From the NCBI GenBank assembly GCA_964188305.1, contig OZ076887.1: a DNA stretch of 64,000 nucleotides. One strand, written 5' to 3'. Positions 1-64,000 of this stretch are shown here, in pieces; positions within the stretch are counted from its first letter, which is position 1; each line of letters opens with the position of its first letter. The DNA is from Podarcis bocagei. Its lineage: Eukaryota. A program made the translations under genes and the position numbers. The notes under the pieces are model-generated. The model was not told where the DNA came from. It saw only the letters and a list, made by a program, of their open reading frames with translations, and made no database searches.

Positions 1-1020
1 CGCCGTCTCCCCGGACACATCAGAACAGGAACCACATTGGCTTCTCATTCTCTACTGAGCCCAATTCAAGGTGCTGGTGCTTACTTTTAAAGGCCAAAAT
101 AGTTTGGTCTCCAAATATCCAAAGGACAGCCTCCTCTTGTCATCAACCTGTCCATTACATTACGGTTGTCAAAGAAGGTCCATCTCAGTCTTTCCATCAT
201 TAGGAGAAATGTATGATGTATGTACAAAAGAGAGGGCCTTCTCTGAAGTTAGACCCCAACTGTCACGGTCCAGTTCACAGGTGATCGATGTCCCGGCAGG
301 GGACGTCAGGACAGGGGCAAGATGGCGGGGTGGGAACAGGAATGGGAGTCCAGAAGCCAGGAGTCGGGAAGCCAAGAGTCCGAGGGTCAGAGAACTGGGA
401 GTCAAGAAGCCAAGGGTCTGAGGGTCAGGAAGCAAGGAGTCACAAAGTCAAGGGTCCAAGGATCAAGAAGCAAGGAATCACAAAGGCAGGGGCTTGAGGA
501 TCAAGAAGCAAGGAGTCAAGGAACCAAACGCAGCAAGGCAGGGAACGTGTTGCTGTGGCAAAGAGCGGAAGGGAAATGCTGTCCTTATATCCCTTCCCAG
601 CTCTTGCCACCAGGTGCTGTGAGTTACCAATCAGCCTCACCTGTGAGGCCGCGCCTTGCCTCTTCAGAACAAACCTAGGAAGGCCCCAGTCCTGGTCACA
701 GGGCCTGGCTCCTGCACGCACACCTGACACCAACTTTGGAAAGCCTTCTGCAAGGAGCAGCACCTGGTGCTGTCAATGTATTATTTCTGATACAAGCTTG
801 AATTTATTTATTTTTAATTCTTAGACATGTTAAATTATTACATGATCAGCTGGTTGAGGTTTTATTCCTCTCCATTTTTGTATAATGTTTTATAAAGTTT
901 TAATACTGTTTTGAAGATTTTAAATGTCTGTGTCTACCATCCTGAAATTATGTTTCGGATGAAGGAGAGGTTTATATTTATATATATGTCTAAAAGTAAA
1001 CAAACAAATAATAATAAGTA
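1..1020 (+). mobile_element. Degenerate L2-clade LINE 3' end, interrupted by a solo LTR at 261-729
   Basis: Translates in parts to HWLL...QFKVLVLTFK...RAFS, the same L2 ORF2 C-terminal signature as 2625-3050. Homology resumes after 734 (tttggaaagcc, the 'LWNAL' region). Right boundary approximate. Confidence 0.7.
261..729 (-). mobile_element. Solo LTR (Gypsy-like), 469 bp
   Basis: Termini TGTCA...TGACA. Perfect 5-bp TSD CCAAC at 256-260 and 730-734. TATA-like element on the minus strand (ccttatatccc near 583). Internal degenerate tandem repeats (ggagtcaagaagccaagggtc). Confidence 0.85.
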
Positions 1021-1886
1021 TGATGTGATTTATAAAATCCAGGTCTGTAAATTTTCTATATTTTCTATATTACTACAGTAATAGATTTTTTTTTGGGGGG
1101 GGGCTGTATAAATATACACAGTTTTCTGGGGGCTTCCTTGCTTGCTCTTATATGAACATGCCTATGGAAGTAGAAGCTCATAGGATGAGATTAGTGGTGC
1201 CCATTATCACCTTGCACAAGGAAGAAGTTTTAATTGAGAAGATGTCTCTAAATTGTCTATATTTATCTAATTAAGATACTTTTGTAATGAATGAATGAAT
1301 GAATGAATGCTTACTTAGGCTTCTGCTATAGTCAGTGTTTAATAAAAATGCTTACAGGTAATTTATGAATAAAATATGAATAGCATGAATATATGATGGC
1401 AGAGAGCTATTTTCTGCCTGCAGTATCTGAGCAAATCCAGTTCTCACTGAAGTAACCATTTGCAGAATGCGATAAAATGCTCCCAAACACTGACATTTAA
1501 TAAGAACATGTCACTCAAAGATGCACATTCATAAATGTATCAGGGAGCACTCAGGTGCTTACAATTCTAGAAATAATGAACCTGTGCCATTTGCCTTAGC
1601 ACCTGAACTATTATAGTAGCATTAGTCTTGCTCCTGCTTATAAAAAAATCAATTTAAGATGGGGTGGGAAATAATAAGTAACTCAAAATGAGAAGTCAGC
1701 AATTACAGCAAAAGGGGAGGCTGGGCTACTTACCTGATTAAGTGGTACCAGTAACATTTTTCTTTGATGCATCTCAGGGTGGGGGTGGGGGCGGGGGCGG
1801 GGAATTCTGAAACCATGGAGACAGAATGAATGATACCTTGGTCCTAAGCTACAATGTTACAATGCAAAATTAGGGTTGTTGCTTCC

Positions 1887-2460
1887 AGTGGCGTAGCGTG
1901 GGTTGTCAGCACCCGGGGCAAGGCAAGTAATTTGCGCCCCCTAACCCGTGGATTTTAGCACTCGAGTGCGAGCGCGCCCTCGGATTTTTCCGGTAACACT
2001 TGACTTTATAGAATCATAGAATCGTAGAGTCGGAAGGGACCCGATGGTCATCTAGTCCAACCCCCTGTGGTGATGATGATGATGATGATGATACATTTTA
2101 TTTATACCCCGCCCTCCCCAGCCAGAGCCGGGCTCAGGGCGGCTAACACCGGTAAAATTACAATAGAAACATAATGGGGGGAGGGACCAATTTAAAATAC
2201 AGGTTAAAATGCAATTTGAAAAGCAGCCTCATTTTAAAAGTAGACCACAAATCAAAACTGTAAGGGGAGGGAAGACATAAGGGTCCCACTGAGTCCAAAC
2301 CAAAGGCCAGGTGGAACAGCTCTGTCTTGCAGGCCCTGAGGAAAGATGCAGGACCACGCAGCTGTCCCGTGCGGGGATCGAACCTGCAACCTTGACATCC
2401 CTATTTCCATAGGATTCGGGTTTCCGAGTGGCTAGGGAAACCAAGCTGGATGGGGAGGGG
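1887..2460. mobile_element. Composite repeat cluster: hAT-like MITE end, CR1 3' tail (-), (GAT)n, L2-type tail (-), tRNA-derived SINE head (-)
   Basis: CAGTGGCGTAGCGTG TIR-like start at 1887. atagaatcatagaatcgtagagtcggaagggaccc CR1-type tail at ~2008-2067. ggggatcgaacctgcaacctt B-box on the minus strand at ~2373-2393. Confidence 0.6.
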
Positions 2461-2469
2461 AAGCCACAA

Positions 2470-2567
2470 ACATGAGTCTGACCAAACTGCGGGAAGCAGT
2501 GGAAGACAGGAGTGCCTGGCGTGCTCTGGTCCAGGGGGTCATGAAGAGTCAGACACGACTAAATGAC

Positions 2568-2613
<46 letters not shown>
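2470..2613 (+). mobile_element. BovB (RTE) LINE 3' end with (CAA)n tail
   Basis: gaagacaggagtgcctggcgtgctctggtcca...gaagagtcagacacgactaa followed by a (CAA)n run, the canonical BovB 3' end. Confidence 0.85.
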
Positions 2614-2614
<1 letters not shown>

Positions 2615-2624
2615 AATGTATGAA

Positions 2625-3050
2625 GTTACATTGAAAGACCTACATTGGCTCCCTGTACGTTTCTGAGCACAATTCAAAGTGTTGGTGTTGACCTTTAAAG
2701 CCCTAAACGGCCTCGGCCCAGTAGACCTGAAGGAGCGTCTCCACCCCCATCATTCTGCCCGGACACTGAGGTCCAGTGCCGAGGGCCTTCTGGCGGTTCC
2801 CTCCCTGCAAGAAGTGAGGTTACAGGGAAGCAGGCAGAGGGCCTTCTCAGTAGTGGCACCTGCCCTGTGGAACGCCCTCCCACCAGATGTCAAAGAGAAG
2901 AACAACTACCAGACTTTTAGAAGACATCCGAAGGCAGCCCTGTTTAGGGAAGCTTTTAATGTTTGACGTATTAATATTTTTTTGGAAGCTGCCCAGAGTG
3001 GCTGGGGAAGCCCAGCCAGATGGGCAGGGTATAAATAATTTATTTTTATT
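2625..3050 (+). mobile_element. L2-clade LINE 3' end (5'-truncated)
   Basis: LHWLPVRF.AQFKVLVLTFKALNGLGP...RTLRSS...RAFSVVAPALWNALP (ORF 2679-2966) followed by the family 3' UTR. Sister copy at 38474-38775. Confidence 0.88.
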
Positions 3051-3436
3051 TTTATTAGACACCCCCCAAGCCAAGGAGATAAGTAACTCTACAACTTCAG
3101 AAGTCATCTGAAGGGAAGTTTTTTAAAATGTTTCATGTTTTATTATATTTTTATCCAAGGTGACTGGGGCAGATGGGAAGGGTATAAATAATAAAATTAT
3201 TACTATTATTATTATTATTATGGAATAGGGTGTCTCAATTTTCTTTGATGAAATGTTGCAAGGTATTCCGATTAATGCTTTTTATAGGATATTGGACACG
3301 GTGCGAGTTTATGGCTGCCAAGTATTGGCCTGAAAGGAAGCGCAGCCGGCGTCAGGGAACTGCTGGAGGATGGAGCTTGCAAGTGTTAGAATGCAAAACG
3401 GGGACAGGTTCAGGCACGCAAGAAGGTGGGGGAAAG

Positions 3437-3590
3437 GGGAGCCCGGATGGCTCAGTTCAAGAGCACGGCGCTGATAAGGCCAAGGTTGCAGGTTCGATCC
3501 CTTGTAGGGTGGCAGCGGCGTATTACTGCATTGCAGCGGGTGGGACTAGATGACCCTCGGCTCCCTTCCAGCTCGACAGATTCTATGAAA
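3437..3590 (+). mobile_element. tRNA-derived SINE with CR1-like tail
   Basis: A-box-like tggctcagtt and B-box ggttcgatcc. 3' end ggactagatgaccctcggctcccttccagctc...attctatga matches the CR1 tail. Confidence 0.75.
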
Positions 3591-4350
3591 GCGCATGGAG
3601 CGCGGAAGTTGCATTGCAAGTAGTACGCAGGGGGGGGGGGGCGCAAGGGTTGCAGAGAGAGAGGGAGGGAGGGGAGAACTGGCCCTCCGCTGGACAACTG
3701 ACCCGGCCGGGCTCTGTTTCCCAGGGAAGCAGGAAGTTGCAATCCAAAGTTGCAGAAGCGCCCTGCTCCTTCTTCCGCGGAGGGAAACGCTCCTGCGGAG
3801 GCGAGAGGCAGCGAGGAGGCGACGAGGTGAGGCTTTTGTGAGGTAGGGAGAGGAAAGACGGGGGAGGGAACCCAAGGAGGATTTGCACGAGAGGGAATGA
3901 AGGGGAAACGCGCCTCCCACGCGGAGCACTTTTCCCCGGGAAATGCACGGGGTGGGGTCGTGGCTGATCCGTGCTGCGCGCTCGCGTCGTGCGGCCCAAA
4001 GTGCTGCAGGATCGCCAATGCAAGACCCCCTTTTGAAACCTCCCCCTCCCCCAGCTCTGGAAAAAAAGGGGGAAGGGGATGGCGTCAGTGTGCGGAGGCT
4101 GCCCGTGCCCGGCCAGGCGTCGGTGGCGGCGTCAGCGCTGCTGCAGTGGCTGCTCCTCCTGCGAGCAGTGAGTGGAGCGCAGCCGCAGCGGCAGCGGGGG
4201 GCGCGCCCGCGCTAGGGCGCAAGGCTGGCAGTGGCAGCGGCGGCGGGGAGCCCGGCCGAGGAAGGAACTTGTCTCTTCCCTCTGGACTCGCGCCCCCCAC
4301 AGATGTTGCGCCCGGTGCGGCTGGCACCCCTGGCACCCCCCACTCTACGC
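3580..4350 (+). promoter_or_regulatory. CpG island / promoter and first exon(s) of an unidentified large host gene
   Basis: High GC and dense CpG outside any recognisable repeat. ETS-like GGAAGT motifs at ~3604 and ~3732. Consensus splice donors GAG|GTGAGG (GT at 3827) and GCA|GTGAGT (GT at 4168) indicate + strand transcription. Confidence 0.8.
4079..4167 (+). CDS. Candidate first coding exon (MASVCGGCPCPARRRWRRQRCCSGCSSCE-, phase 2); gene not identified
   Basis: ATG in good Kozak context (GGGATGG), open to the donor at 4168, with a stop (TGA 4169-4171) immediately inside the intron. Other frames (e.g. ...ASALLQWLLLLRA) or a non-coding exon cannot be excluded. Confidence 0.4.
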
Positions 4351-5554
4351 CACTGGTTGCTTCCCCTCTTCAGATTAGTGACGTGGTTAGATGTGAACGC
4401 TTTGAAAACAGTATCTGCTTTCAGTAGTTAAGTCTTCTAGTGAAACCAGGCTGCGCAGCAGCTTACATGGGCAAAAGTGTTTGCTGTGTGTACAGCAGCA
4501 AACATGTCAGATGTGGAGGTCATACATGAATGTTTTTAAATGCTCATATACACCCTGGCCCAATCAAGGATCCCAGTGATGGGTATGAAGGAGTTTAAAG
4601 ATGTGTATAGACATACGTGTTGCTCACCACCACAACCCACACCTTTGCTGTGGGAAGTCCTGAAAATCAAGCTGGCATTCATATAGCAAAAACATGTACA
4701 ATGTAAAGCGTGGTTCAATGGGACTTGAAAGTGCTTGCTTTTGGACGGATCATTTCTTTTCTTTGGCAAAGGATGCAGCACTGAGCTCTGCCAGTTGGGC
4801 AAAGTCTACAGTGAATGAAAAGCACTGCTGTTGAGCCTGCTACTTACAGAATATTTAATAAGAAAAGATTAAGGGAAATGTGATAGCGTTTTTTCTAATA
4901 TGTCATAAAATGAGGCCAATGTGACTCTCTGAAAGAAGTAAAACAAAATTGCCCAGATTCAGCAACCTGTTCTGTGCACAGAATTGCTGATCTGCATACG
5001 GAGCTCCCAGTAGCGGTTTCCCAATTTATTGCAACGGGGAAACAGATAACATGCATGCAATCTTTGTGGTTTGCAAATCTACCAGCTCTATTGCAATAAC
5101 AGCAGCAACTTGTTCGTGAAAGAGGGATGTACACATAGCATGTATACAGATATTTGAATCAGGGTACATAGAAGTTGTGATACATAGGGAGCTGGGCCAT
5201 GGCAAACCATATACCACAATGCGGCTTTGCCCCTCAGGTGCCTCTGAACTGCAAAATGTGCTCCACATCGATTCGACAATAATGAAGAAGTAGCCGGAGT
5301 ATGTGTATTTTCTCCTGTCCATCGTTTTACTCCTGAAAATTCCCAAACTGCACAGTCATCTCAAGTTGAAGCCATTTCAAGATGGCAGAAATACCACAAA
5401 ATCAGTGCCGGATTTACATATAAGCTAAACAAGCTATAGCTTAGGGCCTCACTCTCTTGGGGGCCCCAAAAAAATTTAAAGGAAAAAAAAACTGGATGTG
5501 CATTTATTAAAAATATTTACAAGATAAATAAAATAAAATAAAACCTACATACAG

Positions 5555-5937
5555 TGTGAGATTGGGAAACAATGAAAGCATACAGAAAGGACGTGCCTCA
5601 AACTCAGCCTTGAGAGCTAGACATGTATACAAGATAACACAGTCGCGTACGCCAGAAAGGGCGAGCCAAAGGGTGATGCCCACACTGAGAAGGGAGTAAA
5701 TATGAATAGAGTAGATTGAACAATGTATTAGAAATGTGTTAAACTCTGATAGGTAGATTGTAAGCCAAGCCTCCAAAAGAGGGGCGGCAGTAAGGGATAA
5801 AACTACGGTGCTGAAACCAGATCGGGGCTCTTCGTATCCACGGGTACGAGGGGTCCGCTTTTGCAAACGCGCTAATAAAAGGGTTACCCTTATATTGAAG
5901 TCCTTTGTCAGTTTCTATCCACGGACAACTTCTCACA
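5555..5937 (+). repeat. 5' LTR (383 bp)
   Basis: TGTGAGA...TCTCACA terminal inverted repeat. GC box GGGGCGG 5781-5787, TATA-like GATAAA 5796-5801, AATAAA 5874-5879. I see no differences from the 3' LTR by eye. Confidence 0.96.
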
Positions 5938-5942
5938 ACTTT

Positions 5943-5960
5943 TGGCGCCCAACGTGGGGC
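5943..5960 (+). other. Primer binding site, tRNA-Lys1,2
   Basis: TGGCGCCCAACGTGGGGC, an 18-nt match to the Lys1,2 PBS, 5 nt after the LTR end. Confidence 0.92.
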
Positions 5961-6193
5961 CCTCGACGGGCTGCTCGGGGGGATCCCGGAATCCGGGTAG
6001 GCGCCCCTCCGTCTTTTCGGAGTGACCCGAGCCGGAGTCCACCCGTGACGGTTCACGAGGGCTAAAAGACAGGACTTGATATAGGGGGATAGAGAGAGAG
6101 AACTAGGTCTCATTTTTGGCGGTCCGGGACCGCGAGCACCCAGCGGGGACGCCCGCCTGTTCACTAGTTGCGAGAAGCGACGCTGGACTGTAT

Positions 6194-6202
6194 TGGGTGA
6201 GT
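6194..6202 (+). promoter_or_regulatory. Candidate retroviral major splice donor
   Basis: TGG|GTGAGT (GT at 6197) in the leader upstream of gag. Confidence 0.55.
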
Positions 6203-6413
6203 AGACATGAGAACTTTGTAAACTGTGCTGTGGGACGGGGGTGAGAGACTCGTCTCTTGGATGAAAGAGAGGCTCCATACGGACGCGTGAGTGTGGATCA
6301 GGGTTCGGCCCTGACGGGAGGATTAGCTTGCGGTTCCGTCTCTCCCGCGAGGGAAGCAGCCAGGCGATTCCGTGTGATTGTGTGAGTGAGTGAAATTGGA
6401 GACATTGTAAACC

Positions 6414-6653
6414 ATGGGTAAGGGTCAGAGTAAACGACAGAAGGATTCAAATGGGAAGGGTCCAATTGATCCTAATAGTCCATTAGGACAAATACTGATG
6501 CAATGGGATGAGGACTATCCAAGACAATATACAATAGGCTTGTCAAAAGTGACTATGATTAATTTCTGTAGGGTGGTTTGGCCAAAATACCCTATAGGGC
6601 CGGATGGAATGTATAATTGGAACCCTGAGGGGGAGACTAAGGCTGGATCCTGA
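6414..6653 (+). pseudogene. gag: Truncated gag (matrix region only, 79 aa)
   Basis: MGKGQSK myristoylation motif and PIDPNSPLGQIL..W...MINFCRVVWP...W.PEG, typical of class I MA. Viral similarity ends at ~6633 and the frame stops in host-like DNA. Confidence 0.85.
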
Positions 6654-7833
6654 GCTTGATCAGCTCAGTCACATGACCTCAAAACTCGACATAAATGAAG
6701 GTGGCAGAAATACAGGTGGTGTAACTCAAACTGGATGACGTAATTCTAACTCTATTTTAGATACTCTTTTTTCCTCTGCCTGGCTTAGAACAGCTCAGCC
6801 CGTGGTAGCTCCACTGCTGAATGGAATTTGGAGCCAGTTTATTTAACACAGGCTTAACTTATGCTGGGTTCTTCTGCATAGGATTTCTGCCTAAGAGAGA
6901 ATGGATTGCTCAAGGTCACCAAGTGAGATTTGAACCTGAGTCTGGTCAGTTGCAGTCTATAGCCACCTCTAGAGTCACTGCATCATGCTGGCTGTCTAAA
7001 ACTAGTACAGTGGCACCTCGGGTTAGGAACTTAATTCGTTCCAGAGGTCTGTTCTTAACCTGAAGCGTCTGTAACCTGAAGCGTATGTAACCCAAGGTAC
7101 CACTGTATATAAATATTGCCATAGCCTAGAACAGGCATAGTTGAAGAAAACAGAAATTTGATTTCAATAGACTTCATTTGCAAAATGAAGTGTTTGAGAT
7201 CACCACCTGGTGATAAAAGCAACTATGAATGCTGAAACATAGAATTTGTTTTTGTTAGTTCTAATATTATTCATTCTCAGACAACAGAGAATATATGTTC
7301 TATAACTGAGGGAGGATCCAATAATTTGGATATGTTAGGATGCACTTTCTTTCCACCTAGGTTTGCATAGCACAGTTTGTTTAATCACTACATTGAATAA
7401 AGCTGTATTATTCTATATGTTATTTTTGTTTTAGAAAAGTGGAGGCTTTTGTTTTTAACATTATAAATTATCCCTTGCTTCATTACTATTTCCTCAGAGG
7501 TGCAAATATTGAGGGTTTAGTGATCCGCAAATCAATTTATTGATTAAAAAGGCAGATGATTTATCTACTACAAATATTTATTATGTGAGTCGAATATTTA
7601 CTTCCAGAAAAGAAAGAGGAGGCAGTCTTCAAACCTTTTGTCTTTATATGAACTGGAGCTTTAAAACTGCACAGGGACTTGGAATGTTGCGCTAAATCCC
7701 AAAGTGGTACATTAGTCACCAAAGGTCAACAGATGCAGCCAAAGATCCATGAGAAATTAATTTTTCATGTGGCTTGGCAATTTGTCACATGCAAGCACAG
7801 TTCTTTTATACAGCTATGCATTGGAGGGCACAA
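6635..7833. other. Host-like insert A inside the provirus
   Basis: AT-rich, non-coding and non-viral. Contains a MIR-like remnant (ctcaaggtcacc...gagatttgaacctgagtct, ~6909-6943), a Tc1/mariner MITE, AATAAA at 7396 and a pyrimidine-rich CAG at 7811-7813. Confidence 0.8.
7008..7105. mobile_element. Tc1/mariner MITE (internally deleted) within insert A
   Basis: TA|CAGTGGCACCTCGGGTTA ... TAACCCAAGGTACCACTG|TA. Same family as 52928-53169 in the opposite orientation, with several substitutions. Confidence 0.9.
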
Positions 7834-9138
7834 AGAGAGTGAAGGGAATTTTGGAATTGCAACCCCCTAAGAATAAAACAGACGTAAGAAGGATGTTAGG
7901 GTTGCTGGGGTATTGTAGGCTGTGGATAGATCAATGCGCAAAATTGGTTCAGTTCTTGAATCAAAAACTTGTTGGGGACGAAAAGGTAACGTGGAAACAG
8001 GAGGACAAATTAAAATGGGAGGAGATAAAAAGAACACTGATCGGGGCCCCGGTTTTGGCATTGCCCAATCTCCAGCAACCGTTCCACTTATATGTGACGA
8101 TCAGTTCCCAGACGGCTGTGGGGGTTTTGGCCCAAAAGAGAGGAGGGCGATATCAGCCGGTTGCCTACCTCAGTAAAACCTTGGAACCGGTGGTACGAGC
8201 CTGGCCCACTTGTATCCAGGCAGTGGCAGCTGCAGCTGAACTGGTGGTTGAAAGCAGAAAGTTAACTTTTGGAGGGGCCCTGATAGTTCACAGCCCCCAC
8301 CAGATATCCACTGTAATGACTGGGGCGGCCTTCACCTGGATGACAGATGGTCGCTTGGTAAAATATGAAACCATATTATGGACAAGCCCCAACATCACCC
8401 TGGGGACCGACCGAAATTTAAATCCAGCGGAGTTTTTGATCGGGGAAAGAAAAGAGTGGGAGCCGGATGAGCATGATTGTATGAATACTATACAATTAAT
8501 GTCAAAAGTCCGGGAAGATTTGTCAGAGGTGCCATTGGTAGGGGGAGAAAGATGGTACACTGATGGTTCTAGTTATGTTGAAGAGGGAAGGAGAAAGTCA
8601 GGATATGCTATAGTTAAGGAAGATGGGGAAATTCTCGAAAGCGGAGCTTTGCCGGCAACCTGGTCGGCCCAGAAATGTGAGATTATGGCCCTGGCACGGG
8701 CTCTCGAGTTGGCAAGGGGCTTAGAGGTAACCATATGGACAGACTCCCGCTATGCATGGGGGGGTGGTACATACCTTTGGTAGGACTTGGCGGGACCGGG
8801 GATATATTAAGGCGGATGGAAAGCAAATAGAACACATGGCATTACTAGAAAGACTATTAAATGCCCTCACTGGACCAGAAAAGGTCGCAGTGGTTCATGT
8901 TCCAGCCCACACCAGAGGGACGAGCCCCGAAGAAGTAGGAAATAGGTGGGCTGATTTGAGAGCAAAGGAAGCTGCCAGGGGCACCCCTAGAGCCGCACTG
9001 GTACAACAATATAGTTTGAAAGTACCTGTCCTGACCAAAGCAGATACAGAAAACCTGGTCTTTACCCCCCAAGAGATAGATTACATGAAAAAGGAGGGAT
9101 GGGAACAAAGGGACAATAGATGGGAAACCCCAGAAGGA
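7834..9138 (+). pseudogene. pol: pol fragment: RT thumb/connection, RNase H and linker; one +1 frameshift
   Basis: LGLLGYCRLWI, LALP...PFHLYV, PVAYLSKTL, LNPA, WYTDGSS, SAQKCE, WTDSRY, HVPAH, GNRWAD (all four RNase H acidic residues present). The G7 run at 8758-8764 has one G more than YAWGVVH needs. RT YxDD palm and protease are absent. Confidence 0.93.
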
Positions 9139-9253
9139 CCCCCCCCCTTGGGATTACAATACTACAGAGGGAAGGGCGGCCTTAGAGACTTATCACAGAA
9201 ATGTTTTAGAAGGCATGAGACGGGCAGCGGAAAGGCCTACAAATATGGCGAAA
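9137..9253 (+). pseudogene. gag: Out-of-order gag capsid fragment (39 aa)
   Basis: Frame from 9137 reads DPPPWDYNTTEGRAALETYHRNVLEGMRRAAERPTNMAK, matching the gammaretroviral CA segment P.WDYNT.EGR..L..Y......G...A..RPTN.AK. Not in the supplied ORF track. Confidence 0.88.
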
Positions 9254-9960
9254 TTCTCAAAAATGATTTCTTCTCATCTCTGTTCTTGCTAAAAGACTGT
9301 TGCAGCTAGAAGCGAGTGAACTAACTGTTTCTAACATTCATTCATGAAAGTAACAGGACATCAGTTTGTTTTTTTCCCCCCTTGTGCCAGGCGCTTGGAG
9401 GTAGCTTCAGAGCGTTATCTCTTGGCTCCTATTCCAAGAAGGACACTGCTGCATTCAGCCAGCCACCCTGAACCTCACACTTTCTGGATTTACAGTTCAG
9501 CCACATAAACCCAGAAGGCCAAGAGTTACCCACCCCCCTGCCCCAAAGTATTAACCTGGAAAAGTGACTTTCTTAAAAAGCAAGTGAATGCTTTCTGTGA
9601 ACTTTGTCAAGTTTTTCTTTTTAATGTGTAATTTTACTCTGAAAGGAGCTGCGGCATAGGAATTGATACTTTGAGGAATTTGAAACTTTGCCAGAAGCAA
9701 GGAGTGCATTGTTCTTTCTACAGACACTGGCAAATGAACTGAAATTTGCAACATGGCTTAGAGTTCTGAAACTTAGAGCACACAAATAAGACTTTTGAAA
9801 AATCTCGGCTGGCAAAACTTAACCCAAGGAACAGAACTGTTAACCCCTTGCGAAGTTTCTTGCCATGCTGACCCCTTTGAGTTAATATACCTTATGTGCA
9901 AATGTTATCTATCAATTTGTTCTGTGCAATCGCTGCCGTCTTTGTTATCTCTTCTCTTAA
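9254..9960. other. Host-like insert B inside the provirus
   Basis: Non-viral, intron-like composition. Ends in a polypyrimidine tract plus CAG (ttatctcttctcttaacag, AG at 9962-9963). Confidence 0.78.
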
Positions 9961-10121
9961 CAGGTGGACTTCACAGAGCTACCAGAGAGCATGGGTGGAC
10001 TCACTATCACAGGGTCAAGAAAGCCCCGCAGGACTGGAGGGTAACTGTTGACCCCGATAATCCGCTGAAGGTGACGCTTACCAATCAGGGAACCAGGAAC
10101 CAGAAAGAATCCAAACGCTGA
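9961..10121 (+). pseudogene. pol: Integrase remnants: core start fused to C-terminus
   Basis: 9961-9984 reads QVDFTELP (first catalytic D of the IN core). From ~9981 another frame reads TREHGWTHYHRVKKAP..W......NPLKVTL to the stop at 10119-10121. The intervening IN core is deleted. Confidence 0.85.
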
Positions 10122-10126
10122 CCTCG

Positions 10127-10351
10127 ATGTGTCTATTCTGTACTTGCAAATGTTTTTATGAATGCTGTTGCTGTGCTCATTGCGAATGTTGTGTGTTATG
10201 TGTGCATTGCACTGAGTTGTGTGACATAATTTTCATAGAAGACATAATTATACAATATTGTGCCATCACCCTTGAGGGAGAGGTCAATTGCAGTTTGAGC
10301 TGGACTCCCATGGTAGTGCAAGCTGTAAACCAATTAAGACGGAAGCAATGA
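10127..10351 (+). CDS. Cys-rich 74-aa ORF between pol and env (candidate accessory protein)
   Basis: ATG 5 nt after the pol stop. 16 Cys, 14 of them in the first 32 residues. Its TGA (10349-10351) overlaps the env ATG (10348-10350). Confidence 0.6.
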   Translation: MCLFCTCKCFYECCCCAHCECCVLCVHCTELCDIIFIEDIIIQYCAITLEGEVNCSLSWTPMVVQAVNQLRRKQ

Positions 10352-11322
10352 TAGCAGGGTTCAGCCTCCTGATTATGCTAGGGAGTATCCTGGCCACCGA
10401 AATTCAAGATGAGAGCTGCAGCCAATGTATCCGAGTTACTAAAACTGGGACAGTAATTACACGAACTTTAATGTATTATAATGTTGCCCCCGAGTGTGTA
10501 GTAGAATTAGACCCCTGTGTCCACAATCAGACCCAATATCTTAGATGTAAGACCCAAAAGAATGAAACGGAATGTTATGAGCCCTTAGCGGTGGGACCTA
10601 TTACCTCTAGCATATATGTATATGGATATAAAGGGGGAACAGCAAATAAGGCAAGTGAAAGGGCACATATGTTTTCCCTAGCACAAAATAGGCGGGGATA
10701 TATAGCTCACAACTCCACCAGGGGCACGGAGAAGATACATGTTTGTTTTGATGCATGCATTGCTATTTCAAAGGGACAGGGGCCTAACGACCAAGCTGGA
10801 GTCACTTGTGGGTCATTAAGCTGGGAGAGAGCTTATCTCCAAGAGAATAAGTACCTGTTCCAACAGATTGCCGGTTCCAATATAGGGGCCACAAGGGTGA
10901 CGAACCATTGGTATACAAATGGGGTGAAAGAGATACCCCTATATAGGGGTCCGAAGGGGATAAATATCACCAGGGGAGCGGCTTCGACGGCCTGTGGGTC
11001 AGGACAATGCAATCCTGTATGTCTGTGGGCTAAGGAACTCCCGTCCACTAGACCTAAATATATTCACCTTGGTTTGGGGATAGATGGAAATGGGAAGGAT
11101 CCTTATGGGCACCTAATCATAAAAGTACATACTACTAAGGTCAGCAAACAGCCAATCTCAGTATTTGAGAGCTTTGAAGAAGAAATACAACAATTAAATA
11201 AATTACCTCTTCCCCCAAGAGCTCATAACATGTTTTTGAGTCTAGCTGAGACTATCGCCAAAGAGCTAACTGTGAAAAATTGTTTTGTATGTGGAGGAAC
11301 GAATATGGGAGTTATTATGTGA
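10348..11322 (+). CDS. env: Truncated Env, 324 aa: signal peptide plus N-terminal SU only (ERV3/HERV-I-type)
   Basis: MIAGFSLLIMLGSILA signal peptide; CSQC; TRTLMYY; C.HNQT.Y..C; VFESF...LP.PP...NMFLSLAETIA..L.V.NCFVCGGTNMG, closely paralleling human ERV3-1 Env. Stops 3 codons later. No furin site, ISD or TM domain. Confidence 0.9.
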   Translation: MIAGFSLLIMLGSILATEIQDESCSQCIRVTKTGTVITRTLMYYNVAPECVVELDPCVHNQTQYLRCKTQKNETECYEPLAVGPITSSIYVYGYKGGTANKASERAHMFSLAQNRRGYIAHNSTRGTEKIHVCFDACIAISKGQGPNDQAGVTCGSLSWERAYLQENKYLFQQIAGSNIGATRVTNHWYTNGVKEIPLYRGPKGINITRGAASTACGSGQCNPVCLWAKELPSTRPKYIHLGLGIDGNGKDPYGHLIIKVHTTKVSKQPISVFESFEEEIQQLNKLPLPPRAHNMFLSLAETIAKELTVKNCFVCGGTNMGVIM

Positions 11323-11338
11323 GTTTGAGGCAAGGTAC

Positions 11339-11352
11339 AAAAGAGAGGGGGG
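11339..11352 (+). other. Polypurine tract
   Basis: AAAAGAGAGGGGGG ending 2 nt before the 3' LTR. Confidence 0.92.
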
Positions 11353-11354
11353 AT

Positions 11355-11737
11355 TGTGAGATTGGGAAACAATGAAAGCATACAGAAAGGACGTGCCTCA
11401 AACTCAGCCTTGAGAGCTAGACATGTATACAAGATAACACAGTCGCGTACGCCAGAAAGGGCGAGCCAAAGGGTGATGCCCACACTGAGAAGGGAGTAAA
11501 TATGAATAGAGTAGATTGAACAATGTATTAGAAATGTGTTAAACTCTGATAGGTAGATTGTAAGCCAAGCCTCCAAAAGAGGGGCGGCAGTAAGGGATAA
11601 AACTACGGTGCTGAAACCAGATCGGGGCTCTTCGTATCCACGGGTACGAGGGGTCCGCTTTTGCAAACGCGCTAATAAAAGGGTTACCCTTATATTGAAG
11701 TCCTTTGTCAGTTTCTATCCACGGACAACTTCTCACA
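11355..11737 (+). repeat. 3' LTR (383 bp)
   Basis: Direct repeat of 5555-5937 at an offset of exactly 5800. AATAAA at 11674-11679. Confidence 0.96.
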
Positions 11738-13809
11738 TACAGCAACAGTGTTTTGAGTTGTGTAGGCTCCTGTGATGTAAATAATGGGCCCTGCCTGCTA
11801 GCCTGCTCCCTAAAATATCACTGGTTTGCTCATTTCTAGATATAGGGTGCCTACATTCTGCATGTGCTTTAGCTACCTATTAGGCCCATAAATTACCATA
11901 TAGCATATATTCAACACACAAAAACAGTGACAATTTGTTGTTGACAAAGGGCCGCTGGACATATAAAGGGCCCCATTACCTTCAGTAGCTTAGGGCTTCA
12001 TCAAACCTAAATCTGGCCCTGCACACAATGAGCATAAAACAATTTGCCTATTCTTCCTTCGGGGAAAAGGGATCTTTGCGTGGTATGAACACAAGGGCAG
12101 CCCAAGGCATTTTGGCACCTGAGGCAGACATCCAAATGGCGCCCCCTCCCTGCTTAGGAAGAAGGGATGAGGCGAGATCTACATCAGGAACAAGGTGGTG
12201 GTGGTGGGGAGAGATCGGCATCTGGATCTGCTGCCTCGGTGATTCCTGCTGCCTGAGGCAGTCATCTCAGCTTGTCTTACGGCTGGGACGACCCTATATG
12301 GACACTAACAGTTAAACTCACACATTAGTTGGGGCTTCAGGAGCAGCAGGGACAGTGGCAGAAACCTAAGAAGCAAAATGTACAAAAACAGGAGAAGGGA
12401 AATGGAGAGCCAGGAGTGTCATGTTTAGACATTTGTTTAATGTCTTACTCTTACTAGGTAGAAATAGATTTGACATCACTGTGCCAGTTGTCCTATATCC
12501 CCTGGAGAGCTAATGCAGGTGTGTAAGGAAGGGCATGTTTACTCAAGCTGCATTTTACATTGTGATTTATCTCTTTATTCTTCAAGGAATATTTATTCTT
12601 CAAGAAATATTCTTCAAGGAATATTTTTCAATGTGAGACAAATTAAATGTCAAAAAAGCTAATTTGGCTGCTGTTCATAAATTACATTGCCATTTAAATG
12701 CATTAATTTCATTCTTATTGCTATACTTTCTCGCTTTTCATTGCAGGATTCTGTGAGATAGCCACTGGCTTTATCAATGTTTGTCTTTTATGAATGATTT
12801 AGTACTGTTTTTCTACACATCCCATTGTAAATGGGAAAATAGGATTGTTATGTCCTCTATTATTGCTAAAAGTTTAATTATTACAAATATTTGCCCCAGT
12901 TTTGTCGTAATGAAATGGTGATTTTAAACAGAAGGGAATGGGGTTTTCTATTTAGATTCACTATGAGGTTTTGAATTATTGTGACAATAATGATACCAAG
13001 CGGATATTTTTATGCCCCCAGATTTATACCTTCAGTATTTCATTACTCTTTCTCCAGTATTTCAGTGCTTTGACCCTTCATTTTAGAGAGGCGTTCTAGA
13101 GAAGTATATTTATAGGGGCAAGCAATAATGGTTTCTTCCTGGAACTCTGAACAATCTTGGCATATTTCACACATCTTCAGAAAATGTTGTCAGTTCCCTT
13201 CATTTATCCCTTTCCTGTACATTTCTAAAGGTAGGATAGGATAAGTAAATGGAAACAACTCGACAACCCAAAACAGGTGTGTATACTTGACCTAGGATTT
13301 GCTAAAGATTTGGTTAACCAAGTATCTTCATGTGTTGCCATTGCGATGATACTATCTATATGTATATCACCTGCTTCTGTTGGAAGAGAGGTGTAGATTA
13401 CCCCTCATATGTTGAATGCACTTCTGGCTGCAGTGGCCACCTGGGTAAAGAAGGATCCAGGAGCAGACCTAGACCAGGTATCTCTTCCTTCAGAAGGGAG
13501 TTCAGCCCTGTCCTCACTGAAGTATCTCCTGGTCCTGGACATAGAATCATAGAATTACAGAGTTGGAAAGGACCCTAAGGATCATTTTGATGTTTTATTA
13601 TGTTTTATACCTGTTGGAAGCCACCCAGAGTGGCTGGGGTAACCCAGACAGATGGGCAGGGTACAAATAATAAAATTATTATTATAATTATTACTCCTAT
13701 CCCCATCAATGCAAGAATATATAGCTGCCCCATACAAGGACCAAACCTGCATCCTTAGTATTATCAGCCATCTGAGCTATCCAGGCTTGGAAACCTCTAC
13801 CTGTGTAAT

Positions 13810-14120
13810 ATATCATATCAATTTATTAGCCACCATCCAGCCCACTACTGTGCCCAGACACTGGTACAGAACCTTCACAGTCACTCCTGATTCAGATTTT
13901 ACAGAGAAATAGAGATTTGTGTCATCAGCATACTGACAGTACTTTGCTACATAACCCCTTATAATTGCTCCCAGTGGATTAATATATCTATTGCATGGCA
14001 TTCAGTCAAAACAGCGCCCTGCAGCACCCCATGGCACAAATGCCTGGGGTGGTTGGGTCAAAGAGTTTATCATCCTGTTGCTTTTTGAATTTTTAGGCAA
14101 ATACCTGAGCAAGCTAAGAT
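13810..14120 (-). mobile_element. Old L2/CR1-clade LINE RT fragment
   Basis: Minus-strand ORF 13813-14001 contains QYADDTNLY (RT catalytic motif). CR1 and L2 tails lie just to the left at ~13540-13690. Confidence 0.75.
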
Positions 14121-14929
14121 GTTTTGCCTGAGATTCCTCTGCTGGGAGAAGCAAACTCACTTATTTCTCTGACATTGTGACCACAATAGCTTGAGTTAAA
14201 TGAACAAGCCCACCTTGAGTGTTCAGAAATTACGGTAGGTGTTTATTCCTGACAATTGCATTGACTCATTGATGTAATGCTGCATTCTAGAGAATGTAGA
14301 AGACTCTCATTCTGTGCCACTCTGTTTTGTGAGATTCAGTTGCCCTTCTTCATTAATTTACACTGATTGGTTTGTATTAAAAGTACCCTTTCATCAGTGT
14401 GTATGAAACAAGCTACAGTTTCAGTCCAGTGCCACAAGAGCTGTCATTCTGTTCTTTTTTATTTTCCTGAATACTTATGGAGGCTTTTTGACATAAAGGA
14501 CTTTGAACTTTGTGAGACTCATTTTTCTTCATCCATTTTCATTTTCTATGATTAAACGTTCAATCAGCCACACTGTCATAACCATTAATATACTGGTGCA
14601 ATCTGTCTTCAGTAGTTGCTGAGAAACGTGCCTTGATTATTCCTTCCCAAAGTGCCGAAGAAACGGGCCTTGCTAATGAAATATTTAGCCACCCATTTAT
14701 CTACCCATTTATGGCCTGAACCATTATTAACTCCCAATATCGAAAGCATAATAAGGTGTCTGCAGGATGCCTGTAGCTGTTTATGCAATGATGTTGACCC
14801 TGGGATACATTCCCCAAGCAGTACTCCAAAGCCTGCGCTTCTCTCAAGGATACTTGTACAAGTAACCAATTAAAACTCACTTGTTTGAACCATTTGCCTT
14901 TTTTTTTACTGGCTGAGCTCCACCTCAGC

Positions 14930-14991
14930 CCCTTCCTTCCTTCCTTCCTTCCTTCCTTCCTTCCTTCCTTCCTTCCTTCCTTCCTTCCTTC
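14930..14991. repeat. (CCTT)n microsatellite
   Basis: Direct observation. Confidence 0.95.
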
Positions 14992-15215
14992 TTACTTATA
15001 TCCAGTCTCTGGTTCCATTTGCTGCCATTTCCTGCCTTCTGCCCTACCAGTCCCCATGGACCTTAGCCACCACTGGGGTTGGGGAGAGATCAGAACCTTT
15101 TGAACTTCTGGTGACATTGTGTAGGGGTGATCAATGCAGACACATTTCCCTCCAGGAGCAAGTGCATTTCTTTCTGTCTTTGCTATTGTACTGAGAAACA
15201 CACCCGTTTACATTT

Positions 15216-15615
15216 ATGTGGGTTGTGCTGTGGTCTAAACCATTGAGCCTCTTGGGCTTGCCAATCAGAAGGTTGGCGGTTCGAATCCCCATGACAAGGT
15301 GAGCTCCCGTTGCTATGTCCCAGCTCCTGCCAACCTAGCAATTTGAAAGCATGCCAGTGCAAGTAGATAAACAGGTACCGCTGTGGTGGGAAGGTAAACC
15401 GTGTTTCCATGCGCTCTGGCACTCGTCACAGTCCTCCACGTGTGAATAGCGGTTTAATCATGCTGACCACATGACCCAGAAAGCTGTCTGTGGACAAACA
15501 CCAGCTCTCTCGGCCTGAAAGTGAGATGAGCACCGCTCCCCATAATCACCTTTGACTGGACTTACGTTCAGGGGTCCTTTACCTTACCTTACCTTACCTT
15601 ACCTTACCTTACCTT
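15216..15615 (+). mobile_element. Sauria SINE
   Basis: gctgtggtctaaacca...ggttcgaatccc head, gtgcaagtagataaa.aggtacc core, (ACCTT)n tail. Confidence 0.9.
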
Positions 15616-15904
15616 CTAGCATTGACTTTTGTGGCTTGGGTAGGATTTTGGCTTTTTCCAAGATAAGTGGCATATTTATCAATTGAAACATTTTTAAGAC
15701 CTTGTTTTTGTGTGTGTGAAAAACTCAAAATACTGCTCTGCCAGGAGGCAGAGGGGCGGCTTTGTGAATGACACCAGGGCCACCCAATCAACTTTCCACA
15801 CACTGGAATCTCCTAGAAATAAGAACCTGTGGAATTGTGTGGGAGAAGATACAAGCCTGGAAAAGCCAACTTTTGACTTATTTGTGCTTTCAGATTGTTA
15901 TATG

Positions 15905-16140
15905 NNNNNNNNNNNNNNNNNNNNNNNNNNNNNNNNNNNNNNNNNNNNNNNNNNNNNNNNNNNNNNNNNNNNNNNNNNNNNNNNNNNNNNNNNNNNNNNN
16001 NNNNNNNNNNNNNNNNNNNNNNNNNNNNNNNNNNNNNNNNNNNNNNNNNNNNNNNNNNNNNNNNNNNNNNNNNNNNNNNNNNNNNNNNNNNNNNNNNNNN
16101 NNNNNNNNNNNNNNNNNNNNNNNNNNNNNNNNNNNNNNNN
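15905..16140. other. Assembly gap (236 N)
   Basis: Run of N. Confidence 1.
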
Positions 16141-17378
16141 GTCACGAGGCAGTGTCTCTTGTGGAACCAAACCGTTCCCTTGTCTCTTCCTTGCAGACAA
16201 CAGGAACTGGGTCACTGCACTCATGTTTATGACTTTTATCTATCTACTGCATTAAAAATGTGAGTATCTCTTTCTCCTATTCACTGTTATCTACATTGAG
16301 TGGAAAAATACAGCAATGATATTCTGCATTAGCTCATCCATTTCAGTACCCTGGGAAAGTTGCAATAAGCGAGCACTTCATGAATTTTGGCAGGTTTTAT
16401 AAAAGCGTGTGCACATACACAGACACAAAGAAAGAGAGAGAGACCAGTGTACACATTTCAGCACCTTCCATTTACAGATTCCCTTCAAGTCCTCTCCATT
16501 TCCTTTTGCCAAGTTCTCATCTGGGAATTCAGATTTGTTCCAGAAAATCTGGTAGAAATGCAGCATGCCTCCCCCCCAAAGTTATATATTTACCTTCTTA
16601 TTATATATTTAAATTGGGACTTAGAAGAGAATAATAATATAGATAAACGTGATTGTGAATCTGAATGTAACATGGTAGGGAAAGGATTGAAGTGTTCTCA
16701 TGAAAGCATTCTCAGCACCCCTTCCAGCTGCAGGTGGTGTGATGGAAAGAAATTAGATTCCACAGGACAACTTATAATTCAGCAAGGACTTTTATTTAAC
16801 TTACCTCCTGTTGTGTGATCTGCTGTACAGGAAACAGACACTGGGGGGGGGGGGAAGATACTTTACAAAGCACTCCTAAGTAGTGCCAAGGCTTAAATCC
16901 ACCACTGCTACAAAGCTATTAAAGACAAATGGAATATGTGAATCCATAAAATTAAAAAGACAGCTGTTGTTGTTGTTCTTGCACAAAATAAGGACATGGT
17001 ATTATACAAAGCAAAAGCAAGTTTCTGCCCCAAAGAGTTCGCAATCAAAAATTTAATAGTGGTGAGACAAAGTGAACACAGGAAGAAATAGGAGACAACA
17101 AGGGATGACTGTACCACATTCATATCTCATCTTTCCCCCATTATGGAACACAAGACAATGTACAAACAACAGGCAAGGTGTTATATGGTGGTCTATAAAT
17201 TATATGCATCTATGCATCCATTAAAAAACTTCAGTCAACTAAATAACAGCTTGCATTGTTGATCTTCTCTTCTGTCATTCTGATGGGATCTCAGGACATG
17301 AATGGGTTTTGCTAGAAGTCCAAAGAAGAACTAACACTATGTTTGCTCTCTTAATTTGCATTTGTTCTATAACTTGTA

Positions 17379-17630
17379 CAGGGTGCCTCGCAAGACAAAA
17401 ATAATTCGTTCCGCGAGTCTTTTCATCTTGCGATGTTTTTCGTCTTGCGAAGCACGGTCCGTCGCAACTGCGCCTCTTCAAGCGGCTTTAAGAAAAAAGT
17501 GCAAGACGTTTTCATCTTGCGAAGCAAGCCCATAGGGAAATTCATCTAGCGAAGCAACGCAAAACTGAAAAACCCTTTCGTCTAGCGAGTTTTTCGTCTT
17601 GCGAGGCATTTGTCTTGCGGGGCACCACTG
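17379..17630. mobile_element. Tc1/mariner MITE
   Basis: TA-flanked, TIR cag(t)ggtgcc.cgcaagac / gtcttgcggggcaccactg. Near-copy at 18602-18854. Confidence 0.9.
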
Positions 17631-18601
17631 TAATAAAGATGCTGGCCTGCATTCTGAGTGATGAAGTTCCTTTCCTGGACATCATTGGTGCCGCACTAAA
17701 AATAAAAAAATAAAAAATCACATTCTGGGAAATAAATGCATCCTTACTGCTCTCTTCCCCCACTTTCTATTCATAGGTCTTAGCACACTAATTGAATTGG
17801 GAATTGTGGGTGGGATGTGAAGGAATTTAAAATGCCTATTACTCCATTGTGAATTAGGCTCTCTTCATGGCATGGTCTGGAATGTGTCCTTAGGGACATT
17901 TGCACCGGCAAAGCTGACATGTAATGCAACAGTTCAAGATTTCTATTTGATTTATTTTAAAACCACTTACCTTTTATGGTCTTATAAACTGATTTATTAT
18001 CCCTTTTTACGGCTGTCCCCAATGCTTTGTGGGGCAAGGTTTTTACAAGCCTTGTTCCTCTTTTCGAGGTCACGGATCTGAGAGCCACAGAGTGATTGCT
18101 TATATTGCCTTGGAAACTTGCGGACAGAGGAAAGAGTACAATTTACTTAATGTGTAGCAAAGCCATTGAATTGCCAAGGCAAAACTTGCCCAGTTCCTCC
18201 TTTTATAAACATGTTAAAGTATATAGCTTGCTTTGGCCGACTGCAACAGAATCGACAGAGATGCTACTTACATTGTGTTGTGGCTTTGTAGTTCTTTGCT
18301 GCAGCTTCTTATCTGCATCCTCCCTCCCATCACAATGATAAATTTCCCTCTGCAGTCTCATGTATCAGGAGAACCCAGGAAGACCAGAAAACATGTAAGC
18401 CTGACCAGTGACCAGTTTATAAGAGGACCACTTTGACCAAGAGATGGGTGGGCAGGTGGGTTGGAGCTCCTTCATCCCAAAGCAGGATATCATGTTGCAC
18501 CTGAGAGCACTGTTAACAAAGTACACTCCAGAGGTTCATGGAGCATGATGAAGAACAGGGAACAATATGTGTTGATGACCACCAAGCTACACATGACAGT
18601 A

Positions 18602-18854
18602 CAGTGGTGCCCCGCAAGACGAAAATAATTCGTTCCGCGAGTCTTTTCGTCTTGCGATGTTTTTCGTCTTGCGAAGCATGGTCCGTCGCAACTGCGCCTC
18701 TTCAAGCGGCTTTAAGAAAAAAGCGCAAGACGTTTTCGTCTTGTGAAGCAAGCCCATAGGGAAATTCGTCTAGCGAAGCAACGCAAAACCGAAAAACCCT
18801 TTCGTCTAGCGAGTTTTTCGTCTTGCGAGGCATTCGTCTTGCGGGGCACCACTG
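18602..18854. mobile_element. Tc1/mariner MITE (same family and orientation as 17379-17630)
   Basis: TA|CAGTGGTGCCCCGCAAGACGAA ... TTCGTCTTGCGGGGCACCACTG|TA. Confidence 0.92.
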
Positions 18855-19294
18855 TAGTACTCTTTATTTTACTTGATTGTATCCAGTAGCTGTGGAACTG
18901 GAGCTTCATTGCTCTTGTGTTCTCCCAATGTTGTGTGTTGCTTGGCATGGTAAAGAGCTGGCTCAAGACATTTTGGCACCTGAGGCCAACCACAAAATTG
19001 CACTCCCTCTACCAGGGAAGAAGGAGTGACTGAAAGGTGACACCAGGAACAAGGGGGGGGGGATACAGATCTATATCGGGAACAAGAGGGTGAGTGAAGA
19101 TCTGCAGCAGGAACAAGGGGAATCAAATCAACCTTATCCAACAGCCGAAGTGGGATTCAAAAGCTGTCAGAGGGGCAAGGGGCCTGCTTTGAATCATTCA
19201 GGGAGGAGACCTCAGAGGATGGTCCTTCCCATTTGCTCCCTACTGGTGGGAGAAGACCAGTGGAATCCCATATCCACCCACTGTGATTTGATTT

Positions 19295-19435
19295 TGGTGA
19301 TCACTCATAGCCGAGTAAGATTGTCTTCCACAAACACGGTCTTAACGGTGTGTCCGTAAGTGACTGGAAGCCAGTTCTGGATCCACACATCCTACCACTG
19401 TGGGGACATAGGTTTCCAGGCAGGAGTTGATCACT
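19295..19435 (-). mobile_element. RTE-clade LINE 3' end
   Basis: Minus strand reads DQLLPGNLCPHSGRMCGSRTG, a decayed C-terminal CPxCGRxCxSRxGL motif of RTE ORFs. Confidence 0.7.
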
Positions 19436-21226
19436 ATGAAGAAGCCACTGTAGAGGTGGTGGTGGGCCCTCTGCTGAGGAGGCAGTAGATCTAACCTCCA
19501 AGGAGAGCTGGTATTGCATTCCTTGGAGGTCAGATCTGCAGCTCTTGTGTTGGAAGGGGGGAAAAATTAATCCCACACTACTATGGCTCAGATGTTCAGA
19601 TGCACTTTGGACATCCCCATCACTGCTTTTGTTAAGGAGTGGTTGTCTAGTGTAGCCCTGTGTAAAATGTTTGAATGTCACTGTGTTATAGTGAACTGAA
19701 TGAGAAACCAATTTCACTGTTCCTACTGAGAAAGCACCCCCCACCAAAAAAAGAGAGTATAGTTCAGTTTATAAAATTCTTACATTATTGGTAAGATACA
19801 TACTGTTTGATTTTTCCTCCCGTTTTAATTTCAGGTTTATAAATAGGATTATGTTACTGACTTCACTCCAGCTTTTTGAGTATTACTTACAGTAGAATGT
19901 GTGTGGTGTCTGACCATAAAAGTCAGGGAGAAAATTAAACTCACATGGTTGAATCTTGAGAGAAGATGGATTTTACATTTGCTTTTTCTAACGTGTGTTT
20001 ACCCAAGGGACATGATCATAAAAGATTCATCCAGTCCATTAAAAAAATCATATTAATAATTTGTAATAGTAATTATTGTTAAGGTCTTCCCTCTGGAAAC
20101 ACTCTTACTCTGATTTTATGAACAAAGATACTTTACATAGCAAGCAACCCAGCCTTTCTACTACGCTGTTGCATTGCAAAGAGGAGAGGGAAGAGGACTA
20201 TTCTTTATTTTAAAAGTAAAACAACCATCCAGAGGGAAAGAGTCTTCTGACAGCAAAAGGGTATGCAATAGTTCAACCTACTTGTATACATTTCCTTGTA
20301 TACCTTTGAAACTTCTGTAGTTTAGGCTAGGATTTTGATACCTAGCTGTCTTCACTGGGCTCCTCCCTCTTTCTGCCTTTTATTCCATACTTCACCACTA
20401 TTGGAGACCATGTCAGATTAGATGACAGAACCAATAGTCTCACATAGAAAAAAATGGGCTTCCAGCATCTCTGTGCAACCCTGTCAAGAGATGTGGCTCA
20501 CTAGGGTTGCAGTAACAGTCACTGCTCACCAGTGAGAATAATCACAGGGATCTTCTAATTCTGGTCACATTTCACACAAAGCAAAGCTATGGCCTTCAAA
20601 TAATGTGTATCCTCTGGAGTCCAGATGGACTTTGATGGAACAGAAATGTTGATGGATCTCAGGGTATAGTTGTAGTCCTCAAATCAATTTGTCATAACTG
20701 CAGCCAGTGCTCTGCTGAATAGATGGTATACTGCAGTGGCTAACATTGTGAGTTGTTAGGTGACCTTGAGTGAGCCACTATCTTCTCATTCCCAGTCTAG
20801 CATATGCAATATGTGGTTAAATTGTGACAATTATTAGAAAGATGTATGCAAAGCACTTTGAACACGCTGAAGCTCTGCATGTGGGAACTGCAACAAAATG
20901 GTTCTGTGTGAAGCACTCCGTCTCAGTATTCACCATGCCATGCCCTTTTCCAGGGTAAACCACTCAATTCCATCTCCTCTGGTTGCCTGCCCCTTCTCCA
21001 AATGTCAATTGGTATATATACTTGGGCTCCAACCATAACCCCACTTACCAGGGAGGAAGCCCCACTGAATTCAGTAAGAATTACTTCTGAGTAGATATGG
21101 TTAGGATTGTACTGTTAGTCCCCATGAAATTGTTTTGGGTTCCTCCTCCTGATGGTTTCTCCCCCCCCCCCCCAATATTTTTTGTGTTTCTTCAAATCTT
21201 GGATTCCTTCTGTCTTGTGTCTGGAG

Positions 21227-21286
21227 GTACTGCTTTGGCTACAAAAGCACCTACACTCTTCGAGCCACAAGTATACAGGATATACG
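21227..21286 (+). other. Candidate internal exon (60 nt) of the host gene
   Basis: Long pyrimidine-rich tract and GAG| acceptor (weak), strong ACG|GTAAGT donor, open in all three frames. In phase with the 4079 exon it reads (Q)YCFGYKSTYTLRATSIQDI(R). Confidence 0.4.
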
Positions 21287-23165
21287 GTAAGTGCTGCTAT
21301 CCTAACTCATATTGTTAATAGCTAATCAGAGTGGTCCAACCTTCAATGAATTACTACATACATACCCCCTCTCCAAGCATATAGAGCTACAGCCATACCT
21401 GGTTTGTGTAGGTGTGGACATCGTCCAGTATAGCTGCAGAGCTGTTGTGGCACACACTTTTTAATTAGCTGAGCTCTTCTGATTGCTGTCTTGTTACTTA
21501 AGTCATCAGGTTGAGTTTTTTCTCCAGCTGGTGATTTTGAAAGCAATTGCAGGTTTGTTTAAATGAAGAACTGATTTGACTTGACACACAGAAGGTATTT
21601 TAAAGGTAACTTCATGTGAATCTGTAAGATATCATTAGGCTTGAATTTCCTCCAGACGTTTATTGGCTGAAGGCCTGAGTCAGCATTACAAGTCAAGGCA
21701 TATTTAAAAGATATACCCAATTTTTAAAAGCTCACTCGTATACCTCCCCCATCCCTAGCCAAGAATGTCTGCCATCATGGTGTCCTGTACTTGGAATATA
21801 TCAAAAGGTACCTGGAATGTGAGACACTAGGTCCTGTGCTGCTAGATCACTTGCCTTCTACTGCTTCTTCCAATGGCATAGATGGTAATGATTCTATTTT
21901 ATTTTAATGCCATCGGAGGTACTGGACAGCAGCTGCTATCGTAGTCTCAGATGCTTTTCTATCTTGCATGCTTGTCATTTATGCCACTGTAAGTGCCAAA
22001 TGCATATAAAATGCTGCAGGTCTGATTTAAATGCAGACAGAGCCTTCCTAGTTCCACTTCTCTAAGGCCAAATAATCTTACGAGTCTATAACCGATAACA
22101 GATGATTACACAGGAAATCTTTGTGCACTGAGAAGCTTGCTTAAGAGAATACAGTAGCTGGAGCATCATGCCTGATTAATCTTATTTCACTGGTGTATTC
22201 TTGAGTTGTGTTTAGTGGCATATTCTTGAAGGATTCCTCTTCTTCAGAATGATGAGTTCACTGCTACAGCAATCAAATCCCCTTCGGGTGAAAGAAGCAC
22301 ATGAAATGGCAGAGCCTGAGGGAATGGAGGACAAAGGACTTCTGGCAAGTCAAATACATATAGGTTAGGTCTGTACACCAAAGAGCTCAAGGTTAATCAA
22401 GGAAACAGATAGGTATGGAGAAAGAATATATTTTTCAAAAGTGACTATTCCTACCCGTCCTCTCATAGCCTCTTCCTTTCCCCTCATCTGGGCATTTGAG
22501 TTCTGACAGTGATGTGATTCCAAGAAAAAAGTGGCCTTGTAAGGAATTATGGAATTGTGAATTTAGTTTCAAATACTATAGCAGGGCTGGGAAACCTGGG
22601 GCCTGGGGGCTGAACGTGACCATCCAGTTTTCTTTGTTTGGTCCTCAGAACTCTCCTGCAGGTCAAACCCCATCTCTGTAGGCCACATTCCTCACTGGCC
22701 TTGCTTCACATTTCAAGTGTTTTTGCCTGACTGGAATGTACCTTTGAAGTCTGACAGGTGGCCCTTGGAAGGTTGCCCAGGTGGGAATCTGGCCCGCTGG
22801 TAGCAAAAGTAACCTATTGATACAGCCTTCTCTTGCAGCTTTTCATCAAATGTTAAGGTTGTCCACAGGAAGAAGAGAGATAGTCTTGAGGAATATATTC
22901 AAAGGTGGTGGTAGAGGAAAAGTTAAACAAGCAAACATAAAATTTTAATGGATGGAGGGAACTATCCTAAATTATTTGGTGTAAGTGTGAGTCAACACAG
23001 TTCTGCATATGATACCTTCTGAATATGATGCTCTTTTTACTTGAGATTGTAGACCACAAGCCATTTTCTCCAGTGGGGATTCTGCCAAATACCAATTGAA
23101 GCCTTTGTACCAGGGTTTCCCCAAAGAAGGCATGCGACCTGACCCTTGGGGAGGGGATACTGACA

Positions 23166-23298
23166 TAAGGTTACCAGACGTCCCCGTTTCCCAGGGACAG
23201 TCCCCGGATTTACAAATCAGTCCCCATACAAAATCCATCGATTTAGTAGGAAGTTGAAAAGTGTCCCTGGATTCATTGGGAAAAAATCTGGAACCTTA
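23166..23298. mobile_element. hAT MITE
   Basis: TAAGGTTACCAGA ... TCTGGAACCTTA TIRs. Perfect 8-bp TSD TACTGACA (23158-23165, 23299-23306). Confidence 0.9.
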
Positions 23299-26200
23299 TA
23301 CTGACACCAGTAAGGTGTACAAGGGATGGAGGAAAACAGAGAGATAAACCTATTGGCATTGCTTTGCTTTTAGCAATGCAAATCTGTCCGTCGGTATTTG
23401 GTTGGAGAAAAAGAAAGCAGCAACAAATGACAGATGAGCAGATATAAATAGGCTCGCCGGGAGGCAAGAGAAGATGGAGTGGATCCCTACACGCCTTTTG
23501 TCAACTTGTAATGGCTTCTGTAGAGTTGTATACATTTTGTCCCTTCAGAGAAGATTTTACATTCTTGCAAATGTATACTGAAGGAGAACCAATATTTTAT
23601 CTAGCTCCGTTTGTGACTAATATATTTTCACAGGCAGAGGTCCTTTCCCATTCTGCTCTCTCTTTTTAATTGGAGATAGATTGAATCTGGGACATTCTGT
23701 ATGCCAAGGCGTGTTCTCTGTTTCCACGCTATTGGCCCTTCAAATATATACTAAAGAAAAAGTAATGGGCTGAAGAAGTACATCCAAGGCAGCTCTGATC
23801 TTGGGTGTCACAAGGCCTGTTTCTGCATAGATGACTTCTCACTATGTAAAAACCCCACACATGCCCTATGGATCTCAACCGAGAATGTTGGACATGACCT
23901 GGTCCTCTTGACAGCAGTGATCAAATAACCCCACCAGGGACGAGTTGGGGGTGGGTTAACATTGCCACACTGTTATCTAGTAAAATAAAGCCACTTTGCT
24001 GCTATTTATATAAGGACCATGCACTATTGTATCACTAAGCAAAGCCAGATGGTGTCCTCAAGGCTTGTTTTGGATAATTGGGTCATTTGTTTTCCCTCCA
24101 ACGTGATATTATTTCACCACTCTCTCCTAAAAGCTTTTCAGAAAATTGCCCTCCACCAGTACTGAAAACAGCTGGAATGGATTTGGGGATTCTAACTCAT
24201 ATTTTCCTAATTTGAATTTTTTGTTTAAAAATTCTCAGTCACGGGTACTGGTTTTTGATATGGGGTTTTATTTTTTTATTAAAAAATAATAATAACAAAG
24301 GTGTCAAAAGTGCTGAATTTGGTGGTCGGAGTTTTGACATTATTTCCTTAAAACATATCAATGCAATTTAAAACTTTTTTTTTTAATGTATGTCTCAGAC
24401 TCAAAATATTCAGATCCTGAAAAACTTACATTTTTCACACCAGGTTCCATTTCAGCTTCAGCATGTATCATCACCTCTCATTCTGACGTATTTTCAAGAT
24501 AGTGTGCTTTATTTGGCATACAGTCATGAATTATATCACAGTGGATTTTCAATTGGGCCCGATGTAAGTGACTAGGTTGCCCTGTCTTGAACAATCTTTG
24601 GAACAGCTATAAGTTAATCAAACTGAGCTGTGTGCGAATGGCCTCTCAAAATTCTCCACCTTATTTTCAGGAAGAGAAATTAGGGGGACCACTTCACCAT
24701 AATTCCCCAGAGGAGGAAAATCCTGCAACAGCTTGCACCCCTTGCAAAAGCACAGCTTCTTTCCTTTTCGCAAATGTCTTCTGAGAAAATTTTGGCTTGG
24801 TTCGGCAGCATATCTAATGGGAAATCAAATGCCGGAGGCAGTGCTCACTTTCTGGTTGCAAAGAAGCATCTGGAGCTATTGTGCAGTTTTAAGACAATAC
24901 GAAGAAATCCTCTTGTCCCCTGGGAGCCTCATTCTGGACACTGGGAGCAGCAAAAGGAGAGAAAGAAGGGAGCAAGTGGTGGCAGCAATGTTATGCACAG
25001 CCCTCTTTACGCAGGACAGATCTAGGAATTGTGGCCTGGGGTGAGGGGCAGAAGCAAAGTTCAATGGCAGTGAGGACTGGCAGAAGGGAAAAAGAGTGTG
25101 GCAATGGGTATGCCATTGCAAAGAGGACAGACAATGTTAAAGTGATGCATGTAATTTGCCAGTTGTTGATTCTGGTATGTGGGTTTTGAGTGTTGTCCTT
25201 ATTCCTTGGGCATTTCAATAAGAAGATGGATCACTCTCTGTTTGCCACTTTGGTTGGGGGCTACATTTCCACATAACTTTTGGCATAATTAACTCCTTTG
25301 TCCTCGTCATCAACGGGAATGAAGAATGTTGGTGTCTCTGTATTGTTTCACATCTGTCCTCCTTGCTCACTTTCTTTCTTAAGTATCATCCCATCTGTTA
25401 TTCTTTGTCCTTCTCTGCCCTCGCCACCCACCCAACATCAAAATATAGATTGTAAGCTCCTTGGGGGCAGAGTACTTTCTCCTGCCCCCCCACCAAGAAA
25501 TTCTGTAAAGCACCATGTACATCGATGTTGTTGTATAAATAGAGATATGTAACAATTTGCAGCTCTCTGGTGTATTATAATTTCTAACGTCTCCCTTTCT
25601 GGTTTTGTTTTTGTTACTCTGAATGATGATAACATTACTGCTATCCATACCCTATATCTTAATTAGACTAGTCTACTCCCCCCGAGTGCTGGTAGCTTCA
25701 CTCAGTTCTACATTTCACCTCTTGCGCTGATATTTTGCTTTACCTTGATCTACTAGCAGCATGGAAATAACTTACTGAAGATCTGACCTCGGTGTGTACC
25801 TTGATTATGGAACATGTACATACTTGGCCCTGGCAACATTGCTTTGCTTTGATTGACTTCTGGCTTCTAACCCTGTGCTCTTCTTGTCATGGCTGTAAGC
25901 TGCTCCCTCTCAGGAGCAAAGCTCAGTGGATCCTCTCTTCTGCTCTCTTGATATTTTCACTGAAAGCACACTGTGACCTTTCGTTGCAATGCCTTCATTT
26001 CACCTACTACATCATGCTCACAAACTGGAAAAAAACAAGAAAGATTTGATTATTTCAGCCTACAGATATTGCGACAGGGAGAAGTGAAAAAAAGAGAGAA
26101 GAGAACAGCGGTATGAAAAGCTTTGTAGAGAAATGCGAATAAGCGCCTTAATTTTGCCAGTTGGACTCTCTATTGAAAGAGGGCTTTGGCTGTTACAAAT

Positions 26201-29200
26201 GCAGAACCCCTAGGTGGCTTTGTCTTTTATCACATGGAGGCAAACGGCAGGGAATGGAGATATCTAAAGCAAAATAACATTATGGATATGCAGTGGGAAA
26301 GATCTGTATTCTCTTCCCTTTTGGCATGCCCTGCTGTGATCTCATTAAATTCTCATTTAACTTCTAGAGAGAAAGGCGATACAGACTTAGCCTCCAAGTC
26401 TGACAGTTGCAACCCCATTCCTGACTGAGGCCTGCTTGGTGGGGACAAGATCATAAAATCCTTGTGTGTGTCAGTGGAGCCCAAACATACACTGGTGTGG
26501 GCAGTCCAGGGCCATAAAGCACTGCCATTGCACCAGGGGAACTTAGGGCAGGCATGACACAACCAGTGCAAAGGTAGGAAAGTAGAGATGGAAAGTAGAG
26601 TCTTGGGTTTGAAAAGGTTGAAGAAGACTGGTGTAGAGTCTTGTGAGCAACACAGATAACCACAGCTTCCATGGTCATGTTCGCATTATTATTGGCTTAG
26701 AATACAGTGGAGATATTTCCCCCTGCTGGATTTCAAGTGACATTTGCATGGTGTCGCTTGCCTCTTGGATGTGGTGGGGATGTATTATTATTATTATTAT
26801 TATTAGTGCTCAGGAGAGTCCAAAGGCACCACAGACACATCCTCTCCACATTTCAGCTGGAACCTTGGCCCAAAAATTCCATAGATTCAGGCATTTGAAC
26901 ATAAAGGCCCTGGATCTGCATAATGGAATTTCTGATGTAATCACTGAAAAACATGCCGATGTCTGCTTGCATTGTACACAGCAGTGCAGATAACTGAAGC
27001 ATTTATGCCCCCAGTTCTAGTGTGGTACAGAGATCTCAGCAAACCGATTCCTTCCTTTTTATCTAGCCAAGCATGGATATCTGGAGATTTACAGTGAAGC
27101 ATTAAGCTGACAGAGGTCTATGTCTACGTTTCTACATTTATTCTAATGGCTTTCCAACCTACTGCATCTTTCTCCTATATATTCTCTCAAGCATATGATT
27201 CAAACTTCTGGCCAAGGTTGTGCGGTTGGCAAGAATGCTGAATAACCTAAGGGAGAATGAAGTGGGGGAGAAAACTGTTAAACTTTAATCGAGAAAATGG
27301 AATATAAATTCAGTCCTATAACAAAGGGAAAAAATGTATTTGAACTAGGTTTTGCCTGGATAATAAAAACCAGGGCAGAAGATTTAGAAAAACCACAATC
27401 TATTGATTTAACAATATTCTCTATAAGAAAGAGGAGTCCAGTCTGCTTTTCAGCTGACAAAGAATATAAGTAGTGTCTCTCTTTACGAAGCTTCTTTGGG
27501 AATAAGAGTCCACATTTTAGAAAACCCCATAGAGGTTAACTAGTTTTTCCAATATGTTAGTTTTAACATGTCAGTTAAAATAACAATAATGCAGCAGATG
27601 AACAAGTAACCTATTTACAGGTAACCCACTAGATTACCCCCCCTTTTCCCATAATAGCCAAACCCTGAGGGTCTGTGACCATATAATATTGATCCTGTGC
27701 CAGGCTCCCCCAAAGTCCCTCCCACCACCACAGCCAGGCTGGGCAATTGGGGCATGGGCTGCCCTTTACTCTGAAACTTGGACTGTGGAACATGTCAGTC
27801 TTGGAATAACTGATTTACCTATCTCTGTACAAGGGGAGAAGGGGAGACCTCCTTATCTAATTTCCTCATGGGAGGAAGCTGATTGCTAAACCAATGGCAG
27901 TTTCTTTCTTCTTAGGCAAAACTGCACTCCTTGCGGCTTTGGGTGACATCATTTTTCTTTTAAATAACTAAATGTTGATATTTGTATCTCAAAATAAAAA
28001 AGGGGGGCAGGATTTTAAAAAATCAAAGGAAGCAAAAGTAGAGGCTCAGCCTTTTGTTATTATTATTTGAATGAGTTTTTTAATTAGTTTTTATTAAGGA
28101 TTTTTTGTATTATAAAACAGATAGGGGAAAGTATCTATCATCTTCACTTTTAATTCATAGAGTATTTTTGAATGTTAGGAGATGATAGTTTTACGTATTT
28201 TGGTGAAACTTGAGCTGGCTGTCCCTGAATTTTATTTAAGTGTTGTGGTGGGGAAAATGCAGGTTTGCATTCATTTAGGCAACACAAAGTTTATAAATGG
28301 TATCGATATTCAGTATCGATTTTTTAAATAATAAAAAAATTATTGTCAAATAATACTAGTCCTAATAAAACCAATAAAATGTCCAAGGTTCTTTTGGGAC
28401 ACAACAGTAAGGTTCCCCTGCCAAGGCAACATGTTGCTTGACAGGTGAACCATAGTAATCAATTAAAACATATTGGACATTTTATTGGTTTTTAAAAGAA
28501 ATATTATTGTTTGGTAAGAAATATTATTCAGTTCCATTTGGAGGTTCTGCCTCTTCTTTGAATTCTTTGTTTCTTTTAACCTCACAAAAAGATTGCTTTC
28601 TGTCATAAACTGTGGGATGTTTTTCTCCTCTAAAAACTAGATGAGTTGTGCAACAAGAAATCTGTAAAATTCAGGATTTTTAAGGTGAGCCCTTTTGCCA
28701 CAATCTCCAGCTCTCTGGCCACAGAGACAATGGATAAAGAGCTACTCCCATGGGCCGCAGTGAACGAGAGTAAACGGGCACAACTGTTATCCATGCTGAA
28801 TTCATCCATCCAAGCTTCTCAATTTCTGAACCTGTCAGTCAAACTTCTTTCATCAGAATTAAATTGACTTAAACAAATAAACAGAAAGAAAAAAGGCCCA
28901 TAGCTTTCAAACGAGAATGCCTGCAGTGTGAAAATGAATTATTATGTAGTTCAGGCTCCATTTCAAGTTTGTGACCTATTTCTAACCATGTGTTTTGCTT
29001 GCTCCATATTGGCTAAATGAATGCACATCTGCATTGCGCCCCCCCATCACAAAGCTTAAATAAAGTTCAGATGTTTAGGGCCAACCAGCTCAAGTTTCAC
29101 CAATATAAACAGAAATATCATCTCCTGATTTTTTTTTTTTTAAATAAAGATTGGTGCTGTTTTCATTTCCTCCAATCTTTGTATGGATGCACGTGTTTTT

Positions 29201-29534
29201 AAAACCATTTGTAAAGACCTGACAATCCTTATTTCATTTTAGGCCAAATCAGACTAGGTTTGTGTCTAAAACTAAAACCAACCTCCTGAAAAATGAACTT
29301 TTAATTCAAGGAGTGTGTGGAAGAGGAGGTTGAAAGCAAGGAAGGCTTAGGTAAAGGCAGCCCGCCCCCCCAGTAAGTCTTCAAAGCCTCTCCACCATTC
29401 TCGTGGATTGTGGAAGCTGGGCAGAAGAAAAGCAGCTGAAGGGGAATAGGAAAGGAAGGAGCAAATTCCTTTTCATCCCGTGTCTTCCTGATCCTACTTT
29501 GCAAAGGAGAAGCTATGGATAAGCTTAAAGGTAG

Positions 29535-29940
29535 TGTGGGGAATGAGGAATAAATTTGATTTTGTTCACATTTAAAGCCAAACTGATCTAACTTGCACTT
29601 TTGAAACAATACCCAAACCAAAATGTAGCCCTCATTTGAAATCCACAATGCAGTTCGCCCGCCAATTAATGTGCCCCAAAATACACACACTATAGTAAAG
29701 TGTGCATTAAAATGAATATTAGTGAAAATAAATTAAACACATTAAATTAAACTTTGCTTTGGAAATGTGTATATTAGGCAAAATTGCATACAAACTTGTA
29801 CTCCAGGAGAAATTCACTGATGATTTCTTATGAGGAATTAAAAAAAGAAAAAGAAATATCAAGCTGATGTTGAAATGTGGAGAACAGAATTTAAAATTGG
29901 AAAAATGAGGAACTGAACCTGACAGATTCACCCATTCCTA
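29535..29940. mobile_element. Old MITE-like repeat; related copies at ~48270-48666 and ~52413-52769
   Basis: Three diverged copies share ttcagttcac...aaatgtggagaactgaatttaaa.ttggaaaaatgag...cccta. No clear TSD. Confidence 0.65.
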
Positions 29941-32900
29941 AAAAGCAGGCAGTGGAGGATAAACATAGAGGGGACAACTGGTATCCATGCAAATGCACTG
30001 CCCCCAATTCAGGGTTTTTAAGCTGTTCTCCCAGACCCTCTAAGACCAGAAAAAGCTGACTGGAGGACTGGGAGCAGCTTAACGGATTGTTTGCGCAGGG
30101 GAATCAATGGGTGGGGCAAGTTTCAGTGTTTCATTTCATTTGCTGATTTTCCTCCAGAAATATTCTGCGTTTGTATTACCTTAACCAACACTAGTTGGGG
30201 AACCTGCTTTTGCCAAAGATAATCTTTTAGTTCTCTCCTAAGAGCTAATGATTTGTAAAATGCATGCTTAGCTCATCAGAAACATGAAGCCAGGTTCCTT
30301 GGTTCCAATTTTCAGTTGACTTCCAGCTTTCTGACTCCCAGACAACTCTCCTACTTGTTTGACTTTGACATTTGAAATGCTGATGTACCCATCACTGGGA
30401 CAATCATTGGCATTTGGCACCAACGTAACCCACTAATGATATCACTTATACAATATGTCCCCCATTGTGTGTAGCAAACACATCAACATCTTCTGAAGCT
30501 CCTGCTAAGAGGCTGAGATATGAGGTAATCAGCACTCAGCTGTGTGAGCACAATTCCTCTAGGGTATGTTGCGAAATAGAAGAAGGGCACTCTTTGGCAA
30601 AAGCTAGCATCCCTGTTGGTCTCCTGAGTAGGTTCAAGAGAGCAGAGCCGTCCTTCCAGCCTTCGGTTGTCAGAAAATTGTAGCAGCTATTGGTTGCCAT
30701 GTTCAAGCCAAGGATTGTGACTGTAGGTGGTGATTCAATCACAGCCAACCTACTGAAAAAGCTACTTTGCGCAATGCTTTGTGTTTGTTAACAGTTTGTT
30801 TTGGCTATTGCTAAGACACCTGAACTGTTGGAAGCTTTATTTTAGTCCGTTTAGCAAAGCCCACAACAGAGGATGTCCCCGATCCTCGTCAGCACCCACA
30901 TTCCTCAGCTAAATGTTTCACAGCAAAATATTTTCTCAGCTGGATAGGAAAAGCAGTAAAACTGCAAACAACAGTGGTGGAAATGATCGGCACCCAGGAG
31001 ACACTTATTTTCTGCTTTCACATGGCAGAGCCTGAAATATGAATCCCTGTCTTGCTCCTAATTTACCTTGAAAAATTCCAGTTCTGGCATAGCAAATGTA
31101 AATTGTCAAACATGCACTCCACTGGAGTGTAGAAATGTGGAACACATTCAGAAATGATAGCAACTTATTCTGCTTTCAATCATACATTTGTTCTACCTCT
31201 GTATGATAAATGGGCACTGTGTCTGTTTTCTCTGACGTTAAGAAGTATCAAACAGAAATATTCTCTCTCAAGTTATTGCTAGCATTCTATAAACGCCTGT
31301 TGTAGCTCAAATCCCTAAACAAGACATTTTGTGCATGTGCAGCTTTAATGAATTAGGGATTTTTTTGGTAGGCTAAATACAATCTTTTTGTGAATTTTGT
31401 AAACCCACCAGCCTCAATCCAGGAATTTATAACAGGCAAGGGAGATTCGAAGTGCAAATGGAGGACCACTGCCCACCATTCATGCCCATGTTGGCTGCTG
31501 AAGACTTTTACTCTTATATTAAAACTCCTTCTCGGTTCTGTCCCTCATGGTTCAGAAACTTTGGGTACATGAATGACACATGTGCACATATGTTAAAGGG
31601 AAATTATATGGAAAGTAAAACATAAGACAAACAACACATAAAGCAGAAGAATAAAACAGCAGCATTTCACATATTTAAGCATAGGGGGCAAAATAGTTAC
31701 CCACCCCAGCACCACCTTCTGGAACTGACCTACCAGGTCGGACTGTAGCTCCCAGAGTGTGGTGCCTCCCATTACCATTCCAACCAGAAGGATGTTATTG
31801 TCAGTGGTATCAGTGCAGGCGAGAAGTCTAGGAGAGCTAGTAAGCTTGCATCCCCTTTACCTGTCCAAAGGGAAGAACTTCAGCACTTGACCAATCGTTA
31901 AAATTCTCTTCCACACCCAAGGGGGATTTCTCTAAGGGTGGCTGTTACAACCATTTGGTCTCCTTTATCACCACGTGTAGGAAATTAAAAAGTAGGCTTA
32001 TAAAGTTTTGTTTTTACTTTTTTACTCTTTGGTACCGAAAGGTTGCCATTGTTGGGGGTGCTTTTAACCTAGGGAGTTAGACTCCTCTAACCTCTGATAC
32101 CACCTGCTTTTCATTTTTCATTTGCATTTTACCATTTTTGTGTGTGGCTGAACACAGTGCAGCATGCAAAGCTGCATACTGTGTTTTCGAACAACAATTG
32201 TTAAAAAATAGCTGGATTAGACGAATTATAAGGGCAAGGAAGTATGCTCTAAAGAAGCGCTTCAGCCAGACATGAACTCTTGCCCTAATGCATTGCCTAT
32301 AAAAATTATAAAGAAGACAAGAATATATTTTGTTACATTTTTATCCATTTAGATATCCAGGCCTTTCTATCTAGTTAAAGCCAGACTGATCTTCCTTTGC
32401 TGGTGGGCTTGCTTGGATAGAAATTCTGCAGCCGACCAAGCAGCCCTTTTTCCTCTAGCGCTTCCCTTCTGCTCTCCAGTCTGAGGGCAACTTGCAACTG
32501 GAGACAAGTGCTGGCAGAGAAGCAGGAAGCAAGCTCGCTGCAGCTGCTTCAACTCTGGCTAATGGATAGGGCTCCATCAATCATTTATTATGGTCACTCA
32601 TCAAGAGAATCTCACTACGATGTTTTCTGTGGTAGACTGTAATATAGTCACACTGATCCCTTCCCTTCTCCTCTATATTCTTGCATTGTAGCTCACCACT
32701 AGGGGTGTTAGACCTTCAAGGGTTCGAGTCCCAGCTCGTCAAATCTGAAGCTCTTGATTTGTGTTTCCATTGCATATCCTCAAATTGATTGCTTTAATGA
32801 GCACAGCTAATTAGTGAAGTTCAGGATAGCACAATGAAGCTCAAGATAACTTTCCGTATGCTGTGATAGGCTTCATGCTGGTAGTCAACGGGCTTGATTG

Positions 32901-34821
32901 TAATGGGTGACACTATTGGATTGTGACAGCGGTCATGAGCCTAAGAGACTTTTGCCCTCCTTAATCTTATAAGCTTTGCACTGTGGAATGCTCCCATCAG
33001 TTTTTATTAGGCAAAAATCAACCCAAGCCTATCTCTTCTCATGATGATGTGCTGCAGGCTTTTCTGTCAGGTTGAATGTTGCCAATTTGCTAGAAAAAGA
33101 AGTCTGCTGGGGCCACTGAAAACACCATTAATTTGAATCCAGAAAACTGATTGTTAACAGATGAGTAAATACAGTATTAAGAAAGGTGTTGTTTCAGTTC
33201 AGGAGCTAAATGCAGAAAGCACCTTTGACATAATATATCCCATCACCATGGATATAGTATGCTCTTCTTGAGATTAAGGGTGTAATTATATACTGAAGAT
33301 CTGCTGGCTAAGGGGCTGTATGGGAGGTGCCATGATGCCTGCAGAATGCTAAATGTGCCACGATGTAAAATATGCTTCTCTTTACTAAGTCTTTGCTTGG
33401 TTTTGCATTTTAATTATATTCATACCATAAGATCAGAAGCATTTCCAGAAAAGCCATAAAACAAATAAGAAATAATGTCATCAAATTCTCTTTTTCCCCA
33501 GCCATCTATTTCCTCCCCTTTGCTTCTCAAGTGCAAACTGTACATAAGGCACATACACGCACAACCTGAAGTTATTAACAGCATCTCTCCGTTCTTTTTG
33601 CCAACCAGCAGAGAAACTGCTATTAATCTAGATAGGTTGCTTCTGAGGTCCTCAAGTATACTGGCAATGTGTTGAAATTTAAGTAGCCATGGTTTCTATT
33701 TTCTAATGCTTGCTGAACCACAAACAAATCCAGGGAAAAGGAGAAACATTTAGCTTTCTGTTGATTTCAACAACAACAAAAAATAAAATAATAAATCAGC
33801 TGTCTTAACCCTACTGTACAAATATACCTTCAGAATTCCATTTGCTGCCATGGAGCAGGGAGATATAGTTTACTTTCTGTAATATAGCTCTCTGTATGTT
33901 TCCCGATATCTGTGGCTGATTATTGAAAAATGCTTGGGAGGTTGAGAACGGTGGGCTGTAATGTACTGCTGCATCCCCTCAGGCTGTCATTTTGCAGTAG
34001 ACCTAATTATAGCATTCTCGGCAAGCCTCTTTGATTTCACATTTGTTTATTGGAAGAAATATAACTGCATTTTTTAGGGAAAAAAATCCACACGAATGTG
34101 GAAGGATATGAGTTTTTTCTCTTTGTCACAATGAATGCATGTTTATATACATATATGCACGCCAAATTTGTGCACTCTCAGATCCCTGTCCGCTTTGCCC
34201 AAGGCCCAGAGTGAGGCAGTTATTCAGCAAGTGTGAAATGCAAAAGGAAATCTAATGAGCGCTGTGGGATGGAGGAAGCCTCTAAAATCTCCCTTCATAG
34301 TCCCTTTTCCCTACAAAAACCAGAAAAGTTGTTGTGTGATCCTGTCCATATCAACCTGCTCTCTTGCCATGTGAAAACTCCCTGGGTTTTGTTGAGGCAT
34401 ATATAAAACATTCATGCTTACACATTTCCTGGCATCTGGAAGGCTATACTTAACGTTCTCATCTTTTATTTGTTTGATTTAGATTCATGGAGAGATGTGA
34501 TCAAGACAGATTTGAAGTTTGGGCCTTTCCACTGATGTATTGCTGAGCAGCCGAAGAATATCAAGCACAGCTGAAATTCCCAATGGCATTTCAGCCACTT
34601 GTATAAAATAAAGGCCCAGTCTCATTAGGAGTCAAACACAAACATGCCTTTCTCTATGAGATAAGAACTGTCACTGAGATCTAGCATGCTAAGGTGTTGC
34701 TATATCTCTCTATGAAACCTAGTTCCTGGCATTTCATTGTGTTCTCTTCGAGGGACTCAACCCAGAATCCAAAGTAAGAACATGTGGGACCTTTAAGAAC
34801 AGTTGTTGAGAACCACAAAGG

Positions 34822-35203
34822 AGGTAAGCTAAAGCTAAAGGACCCTTGGATAGTTAAGTCCAGTCAAAGGCGACTATGGGGTTGCGGCGCTCATCTTGCT
34901 TTCAGGCTGAAGGAGCTGGCGTTTGTCCACAGACAGCTTTCCAGGTCATGTGGTCAGCATGACTAAACCGCTTCTGGTGCAACAGAATGCCGTGAAAGAA
35001 ACCAGAGCGCATGAAAATGTTGTTTACCTTCCCATGGCAGCGGTGCCTATTTATCTACTTGCACTGGCTTGCTTTTCAGCTGCTAGGTTGGCAGGAGCTA
35101 GGACAGAGCAATGGGGGCTCACCCTGTCATGGGAATTTGAACCGCCAACCTTCCAATTGGCAAGCCCAAGAAGCTCAGTGGTTTAGACCACCGTGCCACC
35201 CAG
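34822..35203 (-). mobile_element. Sauria SINE
   Basis: Reverse complement of the Sauria core (cctatttatctacttgcac) and head (tggtttagaccac). Confidence 0.9.
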
Positions 35204-35580
35204 AGTTGTGAACAGGTCCTTTTCTTTGGCTTCCCATAGGCATCAGGCTGGCCACTAGATGGGCCACTGACCTGATCGAGCAGGATCTTATGTTGTGGAC
35301 AGACACAGATCCCTGAGCAAAACCTTCATCAGAGATCCTAATGATCCAAGCTCTTGCCGCCAACTTGTGCTCACTACTCCACAAATGGCTTCCCATGGCC
35401 TTGCTTTGCTGGATCCCCTACAGGCCCACAATTCCACCTTCTAGATATCTTTTATCTCTTATGTCACCCACTGCAAGAGATTATTAAGTGATCCTCAGCT
35501 TTACATAGCTGCATGGTGATATTTGGGAAAGGAAACTATTATGCTATTATTTCTCATCCAAATGTGTTTATTTCAAAGTA

Positions 35581-35706
35581 CAGTCATACCTCGAGATAAA
35601 TACGCATCAGGTTGAGCGCTTTCGGGTTGCTGTCGCGTCTTGCGTTCCGTTCGGGATGCGAACGGGGCTCCGGAATGGATCCTGTTCACATCCCGAGGTA
35701 CCACTG
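35581..35706. mobile_element. Tc1/mariner MITE
   Basis: TA|CAGTCATACCTCG ... CGAGGTACCACTG|TA. Confidence 0.8.
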
Positions 35707-36257
35707 TAAACATCTGCTGGAACGGAAATATTCCTTAGGTCTATCTGTGAATGCCACCCCACCCCCCACCCCCATACCACACTGCCACAATTTTAGCTGC
35801 TAATCATAACACTTCTGGAAAAGGGATCTATGACAAAGAAAAGCCGTATGGGAATGAGATGGAGTATAGCAAGGAACTATTGAGGGAGCTATGGGGTGCG
35901 AAGCGTTCTACAGGAGGAAAATGAACCCATAAGTCACTAGGATCTAGGAAGGAAACATGGGAGACCAATAGGCAGATGGTTGAAAATAATTCAGTGCACA
36001 TTGTTTCTCCTTTAGACACATCTGCAGGACAGCTTTGAAGTTAGATGTGCATGTTCAGCTCCTGTAGTCCATATGCACTACTGATTTTCAGGGAACCCCT
36101 GGAGCCGTACTTCTGTAAAGGGGGTCTTGGGAATCCTTAACAGAGAATTCTTACAACCACACCAAGGCTAGATCTAGACACATCAAAGAAGCAATTCAGT
36201 TAAACGCGTTGTAAACTTCTTACAGGGAAATCCCGTTGGCCGAAAAACGGGACTCCA

Positions 36258-36275
36258 CAGCGCCATCTGGTGCCA
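36258..36275 (-). promoter_or_regulatory. CTCF-binding motif
   Basis: Minus strand TGGCACCAGATGGCGCTG closely matches the CTCF core, in unique sequence with locally retained CpGs. Confidence 0.6.
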
Positions 36276-38473
36276 CAGTGTTATAACACATATAAAGCGA
36301 TTTATCTTTATGAATGTAGCTGAGTCCCAAGATTCTTTGAGGGAAACCATAACAGTTAAAGTTGCAAAAGCCATAGGTTTGTAGTGCAGATTTACTTTCT
36401 GTGGTAAGACCTGAGCTTTGGTAACTACAGAAAAATGCGAACTGGACATATTTGGGGAGTGGGGAGAAGTGCATGCTATTTTACGGGGAAAGGCTTACAA
36501 CTGAAATGCATTTGTTGTTCTTGCAGAAACTGGATGGAATAGAGTTTTGATTGAACACATTTAAACTGACATGGACTAGAAATATATCAATCTATGTACC
36601 ACTAGCTCAAAAACTAAGCACTTTTGTTCCTTTGGAACAAACAGACTTGCAAAAATGTATTCTGGTTTTATAAGTCAGTTACTTTATTTTGCCCCTTTGC
36701 ACAAAACCCCCTGCTAACATGGCTGGATAACTTACTGACATCAAAATATCTCCATTCATAAACTCCCTTATAAAGTGATTATTATAAATAGGCATGAGAC
36801 ATGCTACAGACACTGGAAGGAAGCCTATTAAAATATAACTGGAGGGCCATAATGTCCCAAAGGAGCAAGCAATCTTTTGATCTCATTATGCAAAACCTAA
36901 GTCAAAAGTATATCAGGAGGGCCTATCATTTCACACAAAGGTTAATAAGCATCTATAAATGAAAAAGTGCCATATTCTCTCTTGTTGTTTTAGTAATATG
37001 GGTTAACTGAAATAAAATAGCAGAAAGAGAAGAAAACATTCCCTATCTTATACCGAGGCATAAGCCCAGTATAAGATCCTGAGCGTAGCCCAGTTCTGGT
37101 CTAGCAGCTGGAGAATCTTAAGGTGGGATTTGCTTGATAGGATGTGAAATAATGAAGTTTATCTGACTCCTGGTGGCCAGCTGTGCATGGTAGCTGTTTC
37201 TCATGTATGGATCCCATTTTGGTTTGGATCTTGGGCATGCAAACAGAACTGTGCAAACATTTCTATTGCTAGAAGCCAGTGTGGAGATAACATTGTTGGA
37301 CTGGGCACATGCATGTACTGATTCACTAAGAGATAGTAGGAGACGTCAATTTAGGGTAGACCGGGGGGAATGACAATAGCACCCAATGATTACATAAACA
37401 TTTATAGTCTCTGAAGCTGAGGAAAGGCATTGTGTACAGTGTGGGACCACAGTTTTCCCCATTTTCATATATATAAGATCTATATAGTCCCTGCTTAATG
37501 CAGAGTTTAAAACTGATGCATGTATTTACATTTTTGCACTATTTGCTTGCAAATATGCAGGATGTTTTACTTTTTTTTCTTTGTAGCAGATACAAATCTA
37601 AATCTGTGAAATTATTTATATGACTTCTAGTGCAGGGAAAATGCTGAAGTTCTTTATTTCCTATGACAGAAATAGGAAAAAGAAAACAACACATTGTGAT
37701 TTGGTGTCTGGTATATTATTCGTGCCTGGAAGGCAAGAAAACTCAGTTACCCTTCAGGCAGTACTAATGCAATGGGAATTTTGCTGTTTGGGATTTTGTT
37801 GCCTCTTAATGTTAGAAGCAGTATTTAAAAATTTAGACTTCTCATAGTTTTAGGTTTTGTTACCCGCTTCCCCCATCTTCCCCCTCTTTCTCATCTCACA
37901 ATGAACTGGATTTTCGTCTTAGTATAAGCCAAAGATAACAGTGAGAGACAAAGTGCAAGCAATGGTATTTATTCTGTTTTGATCACTGGAATAGGAATGA
38001 AATAGCCATCATTTTGTCAAGATCTGTTTGAGATGAAATGCACTTTAAAGCTTGAATACAGTTAAAGATAAAGTTACAGTTGCAAATAATGTTTGGATAG
38101 TTGCAGTTTATAGTAAAGAAGGTTGCCAAAGCAACAGCAACAAAATCAATACACACTTAGTAAAGGTACAGCCTAATTTATAACTGCATGATCACAAATG
38201 CTTGCAGCACATATATAAATGTTTGTCACCTTTTAAATTGTAAACGTAGGTGGGATGACTTACTTGGAAGTAGTAGAAACAAACTAGTATAATAGGGAAG
38301 TGAATACTTATAACACAGTTTCAATTAATTTCAGTTTATCAATCTTATGAAGAAAGTATTATTACGATATTATGCTCTATCTTTTCGCATATTGATGAAG
38401 ACTGTCACAGGTAGGACCTTATTGGCCAGACTTGTTCCATCAGCACTGTGAAGTGACCACAGCAAAGTGAAGT

Positions 38474-38775
38474 AAAACTTCAAACATTAAAAACTGCAGA
38501 TGTCTTCTAAAAGTTGGATAGTTGTTTATTTCCTTGACATCTGATGGGAGGGCGTTCCACAGGGCAGGTGCCACTACCGAGAAGGCCATCTGCCTGGTTC
38601 CCTGTAGCCTCACTTCTTGCAGTGAGGGAACTGCCAGAACGCCCTCGGTGCTGGACCTCAGTGTCCGGGCTGAACGATGGGGGTGGAGATGCTCCTTTAG
38701 GTATACTGGGCCGAGGCCATTTAGGGCTTTAAAGGTCAGCACCAACACTTTGAATTGCGCTCGGAAATGTACTGA
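38474..38775 (-). mobile_element. L2-clade LINE 3' end
   Basis: ORF 38440-38796 FRAQFKVLVLTFKALNGLGP...ALWNALP, homologous to 2625-3050. Confidence 0.88.
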
Positions 38776-40973
38776 GAAAGAGACAGAGAACACCACAGCA
38801 CACCTCAGTTCGTTGATTTGATTTAAACTGAAATGCTGAGAGTAAGCTCCACTGAATGAAGTGGGATTTACTTCTGAGTAAAAACGAATAGGGTGGCGCT
38901 GCTAATTATGCCTCGGCTGGCTACGAAAATGTGCATTCCAATATGTCAGGCATACCACATAGAACTATTTTGATTCAGTTAGATATGGTTGAACTCTTTT
39001 AACCAGAAAGGTGTCCCCGTGTGTATAAATAAAAACAGAGACATTCCTGTGCATGAGTGGATAGGTAGAGTTGGACAGTCTATAGGCCGGGTCTGGGAGA
39101 CGTTGGTGGACAAACATAATCCAGACCATAAATGTAAATATTTTACAGGTAACTAGTATTATAATTAATTAGTTAGATTTATTCATTAGTTTTCACAAAA
39201 AAATATGTCTCAAAGCTATTTAGGATTCATGTTTAAGTACAAAAACACAGTACTTTACAAGGCTCTTCAGTCTTCGGTCTTTTTAGGTATTCCATGGGCT
39301 TTTGAAAAAGCTGCTTTTTATTTTTTAAAGGTTTTTTTTTTTAAGCTTACCTGCTTGAAAAGCCTGAAACAGTGACATAAAACAAAAGTATAACTGAACT
39401 GCTTAAAATCTAGAAGTCAAAATCAAACAATTTCCAACAAATTTATTGTGGCATAGGCATATGGAACAAGTAAGGAGATTTAAATAGATTTAACTGTGGC
39501 ATAAGCATCGCCTGAGGATTTAGAATATTGGAGTTTAATCATTCAAGTTGTTCTTTGCTCTCCACTCCCATTGGCTGGAGGACTGAGCTGGAATAAATGG
39601 ACTTATCGATTTTGCAGTATGTTGGATCCAATGCTTTTAAAATAACATTCCATCCAAACAAGACACATCAGATAAATAAGCAGTATGTGGCTTTGCTAAA
39701 AGCATGACTTCCTATCTGTAATGCTCAATTACAATTTATGCAAATTATGCTAAATGCCTGTTATATGAAGGATGCAAACTAGTGATGGCCTTTTCTTATT
39801 CTGAGTATGTTTACGATACAGCTTTTCCTGGTACTAGGAGAGAACAAAGCTTTATTTCTACCCCCTTTATCATTTTAAAATGTCATATAAACCAAAGTTA
39901 TTCATTGTTTGCTTTGCAGATAGGCCCTATATCTCCACAGCAGGAGTGATATTTGAAATAATAGGCTGATTCTATCATCAAATCATTTTCAGGCAAAACC
40001 AAGATATTTTCCACTGGGGCATAAAATATACCAAGCTCTTGCTAGCTTTTGCAGAAGGAATTATTCCTGGAATCAAGTTTGGGTTTTTTTTTGCCAATAA
40101 AGAAAACTGGAGGCTGACCTTTTTGAGGAAGTCTGGCTTTAAAAAATCCCTTCAAACCCTTACTGAAGCAGTTTAGCTCAGAATTGCAAAATTATCTGGA
40201 AACTCCTCTGCAAGTGTATGATTCGTTTTCAGAAATAATTGATATTTCTGTCTCCTATCCAGGTTTCTTAAAGTACACTTTGAAGTTAGTGATCCCAGCT
40301 GTCTACGCCAATTCTTGCCTCTGTTTCAAAAATAGTAAGACACTTTCACACATGCAGCCAGCTGTGTGGGAGGTTGCTTTTACCATGTGGCACAATTCTA
40401 CAACACAGGGGGGAGGTGTGCGTGTGAATAATGTGGTCATATAGGTGGAAGGGAACCAATTAGGTAACATAGGAACATAGGAAGCATTCTAATGATTGAT
40501 TCACTGAGCTCCGTATTATCTACACTGTGGCTCTCTAGGATTTTAGATAGGAATTTTTCCCATCCCTACCTGGAGACGCTGGTAATTGAACCTGGGACCT
40601 TCTCCATCCAAGGCAGATGCTTTGCCAATGAGTTATGGTCCTTCTCTATGCTGAAAAGATGCACAAGCTTGGATTACTTGGTGCAGGACTGAACCAAGCA
40701 GAAGTGGTTCCTTTGTGGACTGAGCCTCTATTTAATTCTTAGTTACGCAGAAACGTATCTATTACCTATCAGAGCCCTATTCAGGAGCTTGGTACTTGTA
40801 GGTACTGAATAAGTGAATGGACCAGCAGGAACAATCAGGGATAACCCTGCACCCTTCATGTCATGCACACCAGCCATTGTATGACCAGTGCCAGTCTGAT
40901 GGGTGTAGCTTCATTCATGGGATAGGACATTTGATTGTCTGGGGTTCCTGTCCCCATGCTGGAAACCCTACAC

Positions 40974-41209
40974 CATGGGTAGGCAAACTAAGGCCCGGGG
41001 GCTGGATCCTAATTCCGTCCTGTGGACGGTCCGGGAATCAGTGTGTTTTTACATGAGTAGAATGTGTCCTTTTCTTTAAAATGCATCTCTGGGTTATTTG
41101 TGGGGCATAGGAATTCGTTCATTTCCCCCCTCCAAAATATAGTCTGGCCCCCCACAAGGTTTGAGGGGCGGTGGACCGGCCCCCTGCTGAAAACGTTTGC
41201 TGACCCCTG
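40974..41209. mobile_element. hAT (Charlie-like) MITE
   Basis: CATGGGTAGGCAAAC ... GTTTGCTGACCCCTG TIRs. Perfect 8-bp TSD CCCTACAC (40966-40973, 41210-41217). Confidence 0.9.
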
Positions 41210-41808
41210 CCCTACACATATAAAAGCTGCCCCTTTAGACTGAACCTTCTCATACATTGGCCAGGGGGCATGGCCAGCACACATGGTGTGGTGATGGTTG
41301 GGGCAACCCCTTCATACGCCCAACAACTGATAGAACTCGGGTGGGAACTGATGGGAATAAGACTCTTTGAAAACTACTAAAACATCTTTTTATGGTGGAA
41401 AGGGCAGATGCAAAAGTCTCCTGACCTGTTTGTGAAGCTCTACACATACTTGTCCTATATGCTTATTTGCCGATGTAGCAAATCTTAAGGCTGATTGACA
41501 CATGCATGCATATCACTTCCCCACAAGTCACTCTGTGTCTCATTTCTCAACTCCTACCTCTATGCTTTCTCATCTTACAGCCATGGAGCATCAACTTCTG
41601 TTGATGGTTAGGAGACCCAGACTGGCTGAGACACCCCCCCCCCACCGCATATATTTTCCTTCATCCATCAGAGCTACCTTTCCTTATTCTCCAAGGCTAG
41701 GGCAATGCATCTCATCTTCACATATTCTACAGACATGTTGAAACCTCTTCTCTCTTCTTTATCCAGCAGTAAATACCCACTTCATTAAATTTTGAAAGAT
41801 TGTTGATG

Positions 41809-41812
<4 letters not shown>

Positions 41813-41868
<56 letters not shown>
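41813..41868. repeat. (GA)n microsatellite
   Basis: Direct observation. Confidence 0.95.
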
Positions 41869-41873
<5 letters not shown>

Positions 41874-42139
41874 AGGACACAACCCCAGGAGATAATTTTT
41901 GATACATTTTTCTTACATCAGAAGCGGATTTAAAGCATTCCCAAAGATCTACAGTATGTGAGTTTCCTGTCGGTGATTTACAGGCTGTGACAGAAAATCC
42001 ATTTCTGTCCCAGTAGATGCTAAATTCATTACTTTACCAAAGAAGTCAGATTCTCCACTTCTCCTTGTACTTCAGCTGGCTGCCATGGCAACCAGTGCCA
42101 GACAGTATATATGTTTTTCATTCTCCCCCTTTTTTGCAG

Positions 42140-42189
42140 ACGTACTCACATACAGCAGCAAAAATGGAATCCTTTGAAGATATTAAAAA
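42140..42189 (+). other. Candidate small exon (50 nt)
   Basis: Strong acceptor ttctcccccttttttgcag| and moderate donor AAA|GTAATC. Contains AAAATGG (MESFEDIK) at 42164. Confidence 0.25.
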
Positions 42190-44851
42190 GTAATCACTGC
42201 TTTTTATTACAAAGGGTCCTACCTAGGTTATGACCTTATGCCATATATTCTATATGATCCCAAATCTGACTAATCACTGAATAGCCTGCAGCTTTATATA
42301 TGAACAGATTTCCTTTAAAGCTGTATACAAAGAAGATTTCTCCCCCTAAATCTTCCCCCAGCTGGACATTTCAAGTCACAAGATAATATATTTGAAATGG
42401 GTCTATTACAAGTGCAATCCTAGAAATATCTACTCAAGAGTAAGCTTCACTGACATGTAAGATTGTAGATGTGGCACACTATGAAATCTGGTATACACAT
42501 TCTGCAGAATGAAAAGAGCCTGAGATGATAAAATGGACTGTACCACTTCATACTGCAGGTGGGAGGAATCACATCTTTAAATGCTCCCCTGTTTTTATAA
42601 ATATGCATTTTATAAATATGCATTGGTGTTGCCACTGGGGGATGCCTGGTTGGTGTTGACCCATGACAGGGCCTTTTCAGTGGTGGTTCCCTGGTTGTCA
42701 AATGCCTTCTTTGGTAAGGTATCGGATCATAGAATTGTAGACTTGGAAGGTACCCCAAGTCATCTGGTGCAACCTATTGCAATGCAGGAATCTCAACTAG
42801 ATCTAGATCAACTAGGTGTGTCAGTCTCTCTCATTAATCTCCCAGGCACGTGTACCACCAACCACAGTGACTCCATTTTACCATGGTTCAAGCTTATTGG
42901 CTCTCATCCAGCCCACCACTGTACCCAGGCTATGGTCCTGATCATGCACAGCCTCTCCTGACTCACATGTATGGAGAAACAGATTGAGACAAATGCTGAT
43001 GGAGGAGATTGTTCATTTTATAGCATATGTTATGAAATTAAACCACACCAGGGTAAAGCCATCTTTCTTGATCTAAGCACAAGTTAACTGTAGTTTATTT
43101 GGTAATCTCTCAAGGAGGTCTTTTTCCTAAACTGTCTATGGTTGTGCCAAAAAGGTCTGTCCATTGTCTGGTTATGAAGCACCTCTTCACTTGTAATAAA
43201 AGGCTTATTCATCATTTATTATGTAAATCCAGATTGTTTTTAAATATATTTAATATATTTAACAAAGCTAATTTTGTTATGACTTCCAATTGTTGTTTTG
43301 TTATTTTATTAATTTTTTGGAGTATCAAATTCCAGGAACGCTGGATTGTTGTACATTTCCACCACATGTAGAGATATGTACTGGGTGTGGGGCAGCTCCT
43401 CCAGCAATGTGGTGAGGCACCACAACGGATCATCACCAGCTTGCTAGGGGTTAGGTACCACCTACATATGCTCACCAAAATAAGACTTAAAGGGGCTCTT
43501 TTTGTGCAAAGTCTATTCCATTGACCTTGGTCAAATTCAGAGCCAAAATAACATTCTCATTAATGTTTAATAGGGTCAAGTGAATCAACTGTTGCACTGA
43601 CTAGAATTTTATAGATTGTGGATGTTATTCCTGGGCCTTGTCCTGCTTGTAGATATTAAAAGTGTGGATTTGGTGGAGTAGCAGCCAAGGGATTTGTAAG
43701 TTTCCTAGCCTAGTTCGTATTTCTTGGTCGGATACTGGTGTATTTCTGTTATAAAAGTCAAATAACTGATAGAGAGAGCAGATAGCCTTGTTTTTTCCTC
43801 CACTAAATCGCAACCAGGGATGAATCTATACTGTTTATTCTTACTGTTCCATAAACTTTGGAGTAGATTTATTTGAAATTTATATGAATTTGGGGCCAAA
43901 TTGCATTTTAGATAGGAATGCCAGCAAGTACTCTCATTCCAGGCAGACAAAGGCCTTGAGGATGTCCAAGGCCATGACTGCCAAGGACTGCCCATTTACT
44001 ATTTTTGATTATGTTTTAAAGTTTTCTGATTGGTTAAGTGATGTTTCAACAGGGAACAAAATCAGCTTGGTCTGGGGCTATTAGTATGTGTAAAAGTATC
44101 TTAATCCTGTTGGCTAGTACTGATGTAAAGGTTTAATCATCCTGATGAATCAGAAAGATTGCCCAAAAAGGATTCTATCTTCTGGTGGTCTTCTGGTAGA
44201 AAGCAGCTTCAAAGGAACAATTCTTTTTTTCACAGCTTCCTTACTGATGGCTTTAGAGCCATTCTGGTCAAAATTATGAGCAGACATTCCTCACATTCAA
44301 TCGCATGAAAAGGTTGTGCAGATGAGGGGACTAAATCATTGTGTACTGTTTGCTGAACTGAACATCCATCTGGGCAATGACTTCACTGTGCCATCCACTT
44401 TGCCGAGTCCTACTTCTTAGAATGTGGTATTTCTTCATGGGCAGTAGTAGCAGAAGGCTGATTCACATGGCAGTTGTGAGGTAACTGTATGCGAGATTTG
44501 GGCCACAGAAATCAAAACAGTGAAACCACTTGGAAAGTGACAGTTTCTAAAGTGTTGCCAGCATTTAAATGCCAGGATCTTATGTTATCCCAATAAGCTC
44601 CTAAAAGAGCAGAACATCTGGTTTAGATAATGGTAATCACTTCAAATATTTATTTATTTTACACCCCCAAGATTTCAGTGGGCAAAAGGACAGCAGAAGA
44701 ATAGTGCGAAAGAGATATTTTGGTTTATAACTTTTCCCCTTAATATATACACTCTCGCTCCCACACCCATTCCTTCATATACATTTAGACAATAATTATT
44801 TCCCATAAAGATATGTTTAGTAAATATTTCATGCTTACTAAGAGGTGGTGG

Positions 44852-45221
44852 TGGGGGACGCTGGTGGCGCTGTGGGTTAAAGCCTCAGTGCCTAGGACTT
44901 GCCGATCGCATGGTCAGCGGTTCGAATCCCCGCGGCGGGGTGCGCTCCCGTCGCTCGGTCCCAGCGCCTGCCAACCTAGCAGTTCGAAAGCACCCTCAGG
45001 TGCAAGTAGATAAATAGGGACCGCTGTATAGCGGGAAGGTAAACGGCGTTCTGTGTGCTGCTCTGGTGCCGGTTCGCCAGAGCAGCTTTGTCACGCTGGC
45101 CACGTGACCCAGAAGTGTCTGCGGACAGCGCTGGCCCCCGGCCTCTTGAGTGAGATGGGCGCACAACCCTAGAGTCTGTCAAGACTGGCCCGTAGGGGCA
45201 GGGGTACCTTTACCTTTACCT
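44852..45221 (+). mobile_element. Young full-length Sauria SINE
   Basis: CpG-rich, (ACCTTT) tail, 13-bp TSD TAAGAGGTGGTGG (44839-44851, 45222-45234). Confidence 0.93.
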
Positions 45222-45328
45222 TAAGAGGTGGTGGAGCCACATTTTCTAGGCAGAAATCCCTGCCTCCTTATTCAAGACTGCGAGGCCCTCTGCTCTTTCA
45301 GTTCAATGGCATTTCTTTAACTTGTTAT

Positions 45329-46189
45329 TGCGTGGACAGGCGGAGCCCCCAGATCCTGCACGGTCCCCCCGTCATGTGAATAACGACTCAAGACAACGTG
45401 CTATGGGATTAAATTGGCCACAACTTTATTAAATTTCAAATGTGGGTAGACCTTGGCTCAGGCATTGGGCGTTCTCCCTCCCCGGTCCCCAGCCGGGGAC
45501 CTAGGGAGCATCAGGGTTATCCAGTGTGTGTGTGGGGGATGGGCCGGCTCTGGAGAACATATGTTCAAGCAGAGATGGCCGCCCCTGTAACGCCGCCGCC
45601 GCAGGAGGGAGCAATGACGACCTTTCGGTGTACGGCCAAAGCCTCCCTTCAGAAAACCCCTTTAACGGGGAACCCTGGTATCGCCGCCGCAAGAGGAAGA
45701 TGGACAAAAGGATTCCGCCCAAGGCCTGATACCGCCAAAGTTGTGACGTTTTGCTACGGGAAAGGCGAAACCTGCCAATGCAGGGAAATTCCTTTCCGGC
45801 CCTTTAACAGCGACCTTAACGTAGCAGCGCCCGCATACCTGTGAAGAAAAGTTAACCTGCAAAACCTGTGAAGAAAAGTTAACCTGCAGAATAAGACCTT
45901 AACTGAGGGTGGGTAGGGTGGGAGAAGCTCTGGAGCCAAGTGTGGATTCCTAGGTAAGATCCTCCCTCTATTGTGTGGGCAGGTAATCCCTCCCCTACCT
46001 GGCCTGGTCTCCTTGGCAACGCTTCCCCCAGGTGGGATTGGACAACTGACTGAGGTAGGTGGAGACCTCCAGGTATCCCACCTGAGGGAAGGCAAAGCCA
46101 AGCCTATGCTGTTGGAGCCGCTCCAGATCTAGGGGCTGCACGCGCCCACGCAAAGGGCGCCCCCCATTTTAAGCGGGGAGCGGTCATTA
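45329..46189 (-). mobile_element. Young LTR-like repeat without TSD, probably DIRS/Ngaro terminal repeats
   Basis: CpG-rich. Minus-strand AATAAAGTTGTGGCC and aggaattt...tagcaaa.cgtcacaactt blocks are shared with 59945-60770. Imperfect inverted repeats TTGCGTGG...AGATC near both ends. No TSD found. Superfamily call is tentative. Confidence 0.5.
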
Positions 46190-47987
46190 CTCCAAGTAGT
46201 CTAGAACTGAACCAGGCTTACTGAAACAGACTAGAGTTCAAGCATTCTCAGCCTTGGCTCAAATGCTGTATTGAACAGAATCGGGACCGTGAGTGCCCCT
46301 GCCACTATGTTAAACACACATAACCTGTAATGAAAGTCTTGCAGCATTTTTCCTTGTCAAGCTATTCATTGAAATATATTGTAGACTTTTTTTTATCTTG
46401 AGTGTAAACAATTCAACATCCAAATGTTTAAAAGTAAAGATATATTTTTAAAGGGCTTTGTACTCAATTCCTTAAAATCCATCTATCAATTTTCCTATCT
46501 CTCTACGATTGGCAGTAGCAAGAGTTTTTCACATTGCACACAAACACATGCCTTTTTGCTGTTAACAGATGTATTTCATGCTAATTCAGGTAAGGCCCAT
46601 TTCGTAAGTTTCTGGAAGGGCTTCACCATGAAAATATTGTCCATGCTACTGAAAAATTCAGAAATGCTTATTCAGCAGAAAGTGCAGAAGCTGCCTCCCC
46701 TGCCCTTCAGGTTCTTTCCCCCCTCTCTCTCACTTACCTAGCAAAGTTGCTATAGGAACAAAGTAGCTCCCCATACCTCCTTCTTTTCATGATCTGCCAG
46801 CAAGGTTTGAACCTGGTGCTAAAATCTTTCTTCCTGCAAGTACAGTAAAGATATTTCTTCAGCGCTTAGACATATTATTGGAAAGGGGAAAATGTGTGTG
46901 TGTGTGTGTGTGCATCTACCAGTTGGCTGATTTGTGTCCTTCAAGGAACTAGATGGTATATTGTTTGCAAGATTTCGTTTGTGGCGTATGCCAGAATTTG
47001 TTACCAATCTCATGCTTCACCTAATGATGTGAATAAAGTTTTTTGTGTTAATAGGTCAATGAGTTGAATCCTCTAATTTTCATTCCTTTGGGTCCTCTTT
47101 CTCTCTTGCCTGCTATAAAAAGATGTGTGAATAAAGAACTGCAAACATAAAAGCATAATAATGTACCATATAAAACTAACCGTACGGTTAGTTACTTGTA
47201 ATATTTACACATTTACAACCCCTATAGCAGTAGTTATATATCTTTATGTTTGCAGCAAGAAAATACTGGTGGCATACATACATTCATTCTCTTCCACTTC
47301 ACCCCAGTTCACAATCCCCAGTGCTTATCATTTAAACACACAACGGTTTCTCGGTACTGAACTTACAGCTCTGAGGATCTATAAGCTGAGGAACTATTTG
47401 TGAAAGAGGGAACTGCAGGTTATTTTTATTACTGATTTAGGGATTAGCAGCCACCTTCTGGCTGGGATCAAAAGATGGCCGACTTAATTCTAGACACTGA
47501 ACCTGTATTTCTCAAATAGGCCCCCTTTCCCAACGCCATTTGGCAAACTCCATTTGACACTGAGCGGTGTTTCAAAAAAGGAGCTTGTGATACAGCAGGC
47601 AGCGCCTGCCGTTCAAAGTATAAAAGTAAAACAAACAAACAAACAAACAAAAAACTCACTGAGCGTGCCCAACTTTTGCATGCTGCATGCATCTAAAGTT
47701 GCTTGTGGAATGCTAGCCAATATATGTTTTAAATCACACGTGGGCAATCCAGAGGTGGCATGCTGCCCTTAGTCTCTGTGAAGCCCTTCCAGTGCCTCTG
47801 AGCCCTGTCTGTTACCACCACCAAAGCTGCAGCGAGAAACAAGAGCAAGCATGAAGGGTTGTTCTAACCAAAGAGCATGGTGCCTAGAGTGGGTTGTCTC
47901 TGCCCAGCTTCCTTCCTGACAGCTTCTTCGTTCTCTCTTGTTGGCTTGTCTGTTTTTCATTGTGGTGGCACAAATGTATGCTGCAGG

Positions 47988-48150
47988 CAGTGCCGGATTT
48001 ACTAAACAAGCTATAGCTTAGGGCCCCACTCTCTTACCCCCCCCAAAAAACCTGGATCTACATTTCCAAAATATAAGATAAAAAACAAATAAAATAAAAC
48101 CTGCATACAGCAACAGTGTTTTGTGTTGTGTAGGCTCCTATGATGCAAGT
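47988..48150. mobile_element. Truncated hAT MITE (same family as 5403-12021)
   Basis: cagtgccggattta...aaacctgcatacagcaacagtgttttgtgttgtgtaggctcc. Confidence 0.88.
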
Positions 48151-48817
48151 ACTGTACATACCTGTACTACATGGCCCTTATGTTGTTTTTCCTGATATAC
48201 AATAATCCCAAGGGAAGTCTTTATTTCTAAGTAACCCAATAATTTAAATGGTACTTACATACGACAAGGTTAGAGTTGTTTGTAATGATTTGGGGAAGAT
48301 TATATTCAGTTCACAGTTAAAAACAATCCTGTCTAATCCACACTTTATGAAACAATATGCAAAGCAAAATACAGCAATCCTTCAAAGTTCACAATTATCC
48401 AAATTTTGTGATGTAGTTTTCCAATCACACGGTGGTTACAAAAATGCATTATAGTAGGGAAAATTGCTTGCAAAAATGTGTCCATTCATCAAAACTGTAT
48501 CAGAAAATGTGTTTATGGGGGGGGGGGGACCACACTAAAATGTTGCAGAATTTTCATGAGGATTAAAAAAATATTGAATTTTGCTGCAGAAATGTGGAGA
48601 ACTGAATTTAAAATCGGAAAAACAAGAAACCAAGAAAGACAAAATGGACAGATCCATTTAGTTCTAAACATATTTACTTAGTAATAAACTTTCTGGAAAT
48701 ATATATATTTAAGCTGGTTTAGATGTTACTGTTCCCCTATGCAGACTACAGAAAGCACCTTACTTTGTTGTTATGAGAGCACATGTGTTGGGCATATATA
48801 ACATTCAAGGTAATTTG

Positions 48818-49145
48818 TGGGAGCGGGTGACACTGTGTTCTAAACCACTGAGCCTCTTGACTTTCCAATTGGAAGGTTGGGGGTTCAAATCTGTTCAACG
48901 TGGTGAGCTCCCATTGCTCTGTCCCAGCTTCTGCCAACCTACCAGTTTGAAAGCATACCAGTGCAAGTAGATAAATAGGTACCACTGTGGTGGGAAGGTA
49001 AATGGCATTTCCATGCGTTCTGGCACTCGTCACGGTGTCCTGTTGCGCCAGAAGCGGTTTAGTCATGCTGGCCACATGACCTGGAAAGCTGTCTGTGGAC
49101 AAACGCCGACTCTCTTGGCGTTTGTAAGATGAGCACTGCACCCGA

Positions 49146-49194
<49 letters not shown>

Positions 49195-49302
49195 TCTATA
49201 CCACTTTACATTTTTAAGAAAAATCTCAAAGCGGTTTACAGAATATTAAAAGGTCACCTTTGGACTTAACTGTCCAGTTGTCCTTCACCTTCCCCCCTAC
49301 CT
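48818..49302 (+). mobile_element. Sauria SINE interrupted by (ATT)n and a LINE-type tail
   Basis: Sauria core at ~48960, (ATT)n at 49147-49192, decayed TSD tataac(a/g)ttcaa. Confidence 0.85.
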
Positions 49303-50003
49303 TATAACGTTCAAAATAGGAACCAACAACTGTTGACTCCTGGATCAAATCCTTCTCCCTGGGGGATAATATGTGGTTCCTCTTTAGCCCTTCATGTGGG
49401 GCAGAAATATTTCCCTGGAAAAATATATAATATACAAATTGGCTCCAATTTCCAAAATAATGAGTTGAGTCCAGCCTTAGCCATGCTTAGAACATACCCA
49501 TTAAAATACATTAAAAGTCATTTCAGTGGATCTACTCTAATGTGGACCTCTTCAAATGTTGACAGTTCCAAACCAACACAGCCAATGGTGATGGAAGCTG
49601 TAGTCTAGTAACATTTGGCAGGCATGTTTTCAACTATCCCTAATCTACTGGATGCATGGCTATGGCTGCAATTATACATGGACTTTCTTCAAAGGAAGCA
49701 TCAATGAACTCTGTGGGGCTTACTTTTGGATAGACATTCATAGGATTGTGATATAAGTTGGGATCCAACCCAATGAGTTAGCAGTTCCCCTATGCAGACC
49801 ACAGAGAGCACCTAAGGAAGATAGTCCATAAACGGACAGTGGCTTGTCAACTATTCTGCCATAAACTTTAAAATACTAACGATAATTTTCTGCTCCTTAT
49901 CATAACATGACTTTGTATTCATTAGTACTCTTTGTACTCCATGGGTTTGAATATGTTAATAGCACAGTCTTCCACAAAAATAAATCCAATGTGATTTATT
50001 CAC

Positions 50004-50363
50004 AGGATGCAGGTGGCGCTGTGGTCTAAACCACAGAACCTAGGGCTTGCCGATCGGAAGGTTGGCGGTTCGAATCCCCGAGACAGGGTGAGCTCCCGTT
50101 GTTTGGTCCCAGCTCCTGCCAACCTAGAAGTTCAAAAGCACGTCAAGTGCAAGTAGATAAATAGGTACCGCTCCGGCGGGAAGGTAAATGGGGTTGCCAT
50201 GCACTGCTCTGGTTCGCCAGAAGCAGCTTAGTCATGCTGGCCACATGACCCAGAATCTGTCTGCAGACAAACGCCGGCTCCCTCGGCCTACAGAGCGAGA
50301 TGAGCGCTGCAACCCCAGAATCATCCGTGACTGGACCTAACGGTCAGGGGTCCCTTTACCTTT
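50004..50363 (+). mobile_element. Sauria SINE
   Basis: Head ggtggcgctgtggtctaaacc, B-box ggttcgaatcc, core and tttaccttt tail. Confidence 0.92.
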
Positions 50364-52927
50364 TAAGCATGTCTAGGATTGCAGCCTAAAGAAAGTAAAG
50401 ATTTTCAGAACACATAATTTGATTTTTAATTAGCATCACATCTTGGACTTGCTGTGTGCACAATGCCACAATTTATTTGTAACACAATGTGACTGCTTTC
50501 ATTGTTATTGTAAACTAATAATCATAATGATGTAACAGACAATTAATTGGCATGTGACTTTAAAAACTGTGCTTTTCTCTAGGAACAGGAGAGGGAGCAA
50601 TTCTTCCTTGCCCTGGCAGCTCTATGAAAGAAGAATATTTGTTTTTCATTTGCTTTCTGTTGATTCCCCTTCCCCCCTGCTCTATTTTATTATAATCCTC
50701 ATACTTATTGGGGGAGAAGGAGGGGGCTGAAGAGTAGGGGGAGAGAGGGACCACCCACTCGGCCCAGAATGATTTTTTTCTTCTGCTTTGCCAACCTCCC
50801 AAAGGATATGGCTAAATATCAGATCCTTTTGTTCTACACTGTATATTTTTACTTTTAACAATGCTCTTAAAAAATACCCAACCCTGCTCTCCATCATTTC
50901 ACAAAGAGTCAGTGGCAATGTGTAGTCAACTGTAGTGAATGTGTACATTCCACAGACCTCATTTTGTGAGAGACTCCGTCCCACTGTTCTTCCCACTCAG
51001 AGCTGAGGAGAAACCACGCACATCTGAATAACAGGGTCCTTTCTGCCAGTTGTAATCCCAGATTGTTACAGTCTAGAGGCCAGCCATGCTGTCACCGTCA
51101 CAAATTGATTTAACCATCAATTGCAGTGGTCATTAAAGCTGCTAGAAGTCCCAGCCAAGCTGATGAATTGCAGCTGAATGTGAAATGAGCCTCTAAGTCC
51201 GTTTCCCACCATCTCATATCAAAGCCTATTGTGTCCCTCCAAAGTAAGAGGTCGGAGGTTCAGCCTGGAGTTCAACAATGGGCTCAGTCAAAAGATAGAG
51301 CCCCATTTGCTCTGGCATTCCCAATTACAGTTCTCTCCCCACCCCCCACCAAATCTTATTGTGCAGTATTTGCATCCAACTAATACACTGAATTATTGAC
51401 ATACTCTGATGTCAATGGGACTATTGAAAGTTTTATCCCCCCCAAATATATGGAATTCTAAGCATCCGGTGAGGCGGGGGGAGGGGACTACTAAGTGGCA
51501 GCACAGAAACCATGCAATGCATCTCTGCCCCTGACAATGCTAGATAGATTGATAGCAGTGGATTAGTTGCCAGGGCTCAGTCCATAGGTTAGTTACTTCC
51601 AGATACATAAAACCCCATTCAGTTGCTTTGCCAGTTCATTCTGTACTGCAAATAATCTTCTCCATAGAAGCCTACGTGATCCATGTTATAGAACTCAACC
51701 AGCACTGCCAGTATGTAGGGTGTCAGCTGTAGATTCTACCCCCAATGTAATTCACTCAGTATTTGGCTTGTAGTTTGTGTATCACCTTGAAATATGTACA
51801 TGTCATGTTTGTTTGCTTGCCTGCCACCTTTTCCTCGCTGGTTTTTAAGGATTAACATAACACCCTTGTAAACTTGGGTTACTTCTGAATCCCCCAGTAT
51901 GGAAAAGGTGACAACCATGCAGGGTTGCCAAACTAGCACTGTGTACACACCATACATTTAAAGCACATTATTCCCCCCACAAAAGAATCCTGGGAACTAT
52001 AGTTAACCTTAACAAACTACAGTTCCCAGGATTCTCATTTGCTTTCAATGTACGCAGCCAAAGTTCAATCCCTGGCATTTCCAGGTAGGGCTCACAAAGA
52101 CCCCTGTTTGGAACGCCACTGCCAGCTGGTGTAGGCAAAACTCAGCTAAAGGGATATATGATGTAAGAGATATAAGACAGCATTCTCTGTTTCTATTTGA
52201 CTAAGTGATGCCCATTACATAGACAAATGGGTTTCTCATGAGGCCAAATTGTTCAGAAAATTAGTGCCCTGGATCCACTGTGGTATGAAATTATTAAACA
52301 TTCATAAATTTGGAACATACCAGGGGAGAGACCATCTGATTTAACCTTCAAACATGAAACACGACCATCCACCAGGGCTACCAACTTCAGATTTTGTAAA
52401 AGGCTTCTCCCTCTAGGGGTGGGGGAGAAATTTGATTCAGTTCACTTTTAAAGGCAAATTGATCAGATATGCATTTCCTGAAACTATATGAGAACCAAAG
52501 CCAACTTTCAGACGTTGCACTTATCTGAATGCTGTATGCAGTTCTCTGATGAAATGTTTTCAAAAATTTGTACATGAGGGAAAATAACATACAAATGCAT
52601 GAAACTGCACAGAGAAATGTGTTCATTAGGAGAAAATGAACTAAAACGCTGAAGAATTTTCATGAGCTTTTTTTAAAAAAAATTCAAATTGCTGCAGAAT
52701 TGTGGAGAATTGAATATTGGAGAAATGAGAAACTGAATGAGCCAAAATGGAGAGAGCCTTCCATCCCTACCCCCTATATTGACCCAGTAGTGGATCCAGA
52801 GTAAGGAAGACTAGGGATTGATCCTTATAGAATCAGGCAGACCCTGAGGAACCAAGGGATTTAGCAGGTCATGGGTGAGATTTTGCAGAATCTGGAGTTT
52901 GTTGGCTATTCACACTCTAGTACTGTA

Positions 52928-53169
52928 CAGTGGTACTTCAGGTTACATTTGCTTCAGGTTACATATGCTTCAGGTTACAGACTCCGGTAACCCAGAAATA
53001 GTGATTCAGGTTAAGAACTTTGCTTCAGGATAAGAACAGAAATCGTGCTCCGGCGGCACGGCGGCAGCAAGAGGCCCCATTAGCTAAAGTGGCGCTTCAA
53101 GTTAAGAACAGTTTCAGGTTAAGAACGGACCTCCGGAACGAATTAAGTACTTAACCTGAGGTACCACTG
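52928..53169. mobile_element. Tc1/mariner MITE
   Basis: TA|CAGTGGTACTTCAGGTTA ... TAACCTGAGGTACCACTG|TA. Confidence 0.92.
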
Positions 53170-53398
53170 TACTGCTCTAGGACACAGTGTTACTGGTTGG
53201 GTCTGCAATGTACTGATTTGTCCACAGTGCATACATCTTAGTAGACTAGGTGATGTTCTGCAGAAAATGCCTTAGGAATTTAGGAATCTTCTTTATTCCG
53301 AGTCAGGCCATTGGTCCATCTAGCTCAGTATTGTTCACACTGACTGGCAACAGCTCTCCAGGGTTTTAGACTGGGCCTGCTTGAAGTTGGAACATTTT

Positions 53399-53873
53399 TT
53401 TTTTAAAAAAATATTTATTACTTTTCCAACAATTTAAACACTACAAAAAAAGAACAATACAATACAAAAACACTACATAACACTAACACATTAAACTAAC
53501 AAAACAAAACAAAAACCGTTTAAAACACATCAAACAATTTCAATATCTTATCTTTCAGTCACTTATTTCAACGACCTCCTCACACCTCCCTTTTTGTATT
53601 CCACTTCTGTTAATTGTTTCAGCAATTCCTTTCCATCTTCCTCTGTTTTCTATCCTATAATTATCTTGACACATTCTAACCTTATTTTTTCCTTTAATAC
53701 TCTATTAATCTATTTATACTTACTTCCTTATAACATTTCTACTAAAGCCATATAACTTCATTCCAACATTTTTCTAACATTCATTAATTTTACAGTATTT
53801 CTGTAAATAGTCTTTAAACTTTTTCCAGTCTTCTTCCACCGACTCTTCTCCCTGGTCTCGGATTCTGCCAGTC
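53399..53873 (-). mobile_element. 5'-truncated L1-clade LINE inserted into a SINE
   Basis: Poly(T) on the + strand. 16-bp TSD GAAGTTGGAACATTTT (53383-53398, 53874-53889). Minus-strand ORF2 tail ...EEDWKKFKDYLQKYCK. Confidence 0.85.
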
Positions 53874-55559
53874 GAAGTTGGAACATTTTAATGTGCTTCC
53901 AAGAGTAATGTAGGCTTGACTCTGTAGGCTTGATGCTTGGGAAAGGCTTTGTGTTCCTGGGCAGCATAACACAGGGCATTTTGTTGTGTGAGGTGGTAAC
54001 ACCATAAAGGTAAGAAATGCAGGGGAACTGTTAACAGAAGAATGTATTCTGAGGAAGTGGAGGTTGTATATCCACAAAAATAAAATAAAAGCATGCTGAG
54101 GAGGCAAAGCAAACAAAAGGAGTAAAAAAAAAAAAAAAGGAGAGGAGAGTGGGAGGGTTCAGGGAGTGGGTCAGAGGTCCAAGCCATTCAGATATTTTTA
54201 TAATGAAACAGAAGACAGTTCCAGGTCTGTGTTTCTCTGTACTATATTTGTTATAGACTGAATGTCTCTGACAAATCTGTATGGGAATGCTGTTAGAAAG
54301 AGGGTCTAACTGTAACAGTTGGCTTACGCGTTTCAGTGACCCCAAAGGAGGTCACTGGAGTCTTGTTTGTGAAAGGTCTATTGTTCTAGAGACAAAAAAT
54401 GGGGCCAAGGATTAACCCTCAAATTATTTAAGTATTGTGCATTAGTTGAACTTCTGCTTGACTTTGACCTGTGACGTTGATTCATTGCTACTGTAAATTT
54501 AAAGAGCCCTTTAGGTTTGGGGTATACATTTCCCCAGAGAGCACATGAAACTTCCATCAAGAGCGTTATTCTAACACATATTCAAAGATAATCCACTGAC
54601 TGAATGATTTGGATTTAATTAAAAAGATAACTCTCATTTGTTAAGACCATTTGATGACTTTGCACTCACTGGCTTGTAAAATAAATGATCCTTGCACAAC
54701 CCAAATTACCTGATGTAGCAAAACCCAGGTGAGTTTACAAAAATACCAGTGTCCTATTTACATGTTCTGTTTTCCTTTAAGCTTACCATACAAAACAACC
54801 ACCAGCCTGCTTCAGTTCACACATCAAGAATGAAAGGAACTTTCTCGGTCCACACTACCCTCAGAAAGAAGGTAGGGAAACTTCCAGATTCCCTCTCACC
54901 TGAATTTATCCCCATAATTTGGAGTTCGAAATTACCTCACTGACTGGCAGTGTTACCCCTTTGACCGGTTGTAAGTAGGAAGGCAGGCAGGTAGGGCCTG
55001 GCTGAGGGCAGATTGAGGTGGGTGGGGCAGCATCCCATTCACCTTAACAGGCCAGCCTCCACTGCTTCTTTTCAAAGTGGAAACACTGCATTAGGAAGCA
55101 TCCATTATTACTTTCTTCTTCTGAATTTTATGCAAAACACTACTTATGTGATGTTGGCCACAGTTTTCAGCTCCCTATTTTCAGTTCATTAGTGTCTACC
55201 CCTCTCTAAATTATCAGTGTATTTTGATTAAACAACTGAGAAGGGTGTGTGTGTTTTTAAGGCAGGCTTGATGACTATAGAGATGATTGCATCAAGGTTT
55301 TTTTTGTGTGTGGTGTTTTAGTGCTGCATCCATGAACTTGTATTTACTGAAAAAAGGCAACAAATGAACACAGACTTCCAACTCTACAATTCTATGATTC
55401 TGTACATGTTGTTCAAGTGCTCTATTTTCTGATGTTTTAAGTTTTGTAGGTTGCATGGTTGTTTTTTGTGTGTAAGCTGCATTGAGACATATTGTGAAAA
55501 GTGGGGTATAAATGCCGTAAAGAAATGAATCAATGGATAAACACAGCATATAACCATCA

Positions 55560-56050
55560 TTATGCCTTAGGACCCCAGTACCCGAAGGAATACCTTTTCC
55601 TGTATGTGATTATTTGGCCCTTAAGTTTATCTATGGAGGTCCTCATCAGAGTGCCCCATTCATGGAGAGAGTGGAGAGTAGCAAAATGGGGGTGAGACTT
55701 TTCAGTGGTGGCCCCCTACTTATGGAATGCTCTCCCTAGTGGTTTTTGTGAAATCCTATCAGCACCATGCAAATACCTTTCTTTTCCCTAGGCTTTTAAA
55801 GTAATTTCCTGTAGTTCTATTAGTTTTAATAGGGTCATTCTTTTTTAGGTTTAGAGGTAACCTGTCTTGTGTTGACAGCTTTATTATGGTTTATTGGAGC
55901 TTTTATTTTTGTTTTTAGATCTTTGCATAATAGTGCACGGGAAATGTGCATTTTAAACTGTAGTACTTACTTGTATATTGTAAGTTGCCTAGAGGCTTTG
56001 GTGTAGGAGATGCACAAATCTAATGAATAATAATAATTGTGATGATAAAT
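55560..56050 (+). mobile_element. Degenerate L2 3' end
   Basis: ttttcagtggtggcccctacttatggaatgctctcccta (FSVVAP.LWNALP) plus tail. Confidence 0.7.
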
Positions 56051-56329
56051 AATGAATACTATTGACTAGTAGCCATTGCTCGCTTTATCCTAGTGGCTAC
56101 CTTCACATTCTGTTGTAGGCATTGTGTTTTTCCTGAATATCCCACTATTTATTCAACATTATCGAACGAATATAGTTTTTTGAGACAGAGGAAAAAACTT
56201 TGGTCCTACCTTCTCCACCCCACACCTAAGTTGAAAAAACCTTTATCACATTTCCTCTTCTTAATGTTTTTTGCTAAACAGAAATGTTCTAAACATTATG
56301 ACTTGCAGTAGAGTTGCTCCAGCCCACTG

Positions 56330-56700
56330 ATAATGTCAGATGCCTTTTTCTGAACCTTTTCCAGATCTAGATCATTTTTAAAAATGCAGTGACCAGAACT
56401 GTTTGCAATGTTCCAAGTGCAGTTGTACCATGTAAAGGTTTTACAATACTGGTAGTTTTATTTTCAATCCCTTTCTAATGATCCTTAACGTGTCATTCAC
56501 TTCTGTTGCAGCTGCCGCACACAGGATTTTCATTGAGCTATCACCACCCCAAGATCCCTTTCTTGCCCAGTCACTGCAAGCTCAGAGCCCATCAGTGTAA
56601 ATGTGGATTTAGGATTTATTGAAGTTTTACCCCAATGTCAGTCACTCTGCACTTACTTACACTGAACTGCATCACTTGTTTTAATGACCACTTCCTCACA
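56330..56700 (-). mobile_element. Old CR1 LINE ORF2 fragment
   Basis: gaccagaactgtttgcaatgttccaagtg and caccccaagatccctttc blocks correspond to the LEYCVQFW and ERDLGV regions on the minus strand. Confidence 0.7.
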
Positions 56701-59700
56701 CTGGATATGTGTTTCCAGTGTTCTTTGCCATTCCATATGGATTCAGAGCTGATGCAGAGTAAAGTTCCTCTGGGAGTCCATGGTTATACAGAAATCGAGC
56801 TCTAGCTCCATGGACACACCCTGGTGCTTGTGACAGAGTTATTATCCAGAACTTACTATGGGTCACTTCTAGACGCTTGTTTTGAGGTTGCAGAGGCAAG
56901 AATATGTTGCATGTAATTCATAAAAATCCTGGTTTGGAACATTGCAATGACACAGCAGTTAGTTGACCCCACAACCACAGAAAGAGACATAGGCTGCGGT
57001 CTTAAAGCTCAGCCTTCCCTGACTTGCTACCTTCTAGAAGTTTCCAGTTACAGCTCCCATCAGTATGGCTGTACTGGCTGGGGCTGATGAGTCTAGTACT
57101 GTAGTCTAAAACATTGGGAGGGCACCAGGCTGGGGAACGCTGCTGCACAGTATGCTTCAGTGGAAACAACTGGGATTATTTCCAAATGAACATGCGTAAG
57201 ATTGTATCGCTATGTCCACACCATGCAGTGTGTTACAGCCATCTGTGCTCACTCTTGTCCCTTTGCAGAATGCTCCCAGGGACTCCCATCACTTTTGTGT
57301 ACAGAGAACAAATGTGTGTCCTCTTATAATAACATGGAATATTGTTTGCATTTGTCAGTGAGGCTAATGCGCTTTTTAAAAGTGAGAATAAAAACAAAAT
57401 CAATGTTGATTTTGAAAGAAAACTGGGGTTTTCATATTGTGAGAGAGGAACACAAAAATCGACAAAGCATTTTATTATTTATATGCTTAAAAATCAATTT
57501 CTTGGATTTTGATTTGGGTCACCAAAATGTCTTTGGATAAACAAGGTACTTACTTAAACATTGTACAAGGAAGTATTAATCACACTCTCTCATCTACGTG
57601 TGTTTGTGTGAGAGAGGGTTGATCTGACGCATACTCCTGCCTGCACAAATACATATATGCTTCAAGTTATTTTAATTTCAATCCCATTCCTTCATGTTGA
57701 TGAATATTTTAGTGGATCGCTATAGAGGAGCCTGTAAACACAAACACAGAGCCAGGAAAGAGATGTGAGATGCATTTATATATTTTGCTGCAGTAAACTC
57801 TGCCCCATAAAGCCCAAGTAATCAAATTACAGATAGCAGTATCATAAATGAGAAGCAACACATTTTTATTGATATCTCCTTGACGAGTATGTGGACGAGT
57901 AATTTCCCCTCCCCTCAATACAATATCTGCAAACCACCTGCAATGGCAGCTTCTTCTAAGGGCTGGAAGTCTATCGGTTGCCATGACAACAGGAGCAGGG
58001 GGAGAAGAGAAGTGAAACCAAATGAAAAGCATTGAATGCCTGAGCTCTGCTAGTAACAGGGATCTTGGGGGGGGGGGGGCTTATTTGCATTCTTGTGCAT
58101 AAATCAGCCAGGAATGCTTCCTTCCTGTATAATTTTTGGCTTTTTTTGATCATCGTTTCTTTGGCTGTTTGTGTTGAGGGATGAAGGTTATATTCTTCTC
58201 TGTCTGATTCGCTGTGTAAATTTCATGTGGCAAAGGAACGAAGAAAGGAAGAAAAATGTGATGAACAAAACAATTAGCCACATCGAAAGCTGCAAAGAGA
58301 GATCAAACAAAGCTTCTGTTTGTTTACAGCACCGTGACAAGCAGGTTATGAATATTTCTCTCATTTAAGAGTTCAAAATACATAGTGAATAGGAAGCATC
58401 ATTTAAGCTAAAGGAGACTTTCCCCCTCTCACTAAAGAGTTCAAAACAGGATCTTAAATCAATGAAATAGCTGAGGAGCTGCCGTGGGATTTTGAATAGA
58501 GCACAGGACTGTGTAGTCTAATTAAACATACATATAAAGTCTATTCTGCGCTGTGCCATCTGTAGGGCGAATGCTAAGTTTATTATATTAATTATCTTTA
58601 TAGAAGATGTAGGCAGGTGGCACTCTCATGCTCAATTGGTAGTTTGCTTATTATCTATAAATTCTTTATAGGTAGCAATAAAAATTAAACACAGGCATGG
58701 ATAGGAAGTTAGTAACTGGAGCTGCCTAGACTACTTCTAGTGTCTATGAGAAGCAATCTGGCTTCTGGGCATGGTGGGGGGAATATGTGAAGAAATGGCA
58801 TTTGAGGCAAAAGAACTTGCCTCTGGGGAGCAGGGGAGGGGAAGAGCACTTCTGCACTATCCTCAATTCTTGTCCCATAGTAGCTCTCCAGGAAAACATG
58901 TTGCTGACCATTTGTGTACAGTACAGTATAAATCTAAAGGAGAATGTAAGCTAAGCAGTTAATGATCATAACAACTGGCCATTGTACACATTCACCAGGC
59001 CTCATGAAGAGGGCATTGTGCACATTTTCCAGTCAATGTGCATAATCTCCAAGAGGCCTTGGGTAATGTGCATTTGTCAACTGACTTTTGCACATTCTCT
59101 GGTCGTTATGTATTAAATCACTTCATAGGAAGTGATTCTTATATACATATATACAACAGAATTTTCCCTTATAGTCTTGCTATTTAAGGAAAGAGGTCAT
59201 TACTGCTTTTGTTACAAATCTGGCCCTTTGATCCAAAACATTTAAAGTGACAGTTATCTTATGCAGTTCAATTGAGGGCCAACCTGATTATGACTAATCT
59301 AGGTTTGGTTCATCTGTTTTGTCTTATTTCCAGCTAAATTATTGGTTAAGTGTGTGATATAATGGAATCACCTCTCAAGTCACCACATGATTCATTTCCA
59401 TTTTAAACTATTATTTAAATTGTACAGCTAGATCTTAGAAGGGGAAACATTGTGACTCTTGCTCTACTGAAACTGTTCAAGCAAGGGAATTAATAAGGAA
59501 GGGAAATTCTGCTGAGTAAGCAGCATGTTGAATCTGCTTTGTAGCACCGGTAATTGGTGTCTATAAACAGAGAAGAGAAACAGTAAAACACTACAGGGAC
59601 CAGAAGAAGGCTCCTGGATGTTTAACAGTGGAACAGAAAAGGGAATTTGGGCAGGTAGAGCTTGTCATGCTTGGCTGAGAATAGCAGCACCAGCTGAAAT

Positions 59701-59944
59701 TCACTCTTACTCAACTGATTAAAACCCTTTCCTTCTTTTATATCAGGTTACTCTTTGCAAATATGCTATTCTAAAAGAAGCTGTTAAACACCAAGGGGTT
59801 CCCAAATGCCACTCTGCCGAGCAATTTCAAGATGTAGCACAAAATAACAAATGGCAACTAGTTGTTTCAGTTGGTTTGCGTGCTGTGATGGAGCCCTTGT
59901 AGTTCCAATCCATATTGATGAGGTGTGAAGTTACGGTTGTTGTT

Positions 59945-60770
59945 GTTAAGTGTTGGTTAATATGGTATGCATATCCTGATGCACAGTCAGCACTCAGCTA
60001 ATATATCGTGTCCTCCCTAAAAGAGTTGCGGTGAGACCTGGGTGGGTCTATTGGATAGCCACAACACCTGATTGGTAGGTCCCTCGTTTCTGGGTGTAAT
60101 CTGGCCAATAGGTTCAGTGTAAACGGATTGAGGGACCTATACAAACCCTTGCATGTGTCCTAGAGCTTCCTCTTTTGGCTCGTGCTTCGGAACACCCACC
60201 CACCTCTCCCTAATTTTAGGGTATTTTGCGATTGACCTTGCTATGCCATCGTGTGTCATCTGTCGTTGGGACAGGGGCACAGCAGGAATTTTCCTCACTT
60301 GGCTGATTGGCTGTGGCCATTTGGGTTTTGCCTGCCGCATAGCAAATCGTCACAACTTGTAAGGTTGTGGATAGGCACTGGTTCATGTGATAGCGATGGG
60401 AGAACGGTCTCGCCATCCCTATGTGAAGGATATTCCATTAAAGGAATCCAGGGACTTAACTTGGTTTGGTCAGCCCCCGAAAGGGGGTTGTGCCCATGCC
60501 TGAGTCCAGGAGAGTATCTGGGGAGTGAACAGAGTCTGTTCCCAGGCTTTTCACCTGCCTCAGGTGTTCATGCTTGGCTGACCTTTGATAGAGCTCTGGG
60601 TCAGCGTTACCTGCAAGGGTGTAGGGAGCTAGTCGAACCAAAGCCTATGCAACCACTCACTTTTCTGTAATCAATAAAGTTGTGGCCTAAATTCTGCCAA
60701 AAACCAAAACTAAAATTTGAGTCAAATGTGTCTTTATTTAAGGGGGAGGTCTCTGGATCTGAGCATGCAA
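59945..60770 (+). mobile_element. LTR-like repeat related to 45329-46189 (probable DIRS/Ngaro terminal repeats)
   Basis: CCAAT boxes, TATA-like cctatacaaa at ~60136, cacccacccacc, hairpin-rich body, AATAAAGTTGTGGCC at ~60673. No TSD. Left boundary approximate. Confidence 0.5.
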
Positions 60771-60772
60771 AT

Positions 60773-62008
60773 TGCTATGAAGGTTGTGCACCATCCCTGT
60801 CTTGCCAAATGCAAGGTGGTTCTTTTAAAATGAGATTCAGAGGCAATACAAAACACAAGTGAGTGAGAATATTCAAGATTTTATTCTAAACAGCAAGCAA
60901 TATATACATTACCAAGCAAGCACTTCAATCTGCCACTTGGAAGCCCTCAAGAAGTGGCGAAGTGACTTTCCCAGGTAGCCTTAGGTTTGCGCAGTCCTGT
61001 GACTGATCAGTCCATGCACAAGCTTCTCAGACTCTGCCCAACAGCATCTGATTTATAGATAGCTAACCTGTTAGCCTGCATGGCTTGCTCGACTGGCTAT
61101 GTGCAGATTATTCATTAGCCACCTCTCCCAGTGCCTTACGTTCTCCAAACAATGTCTAACATTAAAGAAGGTGAAGGTACCTAGCGCTATCACTTCCTTC
61201 CACAGATTAGGGCATTAAAGGCTGTTCACAGCCATCAAAGAGCTGAACAAGAAACAAGAGATATCGAGAGGGGGAAGCAAAGAGAGGCAGGAAGGGTAAC
61301 CGTGTCAGATCACTATCTCCTCGAAATACAAATATCTTCCGGGTAGATTGCCCATACAGCCCCCAACCTCTGCCAAGCAGTAGCAAGATTCCCAGAGGTT
61401 CTGTTTGGAATTCAGGCATGTCAGAAACTATAGTGTTTTGAGGTATATCACTTATTTTACACCTATATACACCTGGGTCTAGGTGGAGGAAGAGAATTCA
61501 CAGCACTGCATATCGAGAGGAACTTATTCTGCACAGCATTGCACATTGGAGTCCAAAGCATCCTGTATACCATTCCCATGACCCAGCCCACCAAGATGGT
61601 TCTGTCCTGTATGGTCTTTGTCTACAGTTCTGGCACCTCCTTTCTTCTTCCCAAGAACCTTCGCAAAGCTCCCTCTCCCATTCTCCAAAGCTCTCTGTTT
61701 TAAAAGGGGTACATTTTCCTGTGTAACACCACATCCCCATTATCTTGGCAACCTCCCAAATCTCCTGTCCACTTCTCAGAGCAGGGGTGAGGGTGGGGGC
61801 GATAGCTTTTTGCATTGCCAATTGCCCTTAATGGCCCAGTACATTGTTTCTTAATGCTCTGCACTTAGCTAGCCCGGCTAGGCTGGTTTGCATAATCTAA
61901 ACCAAGAATTTATTGTCCTTCCCTTCATATCCCAAATATTATCTAAATACTACCATTTATTAATTTCTGCCATTAACCAATAGATTATGGTACCCCAGAT
62001 CCATAACA
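60773..62008 (-). mobile_element. Probable ERV solo LTR (~1.24 kb)
   Basis: Termini TGCTATG...CATAACA (6/7 inverted match), flanks AAAT/ATAT, minus-strand AATAAA at ~60880 and TATA-like cctatatac at ~61462. Confidence 0.5.
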
Positions 62009-63200
62009 ATATTTAGTACATGATTGCCTGCTTGGCATTATTGTGATTTGGAGTTTTTAAAAATACATTTTAGCTCAAGAATCCTACAATGAAAATTTCC
62101 TGCAATAATCATGGTAGCCAATGGACAAGGTGCAAGGGATATCCCTCTGGCCCATGTGCCTGTCTTGCTGCCTGGGTGATTGTCAGAAAGAAAGCAGCAG
62201 CCCTTGATATTTTGAAAGGTTGCTTTAAGTGAATTGAGAAACTTGCCTCTGGACATGCAAATACAAAAACAACTGCTGGGCTTTGCCCCCTGATGCTGTC
62301 TCTGGACCTGTTCTTTGCCTAGACCCATAGGGACCCTGCCTGACCCTCCACTCAGCTATTAGAAAGTATTTCTCTCTCCAAGGAAAGCTGTGGTCAACAA
62401 GGTCAGACAAACCAACACCTCAGTTCTGGTTCTGCTGAGTTACAGCAGGTGGAGTTGGGGCGTGATTTCTGATCATCTTGCTGAAGTAGCCAGGAAAGTG
62501 AGAAGACCCACATTCATATGTTATTCATGTCAAAAGGAAGTCGCTGCTGAGAATTATAAGTGCCTGCTGGAATAGCCATAAATTCGTTTCAATTCCTATC
62601 TCGCAGGACAATATGTCAACTGATCTCATAAAATCCCAAGCAATTTGACAAGCTAGATTTAACATCCAACCACCAAATAATTTTCAAAGATTGCTTTTGC
62701 ATCAGGGAGAATCTGGAGTAGAAGTACATTAGGATCCATGAAATGGCTACTTGCCGACACACAAGTGGTTTGTCTAGCACCTGGGCACTCTCTTTGACTT
62801 TCTGTACCTTTGCTTTATCACAAGATTCTCGAGGCTACGTGTGTGTCATGTTTGTTTGTTTGTGCTTCTTGGGCACAATGAAAAACGTGCTTGGCTCTAA
62901 TGAGTCAGATCAGCAATTGCTATAAACTGACAGAGCTCCATTGACTTCTTAACCCTATAGCTACTCAGGAGGGATTACATCAGTCAAACGCAAGATTGCT
63001 GGATATTGTTGAAGCCTATAAGATTACCAGGCACACATATCTACCAGTCTTTTATTGAGCTTGAGCAAATCTGTCAAGTCTAAGCCTGCATCTTTGTTAG
63101 CGGCTTACTTACATGAGGAAAAATGGAACAGGTTGGAAAATGCTTTACAAGCAGGTTTATTTGGGTACTCATTTTGGGGGTGGGTATTGTAGAAAGCCCA

Positions 63201-63279
63201 AGGGACGTGGGTGGTGCTGTGGTCTAAACCACAGAGCCTAGGGCTTGCCGATCGGAAGGTTGGTGGTTCATATCCCCAT
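63201..63279 (+). mobile_element. Sauria SINE 5' part, interrupted by an LTR
   Basis: SINE head matches 50004-50080 and breaks abruptly at 63279. Confidence 0.88.
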
Positions 63280-64000
63280 TGTGATGGCCTGGGATTCCGA
63301 GTCTGAGAGTGAACCGGAGGAATCCCAGCTGGCACAGGAGTCCCCGCCTCCAGGGCCGGCCGAACTGGGGCAAGGCCTAGATGCTGAGGAGCCTGCACCT
63401 GTGCCAGATCCTCAGGGGCAGGCACCAGGTGAAACCATTCTGGCCCCAGAGGTGCTGGAGGACTCAGTGGCTACAGGTGAGCCTCCCCCGGGGCCCAGTA
63501 ACCCTTCGGCCTCTCCTGAACTGCAGAGGCTTAGGGCAGAGAGGCAAATGGAACTGGTTTCTCCCAGGAGGAGTGCTCGCCTTAAGGCCAAGAGAGGTGG
63601 GGCTCCTGGGGGCCGGGACCGCCCCCGGCCTTAGAAGAAGATAAAGGCCAGGCAGCCCGGTCCCAGGTTGCGGGAGCAACGTCGTTGTGGAGTACCTGCT
63701 TTGCCCAGACCTAGATCAGCACTCCCAGTGTGCCTGTTCCTCGCCTGGCTTCCTGCTGCTGACTCTCCGGTGTTCCTGTTCCTCGCCCGGCTTCCTGCTA
63801 CTACTATCCGGTGTTCCTGTTCCTCGCCCGGCTTCCTGCTACTACTCTCCGGTGTTCCTGTTCCTCACCCCGCTGCCCGCTGCGGACCTACTCGTGTTCC
63901 TGATCCCCGCCTGGCTTCCTGCTGCTGCCCTTCCAGCGTTCCTGTTCCCCTGCCTGGATCCCTGTTTCGGACCTCGCGTCTCATCCAGTGTTCGTCTACC
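63280..64000 (+). mobile_element. Young Gypsy-like LTR (runs off the window) with a U3 ORF and 41-bp tandem repeats
   Basis: Starts TGTGATGG at the SINE breakpoint. CpG-rich, TATA-like GATAAAGG at ~63640. ccggtgttcc recurs at 63767, 63808 and 63849 (period 41). Confidence 0.75.
63284..63634 (+). CDS. 116-aa acidic/Pro-rich ORF with C-terminal RRSARL basic motif inside LTR U3
   Basis: ATG 4 nt inside the LTR (GTGATGG) and stop just before the TATA-like box. MAWDSESESEPEE...SPRRSARLKAKRGG. Confidence 0.45.
   Translation: MAWDSESESEPEESQLAQESPPPGPAELGQGLDAEEPAPVPDPQGQAPGETILAPEVLEDSVATGEPPPGPSNPSASPELQRLRAERQMELVSPRRSARLKAKRGGAPGGRDRPRP

Follow-up and report, generated by a model that had tools for sequence, protein, structure and literature searches.

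A defective gamma-like endogenous retrovirus of Podarcis bocagei carrying a slice of a second retroviral family and a captured host segment at five genomic sites

The window analysed here (64,000 nucleotides of Podarcis bocagei) contains at positions 5555–11737 a young, defective gamma-like endogenous retrovirus (ERV) made of pieces of three sources, namely its own family (family 1), a second, pol-less ERV family (family 2) and one host locus. This form is present at five sites (the window copy and L025–L028), and a sixth provirus, L031, contains the family-2 piece (with insert B) but not the host piece (insert A). The element probably arose by stepwise template switches during reverse transcription and was probably spread on the proteins of a working relative. 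All features of the element given below lie on the plus strand, except for the MITEs, to which no strand was assigned.

The ends of the provirus are well preserved, as the initial annotation had proposed. The 5′ LTR of family 1 (5555–5937) and the 3′ LTR (11355–11737), both of 383 bp with TG...CA termini, are identical at 383/383 bases. They are flanked by the target-site duplication TACAG (5550–5554 and 11738–11742), and a single, unduplicated TACAG was found at the equivalent site of another copy of the host MITE, adjoining L027. A PBS-like 18-mer, presumably of tRNA-Lys type, lies at 5943–5960 and differs from the PBS of family 2. The polypurine tract (11339–11354) is positioned upstream of the 3′ LTR. 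These elements are among the hallmarks of a class I (gamma-like) provirus. Gamma-type domains were also detected: RNase H in the window, and Gag_p30, RVT_1, rve, MLVIN_C and TLV_coat in L045, a full-length relative. An Rfam search of 5400–12000 and a tRNA scan of the whole window gave no match. The insertion site is a host MITE with presumably hAT-like termini, the left part of which lies at 5403–5554 and the right part at 11738–11996; the same repeat occurs at L027 and L040, and contig depth at this MITE is very high. Empty-site joints seen in contigs of other samples derive from other copies of it and, because the site lies in a high-copy MITE, are uninformative on filled and empty alleles.

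A scrambled order with at least six non-colinear junctions had been described initially. This did not hold: the backbone is colinear with L045 and carries two substitutions and three deletions. The leader (5961–6413) shows 92% identity to L045 and contains, at 6197, the best-scoring predicted splice donor of the element. Of gag only the 5′ end (matrix) remains next to it, at 6414–6638, comprising 74 codons with 81% amino-acid identity to the gag start of L045, after which insert A (6630–7839) replaces about 2.7 kb of gag-pro-RT; the RT core is absent from the window provirus.

The donor of insert A was identified at G000:C6:6707860-6709203, on the minus strand of another contig, as an LTR-free locus 98% identical to the insert. 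Queries freed of the MITE within A gave six full matches, five in proviruses and one at the donor, with all candidates of the donor searches scored (8/8 and 26/26). The single LTR-free donor, accompanied by proviral copies with identical junctions, had been predicted, and insert A is unique host DNA. Of the inserts, A alone combines a unique host origin and a donor free of LTRs with a position between discontinuous viral parts. All five A copies are set apart from the donor by 17 columns and by a deletion on an 8-nt repeat within a TA-flanked MITE (7006–7107), which is 144 bp shorter than that of the donor; the insert has a single origin. An old dispersed repeat in A, presumably a MIR, gave 21 weak matches (67–92%), so that both the decayed repeat and the deleted MITE noticed at first were recovered. 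The further suggestion of an intronic or UTR origin of A found no support, since no exon was detected in 110 kb of the donor region. ORFs of at least 90 aa in this region included none that was exon-like as judged by eye, the only long ORFs being LINE-like. A Pfam match was obtained for 0/148 predicted exon candidates, 148 of the 173 having been taken (those left out lay mostly within two LINE-like ORFs, overlapped in alternative frames or scored lowest). The ORFs in A reach at most 80 aa, and no intron was removed from A relative to the donor. No ERV of the three families was found within 110 kb of the donor and, because no LTR or provirus is near, read-through capture of A is unsupported.

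Microsimilarity was observed at both switch points of A, with 8 nt at gag|A and 4 nt (weak) at A|pol. The deletions show 8 nt (MITE), 9 nt (IN) and 5 nt (env), and the edges of the family-2 slice 6 nt (pol|slice) and 12 nt (slice|IN); the internal deletion of family 2 has an overlap of only 2 nt. By chance, overlaps of at least 4 nt are expected at 0.017 and of at least 8 nt at about 1.3e-4, and those of at least 12 nt occurred in 0/200,000 trials, all overlaps being measured against stand-in parents, of which L045 is 8–25% away. A capture of insert A via RNA would fit this pattern. Had A instead been copied from DNA to DNA, as a patch templated by the donor locus during repair of a break in a provirus already in place, with RNA involved only in the later spread, this would accommodate the 4-nt overlap on the right and the failure to find a gene, splicing or a transcript at the donor; repair synthesis is likewise compatible with short microhomologies. 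We nevertheless consider this route improbable, because the other junctions and the env exchange described below join viral RNAs able to be co-packaged, and because retroviruses are described as taking up unlinked host RNA where microhomology happens to exist (PMC4997597).

Downstream of A, a pol fragment (7836–9132, 84% to L045) covers the RT connection, RNase H and the start of integrase (PF17919, PF17917 and PF00075). Pfam placed the RT-connection and RNase H domains in 7761–8780, in line with the RT/RNase H piece recognised initially, and the frame is broken near 8757. Nine apparent informative sites at 8319–8335 turned out to be a 36-bp inversion in L027 and L028; the runs test reported below leaves them out, and they confound the pol pN/pS of these two copies. 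Beyond the family-2 slice, a 30-bp remnant of the integrase core start (9960–9989, 97% to L045) is longer in L026–L028 and L031, and the integrase C-terminal remnant (9981–10121) was left by two nested deletions. The two following ORFs, a Cys-rich one and env SU, are both present as first annotated. The Cys-rich ORF between pol and env (10127–10351, 74 codons) is a candidate accessory gene; it is open in six of seven genomic copies, with low pN/pS and 62% identity to L045. It has one outside homologue (57%), while Pfam and a word-indexed protein search gave no match. The env signal peptide and SU occupy 10348–11322, with the TM deleted at 11306–11311; Pfam detected no TLV_coat match in the SU piece of the window. 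No source of these genes outside the chimeras is closer than 84% for pol and 76% for env (12/12 candidates scored for each). L045 was rejected as a direct source, as it differs by 16% in pol and 25% in env and contains several frame breaks. An intact helper had been expected to be findable; within the assembly none is near enough in pol or env.

A helper can be approached through env itself. The copies are mosaics: 35 informative sites at 10515–11043 group them unlike the LTR sites (4 runs, 0/200,000 permutations). Between the window copy and L026, 24 synonymous and 18 non-synonymous env differences were counted (pN/pS 0.21, Fisher p 5e-7). An env tract swapped between copies and under purifying selection is likely the footprint of co-packaging with a working helper. 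Alternatively, the constraint on env and the Cys-rich ORF could reflect selection on the chimera itself, acting on a secreted SU and the small Cys-rich protein made from a spliced RNA. It would be in keeping with this that TM was lost twice independently, in the A lineage and in L031, leaving nearly the same SU piece, that the SU frame is intact in the window copy, L025 and L031, and that the splice donor at 6197 together with the predicted acceptor at 9963 could yield an env RNA (simple matrix scores). Such selection appears distinctly improbable, however, given that SU is frameshifted in 3/5 A-bearing copies and that the differences are packed into the one 530-bp tract. The zero depth of env in one RNA run (about 12% of it, from another sample) speaks against it too. 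In that run the unique parts of A and pol also had zero depth, and the family-2 piece was read in one direction only (depth 4–13).

Of the two pieces of host DNA that the initial annotation had seen in the element, insert A stood, with its unique LTR-free donor, and insert B did not. B (9254–9971) and the gag CA piece (9127–9258), which had been taken for gag of the provirus's own family, are continuous in L030 and form one 845-bp slice (9127–9971) of family 2. The slice matches L030 at 97% over 846 columns, shows a Gag_p30 match at 9089–9289 (E 6.6e-9) and ends at the predicted acceptor at 9963. L030 has the layout LTR-gag-B-env-LTR, its two LTRs of 524 bp being identical, and family 2 is a young family. 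A single LTR-free host locus had been expected for B as well, but all 35 non-chimeric B loci examined sit in family-2 sequence and none is an ERV-free host donor, 40 of 52 and 40 of 57 candidates of the B searches having been scored. All 34 other B loci tested match family 2 beyond B (reference L038). The six chimeras form one tree group (90/83; in 88% of bootstrap trees), sister to L030 (100/98), which is the only non-chimeric locus in the tree comparison with the same gag|B deletion junction; the slice, like A, has a single origin. A reading of both A and B as host intronic or UTR pieces transduced by the family-1 virus could appeal to the AT-rich composition of B, to its lack of a Pfam-supported ORF and to the absence of significant similarity to pol of three full-length relatives (tblastx, best E 0.17); B may also have been host DNA when family 2 gained it long ago. 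For the proximate source of B this reading is largely refuted by the 35 loci and the continuity in L030, and also by a search with an old B copy, which gave one new locus, again in family 2; for both inserts together it is very improbable.

The proposal that a non-autonomous chimera was moved as a unit agrees with the copies found. The five A-bearing proviruses lie on four contigs and share both A junctions; each has its own target duplication of 4–5 bp, and the LTR pairs are identical in four of them. Both slice junctions are shared by all six loci, each with its own target duplication. In L031 the pol piece is missing its first 135 bp and env carries a deletion not shared with the others; L031 is therefore a sister lineage rather than a direct ancestor. 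Several junctions are bridged by contigs assembled from short reads of other samples: gag|A by X1 and X13, A|pol by X1, pol|B-slice by X1 and X5, and the env deletion by X13, while neither a B|IN bridge nor a piece spanning the whole element was found among the contig pieces listed. Misassembly, to which collapsed repeats could lend identical LTRs, or transposons inserted after integration have a negligible chance of explaining the structure, which is real in view of the five loci with distinct flanks, their divergence of 0.3–2.2% from the window copy, the bridged junctions, the lack of target duplications at the insert edges, and the replacement of viral DNA by both inserts.

The preferred origin by template switching would involve three steps. 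A family-1 genome would first have acquired the 845-bp slice from an RNA of family 2 and been shortened in integrase, as L031 still shows; B was likely acquired before A, because this sixth provirus has B without A. One descendant would then have swapped 2.7 kb of gag-pro-RT for host segment A and lost the env TM. Finally, the A form would have integrated at no fewer than five sites, exchanging stretches of LTR and env with relatives packaged alongside it, and the pair of the window copy and L025 would have lost about 190 bp more of integrase.

A wider scenario is tentative and rather doubtful. A still-circulating retrovirus complex may have carried the host chromosome piece over a species boundary; its helper would then be a gamma-like virus so far undescribed, in which the Cys-rich accessory gene is conserved, and a secreted SU might be among the products of the chimera. 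Pieces of the element, some spanning junctions and mostly 0–1% from the window copy, occur in contigs from three organisms with different labels, whereas the unique host flank in those contigs differs by about 5% (20–22 of about 405 bases). This contrast would also follow from hybridisation or from a flank haplotype of unusual divergence, and A is only about 2% from the donor of this genome. The cross-species case draws on one flank and on collapsed contigs.

The donor, the second viral parent, the sister lineage devoid of A and the five spread copies are all preserved in one genome, so that the steps of ERV capture, decay and remobilisation are directly traceable. Through an ERV, five new sites have here received a 1.2-kb copy of unique DNA that appears to be non-genic, a duplication that screens based on intron loss would miss. 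Furthermore, an env tract under purifying selection in a dead element offers a way to detect a helper virus absent from the assembly. Full-text searches, with most subscription journals outside their coverage, found no literature on this element. Recombination of the recKoRV type and LTR-mediated capture of host sequence are each known; what is new is that they occur combined and that the record of them is so complete.

In LTR-mediated retrocopies, including HERV-K/FAM8A1, host sequence likewise sits between two parts of an LTR element that are not contiguous, the switch points show microsimilarity, and multi-parent chimeras and further cycles of retroposition are mentioned (PMC5131818); in the present case, however, neither a gene nor an exon was detected in A, which was amplified to five copies. 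The D-type forms of bovine ERVK[2-1-LTR] are comparable in being defective and mobilised in trans, and they recombine with competent relatives in the segments on either side of their own interior (PMC10924933). They belong to another retrovirus group, unique host DNA cargo is absent from the available part of their description (PMC10924933), and no close competent partner of the present element was found in the assembly. In acute transforming retroviruses and "patch repair", as far as outlined in PMC4997597, host sequence also replaces viral genes by non-homologous template switching and a helper is needed. The cargo here is by contrast non-coding and germ-line, and the surroundings of the donor are free of LTRs and proviruses. 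The element was rejected as an acute transforming (oncogene-carrying) retrovirus, since neither the short ORFs of A nor the donor provide a captured coding gene. A further close parallel is recKoRV, recombinants of koala retrovirus and PhER, in which young gamma-type virus ends enclose the interior of a second ERV, with microhomology at the breakpoints, the same breakpoints at many loci, target duplications and a proposed co-packaging (PMC6112702). The present element shows the ends of one ERV with the interior of a second one, microhomologies of 6 and 12 nt, and six loci. It differs in having a second parent that is young and active in its own right, and in the addition of a unique host segment. 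Repeated formation of recKoRV is left open in the accessible part of the koala study (PMC6112702), whereas here the nested junctions and the trees indicate one origin followed by spread.

The provirus at 5555-11737 is a genuine element with a well-resolved structure. Its LTRs (383 bases, TG...CA termini) show no mismatch, TACAG is duplicated on either side, and a PBS-like 18-mer and a polypurine tract start at 5943 and 11339, respectively, in agreement with the intact ends described in the initial annotation. Pfam located RT-connection and RNase H domains within 7761-8780 and a Gag_p30 match at 9089-9289. As the LTRs are identical, integration was dated to less than roughly 1-2 million years ago, using the rule of three on LTR identity and a rate taken by assumption as 2-4e-9 substitutions per site per year. 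The target was a MITE of the host genome that occurs in high copy number, and elsewhere a copy of this MITE displays the site with a single TACAG. The same MITE family harbours a second chimeric copy, L027 (L027:1714-1914 and 8297-8399), at a different MITE position, as well as L040 (L040:1602-1872 and 7763-7913), where a family-2 element lies nested within another repeat; given the abundance of the MITE, this repeated use may be due to chance. A CpG island at 3300-4350 precedes the provirus by about 1.2 kb; possible first exons in this region, with donor-like ends near 3828 and 4168, gave no Pfam match. If this region is a gene, the provirus would sit sense-oriented in its first intron.

All candidates from own-genome searches with LTR-leader (27/27), pol (12/12) and env (12/12) were scored. 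Five proviruses carrying insert A were found (the window copy and L025-L028). The searches also recovered L031, a provirus with B and without A; L045, a full-length relative of 8.9 kb; three solo LTRs; and five proviruses that are more distant. Divergence of the A-bearing copies from the window copy is 0.3-2.2%, each has its own target duplication of 4-5 bp, and the LTR pair is identical in four of the five. The proposal that the chimera spread as a unit was thus borne out. The scrambled order initially assigned to it was not, since the backbone is colinear with L045; relative to the latter, about 2.7 kb of gag-pro-RT is replaced by A and about 245 bp of integrase by the second insert, with deletions in integrase and env. 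Short-read contigs of other samples bridged the gag-A, A-pol and pol-slice junctions and the env deletion, while none of the contig pieces listed bridged the slice-integrase junction or the entire element. L045 (L045:549-9477), which belongs to family 1 like the window copy, has identical LTRs and broken gag, pol and env frames; a target duplication was not evident. L027 and L028 have in common a 36-bp inversion in pol (equivalent to 8306-8341). The distant proviruses (L049-L053) form a third group, young and gamma-like, with a likeness of about 70% in pol and 77% in env SU; long gag or env ORFs persist in some of them.

Insert A (6630-7839) is host DNA, as first suggested. Its sole non-proviral full-length match lies on the minus strand at G000:C6:6707860-6709203. 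Between this donor and the window copy there are 22 substitutions and a difference of one base, and the donor's MITE is longer by 144 bp. All five A copies carry the MITE deletion and agree with one another against the donor at 17 columns, so A was captured once. Read-through from a neighbouring provirus is unsupported, as no ERV of the three families occurs within 110 kb of the donor. No gene was detected at the donor: an ORF scan of the region revealed no long ORF resembling an exon, none of 148 exon candidates had a Pfam match, and the unique parts of A had zero coverage in the one RNA run mapped; the intronic or UTR label is therefore putative.

Insert B, initially also taken for host DNA, is viral. 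It has at least 42 matches in its own genome, from 40 of 52 candidates scored. L030 aligns continuously with 9127-9971 at 97%, a stretch that takes in the gag CA fragment. This 5.57-kb element has identical 524-bp LTRs, a PBS unlike that of the window copy, gag (Gag_MA, Gag_p30), non-coding B and env (TLV_coat), with no long ORF at the expected pol position. Thirty-five non-chimeric B loci were fetched; with L038 as reference, all 34 others contained family-2 sequence outside B, and 26 of the 34 an LTR-like pair within the retrieved stretch. Twenty B sequences (the window copy and 19 loci from the first retrieval, excluding the donor and later-retrieved loci) were placed in a tree, in which the six chimeras cluster (90/83) with L030 as sister (100/98). 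Among the non-chimeric loci of this comparison, L030 alone has the gag-B deletion junction of the chimeras. B copies at 72-76% are present, and B showed no translated similarity to pol. Family 2 (L030:2497-8067 and more than 30 other loci) comprises young, abundant, pol-less ERVs with several LTR types; in many of them the two LTRs are identical. These elements must obtain pol from another virus. Transcription was seen in one RNA run, in which the family-2 piece was read in one direction. In L078 (L078:3614-5083), an old family-2 relative, B comes after a gag zinc knuckle (identified by eye) and precedes non-family sequence, which might bear on the first origin of B.

Junctions were scored against stand-in parents. 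Exact overlaps were 8 nt at gag-A, 4 nt at A-pol, 6 nt at pol-slice and 12 nt at slice-integrase, and, at the deletions, 8 nt (MITE), 2 nt (family 2), 9 nt (second integrase) and 5 nt (env). With random breakpoints, overlaps of at least 4 nt arose at a frequency of ~0.017, of at least 6 nt at ~0.0017, of at least 8 nt at ~0.00013 and of at least 12 nt in 0 of 200,000. No insert edge showed a target duplication. The two slice junctions of the A-bearing copies recur in L031, as does their first integrase deletion (~470 bp); L031 lacks A and retains more gag, and its gag-pol and env deletions are its own. From this pattern, the family-2 slice was likely the earliest acquisition and would have been followed by insert A and by the env deletion that the A-bearing copies share; a further integrase deletion of ~190 bp probably came last, in the window copy and L025. 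Env TM was lost twice independently at nearby endpoints, in L031 and at 11306-11311 of the window, each time leaving a signal-peptide-plus-SU frame open; L052, of the distant group, is likewise shortened near this point.

The A-bearing copies are mosaic: LTR sites place L026 with the window copy, while 35 sites at 10515-11043 place L028, not L026, with it (four runs, 0 of 200,000 permutations, 36-bp inversion dropped). Env differences are mostly synonymous, with pN/pS of 0.21 between the window copy and L026 (Fisher p 5e-7) and 0.17 between the window copy and L031, although frameshifts interrupt env in L026-L028. This is most simply explained by exchange of a tract between a defective RNA and a co-packaged functional relative. 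No such helper was found in the assembly, and one RNA run had no reads on pol or env. L045 was ruled out as the functional relative, being 16% off in pol and 25% in env, with broken frames.

Between pol and env lies a Cys-rich ORF of 74 codons (10127-10351), open in six of seven genomic copies. Its L045 homologue (G000:C5:7703322-7703537) is 62% identical, L045 being 24% apart in DNA; one outside homologue reaches 57%, and none was found in L049-L053. Its pN/pS is low, on few sites. The ORF may be an accessory gene of a gamma-like retrovirus.

The unique left flank (5007-5415) was about 5% different in three runs labelled as different organisms (X1, X5, X13), whereas the element pieces listed mostly differed by 0-1%, with env and pol pieces up to 2-3% and one B piece about 5%. 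Spread of the element after host divergence is possible, as a lead drawn from one flank and collapsed contigs. In X13, contig depth over the LTR, pol and env far exceeded that over A; this depth does not equate to copy number.

The element is a variation on known processes. Acquisition of the viral slice works as in recKoRV (PMC6112702), and in structure the element conforms to a recKoRV-type recombinant. The capture of A resembles LTR-mediated retrocopies (PMC5131818), but the chimera is not assigned to that class, as the RNA origin of A is putative. Patching with host sequence at microhomology and env exchange are treated in PMC4997597, a review, and PMC10536682, respectively. The element does not belong with oncogene-carrying viruses; its probable spread in trans is comparable to that of bovine D-type ERVK (PMC10924933).

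Follow-up and report, generated by a model that had tools for sequence, protein, structure and literature searches.

The gap between pol and env in a provirus at positions 5555–11737 of the window (the 64,000-nucleotide stretch of Podarcis bocagei DNA analysed here; all features of the provirus given below lie on its + strand) is filled by a 74-codon open reading frame (ORF; 10127–10351), which is a protein-coding gene under purifying selection. The ORF occurs in two lineages of this virus, A (the lineage of the window provirus) and B, and is missing in a third, C. Taking all the data into account, we consider it fairly probable that this is a selected accessory gene encoding a small acidic, putatively zinc-binding adaptor, which would be translated from the env mRNA as its first cistron, Env itself being reached by leaky scanning.

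The integrase tail ends with the pol stop at 10121, 5 nt before the ATG of the ORF, exactly as the original prediction had it, and our recount likewise gave 14 Cys and two His in residues 1–32 (10127–10222). This Cys/His cluster, predicted to bind metal, is followed by a hydrophobic/acidic middle part and a predicted C-terminal helix, and the TGA of the ORF overlaps the env ATG in an ATGA stop–start junction (10348–10351). When the 229-nt interval was shuffled 3000 times with its dinucleotides preserved, an ATG-led ORF of at least 72 codons arose 11 times (0.4%), and the comparison of lineages A and B is far stronger evidence than this chance estimate.

The lineage B orthologue (L033:6823-7047) also encodes 74 aa, and over 73 aligned codons the two proteins have 60% amino acid identity, with pS 0.82 and pN 0.23 (Fisher p=7e-13), the differences being distributed as 23/14/41 over the three codon positions; both alternative frames contain stops in this comparison. 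For residues 1–32, dN/dS is 0.13, near the value for the env SU (0.09), and for residues 33–74 the synonymous sites are saturated, with pN 0.33. Fifteen out of 16 Cys of lineage A and both His are kept in lineage B (13 Cys and both His within the cluster), and the codons of the conserved Cys switch between TGT and TGC. Since the codons switch while Cys is kept, the TG richness of the sequence is explained by selection for Cys and not the reverse, which refutes the suggestion that the Cys are a by-product of TG-rich DNA. Thus, three of the checks proposed with the original prediction, namely, retention of the frame, here together with the 74-aa length, conservation of the Cys spacing, and dN much lower than dS, gave the expected result between A and B; conservation of the ATGA overlap did not, as the overlap seen in the window is specific to lineage A, the junction in lineage B being TAA-T-ATG.

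The region was also found in sequencing data from other organisms: 14 runs under seven organism codes, all of them DNA or unlabelled and none on record as RNA, contain 45–66% of its words, and in each of the four such runs that were aligned (four organism codes) a contig extends across the whole ORF. Of the 40 substitutions listed for these four runs, out of 167 in all, 14 fall into the ORF, 12 of them synonymous. None of the nine indels listed is in the ORF, seven being in the pol tail or spacer, and two, in env.

Genome searches, with the copies fetched, yielded six copies of lineage A including that of the window, all of them defective, one copy of lineage B (L033, 8.9 kb long, its pol and env interrupted by frame breaks), and five copies of lineage C. 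The ORF is whole in the single lineage B copy and in five out of six lineage A copies, codon 69 being a stop in the sixth (L035). Open frames say little in lineage A, whose copies are young. The ORF is absent from all five lineage C copies, where env starts approximately 11 nt after the pol stop, and therefore the gene is accessory. The original claim of a genuine accessory gene is thus borne out, the ORF being coding, under purifying selection between A and B, and missing in the sister lineage. Gag and pol group lineage A with lineage B (90–94% identity versus 64–86%), as does the integrase tree (support 89/78); in env SU the three lineages are roughly equidistant (81–82% identity), the SU tree is unresolved, and the two trees do not settle whether the ORF was gained or lost.

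The provirus of the window is a young, defective class I (gamma-like) element with identical LTRs. The 5′ LTR (5555–5937) and the 3′ LTR (11355–11737) agree over the 300 nt reported, a short target-site duplication is present on both sides, and the primer-binding site (5943–5960) matches host tRNA-Lys(CTT). Between them lie a 5′ fragment of gag (6414–6653); a host insert in place of most of gag, PR, and RT (6630–7856), whose source is a unique locus on contig C6 (97–98% identical); a pol fragment with the RT connection and RNase H (7836–9132), with a frame break near 8760; an insert derived from a host repeat and replacing most of integrase (9127–9971); an integrase remnant consisting of the C-terminal tail and the pol stop (9964–10121); the accessory ORF; and a 324-aa env of the EnvR/ERV3 type (10348–11322), comprising the signal peptide and SU, from which TM has been removed by deletion. 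Hence, the copy has lost the bulk of gag and RT, the core of integrase, and the TM part of env, and it contains two inserts of host origin. The C6-derived 1.2 kb insert is shared by five out of six lineage A copies, and the 0.85 kb host repeat, with about 40 matches across the genome, by all six; the LTRs are identical or near-identical in all six copies, and the defective element spread carrying its host inserts. The TM deletion, found in the window and in L035, leaves the 324-aa signal-plus-SU frame open, and its product is possibly a secreted SU, by analogy with receptor-blocking truncated Envs. Outside the provirus, an 82-aa ORF opening with a small Cys cluster (13330–13578) has no Pfam match and is probably due to chance.

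The virus belongs to class I according to three features: the RT of L033 scores 271 bits against the MLV-type RT, compared with at most 129 bits for the next groups and about 63 for the HIV-1 RT; in L033 and L034, gag and pol lie in one frame with a TAG readthrough stop between them; and the L033 integrase has the MLV-type C-terminal domain (PF18697, above the curated cut-off). The env is assigned to the EnvR/ERV3 type by the CXXC motif in SU (CFVC in the window env) and CX7CC in TM (in L033). This virus thereby shares its Env motifs with the EnvR (ERV3-1) supergroup, for which CXXC in SU and CX7–9CC in TM are described in bioRxiv 10.1101/2024.03.17.585361; a word search of this preprint found neither “accessory” nor “ORF.” The nearest named env is the ERV3-1-like Env of Zootoca vivipara (72% identity), which points to a lacertid lizard as the probable host. 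HERV-I and ERV3 in the strict sense have a tRNA-Ile or tRNA-Arg primer site. Two out of three loci scanned were called tRNA-Lys, and, because the primer site is that of tRNA-Lys(CTT), the virus is strictly neither HERV-I nor ERV3; of the earlier designation as HERV-I/ERV3-like, the class and the ERV3/EnvR-type env stand.

The position of the ORF on the viral mRNA can be deduced from traces of splicing. Lineages B and C have a polypyrimidine–AG acceptor within the integrase tail, and in four out of six lineage A copies an integrase donor (AGG/GTGGGT in L033) is joined exactly to the acceptor (CATAG/ACG), so that the junction is a precise loss of the GT–AG intron present in lineage B. We take this precise loss as a reverse-transcribed record of acceptor use. 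In the window copy and L035 the native env-type donor–acceptor junction has been lost by deletion. The AUG of the ORF is the first one after the acceptor in lineage A, 303 nt downstream, and is preceded by a single three-codon ORF in lineage B; downstream of the homologous acceptor of lineage C, the AUG of env comes first, 279 nt on. As its AUG is the first (A) or the second (B) after a used acceptor, the ORF is probably the first cistron of an env-type mRNA, which supports the earlier placement on the env subgenomic mRNA. In two putative-RNA contig sets, one contig spans the ORF and the env start, with a 27-nt gap; two raw RNA runs have a mean depth below 1 over the ORF, and at this thin cover neither the runs nor the contig sets gave a viral splice joint.

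According to the proposed scheme, the upstream acceptor in the integrase tail would yield a spliced env-type mRNA, and the Cys-rich ORF would be read as its first cistron. The context of the ORF AUG is weak, with neither a purine at −3 nor G at +4 in A or B, and the env AUG has a purine at −3 in both. Some ribosomes would thus pass the first AUG and reach that of env, and Env would be produced from the same mRNA, in a layout resembling HIV-1 vpu–env. Leaky scanning, with re-scanning after short internal ORFs, is likely the simplest reading of these start-codon contexts. Against this reading, further out-of-frame AUGs inside the ORF number five in lineage A (one in lineage B), and compared with synonymous nulls the interval from the acceptor to env was not significantly poor in AUGs (P 0.15–0.96).

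The five extra AUGs of lineage A, which would hinder scanning, speak for another arrangement of the same real gene, where the ORF has its own mRNA served by the shared acceptor, and a second acceptor inside the ORF serves env in a multi-spliced message. The use of the internal integrase donor shows that multiple splicing does occur, and pyrimidine–AG sites are present inside both ORFs. However, these candidate sites are at unconserved positions in A and B, and the homologous acceptor in lineage C feeds env directly; we regard separate mRNAs as a tentative alternative, on balance rather unlikely.

Coupled termination–reinitiation at the stop–start junction, the mechanism suggested originally, also takes the gene to be real, and several observations are consistent with it. 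The env AUG lies −4 to +1 nt from the ORF stop in both A and B, and this close junction is kept although the 3′ halves of the ORFs are synonymously saturated and the signal peptides are only 14% identical; an ATGA junction is also seen at the end of an unrelated pol–env ORF in another family (L054–L056, L084); and, according to PMC3542737, AUGA, UAAUG, and AUGnnUGA junctions serve reinitiation in caliciviruses and influenza B. On the other hand, TURBS needs the UGGGA motif 1 at 40–90 nt upstream of the stop (PMC3542737), and TGGGA is absent throughout the ORF of lineage A and that of lineage B. Thus, the overlapping or nearly touching stop and start codons resemble the calicivirus and influenza B TURBS systems, as they are described there, but the lizard virus differs from them in having no motif 1 and a junction whose type changes between A and B. 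Moreover, in yet another family the ORF and env are separated by a 13-nt gap, and the weak first AUG offers a simpler route. Since the overlap is not conserved, UGGGA is lacking, and the ORF AUG is weak, leaky scanning fits better, and coupled reinitiation appears unlikely.

The encoded protein is net acidic (eight Asp/Glu versus four Lys/Arg in lineage A, ten versus three in lineage B) and has no clear membrane span, the highest sampled 19-residue hydropathy being 1.7 in A and 1.3 in B. The short basic end noted in the original prediction is lineage-specific, lineage B ending in acidic residues, and a function for it is not supported. Together, the acidity, the lack of a membrane span, and the unconserved basic end argue against both an RNA-binding protein of the Tat/Rev type and a membrane protein, and the invariance of both His within C-x-H-C motifs and the fixed Cys spacing between A and B favour a predicted multi-zinc cluster, behind which the sequence is more variable up to the predicted helix. 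We therefore give somewhat better than even weight to a zinc-binding adaptor acting on a host factor. In this capacity, the Cys/His cluster would bind several zinc ions, the C-terminal part would provide a protein-contact surface, and the host factor would be targeted in the manner of Vif/Vpu-type proteins. The structure model has pLDDT 49 overall, with 36–40 in the Cys region and 57–61 in the C-terminal predicted helix, and is poor because only two divergent sequences exist; a fold search with it gave no matches at E≤0.001, a result that is meaningless at such confidence.

The main rival to zinc is a multi-palmitoylation anchor of the CYSTM-like kind, in which the Cys run would tie the protein to membranes or virions. 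The CCCC and CC runs near the N-terminus and the moderate hydrophobicity agree with such an anchor. Palmitoylated clusters, however, are usually flanked by a basic patch or a membrane span, neither of which is found beside this one, both His are invariant inside the C-x-H-C motifs, and there is no Pfam match at E≤1. The sequence thus favours metal binding, and palmitoylation seems improbable. Still less probable, to the point of being very doubtful, is a Tat-like RNA-binding transactivator, despite the same genomic position and the CC-x-HC-xx-C motif found in both A and B, which resembles part of the Cys region of Tat. This motif arises in 4.7% of shuffles of an equally Cys-rich peptide, only half of the full Tat spacing is present, the net acidic protein has no arginine-rich motif, its RRKQ end is not conserved in lineage B, and neither Pfam (E≤1) nor PDB sequences (E≤10) gave a match. 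Finally, the reading of the ORF as TG-rich spacer DNA that does not code, or as a regulatory uORF with an irrelevant peptide, has next to no probability: the sequence is indeed TG-rich and young copies would hold any frame open by chance, but the frame, length, and Cys pattern are conserved despite saturated synonymous divergence, and the synonymous bias is seen in runs from other organisms as well.

Apart from the Pfam and PDB searches, no match was found in phages, and no homologues were found among 5.8 billion proteins with either the single sequence or the two-sequence alignment as a query (proteins of 40–130 aa, word-limited search). A search of the ESM Atlas gave no usable match. A host source of the ORF in the genome could not be detected either: out of eight matches, seven are proviral, and the remaining one (E 0.66) contains a stop. 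Scans of IMG/VR with env and integrase found nothing, as did a first metagenome scan; a second one found two distant loci, of which L103 has a short pol–env spacer with no ORF, and L104 (L104:2871-3230), a degenerate one, has open frames in its spacer of approximately 360 nt, no ATG-led ORF, and no visible homology. The gene is apparently undescribed, no description of such an ORF having been found in the full texts searched, which come mainly from outside the subscription journals.

Among known systems, the closest in layout are the lentiviral genes between pol and env. The HIV-1 vpu–env mRNA is bicistronic and is read by leaky scanning, and Tat has a Cys cluster. The lizard ORF is similarly small, Cys/His-rich, and placed on a spliced mRNA with a weak start before env; in contrast to Vpu, it has no comparable membrane span, in contrast to Tat, no basic RNA-binding motif, and it has no sequence match to either, while its carrier is a gamma-like class I virus. 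The ORF is thus, as far as sequence comparison goes, a lentiviral-type accessory gene in layout and a member of none of the lentiviral families tested. According to PMC9967133, accessory genes are few or lacking in viruses with a gamma-type Env, and, taking absence of a pol–env accessory gene as the criterion, lineage C has a simple genome, and lineages A and B do not. The pol–env interval of the crocodilian ERV4 element CrocERV29 is reported to contain a captured KIT-ligand ORF under purifying selection (PMC4299795). It is similar in being an extra pol–env ORF of a reptile ERV under purifying selection, and different in belonging to the ERV4 group and containing a recognisable host gene (PMC4299795), whereas no source in the host genome could be detected for the lizard ORF.

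The divide between simple and complex retroviruses becomes blurred when a reptile class I virus that was active recently has a selected accessory gene and its sister lineage has none, and the lineages with and without the gene provide a natural comparison; the binding partner of the small protein could point to a new reptile antiviral factor. Judging from further ORFs located in the pol–env interval of other loci, this genome may contain an entire set of uncatalogued genes of the kind. In the 20 loci that follow in the integrase search (L054–L073), an ORF of 117 aa occupies the pol–env slot in 11 and its cut form in one, an ORF of 135 aa is present in five, and an open frame of 126–127 codons, 44–45% identical to the 117-aa ORF, in three. 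It is an evenly balanced proposition that lizard gamma-like class I viruses are complex retroviruses with a swappable pol–env slot, which in other families of this genome would hold at least three more, unrelated accessory ORFs (117/127, 135, and 77 aa), and that the Cys-rich ORF would found a family of zinc-cluster host antagonists.

None of these additional ORFs (117/127, 135, and 77 aa) has a Pfam match. The 117-aa and 126–127-codon forms share a TYSCGC motif (L057–L073, e.g., L061:1899-2249; L084:514-891; L055:1885-2265), and the L084-type frame has a GTG start and a stop that overlaps the env ATG as ATGA. This family was rejected as a homologue of the Cys-rich ORF (hhalign probability 0.1%), and its structure prediction did not fold (pLDDT 35); an open frame of the metagenome contig L104 contains LSCCG, faintly like TYSCGC. 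The 135-aa ORF, with a CCC run (L078:683-1087, also L060, L062, L065, L066, L068), precedes an apparent remnant of the 117-aa ORF, and thus one accessory gene has apparently been replaced by another. In a further class I family (L077:607-1090), the spacer in front of env, about 600 nt long, contains two open frames, one of them the 77-aa ORF; in the large family of L074, a comparable ORF is not seen. There is also a large class I family of young elements in this genome: of the 150 matches scored among 937 candidates, many have a 1198-codon open pol frame. The Zootoca env of the SU family to which A, B, and C belong (P0001) has a long WWEEPW-type leader, as do the unrelated D/E-family envs (L054–L072, L078), whereas the signal peptides of the three lineages all differ from one another; apparently, env modules have been exchanged at the signal peptide.

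Follow-up and report, generated by a model that had tools for sequence, protein, structure and literature searches.

RESULTS

A mosaic defective provirus carries a truncated env ORF

The window, i.e. the whole 64,000-nt stretch of Podarcis bocagei DNA that we analysed (contig OZ076887.1 of assembly GCA_964188305.1), contains an uninterrupted env ORF inside a 6183-bp (6.2-kb) defective provirus at 5555-11737, whose features are collected in Table 1. The primer-binding site is presumably of the tRNA-Lys type, and the insertion point lies inside a high-copy host repeat. The same kind of repeat hosts the sister provirus L017 (window flanks 5403-5554 and 11738-12021). No nameable host gene was found in the surroundings of the provirus, where one masked stretch about 4 kb downstream (15905-16140) may mark a host exon.

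Table 1. Features of the provirus and of its env ORF (positions in the window)
Feature	Position	Strand	Remark
Target-site duplication TACAG	5550..5554 and 11738..11742		5 bp; 4 bp in sister copies
5' LTR	5555..5937	+	383 bp, TG...CA; 0 mismatches in 383 vs 3' LTR
Primer-binding site	5943..5960	+
Candidate splice donor TGG/GTGAGT	6194..6202	+	in leader; motif scan only
gag remnant	6414..6653	+	79 aa, cut by host capture
Captured host DNA	6630..7856	+	in place of most of gag, pro, RT
338-aa ORF	7767..8783	+	host-derived ATG into RT-connection/RNase H fragment; internal control
Second-ERV-family segment	9127..9971	+	845 bp, in place of much of integrase
Upstream ORF	9991..10044	+	17 codons, strong-context ATG; only in two copies with open env
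Cys-rich ORF	10127..10351	+	74 aa, stop overlapping env ATG; putative accessory ORF
Truncated env ORF	10348..11322	+	324 aa, no interruption
SU CXXC motif (CFVC)	11281..11292	+	TM partner CX7CC gone
env deletion junction	11306..11311	+	on TGGGA microhomology; common to five proviruses
Polypurine tract (PPT)	11339..11354	+	in residual cytoplasmic-tail sequence
3' LTR	11355..11737	+

The captured host DNA is 97-98% identical to a single source locus in the same genome, G000 (G000:C6:6.708 Mb, 6707854-6709198), with short shared sequence at both junctions, and no host gene was recognised at this source. The captured ~1.2 kb has been copied to five sites, and a small repeat embedded in it is ~120 bp shorter in the captured version. 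At its end, the second-family segment has an acceptor-like site (polypyrimidine-CAG, at 9963), which resembles one in the integrase region of a full-length relative, L019, a region that is deleted here. L019 itself (L019:449-9377; G000:C5:7.697-7.706 Mb) has identical LTRs but lacks a target-site duplication, and its gag, pol and env are all broken. The second family is organised as a ~410-aa gag frame, a noncoding segment and a ~370-385-aa env frame (L046-L060); its segment gave 40 scored matches, and no long pol frame was seen in the 3.7-kb loci examined.

The provirus is a mosaic of host capture, second-family segment and recombinant env patch (see below). It belongs to a non-autonomous, presumably helper-dependent ERV family, in which LTRs, primer-binding site, PPT and target-site duplication are kept, gag and pol are destroyed and the insertions share lesions, and mobilisation would take place in trans. 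An earlier note on this DNA had described env as the only long viral ORF left with its own start; the 338-aa ORF, which takes its ATG from host DNA, is a second long ORF with a start codon.

A Cys-rich ORF stands directly before env in 7/7 proviruses of the sub-family, with an early stop in one copy; its identity falls to 62% in the most distant relative, L019, and it is missing from the sister sub-family. No Pfam match was obtained for it. In the literature outside most subscription journals, we found no paper describing such an ORF, nor one describing a truncated lacertid Env.

The env ORF encodes an RBD-only stub

The encoded protein consists of a signal peptide (~1-16), an N-terminal beta domain (~22-82, putative RBD-R1), RBD-C (~83-267) and linker helices, followed by CXXC and three out-of-frame residues. 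Translation and motif scan confirmed the uninterrupted 324-aa frame with CSQC (residue 24), CFVC (residue 312) and four sequons (NQT60, NET72, NST122 and NIT206) that had been noticed earlier. The signal peptide claimed along with them was assigned from hydropathy and position only: strong hydrophobicity is seen in residues 1-19 and in no other stretch of this length (Kyte-Doolittle 1.94, against 0.82 for the runner-up), and these residues coincide in position with the hydrophobic N-terminus of L019.

Comparison with L019 also agreed with the earlier description of a cut after GGTNMG and of a deletion reaching nearly to the PPT. The deletion is bounded by two TGGGA microhomologies, which are 1137 nt apart in L019, and beyond it only the end of the cytoplasmic tail (out of frame) and the PPT remain. 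Since the deleted ends are not GT-AG, splicing was ruled out as the origin of the deletion. The furin site and TM are lost, and so are the 163-164 SU residues past GGTNMG, which belong to the SU C-domain. Thus, the ORF is an RBD-only stub with about two thirds of SU, rather than the whole SU implied by the label 'SU-only' in the earlier note.

Env lineage and predicted fold

Among named sequences, the window Env has its homologues in the ERV3-1-like Envs from Zootoca vivipara (72%), from snakes and from a turtle; fragments from Podarcis muralis match it at 88 and 100% over short overlaps, and no Pfam env family was matched in the window ORF. The EnvP(b)1 RBD (6W5Y) was matched both in sequence (phmmer E 8.3e-4) and in structure (Foldseek E 4e-6). 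An AlphaFold2 model of the 324-aa Env, built from 65 aligned sequences, reached a mean pLDDT of 84.1, and its RBD-C aligned with the RBDs of EnvP(b)1 (6W5Y; Z 10.6, rmsd 6.9, 145 aligned), FeLV-B (1LCS; Z 10.2, rmsd 3.7, 153 aligned) and MLV (Z 9.1, rmsd 3.5, 149 aligned), the next unrelated row scoring 4.7, far under these three matches. The structure prediction suggested in the earlier note thus returned matches to the FeLV, MLV and EnvP(b)1 RBDs, and RBD-C is predicted to be complete and is confidently modelled. Residues 22-82, modelled within the whole protein, form a five-strand, Cys-rich unit with pLDDT >90, for which no structural match was listed. A search of BFVD folds added a single significant, unnamed match.

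In the available text of Hötzel (10.1101/2024.03.17.585361), EnvR group 4 (ERV3-1/HERV-R type) is modelled with two binding domains, RBD-R1 and then RBD-C, and is marked by CX7CC in TM and by a CXXC lying ~175 residues away from the C-terminus of SU and ~260 from the mature N-terminus. CX7CC is present in the TM of the full-length sister L008 (the window ORF has no TM), and in the full-length relatives L008 and L019 CXXC precedes the cleavage site by 173-174 residues. By these two features and its Pb(1)-like RBD-C, the window Env belongs with the ERV3/EnvR-type Envs, although its CXXC is ~295 residues from the mature N-terminus. It also differs from group 4 in that the window copy is without C-domain and TM and that its sub-family has the Cys-rich ORF before env. 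Lizard group-4 sequences may already be listed in the figures or supplements of the same paper.

Sister copies of the deletion

The check for a recurring breakpoint that the earlier note had proposed showed that the same env junction is common to five proviruses of G000, which are 95-100% identical. In four of them the two LTRs have no differences; in the fifth they differ by 1 base and a 2-base gap. The env products of the five copies are 324, 324, 239, 228 and 245 aa, and the pol-fragment ORFs, in the same order, 338, 338, 136, 136 and 136 aa. Three of the five env frames are shifted, one by a 16-base deletion and two within a single G run (7 and 8 G vs 6 in an open copy), and these two G-run frameshifts may be assembly errors. 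The pol-fragment ORF is broken in the same three copies by one shared G-run indel.

Four DNA runs were compared at the junction: X1, which may be the sample of the window itself, and X6 bridge it by at least 31 letters and X4 by ~24, and X2 stops there. The bridging contig of X6 (organism E) carries 2- and 10-base env deletions, and the Logan protein P0002 appears to leave the frame where these deletions lie. Accumulation of stops in sister copies, which the earlier note had named as evidence against function, is therefore largely observed, with three of five copies frameshifted and two more deletions in the organism E contig.

Truncations cluster near the SU CXXC

This env type is present in 12 G000 proviruses. 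Three of them have uninterrupted env frames of 714-715 aa and LTR pairs 0-2 bases apart (one with a 23-base gap); their Envs are 78-79% identical in protein, and they could be targets of a soluble blocker. The other nine go back to five primary env lesions that arose independently: the window deletion (five copies, 324 aa), separate deletions in L006 (326 aa) and L010 (323 aa), a plain premature stop that leaves 322 aa in L009, and a TM frameshift in L007/L019 (546 aa). Four of these five lesions end the protein within about 18 codons of the SU CXXC, and an open RBD-only frame is kept in 5/12 proviruses. Under a uniform model, such clustering would arise by chance with a probability of 3e-4; a count of 9-10 lesions, with the secondary ones among them, gives 0.007-0.011, in both cases for an interval picked post hoc.

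The L010 deletion breaks at a direct repeat of 10 nt. Codon 313 ranks second to third among the G4Hunter peaks in three sister envs, but it is outside the top six in L019, to which the window copy is more closely related. Microhomology and G-rich sequence thus account only partly for the clustering. The 5' part of env is kept in all 12 env-bearing proviruses, and querying with the 3' half turned up no close copy retaining only that part. We saw no sign that ERV3-like ORFs in general end at CXXC: C-terminal ends are widely spread among 50/93 motif-bearing stored proteins, many of which are contig fragments. Annotated ERV3-like ORFs that end soon after CFVC occur in a caecilian (P0028/XP_033799274.1, 348 aa) and a cobra (P0004/KAG8132560.1, 337 aa). 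A distantly related env family shows a large recent expansion, with about 100 scored loci (L104-L127 and more) and open frames of ~484 aa; its size suggests that it may correspond to the Podarcis EnvR group 1 that appears in the available text of 10.1101/2024.03.17.585361.

Low pN/pS is not specific to env

In simulations excluding indels, the env frame survived neutrally with a probability of 0.85 at 4 substitutions and 0.67 at 10, in agreement with the earlier caveat that in a young insertion an open frame alone proves no selection. The env pN/pS was 0.10-0.25 in 4/6 comparisons, from which L006 and L007 were left out owing to misalignment near the breakpoints and the N-terminus. Compared with L016 and L017, differences lie in codons 56-232 (7.9-8.3%), with 0-1 differences in codons 1-55 and 233-324; codons 56-232 are a recombinant patch, from which the low pN/pS originates. 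Moreover, the ratio was 0.22-0.32 in the pol fragment. In the gag remnant (79 aa), 2-4 changes were synonymous and 0-1 non-synonymous. Because the pol and gag remnants are low as well, the signal was probably inherited from helper genomes, and with these controls and the recombinant patch we rejected the idea that pN/pS demonstrates selection acting on the stub. The dN/dS comparison proposed earlier thus gave a signal that is not env-specific, and selection on the window copy is unsupported.

Transcription and translation

Raw RNA reads were taken from three runs of a related organism (organism C; 6-12% of each run, tissues unspecified). Read depth over 10474-11121 of env was zero in all three sampled runs, which is a weak test. 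One run had a depth of 0.47 at 10258-10473 and another a mean depth of 3.64 at 11122-11337, the latter from few reads, and the second-family segment was covered. No leader-to-env splice joint was among the joints listed for these runs. The run search listed no RNA holder and the contigs of run X16 no env piece, neither of which bears on expression. The RNA-seq check suggested in the earlier note has thus yielded reads at the edges of env and none over most of it. From the likely acceptor at 9963 to the env start there are eight upstream ATGs, which would weigh against env translation; the first, in strong context, is new and restricted to the two copies with open env.

DISCUSSION

The env stub in the window is probably a passenger in a young defective provirus family. 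This reading is likely because three of five sister copies have a broken frame, and the frame in the window would be open because this copy is very young. The stub is the first 60% of an envelope gene of the ERV3/EnvR type, what remained after a microhomology deletion in a defective provirus family with five copies in this genome. The short shared sequence at the junctions suggests that the deletions and captures arose through template switching of reverse transcriptase. The element presumably spreads on Gag, Pol and Env given in trans by full-length relatives, and with such supply it would need no env of its own. If translated, the stub is predicted to fold as a receptor-binding module and is likely to be secreted, so that incidental receptor blocking would be possible. 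Counting against a passenger are the clustering of truncations, the G-run shifts that are perhaps assembly errors, the acceptor-like site that is retained although the native region has been deleted, and the few reads at 11122-11337 in one RNA run.

A rival reading is that the stub is a soluble blocker of the Refrex-1/FeLIX kind, from which the host gains, so that proviruses cut at the boundary between RBD and C-domain are retained again and again as long as full-length relatives are active. We regard this as unlikely. Four independent truncations (324, 326, 323 and 322 aa) and the open RBD-only frames in 5/12 proviruses argue for it, and the premature stop of L009 is beyond explanation by template switching; the complete, confidently modelled RBD-C, the three young uninterrupted env copies in the genome and the similar RBD-only ORFs in caecilian and cobra are also consistent with it. 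FeLIX loci are less than 700,000 years old and still restrict infection (available text of PMC11019853); youth therefore does not exclude function. The architecture, with signal peptide, modelled RBD and no TM, fits the earlier note's proposal, whereas the frame is gone in three of five deletion copies and in organism E, pN/pS is not env-specific, the breakpoint region is mutation-prone (10-nt direct repeat, G4Hunter peak at codon 313), C-terminal ends spread widely among stored proteins and most of env is without reads in the sampled organism C runs. Alternatively, clustering would reflect a cis-acting RNA in 5' env that the element needs, or host tolerance, in which clean-folding harmless stubs are kept and others purged. 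The retention of 5' env in 12/12 proviruses, with no close 3'-only copy found, and the spread of frameshifted copies that still retain env DNA speak for such a reading, which is nevertheless improbable. A cis element leaves the premature stop of L009 unexplained, and in a contig of run X16 the family leader and the start of gag are joined to second-family segment and LTR with no env piece listed, which suggests that env DNA is dispensable (contigs show presence only).

A role of the soluble RBD as an entry cofactor or adhesin, as FeLIX for FeLV-T, or as a suppressyn-like modulator of host cell fusion, is very improbable. It would draw on reports, in the available texts, that soluble RBD-C can complement Env in trans (10.1101/2024.03.17.585361) and that a soluble RBD can aid entry (PMC9967133). 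We identified no partner Env with a defective RBD, the locus is of very recent origin and bears no sign of conservation, and the close homologues are Podarcis-like lacertid. Podarcis is an egg-laying genus, and the placental analogy is therefore weak.

The interest of the stub rests mainly on the convergent truncations. As a passenger, it would be part of an ordinary defective provirus, yet one that clearly illustrates a mosaic ERV, assembled out of host sequence and parts of two virus families. Should selection lie behind the clustered truncations, they would represent the earliest stage of soluble-Env restriction in a squamate, and a natural RBD-only protein would be a probe for the EnvR-group receptor and for the roles of the two predicted binding domains. 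In its full form, the idea is that a still-spreading lacertid ERV3-type group shed soluble dual-RBD Env stubs at least four times at one domain boundary, which the host keeps as secreted blockers; this is unlikely, and if true it would be Refrex-1/FeLIX-style restriction at its very start, seen in a squamate and in a different Env lineage.

Among known systems, the window Env has the predicted architecture of a soluble truncated Env, i.e. signal peptide and complete RBD without TM. Refrex-1 (feline ERV-DC7/DC16) and the primate truncated Envs of 230-439 aa, described as secreted and antiviral in the available text of PMC9245640, share with it the signal peptide, N-terminal RBD, missing TM and length range; it differs from Refrex-1 by lineage (EnvR group, putative dual RBD), by its origin through deletion and by its end just past CXXC. 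FeLIX, from endogenous FeLV, likewise comes from young defective proviruses as a soluble RBD-C beside related full-length Envs, and the RBD-C fold modelled here matches 1LCS. FeLIX is expressed, secreted and active according to the available text of PMC11019853, whereas the window Env is known from sequence and model, with three of five sister copies broken. With syncytins, including that of Mabuya lizards, the common ground is an ERV env in a squamate genome. A syncytin identity was ruled out, since a full-length fusogenic Env with furin site and TM is absent, and the link to cell fusion drawn in the earlier note found no support: the entire fusion apparatus (furin site, fusion peptide, ISD and TM) is missing, and the locus is a young multi-copy provirus, not a conserved single-copy gene. 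The stub would work, at most, like Refrex-1 or FeLIX.
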